Below, in pieces: positions 1 to 36,959 of a stretch of DNA of 36,959 bases. A program made the position numbers and the translations under genes. This DNA comes from Patescibacteria group bacterium. Lineage in GTDB: Archaea > Thermoproteota > Bathyarchaeia > TCS64. Within the stretch, counting starts at the first letter, position 1. Each line of letters starts with the position of its first letter. The notes under the pieces are model-generated. The model made no database searches. It was given only the letters and a program-made list of their open reading frames with translations, and was not told the DNA's origin. The stretch is taken from positions 1 to 36,959 of the forward strand of contig DATLAV010000205.1 of NCBI GenBank assembly GCA_035527235.1. The letters are read 5' to 3'.

Positions 1-1291
1 CCTGGGGTGGGATCCCACTCTCCCTCTTCATTGGAGCAAGAGCTGTCTCCTCGATCTCCTTCATCTGGTCTCTGTCTATGGGTGTCCAGTCCTCCTGTAG
101 GCCAGCGTACTTAGCGGCAGCTATCCCGGCCCGCCTGGCGAAGGCGTAGGCTCCGGAGAGGCTGTCCTGCCAGATCTCGTCTCCGGCTGCGTAGAGCCCT
201 GGGAGGGTGGTTCCCCCGTAGTAGTTGAAGACAGGCCCCCCGAGGAAGCCAACTGGCTGGCTCTCGAACTCGGCTGTTGCCTTCCTTCGGTCAACCCCCC
301 GCTGCCTGTAGGTCTCCGTGAGGACGACGTCGGGGTAGTTCTTCTCGTCGCTGACGTAGGCCAGTTGCTTCGCCATCTGCTCCTCTGTAAGGTCCCTGGC
401 GTCCCAGGAGAGGGGTCCGTTACCCTTGTGCTCTTCCATGTGCATGGCGTAGCTCCTGCTCCACCTCTTCCTGTAGGTCTCGGTGAGGAAGTCCTCCCCC
501 TTGCCGTTGATGCATTTGCCCCCCCAGAAACGGGCCATGATGTTCCCCGACATGTGATCCGTACGGATGAGCTCCATCATCGTCAGCTCGCCCCCCGCCC
601 TGTAGACCATGCCCCTGCCGTCTCCGCAGTTGGTCCCCATGTCCCTCATGAAGAACCATTTGGTACCCGGGTTGACGACGTAGGTCCTGCTGGCGCTCCC
701 GGTGCACATCACCACGGCCTTGGCGTGGAAAGCCGTGAGCTCCCCGGTCCTCGTGTTGAGCCCGACGGCTCCGACAACCTTCCCGTCGCTGGTGAGGAGG
801 TCCACCGCCATGGTGCGTTCCACGACCTCTATGCCCCTGCGCTCCACCTCGTCCATGAGGCATTTCTTCATCGTGCCGCCTTTCACCCAGCAACCGCTCT
901 CCATCCTCTCCCCTATGCGCTCATGCCAGTAGCTGTCCCAGCTGCCGTCCTCCCTCTTGTAGATCTCGAGGCCCCAGCTCTCCAGTTCCCTGACGATGGG
1001 GGTGAACTCCTCCGCGATGATGTACTTGTCCAGGGGCCGCTCGATCCCCGACCAGCCGGAGCTGCTGCTCAGGTAGCCCTCGACGAACTCCATGCTCGTG
1101 GGGCCCCCCGGGACGTTGCACATCGGGTTGATCTCGCTGGTGTAGTGGCCTATCCCGAGGGCTCCACCGCTCCTGTGCACCGCCTTCTCCAGCACGAGGA
1201 CGTCCCCCGTGTGGTCGCTCGCCTTGATGGCGGCCATGCTCCCGGCTGCGCCGGCCCCTATGACTAGGACATCCGTCCGTACGATCTTCAT
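1..1291 (-). CDS. FAD-dependent oxidoreductase of the succinate dehydrogenase/fumarate reductase/AprA-like flavoprotein superfamily. Partial: the C-terminus lies beyond the left window edge.
   Basis: It is absent from the ORF track because it runs off the edge. Hand translation of the minus strand from the ATG at 1291-1289 gives MKIVRTDVLVIGAGAAGSMAAIKAS (GxGxxG FAD fold). It continues through ...AKAVVMCTGSASR... and ...TLPGLYAAGDE... and stays open to position 2. The listed ORFs 365..1267+, 420..893- and 921..1304- are other frames with P/R/H-rich junk. Confidence 0.8.
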   Translation of the reverse strand, partial: MKIVRTDVLVIGAGAAGSMAAIKASDHTGDVLVLEKAVHRSGGALGIGHYTSEINPMCNVPGGPTSMEFVEGYLSSSSGWSGIERPLDKYIIAEEFTPIVRELESWGLEIYKREDGSWDSYWHERIGERMESGCWVKGGTMKKCLMDEVERRGIEVVERTMAVDLLTSDGKVVGAVGLNTRTGELTAFHAKAVVMCTGSASRTYVVNPGTKWFFMRDMGTNCGDGRGMVYRAGGELTMMELIRTDHMSGNIMARFWGGKCINGKGEDFLTETYRKRWSRSYAMHMEEHKGNGPLSWDARDLTEEQMAKQLAYVSDEKNYPDVVLTETYRQRGVDRRKATAEFESQPVGFLGGPVFNYYGGTTLPGLYAAGDEIWQDSLSGAYAFARRAGIAAAKYAGLQEDWTPIDRDQMKEIEETALAPMKRESGIPPQ

Positions 1292-1554
1292 ATCCAACTG
1301 TCAAATGACTTCTTTAGTTATAATTTTACTTACGTCGGAACATTAACCGTATAATGGTATGCGAGATGGAGACACGAACGGGGTCTCACCTGAAGATTTC
1401 TACGAATCTGACATTCGTTAAACAAGATGTCGTTCGTAAATAAACTGATAGGCGTTTTCTATGAATAATAATATTAACTTTCTCATTGTTGTATGCTGAT
1501 TTCAACACGGTGGTCTAGTTGGAGCGGAAGGGCAGGCTGCAGGAATACTACTCA

Positions 1555-2775
1555 ATGTTCAGGGAAGTGTTCAGCAACAAGAACATTCTGGCGATCTCCA
1601 TCACCACTTCCCTCTGGAGTCTCATGGGGATGGGCTATCGCCCCTTCTGGACACTCTACCTGCAGGACTTCCTGGGAGCCTCGGTCACGAACATCGGCAT
1701 CTTCTCGATGATCTCCACGGCTGAAAACCTCATATTCCAGCTGCCGGGGGGGCTACTGGCCGACAGGTACGGGAGGAGGAAGCTGATCATCTTCGGATCG
1801 GTCCTGAGGACTTTCGGGCCGATCCTCTACTTCCTGGCCCCAAGCTGGGAGTGGGTGATCCCCGGTGCTTTAGCGAGCGGCATGACGAGCCTATACATGC
1901 CTGCCTTCACCGCGATAGTTGCGGAGTCTCTGCCCAGTAAGAGGAGGGGCTCTGGCTATGGGGTCTACAACACGATCACACGCATCCCGAACATAATCTC
2001 CCCCCTCATAGGGGGGATCCTCATGGACACGTACGGGCTCTACAAGGGCGTCAGGATGTTCCTTTTGATGCATATCGGCGTCTCCATCTTGACGATCATC
2101 ATCAGGTACTTCACGATAAAGGAGACAATGGTTCATAAAACTGGTAAGAGACCCTCCCTGATACCCACAGCCAAGACCTTCAGAGAACTGCCCCGCCCCA
2201 TATTCATAATGATGATAGTGTCCATAATCGGAAGCTTCTCGGGGAGGCTAGTAGCGGACTATACCAACCTCTACGCCCTCGACATCCTAAAAATAACACC
2301 AACCCAGCTAGGATTCATCACCTCGATCGCCGGCCTGGTGCAGGCGACCCTCACGCTTCCCAGCGGGATGCTCTCCGACAAGTACGGCCGTAAGAACAAC
2401 ATCATGGTCTCAAGGGTCGTCTCGCCCGTCACCCAGTACTTCATGGCGGCTGTCACGGGATTCCAACCATACCTGCTGGTGAGGGCTTTCAACGCGATCG
2501 GCCTGGCCTTCGGGGGCGGCGGCGTTCGGGCGGGGGGGTCCGCCTGGAACGCCCTGATCGCCGATATCGTTCCCTCTCAGAAGAGGGCCACCGTGAACGG
2601 TGTGATAGGCACCCTCACCGCGGTCGTCGCTGCACCGTCCTCTGTTCTCGGCGGTTGGCTCTGGGAGACGTTCTATCCCCAGTTACCCTTCCAGCTCTCG
2701 GCTGTCATCGGCTTGGTCGCTGCTGCGGTTTTCTGGGTGGGCGTCCATGAACCGGAGAAGGCGCTCGAAGAATGA
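1555..2775 (+). CDS. MFS family transporter
   Basis: The ORF is 1519..2775 and contains many hydrophobic helices. It carries the MFS loop signature GGLLADRYGRRK. I prefer the ATG at 1555 (MFREVFSNKNIL...) over the TTG at 1519, but the start is uncertain. Confidence 0.8.
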   Translation: MFREVFSNKNILAISITTSLWSLMGMGYRPFWTLYLQDFLGASVTNIGIFSMISTAENLIFQLPGGLLADRYGRRKLIIFGSVLRTFGPILYFLAPSWEWVIPGALASGMTSLYMPAFTAIVAESLPSKRRGSGYGVYNTITRIPNIISPLIGGILMDTYGLYKGVRMFLLMHIGVSILTIIIRYFTIKETMVHKTGKRPSLIPTAKTFRELPRPIFIMMIVSIIGSFSGRLVADYTNLYALDILKITPTQLGFITSIAGLVQATLTLPSGMLSDKYGRKNNIMVSRVVSPVTQYFMAAVTGFQPYLLVRAFNAIGLAFGGGGVRAGGSAWNALIADIVPSQKRATVNGVIGTLTAVVAAPSSVLGGWLWETFYPQLPFQLSAVIGLVAAAVFWVGVHEPEKALEE

Positions 2776-2883
2776 CCCAATTTACTCCACGCGCGCGTCA
2801 TTAGGTGAGATCGTGGCAGTAATACGCGCTTTCGAGAGGGGCACGGTGGGAGCGCAAGGGCAAATATCGAATGGCGACCTGCC

Positions 2884-3453
2884 CTATTTTTCAAGCTCCA
2901 GATAGAATGTGTGTTCTCTGTCCTCCACTTTTACCGTCTTGAATCCTGCATCCTCAGCCAGCTCCCTGAGGGTCTGGGCGCTCTGTTTCTTGAGGCTGGA
3001 TCCGTAGCCGGTCTCGACGGTCTCGTCCGGCATAACAATCTTGAGGGGGATGACGAAGTGCTTCTTATCACCGGATTTCTCGGGGATGTCCGCGTCCCAG
3101 ATGTGGAGCCTGGCGCCTGGCCTGAGGACCCTATGGGCCTCGGCGAGGACCTTGGGTATCTGGTCGTTGGGGATGTACATCAGGGTGTAGAAGGCCGTGG
3201 CGGCTGTGAATGAGTTGTCGAGGAATTTAAGGTCCGTGGCGTCCATGACGACCTTAAGGGCGTCGTTGTCAGTCTCCTCAAGTTCCTCAGACCGTTTGTC
3301 GATAGCTACAACTTGCATGCCGTTAAGCTTGCCAATGATGCCTTCTCCTCCGCCTCCGAGATCAAGAATGAATCCGTCGGTTATGATGGATTTGATCTCG
3401 ATGGTCTGCTGTTCCACCATGAGGGCCTGGGCGAGATATTCCTCCTGGCTCAT
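2884..3453 (-). CDS. Class I SAM-dependent methyltransferase
   Basis: Motif I is ILDLGGGGEG, followed by VVAIDKR and DATDLKF (motifs II/III). The start is set at the internal ATG at 3453 (MSQEEYL...). The upstream 40 codons of ORF 2884..3573 translate a tRNA T-arm fragment (WVQIPPGAP). Confidence 0.85.
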   Translation of the reverse strand: MSQEEYLAQALMVEQQTIEIKSIITDGFILDLGGGGEGIIGKLNGMQVVAIDKRSEELEETDNDALKVVMDATDLKFLDNSFTAATAFYTLMYIPNDQIPKVLAEAHRVLRPGARLHIWDADIPEKSGDKKHFVIPLKIVMPDETVETGYGSSLKKQSAQTLRELAEDAGFKTVKVEDREHTFYLELEK

Positions 3454-3531
3454 GGGTCTTCGTGGCAAATTTGAGTTAAGGATATAATATACTGTTCGGT
3501 GTTTGTGTCCAGTGCTGCGCGCGCAGTATAA

Positions 3532-3559
3532 TGGAGCCCCGGGTGGGATTTGAACCCAG
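3532..3559 (-). other. Orphan tRNA 3' fragment (T-arm, 3' acceptor strand, discriminator, CCA). No matching 5' half is nearby.
   Basis: The minus strand reads CTGGG-TTCAAAT-CCCAC-CCGGGGC-T-CCA. It matches the 3' end of the intact tRNA-Thr at 3723-3749 over roughly 24 of 26 nt. No GCCCCGG 5' acceptor strand occurs between 3560 and 3722. Confidence 0.6.
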
Positions 3560-3607
3560 GTAGCATAAATCATTCAAGCTATTCAGGAGCTGAACAGTGG
3601 CTATACA

Positions 3608-3664
3608 GCTTCAACACACATAAGAAAACACCCAGAAAAACACTCCAAAACACAAAACAACTCC
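3608..3664. repeat. A/C-rich element on the plus strand (T/G-rich on the tRNA strand), copy A. It is similar to 26761..26806.
   Basis: Shared blocks are gcttcaa, agaaaac, gaa(aa)acac, ccaaaacacaa and caact(c/t)c. Both copies lie 59-70 nt downstream of the 3' end of a minus-strand tRNA gene. Confidence 0.45.
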
Positions 3665-3672
3665 AAAAAAAA
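3665..3672 (-). terminator. Oligo-T (T8) tract downstream of tRNA-Thr, a likely archaeal terminator
   Basis: The plus strand has aaaaaaaa, which is T8 on the minus strand, 51 nt after the tRNA 3' end. More T4-T5 runs follow on the same strand. Confidence 0.5.
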
Positions 3673-3722
3673 CCCCTTTTACCTCCATTATGATAGAGGG
3701 GGGAGGGGGTCACATAAAATAG

Positions 3723-3795
3723 AGCCCCGGGCGGGATTTGAACCCGCGGCCAACAACTTACGAGGCTGCCGCTCTGGCCTCTGAGCTACCGGGGC
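3723..3795 (-). tRNA. tRNA-Thr (anticodon CGU), 73 nt, CCA not encoded
   Basis: The reverse complement folds by hand as GCCCCGG TA GCTC AGAGGCCA GAGC G GCAGC CTCGTAA GTTGT TGGCC GCGGG TTCAAAT CCCGC CCGGGGC T. Confidence 0.9.
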
Positions 3796-3840
3796 ACAGC
3801 AACTCCTAATGAAGAGAATCCCATTTTTAAGACGTGCGGT

Positions 3841-4098
3841 CTAGAAGATCTTCCTCAGCACCGCAAGGATCCCCATCACGAAGAAAACGGAGACCGCCAG
3901 AAACTCACTCCCCGTGAACCAGTAGACCGCAAACGCGATGACCGCCCCCGGGATCAGCACTATCACGAGCCCCGCAATGTAGGAGAGCACCGCCCCCAGG
4001 ATCAGGAGCACGAACAGCCCTATCAGGAGACCCAGCCACTCGTAGGGATCCAACCCTGGAACACCATGAGAAGGAGAGGCGATCCTCCCTAAAAACAT
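3841..4098 (-). CDS. Small hypothetical membrane protein (85 aa, 2-3 TM segments)
   Basis: The sequence is hydrophobic (LLIGLFVLLILGAVLSYIAGLVIVLIPGAVIAFAVYWF). Its ATG lies 1 nt after the stop of the upstream CoA-transferase on the same strand, suggesting co-transcription. Confidence 0.6.
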   Translation of the reverse strand: MFLGRIASPSHGVPGLDPYEWLGLLIGLFVLLILGAVLSYIAGLVIVLIPGAVIAFAVYWFTGSEFLAVSVFFVMGILAVLRKIF

Positions 4099-4099
4099 C

Positions 4100-5257
4100 T
4101 CACATAGGCTTCGACGTGACGCCGGCCTTCACCAGCTCCTCGAACCTCTCATCCGAGACCCCCAGGAGCTCCCTGAGCACCTCCCTGCTGTGCTGCGCCA
4201 GCACCGGCGACGCCGTCCTCACCTCACCGGGGCTCTCAGTCATCTTCACCGGGAAGTTGAGGAGCTTCAGCTTGCCCGCCTTGCCATGCTCCACCTCCAC
4301 GAACATGTCCCGGGCGTTCAGGTGGGGATCCTCGATAGTCTCGTTCACGTGGTAGATGGGCGCCACGGGAAGCCCCATGCCGACGAAGAGGTCGACGGCC
4401 TCGTCCCGGGTCATGGATGCGACCCGCTCCTCCAGCATCTCCTTCGTAGGCTCCTCCACCTCCATCCACTCCTTCATCTTGTCCATGCCTCTGGGCCCGA
4501 AGCCCGCCAGCCTGACCCAGCCGCCGTCGCTCGTCTTCAGTATGCCGCCGATGCCGCCCCTCCCCATGGGATACTTCTCCCGGATCTCCCTCGGGGTCAT
4601 CCCGAAGAGAAGGTAGGCCGTGATCGCCGTGTTGTACGCGGACATGCAGTCGAACTGGGCGACGTCGATCATCTGCCCCTTCCCCGTCCTGTCCCTATAC
4701 CTGAGGGCGGCGAGGAGAGACATGGCCGCCATCGTCCCGGGGCCGAGGTCCCCGTAGGCCTGGGCCATCTCGATGGGAGGCCCTTCGGGATCGTGGCTCT
4801 CCCCGGTGAGCCGGGTGTGACCGCTCATCGCCTCCGCAATCATTGCGTAGCTCCTCCGCTTCGTATAGGGCCCCGTCTGACCGAAGCCCGAGAGCGCCGC
4901 GTAGATAACCTTGGGGTTCAGCTCCTTGAGAACGTCGTATCCGAAGCCCAGCCGCTCCATAGCACCGGGGCTAAAGTTCTGGACCACAACATCCGAGACC
5001 TTCACCAGCTCCTTGAATATCTCCGCGCCCTCCGGCTCCTTCAGGTTGAGGGTGAGGCTCTTCTTATTCAGGTTCAGGTGGTGGAACGTGTAGCTGGAAC
5101 CCCCCTTCAGGGCTCCCTCGGCCGCCCGGTCGATGGCCCCCCACGGCGGCTCGATCCTGATGACCTCCGCCCCAAAGTCCGCCAGCATCATGCAGCACCA
5201 CGGCCCGAACCAGACATGGCACAGATCCAAAACCCTGATGTCGTCAAGTACCTTCAT
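4100..5257 (-). CDS. Family III CoA-transferase (CaiB/BaiF family)
   Basis: The product starts MKVLDDIRVLDLCHVWFGPWCCMMLADFGAEVIRIE and continues ...VVVQNFSPGAMERLGFGYDVLKELNPKVIYAALSGFGQTGPY. The true start is the ATG at 5257. The 212-codon N-terminal extension of ORF 4100..5893 is low-complexity and overlaps thiL. Confidence 0.88.
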   Translation of the reverse strand: MKVLDDIRVLDLCHVWFGPWCCMMLADFGAEVIRIEPPWGAIDRAAEGALKGGSSYTFHHLNLNKKSLTLNLKEPEGAEIFKELVKVSDVVVQNFSPGAMERLGFGYDVLKELNPKVIYAALSGFGQTGPYTKRRSYAMIAEAMSGHTRLTGESHDPEGPPIEMAQAYGDLGPGTMAAMSLLAALRYRDRTGKGQMIDVAQFDCMSAYNTAITAYLLFGMTPREIREKYPMGRGGIGGILKTSDGGWVRLAGFGPRGMDKMKEWMEVEEPTKEMLEERVASMTRDEAVDLFVGMGLPVAPIYHVNETIEDPHLNARDMFVEVEHGKAGKLKLLNFPVKMTESPGEVRTASPVLAQHSREVLRELLGVSDERFEELVKAGVTSKPM

Positions 5258-5351
5258 CCAACAGACCTCCAGATTTAAAGGAAATAACCCAGCAAGCATA
5301 TTTGACGTTTTCCAGAAGGCAGCGGTAAAGTTATTGGCTCCAGAAAACCCC

Positions 5352-6362
5352 ATGGACCATGATGAGACCATGCCAAAGACGGTGGGAGAAATAGGGGAGA
5401 GGGGCCTCATAGAGCTGATGCTCCGCCACATCACCCCGATGCCCAACATGCCGATACCCTTCTGGGACGACGTGATGGCGGTCAGCCTCGGCGACGGGAG
5501 GGCCGCGGTGATGAACACCGACATGCTCGTCTGGAGCACCGACATCCCCCCGGGCATGAGCCACTTCCAGGCCGCCAGAAAGGCGGTGGTCATGAACTTC
5601 AGCGACCTGGGGGCGAAGGGCGTCCAGCCCCAAGCGTTCCTCTCCAGCCTCGGCATACCCAGGGACGTCAGAGTGGACGACGTCGAAGAACTGGCCAAAG
5701 GCTTCGAGGCCGGGGCACGGGAGTACGGCGGATACGTCATAGGAGGGGACACAAACGAGGCCCCCGACATCATCATCAGCGGAGTAGCGTTCGGCGTCGG
5801 CGAAGAGAACAGACTCATGAAGAGGAAGGGCACGACGCCAGGGGACGTCCTCGCCGCCACCGGGAGGTTCGGCGATACTGCCGCCGCATTCAAGATCCTC
5901 CTAGAGGGCGTCGACGCACCGGACGCGCTCAGGGAAAAACTGCTGGCATCCGTCTACACCCCAAACGCAAGGGTGAGGGAGGGCATCGCCCTCGGGGAGT
6001 CCGGCGCGGTCACAGCCTCTATAGACTCGAGCGACGGCCTCGCCGTCAGCCTCTACGACCTCTCCCGGAGCAGCGGCGTCGGCTTCAAGCTCCACACACT
6101 GCCCATCTCAGCCATGGCCGAGGAGTTCGCTGGCATCCACGACATGGACCCCGGGAAGCTGGCCCTCTACGGCGGCGAGGAGTACGAACTCGTCTTCACC
6201 GTGAAGCCCTCAGAGATGGATATGGCGAGGGAGGCCCTAAGAACAGTGGGTTGCGACCTCTTAGAGTTGGGTGTGGCCACGTCTACGAGGAGGATGGTGT
6301 TGGTGGAGGATGGCGTGGAGACCCTCATCAAGAAGGGGGGCTGGGAGCACTTCACGGGTTAA
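5352..6362 (+). CDS. thiL: Thiamine-monophosphate kinase (AIR synthase-related fold)
   Basis: Matching segments are GEIGERGLIE, DDVMAV..GDG.AAVMNTDMLVWSTDIP, AARKAVVMNFSDLGAKG and YGGYVIGGDTNEAPD. The start is ATG 5352 (alternative 5370). The upstream part of ORF 5133..6362 overlaps the CoA-transferase. Confidence 0.8.
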   Translation: MDHDETMPKTVGEIGERGLIELMLRHITPMPNMPIPFWDDVMAVSLGDGRAAVMNTDMLVWSTDIPPGMSHFQAARKAVVMNFSDLGAKGVQPQAFLSSLGIPRDVRVDDVEELAKGFEAGAREYGGYVIGGDTNEAPDIIISGVAFGVGEENRLMKRKGTTPGDVLAATGRFGDTAAAFKILLEGVDAPDALREKLLASVYTPNARVREGIALGESGAVTASIDSSDGLAVSLYDLSRSSGVGFKLHTLPISAMAEEFAGIHDMDPGKLALYGGEEYELVFTVKPSEMDMAREALRTVGCDLLELGVATSTRRMVLVEDGVETLIKKGGWEHFTG

Positions 6363-6544
6363 TGAAGAAAAGATGAAAAAGGTCCTCTAAGTGGGATAAA
6401 ACTAGGCCAGAAGACGCGATTAAAAGATATTTTAATACCATTTTTCATAAATTTCAGTTAATCCAGCCCGTCTACCTGAGGGGATCGCAATAAAGCTCTT
6501 ATTTCCCTTGGACATCTTTACTCTCATACAAGGGTCGAGACGTT

Positions 6545-9500
6545 TTGGACAAAGCTCAATCAAAGGTACTACGCAGGATCGACGAATGGAAGCTCAAGCT
6601 CATCGACCTGAGCAGGCGAAACCGCCTCGTCAACTTCAGGCCCACCAGGAGCTCCAACACCCAGTTCGACGAGCCCGGGATGAACGCCGTCTTCGAGAGG
6701 CTCGTCACCGAGAACAAGTGGTGGGAGATCTGGATGCCCCCAGCGGAAGGCGAGAGGGCGACGCGCCCCCGGAAGACCCAGGTGGTCCCATCGACGCAGG
6801 AGCGCAGCCAGCTGGAGAGGATCCTGAGGAACCTCGCCCGCCGGTCGGCCTCAGAGTACAGGGAGAGGGGGATCAGGGTACTCTACGTGACCTTTGGAAT
6901 GCTTAGGTGGGTCGACTCGGGCACCAGCGAGCAGCTCATGTCCCCCATCGCGCTGACCCCGGTGGAGCTCACCCGTAAGACGACCAGGGACCCCTACAGG
7001 ATACAGATACCGGCCGTCGAGGACGAAGTCATACTGAACCCCGCCCTCAAGCTGAAGCTCCAGTACGACCACAACATCGAGCTGCCGCCCCTCCCAGACT
7101 TCGAGGAGAGAACACTGAGCGACTACCTAGACACGGTCCAGGAGGCGGTGGAGGGCACCGGCTGGTACGTTGAACCCACGGTCCAGCTCGGCCTCTTCTC
7201 CTTCTACAAGCTGGTCATGTACCACGACCTTGAGGAGAACGCCAACATCATCGCGGAGCACCCCCTCATCAAGGCCCTCGCCGGCGTCGCCCAGCCCCCC
7301 ACGGCTGACGGCCTCCTGCCCACAGAGGGGGAGCTAGACGGCATCGTAGACCCTAAGGGCACATACCAGGTCCTCGACGCCGACAGCAGCCAGCAGCTCT
7401 GCATCCAGTACGCCCTCGGGGGGCAGAGCTTCGTGATGCACGGCCCCCCGGGCACCGGGAAGAGCCAGACTATCGCCAACATGATCTCCGAGTTCATCGC
7501 CGCCGGGAAGAGCGTCCTCTTCGTCAGCGAGAAGATGGCCGCCCTCGAGGTCGTCTACAGTCGCCTCAAGGCGAAGAACCTAGACGACTTCTGCCTCGAG
7601 CTCCACAGCCACAAGGCGAACAAGAGGGAGGTCGTCGCAGAGCTGAAGAGGTCCATGGACGAGCACCTGAGTCTAAGGGGGGGCATCACCGACGAGGAGC
7701 TAAGCAGGCTGGCGTCACGCCGGGACCAGCTCAACGCCTACGTCGAGGCCCTCCACATCAGGAGACAGCCCATGGAGATGAGCGCCTACGAGCTCTTCGG
7801 CAGGCTCGCGCGCCTCGAGGAGGCCCCCTTCCTCCCCAGCGGTTACCCCGCGTTCAACACCCTGAACCAGGCGAGGCTCTTCGAGCTCGAGGAGAAGATG
7901 AGGAGGCTCACCAACGCCTGGGCCGTCGTCGAGGAGGGGCAGAGGTTTCCCTGGAGGGGGTGCAGGGAGGAAAGGTTCACCCCCGAGACACGCTCAAGCT
8001 GGATGGCCCTCCTGGATGGAGCCATCTCCACCATCGAGGGGCTCAAGGAGGCCACGACCAGGTTCACGGAGACCCTGGGGCTGGAGGCCCCCAAGACCAC
8101 CGCAGAGTACGAGCGCCTCCAGAGGCTGGCGGAGCTCATCACGGCGACGCCGAGGCCCCCCATGAACTGGTTCGAGGACGTCGACCTCGATGGCGTCAAG
8201 GACAGGACAAGGGACCTCAGAAAGGAGTGGGAGGCCTACTGGAACGAGCGGAGGGCGTTGGAGAAGAGCTACGACAGCAGGTTCCTCGTCCTCCCGCCGG
8301 GCACCGCCGACCGCATAGAGGGGGAGTGGAGCTCACTGAAGGAGGTCCTTAAGCCCGCCTCGAAGGGAGACGGCGATCTCCTGAAGCAGATGACGGAGCT
8401 CAACGAGTACGCCACCAACCTCCGGGACGGGATGCTCAAATGGAAGAAGGACGCCGACGCCACTGCTGAGTTCCTGGGATTGAAGACGGACGTCGAGACT
8501 CCAGAGAGGGCGATGCAGCTCTCCCAACTCGCCGACCTCTGCGAGGGGGAGACCAAGCCCGAGAGGGCGTGGCTCGACATGAGCAGACTCCAGGAGACGA
8601 GGGCGCTGCTCGAGAGCCTCAGGGAGCACTACAGCGGGAGCGAGGAGCTCAGGGGCAGGCTCGACGTCTACACGGAGGAGCTCCTCACCCTCGACCTGGA
8701 CCGTCTCATCGGATGGTACGAGGGCTCCGGCAAATCCTTCCTCAGGTTCCTTAACCCCAGCCACTACAGCATCCAGGGAACCGTCTCCAGGGTCAGCAGG
8801 TCAGGCAGCGTGCCCGAGACGATACTCGACGACCTGAAGACCGCCAAGGAGCTCGTCCAGCTCCAGAGAAAGCTCGCCGAAGGCCAGGAGGACGCAAAAA
8901 AGGCCCTGGGAAGCTACTACACCGGCGACAGGCCCGACTTCGAGGCCGCAGAGAAGGCCCTGGAGACCGCCGAGACGGCCATCAAGATCGCAGGGAGAGC
9001 CAGGGCACCCAAGGCCTTGAGGGACAACCTTGCAGCCGGCACCAAGCCCGGGAAGGACCTCCTCGAGGTAGGCCACAGGCTAAGGGACTCCCTCGCCGCC
9101 TGGAGGAAGAGGACCCGGGAGGTGGGAGGTCTGGTGCCCCCGAGGAGGATTCCGACCTCAGGGAAGTCACTGGAGAAGAGCACGTTCAAGGAGATCGATG
9201 AGTGGGCCTACGAGGTCGGCGAGAGGCTTGGGGCCCTGAGCAGGACATCAGCAGAGGCCCTGGCGACCCGGAAGACAGAGCATCCACCCCACATGGGGGC
9301 CCTCATCCTGGACCTTAGGAGGGTCGAGGGGCTCCAGAGGTTCGAGGACCACGTCGAGGGGCTCAAGGAGGAGATGCAGGGCTCCTTCGGCCACCTCTAC
9401 GCCGGGCTCCTCACCGACTGGGACGCCGTCGCCGGGGCGGTGGACTGGACCAAGAGGGTGATCCGGGCCCTCTCCAGCGGCGTGCCGGACTCCCTGAAGA

Positions 9501-12085
9501 GGCGTGCCTCGGACGGGGGCGGCGCCATGCCCGCGAACCCCGGCGTCAGTGAGAGGCTCGAGAAGCTTGGGGGATACGTAGAGGAGCTGAACGGCAGGTT
9601 CGAGGAGCCCATCTGGAAGGGCCGACGGGAGGCGATGGCCCCTGAGAAGATCATGGATAGGATGAGGGCGCTGAGGTCCCGCATTGACGACCTCCAGACC
9701 TGGGTCGACTACAACACCATCACAGCGGAGCTCTCCAGCGACGGGCTAGGGGCACTCCTTGAGCAGATGATCCAAAAAAAGATCGGCCATGACGTGCTCC
9801 TAGATGTCTTCCACAAGTCGATCTACCAGGGGTTCCTCGACATGGTCTTCAGCGAGGACATCAACCTCAGCGACTTCAGGGGGAAGGAGCACGAGCAGCT
9901 GATCGACGACTTCCAGGAGCTGGACCGCAAGTTCATCAGGCTCTCCGCGCAGAGGGTCATCGAGGCCGCCAACGAGCACAAGCCCCAGGGCGTCTTCGTT
10001 GTGGCGCCGGACTCGGAGATCACGATACTGAGGCGGGAGGCCACCAAGAAGAGCCGCCATATGCCCCTGAGGGAGCTCTTCGAGAGGATCCCCAACCTGA
10101 TCTGGCGCCTCAAGCCCTGCCTCATGATGAGCCCCATCAGCGTCAGCCAGTTCCTGAAGCCTGGAGCCATCCACTTCGACCTCGTCGTCTTCGACGAGGC
10201 GTCACAGATCTACACTGAGGACGCCGTGGGCTCCATCTACAGGGGGGACCGGCTCGTGGTGGCCGGGGACCCGAAGCAGCTTCCGCCGACGCCGTTCTTC
10301 CAGTACTCCATGGACGAGGACTTCGACTGGGACGCCGCGAACTACGAGTTCGACGTCTTCGACAGCGTCCTAGACGAGTGCATGTCCATCGGGCTCCCGG
10401 TGAAGATGCTCAGGTGGCACTACAGGAGCAGGCACGACTCCCTCATCAGCTTCAGCAACGACAGGTACTACGACGGCCGTCTCGTCCTCTTCCCGGCGTC
10501 GAGGATGGGGGCGGAGGACCTGGGCCTCGAGTTCGTCTACGTGGAGGACGGCGTCTACCAGAGGGGGCGGGCCAGGAACAACCCGAGGGAGGCCGAGGTG
10601 GTGGCCGACCTCGTCTTCGACCACTTCCAGAGGCATCCGGACAAGACCCTTGGGGTCGTCACCTTCAGCCTGAGCCAGATGAACACGGTGCAGGACGCAG
10701 TGGAGAGGCGGCTCCGTGACCGCCCCAAGTTCGAGCAGCACTTTAAGGAGGACAGGCTCAACGGCTTCTTCGTGAAGAACTTGGAGAACGTCCAGGGCGA
10801 CGAGAGGGACGTCATGATCTTCAGCGTCGGCTACGGGCGCGACGAGGACGGGCGCATCACCATGAACTTCGGCCCCCTGAACAAGCAGGGGGGCGAGAGG
10901 AGGCTCAACGTCGCGATCACCAGGGCCCGGGAGAAGGTGGTGCTCGTCAGCTCCATCAAGTACGACGACATCAAGCTCACCTCCACCCAGGCCGAGGGGG
11001 TCCACAGCCTCCACTACTACCTCCGCTACGCCGAGAGGAGGCCGAAGAACCTGGAGGAGACGAGGGGTGACGCTGGCTTCGCCTCACCCCTGGAGATGGA
11101 CGTCGCCGAGGAGGTGGAGGGCCTCGGCTACGAGGTGGTGCCCAGCGTGGGCTCCAGCTCCTTCAGGGTCGACCTCGGCGTCGTGGACCCCAGGAACCCG
11201 GGGAGGTTCATCCTCGGCATCATGTGCGACGGTGACACCTACAGGGAGGCCAGCATGGCGAGGGACAGGGACCGGCTGAGGAACCAGGTGCTGGAGAACC
11301 TGGGGTGGAGGATCCACCGGATCTGGTCCCCTGACTGGGTTCAGAGGAGGTCCACCGAGCTGAAGAGGCTGAGGAACGCCCTCAAGGACGCAGAGAGAGG
11401 ACCGAGGACCATGGAGGTCCTCGACGAGACGTCCGCGCCCACCCCCGTTAGGACCGTGAAGAGGGGAAGGGTCGAGGAGGCGAGGGGAAACGACCTCCCG
11501 GAGGTGGAGCCCTACAGGTTCGCTAGGTTGAGACCCGACCACCTCTTCAGTAGGTACTCGGCCGAGTTCAAGGAGAGGTACATGGCCCAGTACCACGCAG
11601 AGGTGAAGAGGCTTCTCCCCCAGCTCGTGGCGGTGGAGGGACCCATCCACAGGGATCTCGCATACAGGCGGCTGAACACCGCCTTCAGGCTGAGCCGGGC
11701 CACCCAGAGCTTCGCGGACGCCTTCTTCGAGGAGATCGACTGGCTGGTGACCAGGGGCGAGCTGAGGTGCGTCGACGGCTTCCTCTGGCCGGTGGAGGAC
11801 GTCCCCCTGACGGTGCGCGTCCCCGTCGAGGGAGTTGAGGAGTCCTTCAGGGCCGTGGAGCACATCCCGCCCGTGGAGATCGGCAACGCCGTCGTCCTTG
11901 TCGTGGGTCACTCCCTCGGGATCAGCGGGGAGTCACTGCTCAACGAGACCGCCAAGCTCCTGGGGTTCAAGAGGATGACCGAGAGCGTCAGCCAGACAGT
12001 GACCGGCATCATAGGGAAGATGAACCGGGACGGCGTGCTCAAGCTCCAGGAGGGGCTCTACACACTTTCTGGTAAGATGAATTAG
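6545..12085 (+). CDS. Giant SF1 (Upf1/DNA2-like) helicase fused to a Vsr/DUF559-like endonuclease. Domain order: DUF4011-like N-terminus, AAA_11/AAA_12 helicase, MTES_1575-like REase fold, DUF3320-like C-terminus.
   Basis: The N-terminus carries LIDLSRRNRLVNFR, YVTFGMLRW and LGLFSFYKLVMYHDL. Helicase motifs are motif I GPPGTGKS (aa 300-307, nt 7442-7465), motif II DEAS (aa 1217-1220, nt 10193), GDPKQLPP, LRWHYRSR, VQGDERD and NVAITRAR. The nuclease module spans aa ~1511-1600 (SPLEMDV, FRVDLGV, IMCDGDTY, ARDRDRLR, GWRIHRIWSPDW). The tail is DUF3320-like (EGPIHRDLAYRRL...). The only in-frame start is a TTG. Confidence 0.85.
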   Translation: MDKAQSKVLRRIDEWKLKLIDLSRRNRLVNFRPTRSSNTQFDEPGMNAVFERLVTENKWWEIWMPPAEGERATRPRKTQVVPSTQERSQLERILRNLARRSASEYRERGIRVLYVTFGMLRWVDSGTSEQLMSPIALTPVELTRKTTRDPYRIQIPAVEDEVILNPALKLKLQYDHNIELPPLPDFEERTLSDYLDTVQEAVEGTGWYVEPTVQLGLFSFYKLVMYHDLEENANIIAEHPLIKALAGVAQPPTADGLLPTEGELDGIVDPKGTYQVLDADSSQQLCIQYALGGQSFVMHGPPGTGKSQTIANMISEFIAAGKSVLFVSEKMAALEVVYSRLKAKNLDDFCLELHSHKANKREVVAELKRSMDEHLSLRGGITDEELSRLASRRDQLNAYVEALHIRRQPMEMSAYELFGRLARLEEAPFLPSGYPAFNTLNQARLFELEEKMRRLTNAWAVVEEGQRFPWRGCREERFTPETRSSWMALLDGAISTIEGLKEATTRFTETLGLEAPKTTAEYERLQRLAELITATPRPPMNWFEDVDLDGVKDRTRDLRKEWEAYWNERRALEKSYDSRFLVLPPGTADRIEGEWSSLKEVLKPASKGDGDLLKQMTELNEYATNLRDGMLKWKKDADATAEFLGLKTDVETPERAMQLSQLADLCEGETKPERAWLDMSRLQETRALLESLREHYSGSEELRGRLDVYTEELLTLDLDRLIGWYEGSGKSFLRFLNPSHYSIQGTVSRVSRSGSVPETILDDLKTAKELVQLQRKLAEGQEDAKKALGSYYTGDRPDFEAAEKALETAETAIKIAGRARAPKALRDNLAAGTKPGKDLLEVGHRLRDSLAAWRKRTREVGGLVPPRRIPTSGKSLEKSTFKEIDEWAYEVGERLGALSRTSAEALATRKTEHPPHMGALILDLRRVEGLQRFEDHVEGLKEEMQGSFGHLYAGLLTDWDAVAGAVDWTKRVIRALSSGVPDSLKRRASDGGGAMPANPGVSERLEKLGGYVEELNGRFEEPIWKGRREAMAPEKIMDRMRALRSRIDDLQTWVDYNTITAELSSDGLGALLEQMIQKKIGHDVLLDVFHKSIYQGFLDMVFSEDINLSDFRGKEHEQLIDDFQELDRKFIRLSAQRVIEAANEHKPQGVFVVAPDSEITILRREATKKSRHMPLRELFERIPNLIWRLKPCLMMSPISVSQFLKPGAIHFDLVVFDEASQIYTEDAVGSIYRGDRLVVAGDPKQLPPTPFFQYSMDEDFDWDAANYEFDVFDSVLDECMSIGLPVKMLRWHYRSRHDSLISFSNDRYYDGRLVLFPASRMGAEDLGLEFVYVEDGVYQRGRARNNPREAEVVADLVFDHFQRHPDKTLGVVTFSLSQMNTVQDAVERRLRDRPKFEQHFKEDRLNGFFVKNLENVQGDERDVMIFSVGYGRDEDGRITMNFGPLNKQGGERRLNVAITRAREKVVLVSSIKYDDIKLTSTQAEGVHSLHYYLRYAERRPKNLEETRGDAGFASPLEMDVAEEVEGLGYEVVPSVGSSSFRVDLGVVDPRNPGRFILGIMCDGDTYREASMARDRDRLRNQVLENLGWRIHRIWSPDWVQRRSTELKRLRNALKDAERGPRTMEVLDETSAPTPVRTVKRGRVEEARGNDLPEVEPYRFARLRPDHLFSRYSAEFKERYMAQYHAEVKRLLPQLVAVEGPIHRDLAYRRLNTAFRLSRATQSFADAFFEEIDWLVTRGELRCVDGFLWPVEDVPLTVRVPVEGVEESFRAVEHIPPVEIGNAVVLVVGHSLGISGESLLNETAKLLGFKRMTESVSQTVTGIIGKMNRDGVLKLQEGLYTLSGKMN

Positions 12086-12090
12086 GTGAG

Positions 12091-12167
12091 TGGCGCCGCC
12101 GATCGGATTCGAACCGATGACCAACTGGTTAACAGCCAGACGCTCTACCGAGCTGAGCCACGGCGGC
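12091..12167 (-). tRNA. tRNA-Asn (anticodon GUU), CCA encoded
   Basis: The reverse complement is GCCGCCG TG GCTC AGCTCGGTA GAGC G TCTGG CTGTTAA CCAGT TGGTC ATCGG TTCGAAT CCGAT CGGCGGC G CCA. Its 3' end lies 5 nt from the helicase stop, in convergent orientation. Confidence 0.9.
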
Positions 12168-12495
12168 TTTTGCGATACGGGGGATCTCTTCCCCCTTCAG
12201 GTTGCCCGTGGGGGGACTCCTCCGTCTCACGGGAATGGATGCTGTCGTATTAAAAAATTTGTTGGTAGGTGTGCAGGCGCTCTTCAGCGCGGGTGGATGT
12301 CTGATCGTCAATTTTAATTTAAGGTCTGAAATCTGATGTCTATGCGTTTATGCGGACCTACTTTTTTGGGTGAACCTCGCAATTTTTCGTAAAAACAGCC
12401 CATTTGACGACGTATTTTCAATTCATGCTATAATTGCGATAACCTTTTAACCGGCATGCAGCCCCATATAGCACACCAATACCAAAAAGATACCT

Positions 12496-12501
12496 GGAGG
12501 A
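12496..12501 (+). promoter_or_regulatory. Shine-Dalgarno-like GGAGGA upstream of alba
   Basis: GGAGGA lies 6 nt upstream of the GTG start at 12508. Confidence 0.5.
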
Positions 12502-12507
12502 GTCTGT

Positions 12508-12783
12508 GTGTCGAGATCGAATACTGTTTTCATTGGTAGGAAGCCGGTTCTCAACTACGTGCTCGCCGTTATGACCCTGTTCAAGAGCGGACAGGAAGAG
12601 GTGCTCGTCAAGGCGAGGGGCAGGTCCATCAGCACGGCCGTCGACGTTGTCGAGGTCACCAGAAACCGGTTCATGTCAGACATGAAGGTAGGGGAGATAA
12701 TCATTGGTACCGAGGAGCTCACATCTCCGGACCGACCGGGTCCGACGAACGTGAGTACCATCGAGATCAAGATCCACCGCTGA
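12508..12783 (+). CDS. albA: DNA/RNA-binding protein Alba
   Basis: The product reads SRSNTVFIGRKPVLNYVLAVMTLF...VLVKARGRSISTAVDVVEVTRNRF, a typical Alba N-terminus and core. It has a GTG start preceded by an SD. Confidence 0.9.
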   Translation: MSRSNTVFIGRKPVLNYVLAVMTLFKSGQEEVLVKARGRSISTAVDVVEVTRNRFMSDMKVGEIIIGTEELTSPDRPGPTNVSTIEIKIHR

Positions 12784-12840
12784 AAACATTTAAAGGGCAT
12801 CTCGCACTGGCTTCTCCGGAATCGCCGGAGGAACAGCTGA

Positions 12841-13353
12841 GTGCAAACACAACTATGTGAGTTCTGTCTTAGGAGCGGGATGCTCTGCTCGAAATGCCAG
12901 GAGAAGGTCAGGAAAGGCGAAGTAAACGATCTCTACATGAAGGTAGCGCAGTATCTATTGGACGTCGAGAACAAATATCCGGCTCTACAGAAGGCCCGAC
13001 TGGACAAGACCTTCGAGACCGGCGGATTTCTAGTGCTCGTGGTCGGTCGAGGGGACCGCAACAAGTTCATGACCGACGGCGGGAAGCTGACGAGGGATGT
13101 CGGCGACAGCTTCGGCCGTAGAGTACTGGTGATCGAGGATGGGGTGAACGACAGGGGTTTCCTGGAGGACCTCTTCTCGAGCCAGCACATCGTCACGATA
13201 AACATAATCTGGCTCCCCGACGGGACCACGGAGACCCGGATCGTGCTTCAGGGAAGGGGCGCAAGGCGCCTCAGCAAGAAGCGGATCAAGGCGCTCACGG
13301 ATATAGCGAAGGAGGTCCGTAAAATGGACCTCAGGGTCGAGTACGCCTACTGA
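12841..13353 (+). CDS. Conserved archaeal protein with an N-terminal zinc ribbon and a KH-like RNA-binding region. The exact family was not resolved.
   Basis: The zinc ribbon is CEFC-x8-CSKC followed by GEVNDL. A later segment, VVGRGD...GGK...GRRVLVIE, resembles a KH GxxG region. GTG start. Confidence 0.5.
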   Translation: MQTQLCEFCLRSGMLCSKCQEKVRKGEVNDLYMKVAQYLLDVENKYPALQKARLDKTFETGGFLVLVVGRGDRNKFMTDGGKLTRDVGDSFGRRVLVIEDGVNDRGFLEDLFSSQHIVTINIIWLPDGTTETRIVLQGRGARRLSKKRIKALTDIAKEVRKMDLRVEYAY

Positions 13354-13418
13354 CCCACCAAAGTTTTTATAGCATACAGGTTTCTTCACCCATTGGTTTC
13401 GGCCAGGAGAAGCCATGA

Positions 13419-14702
13419 ATGTTCGAGCGAATCTACATCGAAGAGGCCAAGGCGAACGTGGGGAAGACCGTCACCCTGGCCGGGTGGGTGACGAGGACCA
13501 GGGAGCTGAGGAAGATCAGCTTCGTCATACTAAGGGATAAGACGGGGGAGGTCCAGGTCACCGTCAAGGACGACGACCAGAAGGCGTTCGTCTCCTCGCT
13601 GGGCAGGGAGGACGTCGTAAAGGTCACGGGGAAGATGGTGGAGAGCCCCATCGCCAACGCGGGCGTGGAGTTCGTCCCCGAAGCGTTGGAGGTCGTCAGC
13701 AAGGCGGATCAGCCCCTGCCCTTCGACCTCTTCGGTAGGGTCGAGTCTGAGCTGGAGACCCGACTCAACTACAGGTTCATGGACTTTCGAACCCCCAAGA
13801 CGGGGGCCATCTTCCGCATCCAGCACGTGTTGCTCCAGACGTTCCGTAGCTTCCTGTCGGAGAGAGGGTACATGGAGTTCCAGCCGCCGTGCGTCATCGC
13901 GTCGGCATCAGAGGGTGGCGCCGATCTGTTCATGCTCCCCTACTTCGAGAAGCAGGCCTACCTGGCGCAGAGCCCCCAGCTATACAAGCAGATGTGCGCC
14001 ATCAGCTTCGAGAAGGTGTTCACGGTGACTCCTATCTGGAGAGCGGAGAAGTTCAACACGCCGACCCATCTCAACGAGGTGAGGCAGATGGACATCGAGC
14101 AGGCCTTCGCCGACGACGAGACAGTGATGAAGGTGCTCGAGGAGACGCTGGCCCACCTCCTGAGCACGGTGAAGGAGCGTTGCGGCGACGAGCTGAAGCT
14201 CCTGGGCAGGGAGCTCACGGTGCCTGGGCTCCCCCTGAGGAGGGTGACCTACACCGAAGCCGTTGAGATGCTACAAGGGGCTGGGGATGAGATGATCTGG
14301 GGTGAGGACTTCACCAAGGCTCAGGAGAGGAAGCTCACGGAGCTCGTGGGCGAGGAGGCGTTCTTCCTCAAGGACTGGCCGTCGGTGCAGAAGGCGTTCT
14401 ACGCGATGCCCTACGAGGACAACCCGGACATCGTCCACGCCTTCGACCTTCTCTACGGCGGCATCGAGCTGAGCAGCGGGACACAGCGCATCCACCTGCC
14501 CGATCTCCTCAGGCGGCAGCTAAAGCAGAAGGGGCTGAACCCCGACAACTTCAACCATTACATTGAGAGCTTCGCGTACGGTACGCCCCCCCACGCTGGC
14601 TGGAGCATCGGCCTCGAGCGGCTGACAATGACGGTGACGGGGATGGCCAACATCCGGGAGTGCTGCATGTTCCCCAGGGACCGCGAAAGGCTGGTGCCCT
14701 AG
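13419..14702 (+). CDS. aspS: Aspartate--tRNA ligase, archaeal type (class IIb)
   Basis: The product has an N-terminal OB fold (VTLAGWV...RKISFVILRDKTGEVQV). It also has QSPQLYKQ, motif 2 FRAE-like IWRAEKFNT and motif 3 GTPPHAGWSIGLERL. Length is 427 aa. Confidence 0.9.
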   Translation: MFERIYIEEAKANVGKTVTLAGWVTRTRELRKISFVILRDKTGEVQVTVKDDDQKAFVSSLGREDVVKVTGKMVESPIANAGVEFVPEALEVVSKADQPLPFDLFGRVESELETRLNYRFMDFRTPKTGAIFRIQHVLLQTFRSFLSERGYMEFQPPCVIASASEGGADLFMLPYFEKQAYLAQSPQLYKQMCAISFEKVFTVTPIWRAEKFNTPTHLNEVRQMDIEQAFADDETVMKVLEETLAHLLSTVKERCGDELKLLGRELTVPGLPLRRVTYTEAVEMLQGAGDEMIWGEDFTKAQERKLTELVGEEAFFLKDWPSVQKAFYAMPYEDNPDIVHAFDLLYGGIELSSGTQRIHLPDLLRRQLKQKGLNPDNFNHYIESFAYGTPPHAGWSIGLERLTMTVTGMANIRECCMFPRDRERLVP

Positions 14703-15064
14703 TGGGGTTCAGCTACAAGATGTGCATCGTCCTCCGCTTGGACCTCGGCATGAGCACGGGCAAGCTCATCGCCCAGGCCTGCCACGCCGCCGTCGGCGCC
14801 TCCGAGATGGCCAAGAAGGAGAACCACAAGGCCTGGATGAGGTGGAGGGACGAGGGCGGGAAGAAGGTCGCTCTGGAAGCCGAGTCCCTGGAGGAGCTGG
14901 AGGAGCTCGCTGAGAAGGCTGACGAGCTGGACATCGTAAACTACGTCATCCAAGACGCCGGACTCACAGAGGTGCCCCCCGGCACTGTGACAGCCATAGG
15001 GCTCGGACCCGACCTCGCGGAGAGGATCGACAAGGTCACCGGCAGCCTACCGCTGATTAAGTGA
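14702..15064 (+). CDS. pth2: Peptidyl-tRNA hydrolase, archaeal Pth2 type
   Basis: The product reads YKMCIVLRLDLGMSTGKLIAQACHAAVGA...VIQDAGLTEVPPGTVTAIGLGP. I prefer the GTG at 14702, which overlaps the aspS TAG as TAGTG. The ATG at 14720 is an alternative. Confidence 0.85.
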   Translation: MGFSYKMCIVLRLDLGMSTGKLIAQACHAAVGASEMAKKENHKAWMRWRDEGGKKVALEAESLEELEELAEKADELDIVNYVIQDAGLTEVPPGTVTAIGLGPDLAERIDKVTGSLPLIK

Positions 15065-15718
15065 CCTCCAGGCCGCCGCTATCACGGGATTCTTGTCTAG
15101 GTACTTCTCCCTCAGCCCCTCTTCGACGCGGTTGAATGGGCAGCTGAAGTTGACGCAGCGGGGGCAGTAGAAGAGGCTCAGGAGTGTGAAGCCGGAGACG
15201 ACGGCGAGGAAGGTGGCTGCGACCAGCCCGGCGAATGCGATCTCGGCGGTGCCCCCTAAGCCTCCGGCGTAGACCGCCTGTAGACCCGTCAGCTCCGTCA
15301 GAAGGGGCAGCCCCCCGAAGACCGCGAAGCTCACCACCACAATAGCCCTCTCCCACCTGCCCGCGGGCGAAGGCTGATATCCCCAGAGCTTCGGCAGCCC
15401 GTGGTTGGCGTAGCATCGGAGGGTGAAACCCGTCCTCGAGTAGAACGGGCAGTGCCGGCAGAGGATCCTGCTCTCAAGGAGCGTGAAGAAGACGACTATG
15501 AAGGCGATATAGAGCGCCTGGAGGAGCCAGCTGCCGGTCACTCGCCCTGCGATGTACATTCCCGGCACCGCGGTGGCGGCGAAGGGGATGACGATGAGGA
15601 GGAATCCCCGGAGGTCCTCCCGCCTCCACCGGCAGTTGAGCTTCCCCCGCAGCTCGCAGCCCTCGCACTCGGCCTCGTCCCGCCAGGTGCAGAGGCAAAA
15701 GGGGTTGACCGAGCCCAT
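15047..15718 (-). CDS. Cysteine-rich polytopic membrane protein, function unknown
   Basis: The 223-aa product has an N-terminal CLC...CEGC...C cluster, then CRHCPFY and CPRCVNFSCPF motifs flanking about 5 hydrophobic segments. Its 3' end overlaps the 3' end of pth2 by 18 nt (convergent). Confidence 0.6.
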   Translation of the reverse strand: MGSVNPFCLCTWRDEAECEGCELRGKLNCRWRREDLRGFLLIVIPFAATAVPGMYIAGRVTGSWLLQALYIAFIVVFFTLLESRILCRHCPFYSRTGFTLRCYANHGLPKLWGYQPSPAGRWERAIVVVSFAVFGGLPLLTELTGLQAVYAGGLGGTAEIAFAGLVAATFLAVVSGFTLLSLFYCPRCVNFSCPFNRVEEGLREKYLDKNPVIAAAWRSLNQR

Positions 15719-15819
15719 GTCGCAGGCACCCTCTCGAGCACTACTCTAACTTTTGAACTAATAAGCCTAAGAGAGATACAAGAACTGCACGGAGTGTCAG
15801 AGCACTGATTCTCAAGGGA

Positions 15820-16851
15820 ATGAGATGGGGGGAGACCGGGGACGGCGACCCCGTCCACCTGTACACACTCGCGAACGAGCGAGGGATCGAGGCGCGTATC
15901 TCGGACTACGGGGGCATCGTGACGTCGTTGATGGCGCCCGACAGGGATGGACGCCTCGTAGATGTCGTCCTCGGATACGACTCCCTGGGGGAGTACGTCG
16001 AGGACGCCACCTATTTCGGCTGCCTCATCGGCCGGTACGCCAACCGCATAGCGTTGGGCCACTTCACACTCGACGGCGTCGAGCACTCGGTGACCGTCAA
16101 CAACGGCAGGAACCACCTCCACGGTGGCGCCAAGGGGTTTAACAAGGTCCTTTGGGAGGCCAAGGAGCAGAGAGGGGAAAACTCCGTCGGCGTTCGGCTC
16201 ACGTACCTGAGCCCGGACGGCGATGAGGGGTACCCCGGCAACCTGCTCGCTCAGGTCACGTACACCCTCACGGAGGGGAACGAGCTGATTCTGGACTACG
16301 CGGCCTCCACCGACGCCGTCACGATCGTCAACCTGACCAACCATTCCTACTTCAACCTGGCGGGCCACGGTAGCGGTGACGTCCTGGATCATATGCTGAC
16401 TTTGAACGCCGATCGCTTCACCCCCGTCGACGGGGAGCTCATACCCACCGGGGAGCTCAGGGACGTCGAGGGGACGCCGATGGACTTCAGGAGGCCGACC
16501 GCCATCGGGGAGAGAATAGACCACCCGCAGCTCGTGTTGGTGGGGGGCATCGACCACAACTTCGCGCTGAGCAGGGGCTCGGATGGGATGGCGTTCGCGG
16601 CCAGGGTCCATGAGCCCCTCTCGGGGAGGACCCTTGAGGTCTCCACGACGGAGCCGGGGATCCAGATCTACACGGGCAACTTCCTCCAGGAGGGGAAAAC
16701 GGGGAAAGGAGGGAGGACGTACGGACCCCGGGGGGCCATCTGCCTGGAGACCCAGCACTTCCCTGACTCACTCAACAAGATGAACTTTCCCTCGACCGTC
16801 CTCTGGCCTGGCGAAACGTACAGGCAGAGGACTGTCTACAGGTTCACTTAG
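15820..16851 (+). CDS. galM: Aldose 1-epimerase (galactose mutarotase)
   Basis: Matching segments are GGIVTSL..PDRDG...DVVLGYDSL.EY, YFGCLIGRYANRI, NHLHGG..GF and ICLETQHFPDS. Confidence 0.88.
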   Translation: MRWGETGDGDPVHLYTLANERGIEARISDYGGIVTSLMAPDRDGRLVDVVLGYDSLGEYVEDATYFGCLIGRYANRIALGHFTLDGVEHSVTVNNGRNHLHGGAKGFNKVLWEAKEQRGENSVGVRLTYLSPDGDEGYPGNLLAQVTYTLTEGNELILDYAASTDAVTIVNLTNHSYFNLAGHGSGDVLDHMLTLNADRFTPVDGELIPTGELRDVEGTPMDFRRPTAIGERIDHPQLVLVGGIDHNFALSRGSDGMAFAARVHEPLSGRTLEVSTTEPGIQIYTGNFLQEGKTGKGGRTYGPRGAICLETQHFPDSLNKMNFPSTVLWPGETYRQRTVYRFT

Positions 16852-16859
16852 GAAAAAGG

Positions 16860-18587
16860 TCAGGAGAGGACGAGCCTCTTCCTGTCTATGCCGGCCCTCG
16901 GGCAGCGGACCTCGATGGTGACCTCGGCCGGCTTCTCCGCCTTCACCACCCACTCGACGTTCCGCTTGGTCCTGTCGATGACGTCGCCTCCAACGACCCG
17001 GGGCTTCAGCAACTTCGCGGACCGCCCGTCCAAGTGGCCCATGTTCACCTTCTCGTGGCCCATGATGAGCTCGACGCCATCGGGCATCTTGAGCGCCGCG
17101 ACGACGGGCTTGGAGACCTTGACCTTCACCCCCTGCTGGGTGACGTTAGTCGACATGAACCCCGTGTTCTGCACCCTCGCATCGACCTTGTAGACGGTCT
17201 CCGCTACCTTCGACACCGTCGCGTCCGCTATCGTCAGCCTCGGCAGCATCGCTGCGTGGCGGAGGGCGAACATCATGCACTTGTCCGCCTCCTCCTCGAG
17301 CCACCTGCCCGGGGGGGCGTTCCGCCTAGTGTACTTTGTGTTGATGCCCCCGATCTCCACGGGCCCCAGCTGGGGGTGCTCGTGCTCGTGCCAGTCGACG
17401 AAGCCCTCCGGGTAGTTGCCGTCGATCCACTTGAGCTCCCTGAGCTGCTCCTCCTCGCTGAGGTCGCTGTAGCTGAAGTCGACGCCGCCCCTCTCCAAAA
17501 AGCCCCCGTAGCCTAGCAGCCTCGGCCAGTCCCAGAGCTCGACGCTGAAGACGAAGGCCCCCAGGTGCTCGTAGAAGAAGCTGGTGGCGCAGCCCCTGCG
17601 GAAGGGGCGGTCGTCCTCGAAGGTGAAGTCGTCGTAGATGCCGATAGCCGGGTAACCGGTCTGCTCCTTTCCAATGTCGGCGAGGACCTTGTAGACGGCG
17701 ATGTCTGCCTCTAGGCCCTGGTCGATGAACCAGCTGTCGGGGCGGGTGGCGCTCTCCCTGAGGATGAGGCCGCCGCTGGTATGGAACGTGTGGATGCCGC
17801 TCAGGTTGGGGTGGTCGGCCCAGAAGTCGGCGATGGCCCGGGGCTCCCTCTCCCAGAGGGGGAAGAGCCCGGCTCCGCCTAGTGGGAGGCCTCCGGGGAC
17901 CCAGTAGGCGGGGTAGTTGCGGTTGGTTCCCCCTATGTACCGCTTGGGGGCCATGGTGATCTCCTTCCCGGGCTTGTACTTGAGGAACTTACCCTCCCTG
18001 AGGACCCTGTAGAAGGGTTCGTCATCATCCGCATCCTCGGGCGCCCTCTTGAGCATCAGGCGCGGGTCCTTCCCTGAGACCTTCCAGTCCCCAGCCGGGT
18101 TCACGATACGCATATAGACGATGGCGCCGTCCCCGTCGACGTCCTCCTCGTAGTGCCCCTCCCCGTCCGGGAAGTCGGGGTTGGGTATGCCACCCCCCGT
18201 GCGGTGGTAGGGCTGGGTCAGGAAGATCTCCGCCCCGTCGGGGTTGACCCTCGGCAGGATGTATATCGCCGTACTGTCCAGGAGGTCTGTGACGAACTCG
18301 TCCTTCCCGTAGTTCTCCAGGAGGTATCCCACAGTGTAGAGGCAGACAGCTGAGCCCGTCACCTCCCCCGAGTGGGTGTTGCCGTCTATCCAGAGGCCTG
18401 GCTTCTCGTCGGCTGACCCTGTCTCCTTGTTGGTGATCTCCATGGTCCACAGGTCCCGGCCCTGTAGGGACTTCCCGATGGAGTAGAGCTCGGAGAGCCC
18501 CGGATAGGCCTCAGTGAGGCGCCTCATGGCGTCGTAGAGCTCACCATGGGTCCTGTAGGCACCATAGTCGATGTCTAGATCTGACAT
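16860..18587 (-). CDS. M14 family zinc carboxypeptidase with a C-terminal extension
   Basis: The N-terminal domain reads YRTHGELYDAMRRLTEAYPGLSELYSIGKSLQGRDLW and WIDGNTHSGE (HxxE zinc motif), then ILPRVNPDG. The start is set at ATG 18587 (MSDLDIDY); the 31 upstream codons look non-coding. Confidence 0.85.
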   Translation of the reverse strand: MSDLDIDYGAYRTHGELYDAMRRLTEAYPGLSELYSIGKSLQGRDLWTMEITNKETGSADEKPGLWIDGNTHSGEVTGSAVCLYTVGYLLENYGKDEFVTDLLDSTAIYILPRVNPDGAEIFLTQPYHRTGGGIPNPDFPDGEGHYEEDVDGDGAIVYMRIVNPAGDWKVSGKDPRLMLKRAPEDADDDEPFYRVLREGKFLKYKPGKEITMAPKRYIGGTNRNYPAYWVPGGLPLGGAGLFPLWEREPRAIADFWADHPNLSGIHTFHTSGGLILRESATRPDSWFIDQGLEADIAVYKVLADIGKEQTGYPAIGIYDDFTFEDDRPFRRGCATSFFYEHLGAFVFSVELWDWPRLLGYGGFLERGGVDFSYSDLSEEEQLRELKWIDGNYPEGFVDWHEHEHPQLGPVEIGGINTKYTRRNAPPGRWLEEEADKCMMFALRHAAMLPRLTIADATVSKVAETVYKVDARVQNTGFMSTNVTQQGVKVKVSKPVVAALKMPDGVELIMGHEKVNMGHLDGRSAKLLKPRVVGGDVIDRTKRNVEWVVKAEKPAEVTIEVRCPRAGIDRKRLVLS

Positions 18588-18866
18588 TGATTCTCTCGTA
18601 ACTGGTTGTAGGATGTGGATTAAAACGTGTGAGGTGCAACAACCCCGTCTAAGGGCCCTTTGGACCCTTGAGTCGTGCAAGCATCTTGCTGATGTCGAAT
18701 GTATTCATTGTTTCACGGAGCATGATGTTTGCATTCCCTACGCAGATCCTCGCGAATATGATCGAACTGTTAGTAGTAGAATATGGTATATACTGGAATA
18801 TATGTAAATAGTATTAATTTATACATACAGACGAAAAGAAATTATCGGGATACTTCTGGTGAAATT

Positions 18867-19427
18867 ATGATAGAGGTCAGATTTCACGGAAGGGGTGGAC
18901 AGGGCGCCGTAACCGCTGGGGAGTTGATGGTCAACGCCGTCAATCTCGAGGGTAAGTGGGCCCAGTCCTTTCCCTTTTTCGGTGGTGAGAGAAGAGGAGC
19001 CCCCGTAATGGCTTTTCTTCGAATAGATGATCAGAGAATATGGCTGCACCAGCAGATCTATGAGCCTGACTGCTGCGTCGTACTGGACCACGGACTCGTA
19101 GTCTCAATTCCCTGGGCTGATGGGCTCAAGGAGGGGGGGATAGCCGTCCTGAACTGGCCGGGCTCACTAGACGACCTTGAGCTGCCCTCCAACCTATCCA
19201 AGATCGGCGTAGTTGACGCCATAACAGTCTCCAGCAAGGCGTTCGGTAAAAGAGCGTTCCCGATCACGAACACAACGATGCTCGGAGCTCTTGCGAAGAC
19301 CACCGGATGGGTGGAGATAAGCAGCCTCGTTGAGACGGTGAAGGAAAAGTGGAGCGGCAACATCGCGGAAGCCAACATAACGGCCATCAAGGAAGCCTAT
19401 GCCACCACGAAGGTGCATGAGGTCTGA
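18867..19427 (+). CDS. porG: 2-oxoacid (pyruvate/ketoisovalerate-type):ferredoxin oxidoreductase, gamma subunit
   Basis: The product reads MIEVRFHGRGGQGAVTAGELM....FPFFGGERRGAP. It is the first gene of a gamma-delta-alpha/beta operon. The start is ATG 18867, preceded by GGTGA. Confidence 0.88.
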   Translation: MIEVRFHGRGGQGAVTAGELMVNAVNLEGKWAQSFPFFGGERRGAPVMAFLRIDDQRIWLHQQIYEPDCCVVLDHGLVVSIPWADGLKEGGIAVLNWPGSLDDLELPSNLSKIGVVDAITVSSKAFGKRAFPITNTTMLGALAKTTGWVEISSLVETVKEKWSGNIAEANITAIKEAYATTKVHEV

Positions 19428-19429
19428 AC

Positions 19430-19729
19430 ATGAAGGAGAAGGAGATAAGTCTTGAACTGGTGCCGGGCGGCTGGGTCAGCACGCCGAGACCGGCGCAGAA
19501 GACGGGTACCTGGAGGACGTTGAGGCCGGTCGTCGACGTGGAGAAGTGCATAGGCTGCGGCATATGCGAGAGCTTCTGCCCTGAGGCCACCATCAAGGTG
19601 ATTGATGGAAAGGCTGAGGTGGACTACGAGTACTGCAAGGGCTGCGGCGTCTGTGCCAACGAGTGCCCCTCCCAGGCCATAACCATGGAGCTTGAGGTCG
19701 AAGAAGAGTTGGAAGGAGGTGGCTCCTGA
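19430..19729 (+). CDS. porD: 2-oxoacid:ferredoxin oxidoreductase, delta subunit (2x[4Fe-4S] ferredoxin)
   Basis: It has two CxxCxxCxxxCP motifs (CIGCGICESFCP and CKGCGVCANECP) and lies 2 nt after porG. Confidence 0.88.
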   Translation: MKEKEISLELVPGGWVSTPRPAQKTGTWRTLRPVVDVEKCIGCGICESFCPEATIKVIDGKAEVDYEYCKGCGVCANECPSQAITMELEVEEELEGGGS

Positions 19730-21828
19730 TGGCAAGGAAGGCCATGACAGGCAACAAGGCGTTCGCACACGGCGTGCGACTCTCCAGAGTCCAAGTCATA
19801 TGCTCATATCCCATCACTCCCCAGACGACTCTCGTGGAGTACCTAGCCGATTTCGTCAACGACGGCGACCTAGACGCCGAGTACATCAGGTCGGAGGGTG
19901 AGCACGGGATGATGGCGCAGGCGATCGGGGCAGCCCAGACGGGCGCAAGGACGTTCACATCGACGTGCTCAGCCGGCTTCGCGTATGGATTCCAGGGGAT
20001 CGTATCCGTGCCGGGGCTCCGACTTGGGAACCTGATGCTCGCCAACATCAACCGCCCTCTCGGGGCCCCTGGGGGCCTGCAGGCAGACCACTCCGATGGG
20101 CTGACCGCCCGTGACTGGGGATGGGTGTATCTCTACGGGGAGCACCATCAGGAAGTCCTCGACACAGCAATCCAAGCCTACAGGATAGGCGAGGATCACA
20201 GGGTGCTCCTGCCCACCATGGTGGGCGCGGAGGGGTACTACATCTCGTACACTACGGACCTCGTCGAGCTCCCCGAGCAGGAGCAGGTGGACGAATTCCT
20301 CCCGCCTTTCGACCCGGTGGGAGTTATCGACGCCGACAACCCCATGTCTCCTACGGTCTTCGGAACTACAGAACAGATGATGGGCATGAAGTACTCGGTC
20401 CACCAGGCCTCTCTCAGGGCCAAGGAGATAATCAAAGAGGTGAACGTGGAGTTCGGGGAGACCTTCGGGAGGACATACGGCAACGGACTCATCGAGGAGT
20501 ACAAGGTTGAGGGCGCGGACGTCGTCCTCGTGACCATGGGGAGCTTCACGGGCAACGCGAGGAAGGCGGTGGACGACCTTAGGAAGGACGGGAAGAAGGT
20601 GGGACTCGTCAAGCTCAGGTCCTTCAGGCCCTTCCCGACGGAAGACTTCCAACGCATAGCCGAGGACACAAGTGCGTTCGTCGTCGTCTCAAGGCACGAC
20701 TCTGCCGGAGGAGCCGGCGCTCCCGTCGGATACGACGTGAAGTCGGCCCTCTACAACATGGCCGAGAGACCCTTCATCCAGGACGTCGTCTCAGGCATCT
20801 GCGGCGTCGAGATAAGTTCGGACGACTTCGCAATTCTGGCTGAGAGGGGGCTCAAGGCAGTTGAGCGCGACGGGTTCGAGGAGGACCTAGTCTGGTACCC
20901 CAACATGAGAATAACGGAGCGCTTCACCGTCCCACCAATGCCAGAGGAAGTCAAGAAGAGCTTTGTATACCCCGGAACGGGGGCCTGTCAGGGATGCGGG
21001 ATGACCCTTATCTGGAAAACGGTAATGGAGGCCGCAGGCAGGGATAGCGTTTACGTGAGCACTTCCGGATGTGGAGGGTGGAGCGGCCCCCACACGATGT
21101 GCATTGGGACAGGCGGCTCTGGTGGCAACCTACCCGGTGGAGCGGCGACAGCGGTAGGCATAAAGCGAGGGCTTGTGAAACTAGGCAAGACGAGCACGAA
21201 TGTGATCCTCGGCAGCGGTGACGGCAGCTTCGGGGATATGGGTTTCATGGCGGCCTCTGGGGCGGCAGAGAGGAACGAGGACATACTCATGTTCGTATAC
21301 GACAACCAGGCCTACATGAACACAGGGATGCAGAGGAGCGGTGCAACGCCCCACCTGGCATGGACCACAACGACGCCTGTGGGAAAAGTAGTGAGGGGAA
21401 AGCAGGCGCCCACGAAACCCCTTCCGCTGATAATGGCGGCCCACGGCATACCCTATGTGGCTACTGCCAGCGCGGCCTACATCCCCGACCTAAAGAGGAA
21501 GATCAAGAAGGCCCTCTCGATCAAGGGGTGCAAGTACGTCCATATATACAGCCCCTGCCCCACGGGGCACAGGTACCCGCCGGAGAAGGCCATCGAGGTC
21601 TCAAGGCTGGCCGTCCAGAGTGGGATGTGGCCCCTGTACGAAGTCGAGAACGGAGCGTACAGGATAACGGTCAGGCCGAAAGAGCTCAGACCCGTCTCGG
21701 AGTACCTCGGAGCTCAGGGGAGGTTCCGACACCTCACGGAGGACGAACTGGAGAAACTACAGGAGACGACACAGGAAGAGTACCACCGCCTGGAGCTTCT
21801 CGAGAAGATCACGAACGAGAATCTCTAG
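19729..21828 (+). CDS. 2-oxoacid:ferredoxin oxidoreductase, fused alpha-beta subunit
   Basis: The N-terminal ~395 aa are alpha-like (GNKAFAHG...CSYPITPQT...SEGEHGMMAQAIGAAQTGAR). The C-terminal ~300 aa are beta/TPP-binding (GACQGCG, GSGDGSFGDMGF, YDNQAYMNTGMQ). The start overlaps the porD stop as TGATG. Confidence 0.85.
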   Translation: MARKAMTGNKAFAHGVRLSRVQVICSYPITPQTTLVEYLADFVNDGDLDAEYIRSEGEHGMMAQAIGAAQTGARTFTSTCSAGFAYGFQGIVSVPGLRLGNLMLANINRPLGAPGGLQADHSDGLTARDWGWVYLYGEHHQEVLDTAIQAYRIGEDHRVLLPTMVGAEGYYISYTTDLVELPEQEQVDEFLPPFDPVGVIDADNPMSPTVFGTTEQMMGMKYSVHQASLRAKEIIKEVNVEFGETFGRTYGNGLIEEYKVEGADVVLVTMGSFTGNARKAVDDLRKDGKKVGLVKLRSFRPFPTEDFQRIAEDTSAFVVVSRHDSAGGAGAPVGYDVKSALYNMAERPFIQDVVSGICGVEISSDDFAILAERGLKAVERDGFEEDLVWYPNMRITERFTVPPMPEEVKKSFVYPGTGACQGCGMTLIWKTVMEAAGRDSVYVSTSGCGGWSGPHTMCIGTGGSGGNLPGGAATAVGIKRGLVKLGKTSTNVILGSGDGSFGDMGFMAASGAAERNEDILMFVYDNQAYMNTGMQRSGATPHLAWTTTTPVGKVVRGKQAPTKPLPLIMAAHGIPYVATASAAYIPDLKRKIKKALSIKGCKYVHIYSPCPTGHRYPPEKAIEVSRLAVQSGMWPLYEVENGAYRITVRPKELRPVSEYLGAQGRFRHLTEDELEKLQETTQEEYHRLELLEKITNENL

Positions 21829-21872
21829 AATATTCCCCTTTTTATATGAAGTTTCTCAGGATTGACCAGGCT

Positions 21873-22034
21873 TTAAGGTCCCTTGAAGCCGCAGGCGGGG
21901 CAGCTGTACTCCCTTCCGAAGAGGCGGCAGCGCTCGCAGCGCCAGATGGTGACGGCTCCGCAGCTGGGGCACTGGAACTTGACCGACCTCTCCCCCGGCG
22001 TGATCCTTTTACCGCACGAGATGCATGATGGCAT
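21873..22034 (-). CDS. DUF1610/COG2888-type zinc-ribbon protein (53 aa)
   Basis: It falls below the ORF-track size cutoff. Hand translation gives MPSCISCGKRITPGERSVKFQCPSCGAVTIWRCERCRLFGREYSCPACGFKGP, with four CxxC pairs and the typical archaeal small zinc-finger protein pattern. Confidence 0.75.
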   Translation of the reverse strand: MPSCISCGKRITPGERSVKFQCPSCGAVTIWRCERCRLFGREYSCPACGFKGP

Positions 22035-22264
22035 TACGCTCAGTCCACTATCAAGCCGACGGCTGTTCTATTTAAATGTTAAAGAACGGGGAGTCCAGCC
22101 GAGTTAACCTTCATGGGGCTATCATTACACTGTAGGAGGTTCCCCAGCGGGTCCCGACGACTCTGACATTGAACCGCAGGTTCATTATACCTGCTGGCGC
22201 CCGCCGATCCTACTGCAACCGTGAAGGAGTGCTGCATCCTTCTCTCGGAATCCCAAAGGTCGAT

Positions 22265-22939
22265 CTACTCCATCTTGGATAGAGTGAGGACCGAGCTGTC
22301 CGACTCTACCCAGAACGACGGGGGCCAGGGGATGTCATAGTCGGGCCTCCCGTCGAGGGTCACCTTCACGTGAAGGGACTCGTCCCTCGACACCCGGGGA
22401 GCCTCGGACTCCACGGTGATGAATAGGGACAACAGGGCAGGCATGGGACGATCCTCCCTGAGGAAGATCACCTCGCCGGTACGAGCGTCGACGATGTACT
22501 CGCCGTAGTTGCAGCCGTGCTTGGTGCATCTCGAGCTGTACTCAACGTACCAGTAGTATCGTAACACTCCCACGGGCGTCGTCGAGACGTAGATGCGTTC
22601 GTAGTCACCGAGCTCAGAGAGGAGCCGTTCCCAGTTGACCATCATGAGCTTCAGTTCGGCGGTTGACACGGCGTCCCTGTGGACGATGCCCTCCCGGGGG
22701 TCCACCATCGTGCTGCCCTCTATGAGTTGGAGCACGTCCTCCCTGCTCAGGATGGTCTCCGGCTCAACCTCGTATCTCACGGTCTCCATCAGTGAGCCTT
22801 CGAGGTAGAGGACTGCCAGCCCTCCCACCGTGAAGGAGGCGAGGAGGAGGCCGAGCAGGATGAAGGAACGTCTGTAGGCACTCACGGAGTTTAAGCACTC
22901 ATCTGTTAAAATAAACCTATACTTTAGAACGGTGTTCAA
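22265..22939 (-). CDS. Membrane-anchored hypothetical protein, possibly with a PepSY-like domain
   Basis: It has one N-terminal TM segment (FILLGLLLASFTVGGLAVLYL). The segment YWYVEY....GEYIVDARTGEVIF is reminiscent of PepSY-type domains. Function unknown. Confidence 0.55.
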   Translation of the reverse strand: MNTVLKYRFILTDECLNSVSAYRRSFILLGLLLASFTVGGLAVLYLEGSLMETVRYEVEPETILSREDVLQLIEGSTMVDPREGIVHRDAVSTAELKLMMVNWERLLSELGDYERIYVSTTPVGVLRYYWYVEYSSRCTKHGCNYGEYIVDARTGEVIFLREDRPMPALLSLFITVESEAPRVSRDESLHVKVTLDGRPDYDIPWPPSFWVESDSSVLTLSKME

Positions 22940-22960
22940 AGCCGATGAGATCTCCCTGGA

Positions 22961-24157
22961 TCATGGGAAGAGGGCTACGAGCTCCCTGTACAGCATGGTG
23001 CCGAGGCTGCGAGCCACGACGCCCACCAGCTGCGGGTCGGTGAGGGCCGCCCGGAGAACTCTGCTCTGCATGTCCATGTCACCTCCCTCGACGAGGTGCT
23101 TGAGCCTCTCCTCGAGGCCAGCGTCTCCGACGGAGGCGAAGAGCCTGTCCAGCCGGTCGTCCGAGATCCGGTTGGCGAAGCGCCTCGCCCTCAGCATCGC
23201 GTTGAACTCGGATTCTAGCTCCTTTCTCCACCTGGCCTCGTATCTCCCAAGGACCACGGAGGACGCGTCGCCCGCCTCCAGGGCCTCGACGGCGGTCTCA
23301 GCCGCCATCCGGGCGCAGATGCCTCCCATGATGACGCCCCCGCCCGTCGTGGGCTTCACCTGCCCCGCCACGTCCCCTACCAGGAGCAGCCCCTCCCCGA
23401 ACGTCCTCTCGACGGGCCCCCCGGTTAGGACGGGCCAGACCTTCGGGTCAGGGGGCTCGACTTCGCCGAATCGTCGCCTTAGGAATCCCCTGAGTCTCTC
23501 GGCGGGGTCGCCCCCCGAGTAGGCCAGGCCGCATCTCAGGCTGGAATCTCCTGTCGGCACGGTCCAGGCGAAGAGCCCTGAAGCGAAGCCTCCCATCCAC
23601 ACCTCGACCATGTTGGTCTCGACTTCCACCTCGGAGATCCCCACGTTGACGCCGGCCAGGACGCCGTCCCTCAGCGTCTGAAATCCTAACTGGCGGGCCA
23701 GTGTTCCGGATACTCCCTCGCAGTCTATGACCACTTGAGCTTCTTCGGCGCCAGAGGGTCCTTGAACGCCCTGGACACGCCCGCCTTTGACCGTCAGCCC
23801 CGTGACCCGGCAGCCGGTCCTTATCTCCGCCCCGGCGTCCAGCGCGGAGTCGGCGAGGCCCCTGTCGAAGGCGGCCCGGTCGACGATGTAGGCCCGGGTC
23901 CTGTCGCCCTTGATCCTGAGTGGTGTCCCGTTGGGTGAGTAAGCCGTGCCCCCTCTGACCTCATGCTGTAAGAACTCTGGTGAGGGCTCGACATCCAATC
24001 GTTCGAGGCCTTCGACGCTGAGGATGCCGGCGCAGTGGTTGGGCTCACCTATGGCGGTGTGTTCCTCGTAGACTGTGACACTAACGCCGAGGCGTGCGAG
24101 GTCCCTGGCGGCGATGAGGCCGGAGGGCCCGGCGCCGACTATGGCGACCTCGACCAA
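22961..24157 (-). CDS. Geranylgeranyl reductase family FAD-dependent oxidoreductase (archaeal lipid saturation type)
   Basis: The product reads MVEVAIVGAGPSGLIAARDLARLG, then NHCAGILS, and LLLVGDVAGQVKPTTGGGV. Confidence 0.85.
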   Translation of the reverse strand: MVEVAIVGAGPSGLIAARDLARLGVSVTVYEEHTAIGEPNHCAGILSVEGLERLDVEPSPEFLQHEVRGGTAYSPNGTPLRIKGDRTRAYIVDRAAFDRGLADSALDAGAEIRTGCRVTGLTVKGGRVQGVQGPSGAEEAQVVIDCEGVSGTLARQLGFQTLRDGVLAGVNVGISEVEVETNMVEVWMGGFASGLFAWTVPTGDSSLRCGLAYSGGDPAERLRGFLRRRFGEVEPPDPKVWPVLTGGPVERTFGEGLLLVGDVAGQVKPTTGGGVIMGGICARMAAETAVEALEAGDASSVVLGRYEARWRKELESEFNAMLRARRFANRISDDRLDRLFASVGDAGLEERLKHLVEGGDMDMQSRVLRAALTDPQLVGVVARSLGTMLYRELVALFP

Positions 24158-24167
24158 GGTGCTCCTC

Positions 24168-25034
24168 TCAGGTCCGCTTTATGACCTCGGTGTACTCGAT
24201 CTCGTCGACGTCCTCGAAGTATTTTTGGATGTCCAGGGCGACGCCCCGCTTGGCGATCTGTATGTTCTCGCCGAAGAATATCTCGTCGGGGATCTCGATC
24301 TTTACCTTCTTCTTTGTCTTCTTGATCTTGAAGAGCTCCAGGTCGATGCCGAGGAACCTGCGCCCTATGAGAGCCCTGATCTTCTCATCGTCGTCGTCGT
24401 AGCGCTTGGTCGCCTTGACCTCGTAGATGATCTTCCGCCCGGCCAGGGGGTGGTTGTAGTCGAGTTGGACGCGGCCTGCCCCGACGCTGCGGACTACAGC
24501 AGTCCTGCCCTCCATCTCCACCTGCTGCCCGACAATGGGGTTGACGCCTTTGCTGCGGAGCATCCTGAACGGAATCATCCTGACGTTCTCGGGAGCCCGG
24601 AGGCCGAACGCCTCCTCAGGAGGGATCTCGACCTCGGCCTTCTCGTCTATCTTCAGGCCCTCAAGGCGCTCATCGAGACCCTTGAGAACCAAGCCGTCAC
24701 CGACTACGACCAGCCTCGGCCCGTAGGTCCTGTCATCGCTGTAGATGTTCTGCTCCTTGGCCAGCTCCTCGTCGGTGGTGTCGAAGACCTCGTTTGTCTC
24801 GACGGCTTTGCCTGTGAGCTCAACGAGGAGGAAGTCTCCGTTCGCGACGGTAACCTCCTTGGGCTCCTCCTTCTTGGTCGCCTTCTTAGTGGTCTTCTCC
24901 TTGGGGGCTTTCGCTTTAGCCTTCGTCGTTTTCTTGGTCGTCTTCTTGGGGGCTTCCACTTTAGCCTTCTTCGTAGTCTTGGGCTTCTCTTCGAGTGCCT
25001 TCTCCTCGGGCGTCTTCTTCTCCTCCGCGCTCAT
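24168..25034 (-). CDS. Long-type FKBP peptidyl-prolyl isomerase (SlyD-like with IF flap and C-terminal domain) carrying a lysine-rich N-terminal extension
   Basis: The core reads VFDTTDEELAKEQNIY, GDGLVLKGLDERLEGLK, PPEEAFG.R and LDYNHPLAGRKIIYEVK. The first ~62 aa are a K/T/A/E/P low-complexity tail. Confidence 0.85.
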   Translation of the reverse strand: MSAEEKKTPEEKALEEKPKTTKKAKVEAPKKTTKKTTKAKAKAPKEKTTKKATKKEEPKEVTVANGDFLLVELTGKAVETNEVFDTTDEELAKEQNIYSDDRTYGPRLVVVGDGLVLKGLDERLEGLKIDEKAEVEIPPEEAFGLRAPENVRMIPFRMLRSKGVNPIVGQQVEMEGRTAVVRSVGAGRVQLDYNHPLAGRKIIYEVKATKRYDDDDEKIRALIGRRFLGIDLELFKIKKTKKKVKIEIPDEIFFGENIQIAKRGVALDIQKYFEDVDEIEYTEVIKRT

Positions 25035-25156
25035 GTCCTAAACCTTCAAATTGACTCTGATGATGGAAACTCGATCCAAGATAAATCTTGGGTCCCAACT
25101 TGAGAAGACAGGCGGCAGTTTAAAGTCTTTCTGTGATCAGAGGAGCTGGTTGTACA

Positions 25157-25579
25157 TCACGGGATCACGGGGTATCCGGCTTTCTGCCAAGCTATTATGC
25201 CGCTCGGCATGTGGTAGATCTTCGTGTATTCATTCTCCAGCATGGTTGCGATGACCATGGAGCTGCGGCTGCCGCTTGTGCAGTAGACAAGGAACTCGTC
25301 TTCGGGATCCATCTCGCTGAGGCGTGAATCAATTTCGCTGAGCGGCATGTTAATCGCCCCCTCAATGTGCTGCTGCGCGTACTCGGACTCGGTCCGGACG
25401 TCGAGGATGATCATCCTGGGCTTCTGAACTATCAGCTGCTTCGCCTGCTCCACGGTGACATCGTTGTACTCGAGGTGCGGTCTCTGGAGGATGAGGTAGA
25501 AGATAGCAAGCGCTGAGAGCACCGCGATGAGGACCACGAGCGTGTGCTTGTTTCCTTCGTCCATGACGGCTGGTATCAT
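25157..25579 (-). CDS. Rhodanese-domain sulfurtransferase with an N-terminal TM anchor
   Basis: The TM segment is LVVLIAVLSALAIFYLIL. The rhodanese core reads ILDVRTESEY..HIEGAINMP, with the active-site loop YCTSGSRS. Confidence 0.8.
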   Translation of the reverse strand: MIPAVMDEGNKHTLVVLIAVLSALAIFYLILQRPHLEYNDVTVEQAKQLIVQKPRMIILDVRTESEYAQQHIEGAINMPLSEIDSRLSEMDPEDEFLVYCTSGSRSSMVIATMLENEYTKIYHMPSGIIAWQKAGYPVIP

Positions 25580-25923
25580 AGCTGAGGTATTTTATGAGCT
25601 TACCGAGGGCGTGTGCCCCGAGGACATCAATCATTCGATTTTAACCCTGATTTCATCGATGAGCCTCCTCTTCAAGGCCTACATGGGCATTGAGGGCACA
25701 GTAAGCCTCATCGTCACGCGCCTTGAGTGATGAGACATGGAAAGAATGAGCCCTCTGAGCCAGCTGACGAGCAGCCGAGCGGCGGCATCCCTAGCTTCAT
25801 GTATGAACAGATGGCGTTCCGGCTCCTAGCAGCCCCCCCTCCCCCAACTGCATGCCAGGCGTGTCAAGGGCTAACTACACCATATTTTTTTAAAGCGCCT
25901 GACCCAATCGAAGTGGATCCACG

Positions 25924-26745
25924 ATGAGGGTGTTCATATCAGTAGACATGGAAGGCATCTCGGGCATCGTCCACGGCAGCCAGACCGGCCGGGACAGCGG
26001 CGAATACCAGAAGGGGCGGGCGCTCATGGCCGGCGACGTCAACGCCGCCATCGAGGGAGCCCTCGCCTCGGGAGCCGAAGAGATAACGGTCTCCGACGGC
26101 CACGGAGGGATGAGGAACCTGCAGCCCGAGGACCTAAACAAAGCCGCCGTGCTCGTGAGGGGGTCACCGAAGCCCCTCACCCAGATGGCGGGGATCTCCC
26201 GGGACTTCGACGCCGCCCTGTTCATCGGCTACCACTCCAAGAAGGGCACCCTCCACGGCGTCCTCAGCCACACCATCTCGGGAGGTGTCATCGACAGCGT
26301 CACCATCAACGGCATGGAGGTCGGAGAGACCGTCATCAACGCCGCGATAGCGGGATACCACGGTGTGCCCCTCGTCTTCGTCTCCGGGGACCTCGCGGTC
26401 ACCAAGGAGGCCGAGGAGCTAGACCCCGGCATCGCGACGGTGGCGGTCAAGGAGGCCGTCTCCCGGTCAGCCGCCAAATGCCTCCACCCCGAGGTCGCTC
26501 GGCAGAAGATAAGGGAGGGCGTATCCGAGGCGCTGAAGAAGTCCCCAGTGGCACCCTTCACGTTCAAGCCACCCGTCGAGATCCTCGCCAAGTACACCAA
26601 CGCCCTCATGGCGGACGCCGTCGCCTTCATGCCTTCAGCCGAGAGGGTCGACGGCAGGACCGTCAGGTTCCTCCAGGACGACTACCTCAAAGCATTCGGC
26701 GCCCTCAGGGCATCCATCTACATCGCCGGCGCAGTCACAAGGTAG
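25924..26745 (+). CDS. dppA: M55 family D-aminopeptidase (DppA-like)
   Basis: The product reads MRVFISVDMEGISGIV, then VSDGHGGMRN, ALFIGYHSK and HTISGG. Confidence 0.85.
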   Translation: MRVFISVDMEGISGIVHGSQTGRDSGEYQKGRALMAGDVNAAIEGALASGAEEITVSDGHGGMRNLQPEDLNKAAVLVRGSPKPLTQMAGISRDFDAALFIGYHSKKGTLHGVLSHTISGGVIDSVTINGMEVGETVINAAIAGYHGVPLVFVSGDLAVTKEAEELDPGIATVAVKEAVSRSAAKCLHPEVARQKIREGVSEALKKSPVAPFTFKPPVEILAKYTNALMADAVAFMPSAERVDGRTVRFLQDDYLKAFGALRASIYIAGAVTR

Positions 26746-26760
26746 ACCCCCAACTCCCCC

Positions 26761-26806
26761 GCTTCAAAGAAAACGTGAAGAACACCCACCAAAACACAAC
26801 AACTTC
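26761..26806. repeat. A/C-rich element, copy B (see 3608..3664)
   Basis: The copy gcttcaaagaaaacgtgaagaacacccaccaaaacacaacaacttc shares ordered blocks with copy A. It lies 70 nt downstream of the 3' end of the minus-strand tRNA-CAU. Confidence 0.45.
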
Positions 26807-26875
26807 ATACCTACCAGACAACCCCCCAAAAACCCTAATGACCACCCACCGACGCGCGAAAAACCCCCAAAACGA

Positions 26876-26953
26876 TGGTGGGCCCGGAGGGATTTGAACC
26901 CACGACTCCCAGGTTATGAGCCTGGTGCTCTGGCCAAGCTGAGCTACGGGCCC
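26876..26953 (-). tRNA. tRNA with anticodon CAU (elongator Met or Ile2, not distinguishable by eye), CCA encoded
   Basis: The reverse complement is GGGCCCG TA GCTC AGCTTGGCCA GAGC A CCAGG CTCATAA CCTGG GAGTC GTGGG TTCAAAT CCCTC CGGGCCC A CCA. The T stem has one U-U mismatch. Confidence 0.88.
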
Positions 26954-26962
26954 CAGCAACAT

Positions 26963-27007
26963 ATTAACCGAACCCCACAGATAAATAAGGATTAACCCGA
27001 CCCCACA
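26963..27007. repeat. Two 17-nt imperfect direct repeats (15/17 identical) in the divergent tRNA-CAU/FUN14 intergenic region
   Basis: The repeats are attaaccgaaccccaca (26963-26979) and attaacccgaccccaca (26991-27007), separated by gataaataagg. A nearby aaggaac is also duplicated. Confidence 0.6.
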
Positions 27008-27044
27008 ACCCTTAAGGAACCCCAAGGAACAGATAGAACCTGAG

Positions 27045-27284
27045 ATGACAACACAGATCTGGGAGCCCATCGCCTACATATTCGCACAGGGGGGCCTCAC
27101 CGGCCTCATTGTCGGATTCGCCATCCGCAAGCTCAACAAGGTGATCGCCGCCGCCATCGGATTCCTCTTCCTCGTCATCAACCTCCTCTGGGTCGCGAAG
27201 ATGACGGAGATCGACCTCTCAATACCCCCCCAGGTAAACGCCATCATCGACATCGCCACAGCCCTCATCCCCTTCAGCTCCTAG
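27045..27284 (+). CDS. FUN14-family small membrane protein, apparently cut short by an in-frame TAG. The conserved C-terminal helix continues in frame to 27386.
   Basis: The product reads GGLTGLIVGFAIRKLNKVIAAAIGFLFLV, typical of FUN14. After the TAG at 27282-27284 the same frame reads DLAEAFGPSMPILTSLPFIGGAIVGLWIGFKLA, then TGA. Confidence 0.7.
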   Translation: MTTQIWEPIAYIFAQGGLTGLIVGFAIRKLNKVIAAAIGFLFLVINLLWVAKMTEIDLSIPPQVNAIIDIATALIPFSS

Positions 27285-27435
27285 GACCTCGCCGAGGCCT
27301 TCGGCCCATCAATGCCCATACTCACTAGCCTCCCCTTCATTGGCGGCGCCATCGTCGGCCTCTGGATCGGCTTCAAACTCGCATGAGCCCCCGGCAAGGT
27401 ATATAAATTCGTTAACCCTCTTACCTGTAGCCCGT

Positions 27436-27514
27436 GCTCCGGTGGTGTAGTCCGGACAAGCATTCTGGCCTTTCGAGTCAGAGATCCCGGGTTCGAATCC
27501 CGGCCGGAGCACCA
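27436..27514 (+). tRNA. tRNA-Glu (anticodon UUC), CCA encoded
   Basis: The fold is GCTCCGG TG GTGT AGTCCGGACAA GCAT T CTGGC CTTTCGA GTCAG AGATC CCGGG TTCGAAT CCCGG CCGGAGC A CCA. Confidence 0.9.
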
Positions 27515-27542
27515 TCCACCAACAAAGTCTGCAGGGGCATGA

Positions 27543-27551
27543 TTTTTATTT
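27543..27551 (+). terminator. T-rich tract (tttttattt) downstream of tRNA-Glu, next to the palindrome atttcgaaat
   Basis: It lies 29 nt after the tRNA 3' end. Oligo-T is the usual archaeal termination signal. Confidence 0.45.
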
Positions 27552-27601
27552 CGAAATCATTTCTGAAATCCCTGTGATCCCGCGGAAGGTGACATGAATG
27601 G

Positions 27602-27712
27602 ATGACCATGGAGCTGCGGGACTACCTCAACGAGGAGGGCTACAACATCACCGTGGAGGAGGTGGAGACCATAGAGCAGGCCTACCTCAAACTAACCTCC
27701 GCCAACGGTTAG
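27602..27712 (+). CDS. Small GC3-rich ORF (36 aa), either a hypothetical protein or a remnant of a degraded gene
   Basis: The product is MTMELRDYLNEEGYNITVEEVETIEQAYLKLTSANG. Its codon third positions are strongly G/C like the real genes here. No family was recognised. Confidence 0.25.
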   Translation: MTMELRDYLNEEGYNITVEEVETIEQAYLKLTSANG

Positions 27713-27765
27713 ACATATCGCCCACCTAAACCTGTTTAAAGCCACCCGACGCCCTAGGATCACCG

Positions 27766-28191
27766 ATGGAGAGGCTCACGAGGGCCGAGTTCACCAACCT
27801 GGATAAGGCCCTCTACCCTGATGCGGGCGTCGGCAAGTTCACCATGAGGACGAAGGAGTACCCGGTCATGATACACGAATACAAGAACTCACTGCTGCTG
27901 ACAACCCTCAGATACAGCTACGAGGTCGTCGACCCCAACGACGTGGAAGCCCTCAAGGTCGTCAATGAGCCCAGCGAAGAGGAGCTGGAGCTGGCCACCA
28001 AGATCATCGAGAACCTCTCAGGGGAGTTCGACATCACGGAGTACAGGGACGACTTCAGGGAGAGGGTGGAAGACCTCGTCACCAAGAAGATGAAGGGCGA
28101 GACCATCCTCGTAGAGGAGTCAAAGAAGGAGGAGGTGAAGGAGCTGATGACGGCCCTCCAGGAGACGCTGCAGCAGCTCCAAGGAAAATGA
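27766..28191 (+). CDS. ku: Ku-family protein fragment (C-terminal half only; the N-terminal ~105-135 aa of the Ku core are absent)
   Basis: The product reads LLLTTLRYSYEVVDPNDV and PSEEELELATKIIENLSGEFDITEYRDDFRERVEDLVTKKMKGE, matching the distal part of the bacterial Ku core. It is only 141 aa against a typical ~260-300. Its stop overlaps the ligase ATG as ATGA. Confidence 0.75.
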   Translation: MERLTRAEFTNLDKALYPDAGVGKFTMRTKEYPVMIHEYKNSLLLTTLRYSYEVVDPNDVEALKVVNEPSEEELELATKIIENLSGEFDITEYRDDFRERVEDLVTKKMKGETILVEESKKEEVKELMTALQETLQQLQGK

Positions 28192-29579
28192 AAAGATACA
28201 AACCCATGCTAGCGCGGGAGGCAAAGGAGCCCTTCATGTCCCCCGAATGGATATTCGAGCCCAAGTGGGACGGGATAAGGGCCATCGCCTACGTAGGAGA
28301 GGAACTCAGCCTCCGGAGCAGGAACGACAAGGAGCTAATCGACAGGTTCCCCGAGCTCGATGAGCTGAAGGAGCTTGCCGAGGACGTCGTCCTCGACGGC
28401 GAGATCATAGTGATGAGGGAGGGCAGTGTCGACTTCCAGGCCGTGCTCAGGAGGATGCAGCAGAGCGACGAGCGCGAGATCGCCAGGCAATCAGCCAGGG
28501 CGCCCGCCAGCTACGTAGTCTTCGACATACTGGAGAAGGACGGCGAGACCCTCACTGACCTACCTCTAACCGAGAGGAAGAGAATACTGAAGGAGAGCCT
28601 CCAGGAGGGAGGGCGGGTCACCCACTCGCCCTACGTCGAGAACACTGGCGAGAACTACTACAAGGCAGCTGTCCAGACCGGGCTCGAGGGACTGGTAGCT
28701 AAGAAGAAGGGCGGTCGGTACATACAGGGCAAGAGTGAGAGCTGGCTCAAGATCAAAGATTTGAAGACCTGCGACTGCGTCATCGTCGGCTACACGATCG
28801 GGAGGGGGATGAGGGACACCACCTTCGGCGCTCTGCTGCTGGGGCTCTACGACGAAGATGAGCTCATCTACGTGGGCAAGGTCGGCATCGGGTTCAGCGA
28901 CCTCGACCTGTACAACCTGAGCGGTCTATTCAAAGGCATCGAGGTGGAAGAAGAGACCATACCGAACGTCGACGTGCTCGAGGTGGTCACCTGGCTGAAG
29001 CCTGTGCTCGTATGTAATGTAGGTTACCAGACGGTCACCGAGGAGGGAGGGCTCAGGATACCCCGGTTCCTCGATATGAGAGCGAAAAAAGACCCGAGGG
29101 AGTGCCAGATCGATCAGATAAGGCCCCCGGAACTGGGCGTGTACAGGGAGATGAGGGACTTCAGCGTCACTCCCGAGCCCGAAGGGGGCACGATTAAAAA
29201 CATAGGGAAGAGGTTCGTGGTGCAGGAGCATCACGCGAGCAGACTCCACTACGACCTCCGCCTCGAGCGGGGTGGCGTCCTGAAGAGTTGGGCGGTGCCC
29301 AAGGGAGTCCCGGAGAAGCCCGGCATCAGGAGGCTCGCGGTGCACGTCGAGGACCACCCCCTGGAGTATGGGGATTTCGAGGGTACGATCCCGGCGGGGG
29401 AGTACGGGGCAGGCACAGTCACCATATGGGACAGCGGTCTCTATGAGCCATTGATCTGGCAGGAGGACAAGATCGAGTTCATACTCCAGGGGGAACGCCT
29501 CGGCGGGAGGTACGTCCTGGTCAGGCTCAAGAAGGCCAAGGAGAATGAATGGCTCCTCCTGAAGGCGAAGGACGAGTGA
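28188..29579 (+). CDS. ligD: LigD-like ATP-dependent DNA ligase fused to a C-terminal 3'-phosphoesterase (PE) domain
   Basis: Ligase motifs are I [18 protein letters not shown], IIIa YVVFDIL, IV EGLVAKK, V WLKIK and VI [15 protein letters not shown]. The PE domain reads [18 protein letters not shown]...[10 protein letters not shown]...[24 protein letters not shown]. Confidence 0.88.
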   Translation: [463 protein letters not shown]

Positions 29580-29628
29580 CAGATGCCCACCGACGTGGAT
29601 CACCTGAGAAGACTGATGGAGGATCAGG

Positions 29629-30000
29629 TCAACCCTTCGTCTTGAAAAGCAGCCAGTTCTCAGGCTTCTCGGTGAAGTGAACAAGGGTGTACCTGCCCTT
29701 CATCTTACCACCGACCAGTTCGAAGACTAGTTTATCGGGCTTCCTGCTCTCGAGGGTGAAGTACCCCGCGTCCCAGATCTCCACGGTGCCAGCGCCGTAC
29801 TCACCCTCCGGGATCGTACCCTCGAAGGATATGTAGTCGAGGGGATGATCCTCAACCTGGACCGCCAACCTTCGGAGGCCCGGGCTCGTGGGTGGCTCCT
29901 TCGGTACGGCCCAGCTCTTCAAGACACCGTCCATCTCCAGCCTGAAGTCCCAGTGCAGGTGGCTCGCATCGTGCTCCTAGACGACGAAACGCCCCTTCAC
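29629..30000 (-). pseudogene. Stand-alone LigD-type 3'-phosphoesterase (PE) gene interrupted by an in-frame TAG at codon 8
   Basis: The minus strand from the GTG at 30000 reads (M)[35 protein letters not shown].... The paralog in ligD has [18 protein letters not shown] at this point, so CAG (Gln) corresponds to the TAG at 29977-29979. The residual ORF 29629..29934 lacks the N-terminal His motif. Confidence 0.75.
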
Positions 30001-30188
30001 GTTACCCTCTTCCCCGGCCCCAATCGATACACCATGTAACTGAGACGGCCCTCTCGAATAAACCAATAGGCGTGCTCTCGTCCAACTTGATTGCTAAATT
30101 CGTACCAAAAAAGAGTGTTTAACAGGAACCTGAACTGCGGAGATACCCTCATTTTTATTAATGACGGGTTCCCATCCCGAATCTGTCT

Positions 30189-30195
30189 GAGGTGA
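30189..30195 (+). promoter_or_regulatory. Shine-Dalgarno-like GAGGTGA upstream of sucC
   Basis: It lies 7 nt upstream of the TTG start at 30203. Confidence 0.5.
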
Positions 30196-30202
30196 TTTTC
30201 CG

Positions 30203-31342
30203 TTGAAGCTCCTCGAATATCAGGCGAAGCAAATCTTCGCCAAGTACGGGATACCCACACCTAAAAGCAAGCTGGCCGAGTCTCCGAATGAAGCACAGGA
30301 TGCTGCAAGGGAGATGGGAACCCCCGTTGTGATCAAGGCCCAGCTCCTCGTGGGTGGAAGGGGGAAGGCTGGTGGCATCGTCTTTGCAGACGACCCCGCT
30401 GATGCATTCAAGGTCGCCAGCGGGCTTCTCGGTAAAAAGATCAAGGACATCGAGGTCAGGAAGGCCCTCGTCGAGGAGAAGCTAGACATCAAGGACGAGA
30501 TCTATCTGGGAATAATCGTGGATCGGCAGAGAGGGACATATGTGGTCCTAGCCTCCGCTGAGGGGGGCGTTGACATAGAGGAGGTTGCGAGGGTCGCCCC
30601 TGAGAAGATCATCAGGTTCCCCGTCGATCCCCTTCTGGGCCTCAAGACTTACCATGGACTAAGGATCGCCAGGCAGCTAGGATACTCAGGTTCCGAAATG
30701 CAGGCCCTCGCAAGCCTGATTACAAAGCTATACCGAGTGGCGGTCGAGACGGATGCAGAGCTCACGGAGATTAACCCCCTGGCTGTGACCGATAAGGGTT
30801 TCATAGCGGCTGACGCCAGGCTGAACGTGGACAACAACGCCCTGTTCAGGCACAGGGACCTGGTAGAGGCATCAGAGGACAGGGGAGGAGAGTTCTCAGA
30901 GAGGGAGATGGAGGCGAAGGAGAAGGGCCTCACCTACGTAGAGCTCGATGGAAACATCGGGGTGATAGGAAACGGAGCCGGCCTCACCATGGCTACGATA
31001 GACACCGTCACACTAAAGGGAGGGAGGCCCGCCAACTTCCTGGACCTCGGAGGGGGGGCGACCCCGGAGAGGATAGAAAAGGCCGTCACATTTGTCCTTT
31101 CCGACTCAAGGGTCGACGCACTCCTTGTCAACATCCTGGGCGGAATCACCAGGTGCGACGACACGGCGAAGGGTATCATACAAGCGAGGGAGCACACTAG
31201 GACTGAGAAGCCGATCGTGGTGCGAATGATGGGAACCAACGAGGATGAGGGTAAACAGCTCCTGGCCGAGTTGGGCATAGACACCCTGGATACCATGGAG
31301 GAGGCCGCCGAGAGGGCGGTGGCCCTTGCGAGAGGTGAATAA
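30203..31342 (+). CDS. sucC: Succinate--CoA ligase, beta subunit
   Basis: The product reads (M)[19 protein letters not shown] and [17 protein letters not shown]. The TTG start aligns exactly with the canonical SucC N-terminus. Confidence 0.9.
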
Positions 31343-31343
31343 T

Positions 31344-32216
31344 GTGACCAGATTCGTAAACAAGAGCACACGTGCACTGGTGCAGGGGATCACGGGCACC
31401 CAGGGACGCTTCCACACGGAGCTCATGCTGGAGTACGGCACCCAGATCGTGGCCGGCGTCACCCCCGGGAAGGGAGGCGAGATCGTCCACGGCGTCCCCG
31501 TCTACGACACCGTGGAAGAGGCAAGAGTTGAGCTCAACGCGAACGCATCGATCATCTACGTCCCCGCACGCTTCGCCCTAGACGCCGTCCTAGAGGCCAT
31601 CGAGGCTGACCTCGACCCCGTGGTCGTGATTACCGAGGGCATACCAGTGAGGGACACCATCGAGATGGTCGCTAGGGCCAAGGCGAAGGGGACCACGATT
31701 GTGGGGCCCAACTGCCCAGGGCTCATCAAGCCGGGTGAGTGCAAGCTCGGTATAATGCCCGCCCAGATATTCCGCGAGGGATCTATCGGAATAGTCTCTC
31801 GGAGCGGGACCCTGTTCTACGAGATAGCAGCCCACGTCAGCAGGATAGGACTCGGCCAGTCTACCTGTGTAGGCCTCGGCGGCGACCCGGTCGTGGGGCT
31901 GAGCTTCATAGACGTGCTGAAGTGGTTCGAGGAGGACGATGAGACAGAGGCCGTGGCCATCATAGGGGAGATTGGGGGGGACGCCGAGGAGAGAGCAGCC
32001 CGGTTCATTGCGGACGGGGGCTTCACGAAGCCTGCTGCGGCATACATCGCCGGGAGAGCTGCTGTCGCGGGGAAGAGGATGGGCCACGCCGGGGCGATCA
32101 TTGAAGGCTCATCAGGGACAGCCGAAGGAAAGATGAAGGCCCTCGGGGAGGCGGGCGTCTCAATAGGAGACCAGCCGGTCAGGGTAGCCGAGATACTGAA
32201 GGATAGACTAGCCTAG
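31344..32216 (+). CDS. sucD: Succinate--CoA ligase, alpha subunit
   Basis: The product reads [32 protein letters not shown] and SRSGTL, with a phosphohistidine loop MGHAGAI. I prefer the GTG at 31344 (SD GAGGTGA 5 nt upstream). GTG 31335 and TTG 31326 are alternatives. Confidence 0.88.
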
Positions 32217-32761
32217 CTCTCCTCGACCAGAGCCAGAAGATTCTCGACCATCCTGTAGGTGAGACCCCATACGACGTCATCCCCGACATGGAAGACTGGG
32301 GTGTCAAATCGGTTCTTGACAATAGTCCTCCCCCTCGAGCTCGGGAGGTCGCTGAACTTGGTCCACACGTACTTTGAGAGCTCCTCGTTTATCCTGATCT
32401 CGGGCACCTCGTCGAGGAGGAAGATCATGGGCAGGACGCGCATACCGGGCCTAGCGTTCGACAGAACCTCCTCCATCATCCCGAGGAATCGCCCCGCCGT
32501 GAGGTCGATGCTCGTCTCCTCTGAGACCTCCCTGACCACCGTGTCATGGATGGTCTCGTCACCGGGATGCCTTTTACCCCCGGGAAAAGCCATATCTCCG
32601 GACCAGGGGTCTCCGAGCACCACGGCCCTCTTCACTAGCAGCAGCTTAAGCCCATCATCCTCCTCAAGGAATACGACAGCGACAGCTGCGATGGCCTTCT
32701 CGCCACCTTCTTGCCTCAGCTTGGCGCTGATCCTATCGAGGGGCTCCGGCAGTGACATCAA
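32213..32761 (-). CDS. NUDIX hydrolase, CoA pyrophosphatase-like
   Basis: The product reads LLLVKRA....[13 protein letters not shown], followed by the Nudix box [19 protein letters not shown]. Confidence 0.8.
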
Positions 32762-32880
32762 CTTCTCCCGCGCAATAATGTCAACACCTTAAAATAAGCT
32801 AATCTGAAAGAAGGCCCCTGGTGGACAACATTTTTTAAGTCTTGCACACATTTCGAAAAAACCAACCTAAGGATGGCGTC

Positions 32881-33135
32881 ATGAGCGGAGATAATAAGGT
32901 GGAAGAGCTGACCTCTCTGGAGCGAAATATGAAGCAGATGGAGCTGCTCCGTAAGAGAATGGGAAGCATCAAGCACAAGATCGCAGTTATAAGCGGTAAG
33001 GGGGGCGTCGGCAAGAGCCTGGTCACAGTGAACCTCGCTGTCGCCCTCGCGATGGCAGGACGAAAGGGAAAGGTGGGGATCCTGGACGCCGACATCCACG
33101 GCCCAAGCGTGCCCGAGATGATGGGGCTGAAGTGA
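32881..33135 (+). CDS. Mrp/ApbC/NBP35-family Fe-S cluster carrier ATPase, N-terminal segment, ending at an in-frame TGA
   Basis: The product reads [13 protein letters not shown] (deviant Walker A), then [19 protein letters not shown] and a TGA at 33133-33135. I prefer the ATG at 32881 over the TTG at 32842. Confidence 0.8.
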
Positions 33136-33162
33136 GAGCGCTTACCCGCGGGTCCACCCGGG

Positions 33163-33735
33163 GTGTTCCCCGCAATCGGTCCTCTGGATATCAAGGTCGT
33201 CTCGACGGCGTTCCTGCTCCCGAGCGTGGAGGACCCCGTTATCTGGAGGGGGCCTCTGAAAATGGGGGTAATACACCAGTTCCTCTCGGATATACTCTGG
33301 GGAGACCTCGAATACTTACTCATCGACCTCCCTCCCGGGACCGGAGACGAGTCCCTCAGCGTACTTCAGCTCCTCCCAGAGATGGACGGCGTCATCATCG
33401 TAACGATACCAAGCGAGGTCTCCGAAGACGTCGTGAAAAAGACCGCCACCTTCGCCAGAAAGATGGAAGTCCCCTTCCTAGGCATCGTGGAGAACATGAG
33501 CGGCGGCGTCTGCCCCCACTGCGGCGAGAGGTTCGAAGTCTTCGGATCCGGAGACGGCGAGAACGTCGCCAGGGACATGGGCCTGGAGCTGATGGGAAAG
33601 ATCCCCCTCGATCCCAGAATCTCAACAGCCATGGACGCCGGCACGCCGTTCGTGATGGCTCAGCCAGAGACACCGGCCGCCGAGGAGTTCGCAAAGATCG
33701 TCAGGAAGATCGAGGGGAAAACCGAGTCAAAATAG
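33163..33735 (+). CDS. Mrp/ApbC/NBP35-family ATPase, C-terminal segment, in the same frame as 32881..33135
   Basis: The product reads VIWRGPLK, YLLIDLPPGTGDE and ENMSGGVCPHCGERFEVFG (CxxC cluster-binding motif). The codons between the TGA and 33163 (ERLPAGPPG) also align with Mrp homologues. Confidence 0.8.
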   Translation: MFPAIGPLDIKVVSTAFLLPSVEDPVIWRGPLKMGVIHQFLSDILWGDLEYLLIDLPPGTGDESLSVLQLLPEMDGVIIVTIPSEVSEDVVKKTATFARKMEVPFLGIVENMSGGVCPHCGERFEVFGSGDGENVARDMGLELMGKIPLDPRISTAMDAGTPFVMAQPETPAAEEFAKIVRKIEGKTESK

Positions 33736-33737
33736 TT

Positions 33738-35177
33738 TCAGGACTCGAAGACGAGTGACTTGACCACCACTGGGAAGACGGGATTACCGATTATCGACTC
33801 ACCGATGTCGATGAAGTCCCCCTCCCTGAGGGAGATCTCGTCGATGGAGAGGACGTTCCTGGTACCGGTCTCCCTGTAGAGCACGTTCCCCACCGAGTTG
33901 CCGACGTCGGTATCGAAGATCAAGATGATCGGGAGGCCCGTCTCGATGGTCCTGTGAAGGGCATCCACCAAGCCCAGGGAGAACATCTTCAGCCTCTCGT
34001 ACTGGATCCCGACGGGGTTGTGGAACGCCAGGGCGAGAGCAACATCTCCCTCCACGATGTCGTACCTTTGGAGGGTCCGGGTGACCTGATTGGAGATGTG
34101 TTCGACGGACATCTCGTCTCTGTTTATGTTCACGACTACGACGGGGAGGTTCCTTATCGGCAGCTGGAAATCGGGGGCCCTGTATGTTGTAGAGCCGCTC
34201 ACCTGGAGCGTGAACTCGCAGGCCCCGATGACTGTAGCCCGTATCTTCTCGGATGGCTCAACAAGCTCCATTCTCTCAGATTTACACAGGTACGCGATGC
34301 GTTCGCCCAGCTTGTGGCCGAGGTCGTTGAAGTCTTTCTGCTCTATTCCATAGATGAACTCGGCGACTCCCCCCGAGAAGCTGTAAATAGGATTGTCCTC
34401 GAAGCTTTCATGGGGAAGCATCTCGGTCATAAAAAGGTCGTCTGCAATGTCCGAGAGATCTCTACCCGTTAGCACTTTTATTAGTGAAGATGCAAGTAGA
34501 GAAGCCACGTCTGACACCTGATCGGGGTTTATGGTGTCTCCCAATTTGAGGTCTAGGTCCAGTGCCCCAAGGATCTCCCTGCCCGCGGGCTCCAGACGGG
34601 TTACCACACCGCCCTCATCAAAGGCGATCAGCCTGCCTCCGACGTTCATGCAGCCGGTGGCGAGTATCTCTCCGTCTGCTATGACTGCAATGTTGGAGGT
34701 TCCCCCACCGATGTCCGTGTGGATGAGCTTGCATCCAACGCGTCTAGAGTACTCGACGGCTCCCGATCCGTGGGCGGAGATGACAGACTCGAAGTTTGGC
34801 CCTGCTGTAGCTGCGACGAACTTGCCGGTCTCCCTTGAGAGCTGCTCGACGATCATCTCGGCGTTCTCTTTCCTAGCGGACTCCCCAGTCACTATCACCG
34901 CACCGGTGTCGACGTCAGCGGGGTTGATCCCGGCTCTCTCGTACTCTCCTTTGAGGAGGGGCAACAGCTTCTCGACGTCTATCTCACGGTTCCCCTCCTT
35001 GAGTGGGGTGAAGAAGATTTCCCCGCGGTACTTCACTTTCCTCTCGGTGATCCTGAACTTCTTGGAGGGCATGAAGGGGTCCTTCTCGAGGATGATCTCG
35101 GAGAAGACGAGATGTGATGTGGTGGTCCCGATGTCTATCCCAACGGAGGTGATCACCTTTCGGTCGATGTCGATCAT
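33738..35177 (-). CDS. eutA: EutA-like ASKHA-fold ATPase (ethanolamine ammonia-lyase reactivase family)
   Basis: The product reads VGIDIGTTTSHLVFS, VDTGAVIVTGESARKENA, FVAATAGPNFESVISAHGSGA and HTDIGGGTSNIAV. Length is 479 aa. Confidence 0.8.
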   Translation of the reverse strand: MIDIDRKVITSVGIDIGTTTSHLVFSEIILEKDPFMPSKKFRITERKVKYRGEIFFTPLKEGNREIDVEKLLPLLKGEYERAGINPADVDTGAVIVTGESARKENAEMIVEQLSRETGKFVAATAGPNFESVISAHGSGAVEYSRRVGCKLIHTDIGGGTSNIAVIADGEILATGCMNVGGRLIAFDEGGVVTRLEPAGREILGALDLDLKLGDTINPDQVSDVASLLASSLIKVLTGRDLSDIADDLFMTEMLPHESFEDNPIYSFSGGVAEFIYGIEQKDFNDLGHKLGERIAYLCKSERMELVEPSEKIRATVIGACEFTLQVSGSTTYRAPDFQLPIRNLPVVVVNINRDEMSVEHISNQVTRTLQRYDIVEGDVALALAFHNPVGIQYERLKMFSLGLVDALHRTIETGLPIILIFDTDVGNSVGNVLYRETGTRNVLSIDEISLREGDFIDIGESIIGNPVFPVVVKSLVFES

Positions 35178-35323
35178 TTTTACCTATCCATTCGGGTCGC
35201 CGGTTATCAGATGAATCTGGATAATGTCCGAAGGGCGAATAAAGGGGTTACGGTGCTCGCTGACCCTTCCCGACGCTAGGCAAAGATAATTAACAGAGAG
35301 GAGACTACTAGAAACGAAAAATT

Positions 35324-36772
35324 ATGAGAAAGGAACTAGCTGAGTTCGGACTTGAAACTGCAGCTAACCTAGGAACTTCATACGCGGATATCAGGTTCGT
35401 CGACGGTGAACGTCGGCTTGTGAGCGTAAAGAACGGTAACCCAGACAACATATCGCATACATCGGAGTCCGGATACGGCGTCAGGGTCATAGTGAATAAC
35501 GGCTGGGGCTTCGCCGGCTCCTTCAACGTGTCAAAGGACGGAGTCAAGGAGGCCGTTGATCTGGCCGTCAAGCTGGCCAAGGCAAGCTCGACCACCGCCA
35601 AGGGTGAGATAAAGTTGGCATCGACGAAGACCGTCGAGGACAGATACGAGTCAGATGTCAAGAAGGACCCGTTCGCCGTGCCACTCGAGGATATACTTGA
35701 GACCCTCGTCTCTGCCGACGAGGCATTCAGGGAGGTCAGCCCCCACGTCAGGACGACGTCAGGTCGGCTTCTGGCGAGGGTCGAGGGCAAGTACCTGGCT
35801 ACATCCGAGGGCTCCCGGATAGAGCAGAGGATCGTCTTCTGCGGGGGCAGCGGCCAGGGATACGTCATGGAGAGCGGCCTCGTCCAGAGGAGGACCTACG
35901 AGATCAACCCGAGGACGATGGGCTGGGAGTACATCGAGTCCCATGACGTTCCGGAGATGGCGAGGGACGCTGGGAAGGAGGCCGAGATGCTCCTCAAGGC
36001 AGAGCCCTGCCCGACGGAGATAAGGACCAACCTTATCCTTGACGACCCCCACATGTACCTACAGATCCACGAGACTATCGGCCACGCCTCAGAGCTCGAC
36101 AGGGTGCTGGGGACGGAGGCGGACTTCGCGGGCATGAGCTTCCTGACGCCGGAGAAGCTGGGAAGCTTCAGGTACGGCTCGGATCAGGTCAACTTCGTGG
36201 CAGATCCGACGATCCCCTTTGGCCTAGGAACTTACGGCTACGACGATGAGGGGACCCCGGCGAGGAAGGTCTACCTCGTCAAGGATGGGATGGTGAACGA
36301 CTACCAGTCATCAAGGGAGACAGCGGCCCAGCTCGGGCTGGAAGGGAGCAGCGCTGGGATGAGGGCGGCTACCCCCGTAGACCTCCCCATCATTCGCATG
36401 AACAACATCTGCCTCGAGGCCGGGGACTCGTGGAAAGCTGACGAGATCATCGCGGAGACTAATGAGGGCATACTGATGAGGACGACAAAGATGTGGTCAG
36501 TGGATCAGAGGCGGCTCAACTTCCAGTTCGGCTGCGAGGTCGGGTGGAAGATCAAGGAGGGTGAGTTGACGGAGATGATCAGAGACCCCACCTACACGGG
36601 CATAAGCTACGAGTTCTGGAGGGGCGTCGACGCCACCGCCAAGGACGACTGGACCCTCTACGGCACGACCGGATGTGGGAAGGGCAGGCCAAGCCAAGGT
36701 ATATACGTCGGTCACGGCGCCGCCACCACCAGGATAAAGGATGTCAGGATTGGCATCACAGGGAGGCTATGA
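35324..36772 (+). CDS. tldD: TldD-family metalloprotease
   Basis: The product reads YADIRF, GYGVRV, an HETIGHASELD motif (HExxxH) and a C-terminal GxC...G pattern. It is followed by an overlapping pmbA-like gene. Confidence 0.88.
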   Translation: MRKELAEFGLETAANLGTSYADIRFVDGERRLVSVKNGNPDNISHTSESGYGVRVIVNNGWGFAGSFNVSKDGVKEAVDLAVKLAKASSTTAKGEIKLASTKTVEDRYESDVKKDPFAVPLEDILETLVSADEAFREVSPHVRTTSGRLLARVEGKYLATSEGSRIEQRIVFCGGSGQGYVMESGLVQRRTYEINPRTMGWEYIESHDVPEMARDAGKEAEMLLKAEPCPTEIRTNLILDDPHMYLQIHETIGHASELDRVLGTEADFAGMSFLTPEKLGSFRYGSDQVNFVADPTIPFGLGTYGYDDEGTPARKVYLVKDGMVNDYQSSRETAAQLGLEGSSAGMRAATPVDLPIIRMNNICLEAGDSWKADEIIAETNEGILMRTTKMWSVDQRRLNFQFGCEVGWKIKEGELTEMIRDPTYTGISYEFWRGVDATAKDDWTLYGTTGCGKGRPSQGIYVGHGAATTRIKDVRIGITGRL

Positions 36773-36959
36773 TGATGCAGGGTATAGATATGGCTAAGAA
36801 GGCCGTCGAAAAGGCAGTCAATATGGGGGCCTCCCAGGCTGAGGCGATCATCCTCGTCGGGAGCACGGCGCTGACCAGGTACACTCACAACGCGATACAC
36901 CAGAACGTTGTGAAGAACAACACAGTGCTCAACCTTGAGGTCGTCATCGGGAAGAACAA
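36769..36959 (+). CDS. pmbA: PmbA/TldE-family protein. Partial: only the N-terminus lies in the window.
   Basis: Hand translation gives MMMQGIDMAKKAVEKAVNMGASQAEAIILVGSTALTRYTHNAIHQNVV.... Its ATG overlaps the tldD TGA as ATGA, and the frame is open to the window end. Confidence 0.7.
   Translation, partial: MMMQGIDMAKKAVEKAVNMGASQAEAIILVGSTALTRYTHNAIHQNVVKNNTVLNLEVVIGKN

What the first reader, a model, noticed from the sequence alone, without database searches (positions are those of the whole stretch)
6545..12085. Stand-alone 1846-aa helicase-nuclease (DUF4011 / SF1 helicase / Vsr-like endonuclease / DUF3320) next to a tRNA: an Hhe-like defence candidate in an archaeon
One giant ORF is wedged between the housekeeping gene thiL and tRNA-Asn, with its stop 5 nt from the tRNA. 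The translation shows four modules in order.
- A DUF4011-like N-terminus.
- A complete Upf1/DNA2-type SF1 helicase motif set.
- A PD-(D/E)xK Vsr/DUF559 (MTES_1575-like) module (IMCDGDTY...ARDRDRLR...GWRIHRIWSPDW).
- A DUF3320-like tail.
From memory, this is the architecture of the single-gene Hhe (helicase plus Vsr endonuclease) anti-phage system of Gao et al. 2020, described in bacteria. The mechanism is unknown and I am not aware of any archaeal characterisation. It has no partner genes, uses a rare TTG start and sits by a tRNA, which fits an accessory or defence role better than a replication or repair core gene.
Basis: partly seen in the sequence, partly recalled or inferred. Interest (0 to 1): 0.75.

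Follow-up and report, generated by a model that had tools for sequence, protein, structure and literature searches.

The report
Archaeal ProA-like helicase-nuclease defence candidate
A single 1,846-residue helicase-plus-nuclease gene in a Bathyarchaeia genome belongs to a known family of candidate anti-virus proteins (ProA/PDC-S37 type, a cousin of Hhe); it is a fairly ordinary member, except that its nuclease active site is rewired and close relatives have repeatedly lost it from one fixed chromosomal spot.

Summary
ORF 6545-12085 (+, TTG start, 1846 aa) ends 5 nt before tRNA-Asn(GTT). In order it carries DUF4011, a split Upf1/Dna2-type SF1B helicase, a Vsr-like MTES_1575 nuclease and a DUF3320 winged-helix tail.

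The interpretation needs correcting.
- **Family.** The best profiles are PADLOC PDC-S37 (1449 bits) and NCBIfam "anti-phage ProA" (1380 bits, cut-off 1500). Hhe scores lower (882 bits, cut-off 2000). A genuine Hhe lacks the DUF3320 tail.
- **Origin.** The organism is a Bathyarchaeia archaeon, and full-length homologues are common in that class.
- **Accessory status.** In related contigs the thiL to tRNA-Asn interval holds the helicase in 14, lacks it in 38 and is undetermined in 32. At least 4-5 gain or loss events are needed.
- **Not a mobile island.** It co-diverges with thiL (r = 0.87). There is no att repeat, no compositional anomaly, no defence or mobile neighbour, and no viral copy.
- **Nuclease.** The canonical GIECDGxxYH motif reads GIMCDGDTYR. 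The Glu and His are lost and an acidic residue appears four positions later, throughout this clade and only there.

Defence is plausible but untested here. This is a new member of a known kind, of modest interest.

The parts
5370..6362 (+). Upstream core gene of the AIR-synthase-related family (thiL-like). It marks the left border of the variable site.
   Evidence: Pfam AIRS. A 330-aa gene call with AIRS/AIRS_C exists in the 99%-identical contig L001 and in L002/L003. It was used as the anchor for the synteny scans.
6363..6544 (+). AT-rich 182-nt intergenic region upstream of the helicase gene. It presumably holds the promoter; this is an inference.
   Evidence: Sequence read. The region is not alignable with occupied or empty sites of relatives.
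6545..12085 (+). Whole ORF of 1846 aa with a TTG start: a ProA/PDC-S37-type helicase-nuclease.
   Evidence: P0001 is 99% identical and has the same length.
6596..7060 (+). DUF4011 N-terminal domain (aa 18-172). The alpha/beta module extends to about aa 245. Its function is unknown.
   Evidence: Pfam PF13195, E = 3.6e-27. The AF2 model shows mixed alpha/beta structure. Neither a PDB sequence profile search nor a fold search found a match.
7370..7714 (+). N-terminal half of helicase domain RecA1: DADSSQQ, Walker A GPPGTGKS (aa 300-307), motif Ia and the CLELHSxKANK element.
   Evidence: Pfam AAA_11 and AAA_30. The columns are invariant in alignment A2.
7715..9994 (+). All-helical insertion of about 760 aa (aa 391-1150) that splits RecA1. 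It sits where Upf1-like helicases carry their accessory 1B/1C domains.
   Evidence: AF2 predicts helices across aa 384-1131 with pLDDT about 80-92. It is the least conserved long region of the protein. No fold match is significant; the best are MukB/JetC coiled coils at E = 2e-3 with low probability.
9995..10360 (+). C-terminal half of RecA1: motif II DEASQ (aa 1217-1221) and motif III GDPKQLPP (aa 1241-1248).
   Evidence: Invariant columns. A second AAA_11 stretch is reported.
10361..10969 (+). Helicase domain RecA2: motifs IV (WHYRS), V (QGDERD) and VI (GGERRLNVAITRAR).
   Evidence: Pfam AAA_12, aa 1274-1470. Foldseek matches Aquarius, Sen1, Upf1, Dna2, IGHMBP2 and SETX.
11075..11389 (+). 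Vsr-like PD-(D/E)xK nuclease module (MTES_1575, aa 1511-1615). D1543, D1562, Y1566, RDRDRLR and GWRIHRIW are retained. The canonical Glu is Met1560, the canonical His is Arg1567, and there is a clade-specific Asp1564.
   Evidence: Pfam PF18741, E = 4.5e-31. RAP-domain PDB hits at E = 4.6e-6. The predicted order of secondary-structure elements is compatible with a nuclease core.
11492..12082 (+). C-terminal tail (aa about 1650-1846) containing DUF3320, predicted to be tandem winged-helix domains.
   Evidence: Pfam DUF3320. AF2 pLDDT is about 87-95. Foldseek matches SelB WH2-WH4 (2uwm_A, 1lva) at probability 0.99. DUF3320 was described as a wHTH in PMC3710099. The tail resembles the ProA and haloarchaeal tails but not the Hhe tail.
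12091..12167 (-). tRNA-Asn(GTT), convergent with the ORF. It marks the right border of the variable site, and its 3' CCA end abuts the helicase stop codon.
   Evidence: ARAGORN and Rfam. The same helicase-tRNA-Asn adjacency is seen in L002, L003, L005 and L063.

Best explanation
The ORF encodes a single-polypeptide, ATP-driven helicase-nuclease of the ProA/PDC-S37 type. This is the sister family of the Hhe anti-phage protein. The gene sits in the chromosome of a Bathyarchaeia archaeon.

**Anatomy (shown).** The modules, in order, are:
- a DUF4011 N-terminal module;
- a Upf1/Dna2-like SF1B motor whose first RecA domain is split by an all-helical insertion of about 760 aa;
- a Vsr-like endonuclease module;
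- a tandem winged-helix tail.

**Mechanism (inferred).** The motor loads on single-stranded nucleic acid of an invading virus or plasmid. It translocates 5'->3' at the expense of ATP. The winged-helix tail and the helical insertion position or gate the Vsr-like nuclease, which cuts the invader.

**Nuclease in this clade (inferred).** The usual metal-binding Glu has been replaced by a hydrophobic residue. An Asp or Glu four residues later, D1564 here, probably takes over its role.

**Evolutionary behaviour (shown).** The gene is dispensable. It is an old, vertically inherited resident abutting the 3' end of tRNA-Asn, and close relatives have repeatedly lost it. It is not a recently integrated island.
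For: **Family**
- PADLOC PDC-S37 scores 1449 bits (E = 0), against 587 for Hhe.
- NCBIfam antiphage_ProA scores 1380 bits, against 882 for Hhe.
- A Ralstonia homologue with 34% identity and the same architecture passes the ProA cut-off at 1522 bits.

**Motor**
- All SF1 motifs are invariant.
- Fold matches are to Aquarius, Sen1, Upf1, Dna2 and IGHMBP2.

**Nuclease**
- MTES_1575 matches at E = 4.5e-31.
- D1543, D1562, Y1566 and the RDRDRLR and GWRIHRIW elements are conserved.
- Among 112 close homologues, 59 have a hydrophobic residue at the Glu position together with Asp or Glu at +4, and 49 keep the Glu with no acid at +4.
- The swapped form occurs only in this clade among 147 representatives of the wider family.
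- In Hhe, a nuclease-site mutant (E1731A) loses anti-phage activity (bioRxiv 10.1101/2022.06.16.496414).

**Tail**
- DUF3320 is detected, and the tail matches SelB-like winged helices.

**Accessory but vertical**
- 14 related loci are occupied, 38 lack the helicase and 32 are undetermined.
- At least 5 presence/absence changes are needed, 4-7 across bootstraps.
- Pairwise identities of thiL and the helicase N-terminus correlate at r = 0.87.
- Codon usage and GC match the neighbours.
- There is no att repeat and no viral copy.

**Context elsewhere.** Family members on bacterial and haloarchaeal plasmids sit beside IS elements, DUF262 proteins or a UvrD-type helicase with a PD-(D/E)XK nuclease. 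This is typical defence-island company.
Against: - No experiment bears on this protein or on any archaeal member.
- I could not find the publication behind the label 'anti-phage ProA', or any text on PDC-S37.
- The protein falls below the curated cut-offs of both named families.
- In Bathyarchaeia the gene usually sits among housekeeping genes, with no recognised defence neighbours.
- A DUF4011 gene is a core gene in P. aeruginosa (PMC10250203), so family membership does not guarantee a defence role.
- The canonical Glu and His of the nuclease are missing, so the nuclease may be impaired.
- The proposed takeover by D1564 rests on one evolutionary event and on a model region of modest confidence. 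pLDDT is about 58 around the turn.
- Absence at this locus does not prove absence from the genome.
Confidence: 0.55

Rival explanations
1. It is a dispensable chromosomal genome-maintenance enzyme. A Dna2-like helicase-nuclease would process DNA ends, flaps or stalled forks of the host's own chromosome rather than foreign DNA.
For: - The gene shows vertical co-divergence with thiL.
- Local synteny is stable and lineage-specific in several Bathyarchaeia clades: thiL-HEL-tRNA-Asn, and DUF1638-HEL-HAD.
- The neighbours are housekeeping genes with no PADLOC hits.
- Dna2 is among the fold and sequence matches.
- A DUF4011 gene is core in P. aeruginosa.
Against: - Close relatives lost the gene repeatedly at the same locus.
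- The best full-length profile matches are two families labelled anti-phage.
- Plasmid-borne relatives sit next to IS elements and other defence-type genes.
- The Dna2 similarity is limited to the generic SF1B core.
Confidence: 0.25
2. It acts on RNA rather than DNA. A Upf1/Sen1-like RNA or R-loop helicase would be coupled to a RAP-like endoribonuclease or RNA-binding module, targeting viral transcripts or R-loops.
For: - The top structural matches are RNA helicases: Aquarius, Sen1, Upf1, IGHMBP2 and SETX.
- The only PDB sequence matches of the nuclease module are RAP-domain proteins, at E = 4.6e-6.
- The Mokosh helicase models give weak hits.
Against: - Vsr and DUF559/MTES_1575 relatives are DNA endonucleases (own knowledge, and PMC3710099).
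- SF1B motors such as Dna2 also work on DNA.
- The winged-helix tail is more typical of DNA binding, although SelB winged helices bind RNA.
- Nothing in the sequence discriminates between the two substrates.
Confidence: 0.1
3. The nuclease module is catalytically dead in this clade. The protein would work only as a translocase or remodeller, or as a sensor that recruits other factors.
For: - The canonical Glu is hydrophobic (M1560) and the canonical His is not conserved (R1567) across the whole clade.
- Both residues are present in 118 of 147 representatives of the wider family.
- In Hhe, the E1731A mutant, probably the same Glu, loses defence activity.
Against: - The module is otherwise strongly conserved, at 48-76% identity within Bathyarchaeia.
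- D1543 and D1562 are retained.
- An acidic residue at +4 is kept in 59 of about 61 clade members, while that position is small and variable elsewhere.
- E. coli Vsr itself has Phe at the Glu position and is active (own knowledge of the Vsr sequence).
Confidence: 0.1

Closest known systems
ProA (NCBIfam NF058533 'anti-phage protein ProA') / PADLOC candidate PDC-S37
   Same: - It is the best full-length profile match in both libraries.
- The module order is identical: DUF4011, split SF1B helicase, MTES_1575 nuclease, then a DUF3320 tail of about 270 aa.
- It is about 34% identical to a Ralstonia member that passes the ProA cut-off.
- Both are single genes with no conserved partner.
   Different: - It scores 1380 bits, below the 1500 cut-off. 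All Bathyarchaeia homologues tested fall below it too, at 1271-1429 bits.
- The nuclease motif is GIMCDGDTYR instead of GIECDGAAYH.
- The host is an archaeon, and the gene is chromosomal, vertically inherited and set among housekeeping genes.
- I could not locate the experimental basis of the ProA name.
Hhe (Gao et al. 2020; NCBIfam NF042953; PADLOC PDLC02194)
   Same: - Both are single-gene proteins with DUF4011, an SF1 helicase and a Vsr-like MTES_1575 nuclease.
- They are 34-39% identical over the helicase-nuclease core.
- Hhe activity against lambda, T3, T7 and PhiV-1, and its loss in a nuclease-site mutant, are as reported.
   Different: - It scores 882 bits against a cut-off of 2000.
- Klebsiella Hhe has no DUF3320, only 172 aa after the RDRDR motif, and a tail unrelated to the window's.
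- Hhe has a longer N-terminal region.
- Hhe keeps the canonical Glu and His.
Upf1-like SF1B helicases (Upf1, Sen1/SETX, IGHMBP2, Aquarius, Dna2)
   Same: The motif set and the RecA2 fold match. Accessory domains are inserted in RecA1.
   Different: - The insertion here is an all-helical block of about 760 aa with no significant fold match.
- The protein has additional DUF4011, nuclease and winged-helix modules.
- Translocation polarity and substrate were not tested.
Vsr / DUF559 / RAP-type PD-(D/E)xK modules
   Same: - Pfam MTES_1575 is hit, and RAP-domain proteins match by PDB sequence search.
- The RDRxR...L...GW..h.hW helix-strand element resembles E. coli Vsr (own knowledge of the Vsr sequence).
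- As in Vsr, the residue at the 'Glu' position is hydrophobic.
   Different: - It lacks the Vsr His64 and His69 equivalents, which here are D1562 and R1567.
- It lacks the Vsr zinc site.
- It is fused to a large motor protein.

Membership tests
Hhe (NF042953 / PDLC02194) | Whole-protein score at or above the curated NCBIfam equivalog cut-off of 2000 bits | tested here: not met
   882.1 bits. Five Bathyarchaeia homologues score 816-923 bits.
Hhe (NF042953 / PDLC02194) | DUF4011 N-terminus, SF1 helicase and Vsr-like (MTES_1575) nuclease in a single polypeptide | tested here: met
   Pfam hits are above their gathering scores. The same three families are found in Klebsiella Hhe.
Hhe (NF042953 / PDLC02194) | Canonical nuclease motif GIECDGxxYH. 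The Glu is probably the residue whose mutation (E1731A) abolishes Hhe defence. | tested here: not met
   The window has GIMCDGDTYR (M1560, R1567), whereas Klebsiella Hhe has GIECDGAAYH with E1727. Equating E1731 of E. coli Hhe with this Glu is an inference from position.
Hhe (NF042953 / PDLC02194) | Short C-terminus after the nuclease, with no DUF3320 | tested here: not met
   The window has a 274-aa tail with DUF3320. Hhe has 172 aa, no DUF3320 hit and no similarity to the window tail.
ProA (NF058533) / PDC-S37 (PDLC05009) | Whole-protein score at or above the curated NCBIfam equivalog cut-off of 1500 bits | tested here: not met
   1380.2 bits, which is the top hit. A Ralstonia homologue passes with 1522 bits.
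ProA (NF058533) / PDC-S37 (PDLC05009) | Best match to the PADLOC PDC-S37 model | tested here: met
   1449.4 bits, E = 0, in three stretches, the best covering aa 900-1838. No cut-off is shown by the tool.
ProA (NF058533) / PDC-S37 (PDLC05009) | Architecture of DUF4011, split SF1 helicase, MTES_1575 and a DUF3320 tail | tested here: met
   for the window and for Ralstonia ProA. The tails are similar at E = 2e-14.
ProA (NF058533) / PDC-S37 (PDLC05009) | Single-gene system with no obligatory partner | tested here: met
   The neighbours are CoA-transferase, thiL, tRNA-Asn, Alba and AspRS, with no PADLOC hits. Neighbours differ between lineages and in Ralstonia and Raoultella.
ProA (NF058533) / PDC-S37 (PDLC05009) | Protection against phage or virus infection | not testable with these tools
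   This needs expression and challenge experiments. The source publication for ProA was not found.
Upf1-like SF1B helicases | Motifs I, Ia, II, III, IV, V and VI intact, with a RecA2 fold | tested here: met
   The columns are invariant. Foldseek matches Aquarius, Sen1, Upf1, Dna2 and IGHMBP2 at E = 1e-6 to 1e-4.
Upf1-like SF1B helicases | 5'->3' translocation on single-stranded nucleic acid | not testable with these tools
   This is inferred only from family membership.
Vsr-like PD-(D/E)xK nucleases (MTES_1575/DUF559/RAP) | Complete catalytic residue set | tested here: inconclusive
   D1543 and D1562 are kept, while the Glu and His are replaced. An acidic residue at +4 is conserved in the clade. 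No coordinates were available to measure distances.
tRNA-integrated genomic island | Integrase, a direct repeat of the tRNA 3' end at the distal border, and deviant composition | tested here: not met
   There is no repeat of the tRNA-Asn 3' end upstream. None of the neighbouring genes scanned with Pfam is an integrase; the flanking genes are thiL, CoA-transferase, Alba and AspRS. GC, GC3 and codon usage resemble the neighbours. Only variable occupancy is met.

The most novel reading that the evidence does not exclude
The Bathyarchaeia clade that includes this gene is a functional immune helicase-nuclease that has been vertically inherited for a long time next to tRNA-Asn. Its catalytic carboxylate has migrated from the canonical Glu of GIECDG to an Asp or Glu four residues downstream. 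If so, it would be the first archaeal model for the mechanistically unsolved Hhe/ProA family, and a natural active-site-migration variant of a Vsr-like nuclease.
Probability: 0.35. Interest if true: 0.45.

Novelty: new member of a known kind. Interest (0 to 1): 0.3.

Why it matters
Hhe/ProA-type helicase-nucleases form a large family. The nuclease-plus-tail query alone finds 1,524 clusters at 50% identity with E <= 1e-30. I found no mechanistic study of them in the searchable literature.

This locus adds three points:
- An archaeal, chromosomal branch behaves as a long-term resident that is repeatedly lost, rather than as mobile island cargo.
- The DUF3320 tail separates the ProA type from the Hhe type. 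This corrects a common conflation.
- There is a clean, clade-wide rearrangement of the nuclease active site that mutagenesis could test.

None of this overturns current views. PADLOC would already flag the gene as a candidate.

Tried and rejected
1. **att-type repeats.** I looked for a copy of the tRNA-Asn 3' end upstream of the gene and found none.
2. **Viral carriage.** There was no match in IMG/VR.
3. **Literature.** Searches for PDC-S37, ProA and DUF3320 returned nothing relevant to ProA. Only indirect Hhe data were found.
4. **Fold of DUF4011 and the helical insertion.** Foldseek against the PDB gave nothing significant. A DUF4011 profile searched against PDB sequences gave nothing.
5. 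**Deletion scars.** I aligned the intergenic DNA of empty and occupied sites. It was too diverged to be informative.
6. **An E. coli ProA with current PGAP annotation.** I searched E. coli genomes with a Raoultella plasmid homologue and found no match.
7. **The genome-contig scan with thiL.** It returned only two close relatives, and the rest were Dehalococcoidia at about 31% identity. Site occupancy therefore came mainly from the metagenome scan.
8. **Recent horizontal acquisition.** I rejected this because of co-divergence with thiL and the native composition of the gene.
9. **A 30-replicate bootstrap with Biopython distances.** It timed out, so I redid it with faster code.
10. **A 406-aa minus-strand ORF at 15538-16758.** It turned out to be a shadow of an intact aldose-epimerase-like ORF at 15820-16851 on the + strand.
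Full report
**Observation**

TTG is the only start codon upstream of the conserved N-terminal residues (W15, L19, D21, L22, R25, N26). It aligns with an in-frame ATG of a homologue (L003). A 99%-identical protein of the same length is on record (P0001).

tRNA-Asn(GTT) lies at 12091..12167 on the minus strand. It is convergent with the ORF, and its encoded CCA end is 5 nt after the TAG stop. Upstream are an AIRS-family (thiL-like) gene at 5370..6362 and a divergent CoA-transferase. Downstream are Alba, a conserved 170-aa protein, AspRS and PTH2. PADLOC finds nothing in ten neighbouring ORFs.

**Modules**

Pfam supports every module above its gathering score:

| Module | Residues | Support |
|---|---|---|
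| DUF4011 | 18-172 | E = 3.6e-27 |
| AAA_11 / AAA_12 | 280-345 and 1274-1470 | SF1 helicase |
| MTES_1575 | 1517-1613 | E = 4.5e-31 |
| DUF3320 | 1681-1721 | 31.4 bits, cut-off 25 |

In a 24-sequence alignment that includes bacterial and haloarchaeal members, all helicase motifs are invariant. They are GPPGTGKS, DEASQ, GDxKQLPP, WHYRS, QGDERD and GGERRLNVAITRAR.

The helicase is split. Walker A and motif Ia lie at aa 300-340, and motif II lies at aa 1217. AlphaFold2 models built with a 61-sequence alignment give these results:
- aa 384-1131 is an all-helical block with pLDDT about 80-92.
- RecA2 is well modelled, and the nuclease region shows the order of elements expected for a nuclease core (helix, three strands, helices, strand).
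- The C-terminal 200 residues are modelled confidently, with pLDDT about 90.

Foldseek against the PDB matches the motor to Aquarius, Sen1, Upf1, Dna2, IGHMBP2 and SETX. It matches the tail to the tandem winged helices of SelB. This agrees with the earlier description of DUF3320 as a wHTH and of MTES_1575 as a Vsr-fold REase (PMC3710099). DUF4011 and the helical insertion have no significant match by fold or by sequence profile.

**Which family**

The protein is not Hhe in the strict sense.

| Library | ProA / PDC-S37 | Hhe |
|---|---|---|
| PADLOC | PDC-S37: 1449 bits | 587 bits |
| NCBIfam | antiphage_ProA: 1380 bits, cut-off 1500 | 882 bits, cut-off 2000 |

Five other Bathyarchaeia homologues behave the same way. 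A Ralstonia megaplasmid homologue passes the ProA cut-off at 1522 bits.

A PGAP-annotated Klebsiella Hhe (1911 aa) differs in three respects:
- It has DUF4011, the helicase and MTES_1575, but no DUF3320.
- Only 172 residues follow the nuclease motif, and they are unrelated to the window's tail.
- Its N-terminus is longer.

The Ralstonia ProA has DUF3320 and a 270-residue tail similar to the window's (E = 2e-14). I could not find the paper behind the ProA name, or any text mentioning PDC-S37. The 'anti-phage' label for ProA is therefore taken from NCBIfam only.

For Hhe, a preprint summarises activity against lambda, T3, T7 and PhiV-1, and reports loss of activity in the nuclease-site mutant E1731A.

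**Organism and distribution**

The closest relatives, at 42-65% identity and full length, are overwhelmingly labelled Bathyarchaeota or Bathyarchaeia. The near-identical contig belongs to assembly GCA_964535885.1.

More distant full-length homologues, at 33-36% identity, occur on haloarchaeal plasmids, on the Ralstonia megaplasmid and on many other bacterial replicons. The nuclease-plus-tail region alone finds 1,524 clusters at 50% identity with E <= 1e-30.

**Accessory or core**

Using thiL as the anchor, I retrieved 2 close genome loci and 80 metagenome loci.

At 60-64% helicase identity the order is conserved: CoA-transferase, thiL, helicase, tRNA-Asn, Alba, hyp170, AspRS, PTH2. In equally related contigs thiL is followed directly by tRNA-Asn, with a gap of 24-168 nt. 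These are L009, L010, L039, L042, L043, L052 and L057.

Over 84 loci, 14 carry the helicase. In 38 the tRNA-Asn is reached with no helicase. In 32 the state is undetermined. Some of these loci come from the same populations and are not independent.

Two sister clades carry something else in the interval:
- an H+-pyrophosphatase;
- a 296-aa coiled-coil membrane protein.

L005, L063 and L069 show pyrophosphatase-helicase-tRNA-Asn or related combinations. The stable linkage is therefore between the helicase and the 3' end of tRNA-Asn.

On a thiL neighbour-joining tree, occupied and empty sites are interspersed within the window's clade. Fitch parsimony needs at least 5 changes, and 4-7 in 20 bootstrap resamples.

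**Not a recent insertion**

Several lines of evidence argue against recent acquisition:
- Pairwise identities of thiL and of the helicase N-terminus correlate at r = 0.87 across 14 loci, although the pairs are not independent.
- GC, GC3 and codon usage match the neighbours.
- There is no repeat of the tRNA 3' end.
- No viral contig carries the gene.
- More distant Bathyarchaeia homologues sit in other, mostly housekeeping, contexts. These show their own local synteny, for example DUF1638-helicase-HAD in two lineages.

My reading is an old chromosomal resident that was repeatedly deleted. An alternative, exchange between relatives by recombination in the conserved flanks, is not excluded.

**Nuclease active site**

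ProA (Ralstonia), Hhe (Klebsiella), the haloarchaeal homologue and the deeper Bathyarchaeia branch all have G-[IV]-E-[CF]-D-G-x-x-Y. In ProA, Hhe and the haloarchaeal protein a His follows. In the deeper Bathyarchaeia branch that position is variable.

The window reads G-I-M-C-D-G-D-T-Y-R.

| Sample | Pattern | Count |
|---|---|---|
| 112 close homologues | Hydrophobic at the Glu position, Asp/Glu at +4 | 59 |
| | Hydrophobic at the Glu position, Asn at +4 | 1 |
| | Glu kept, small non-acidic residue at +4 | 49 |
| | Fit neither pattern | 3 |
| 147 representatives of the wider family | Glu and His both present | 118 |
| | Swapped form (all from the window's clade) | 4 |

This is therefore one evolutionary event, followed by retention. 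The rest of the module stays strongly conserved (D1543, D1562, Y1566, RDRDRLR, GWRIHRIW).

From my own knowledge of the E. coli Vsr sequence, D1543 corresponds to Vsr D51, M1560 to F62, D1562 to H64 and R1567 to H69. A hydrophobic residue at the 'Glu' position is thus compatible with activity in Vsr, but the two Vsr histidines are absent here.

In the model, D1564 opens the short helix right after the DG turn. It is plausibly near the active site, but that stretch has only modest confidence and I had no coordinates to measure. I regard carboxylate migration as more likely than a dead nuclease, without proof.

**Mechanism**

Shown:
- the anatomy of the protein;
- the intact ATPase and helicase motifs;
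- the family relationships;
- dispensability.

Inferred:
- 5'->3' translocation on single-stranded nucleic acid, by analogy with Upf1, Dna2, Sen1 and IGHMBP2;
- DNA binding by the winged-helix tail;
- cleavage by the Vsr-like module;
- a target that is foreign rather than host nucleic acid.

The rivals are a dispensable genome-maintenance enzyme, an RNA-directed enzyme, and a nuclease-dead translocase.

**Verdict**

This is a correctly observed, stand-alone helicase-nuclease. It is a sub-threshold, archaeal member of the ProA/PDC-S37 family and a relative of Hhe, but not Hhe itself. It is accessory but anciently resident, and its nuclease site is rewired. Defence is the best-supported role but is untested. 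Novelty is that of a new member of a known kind, and interest is modest.

Noticed in passing
window 3527-3557 versus 3715-3745 (tRNA-Thr(CGT) at 3722-3795, minus strand): A 31-nt direct copy, 90% identical, of the 3' part of tRNA-Thr plus 7 flanking nt lies 188 bp beyond the tRNA's 3' end, at the start of the methyltransferase ORF. Only the T-arm and acceptor 3' part is duplicated. This looks like an att-type remnant of an old integration or excision at tRNA-Thr. One relative (L080) has two full tRNA-Thr(CGT) copies.
   Followed up: partly
Relatives L054, L058, L060, L062, L066, L067, L071, L073-L079, L089; L082-L109; L063: The thiL to tRNA-Asn interval is a rearrangement-prone spot in this lineage. 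One clade carries an H+-pyrophosphatase there. Another carries a 296-aa coiled-coil membrane protein. One contig carries a 794-aa peptidase-like gene together with the helicase.
   Followed up: partly
window 12841-13353 (+): A 170-aa ORF between Alba and AspRS has no Pfam or PADLOC match. It is 80-81% identical and syntenic in relatives whose thiL is only about 69% identical, so it is a conserved gene of unknown function.
   Followed up: no
L001 13940-14871, compared with window 15820-16851: The aldose-epimerase-like gene is one intact 343-aa ORF in the window. In the 99%-related contig L001 it is called as two pieces of 101 and 209 aa, which suggests a frameshift or an assembly error there.
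   Followed up: partly
L005 650-2360 and L121 1-9000: Two more distant helicase homologues sit next to small toxin-antitoxin-type genes (PIN, Polbeta/NTase with HEPN, RHH), or in a stretch rich in hypothetical genes with ParB_N and SHOCT domains. These are the only Bathyarchaeia contexts seen that hint at a variable or defence-like neighbourhood.
   Followed up: no
L116 (Halomontanus rarus plasmid) 542-20599: The haloarchaeal plasmid homologue is flanked by a 1597-aa DEAD/DEAH helicase, an ADP-ribosylglycohydrolase and a UvrD-helicase plus PD-(D/E)XK nuclease pair. This is a defence-island-like cluster on an archaeal plasmid.
   Followed up: no
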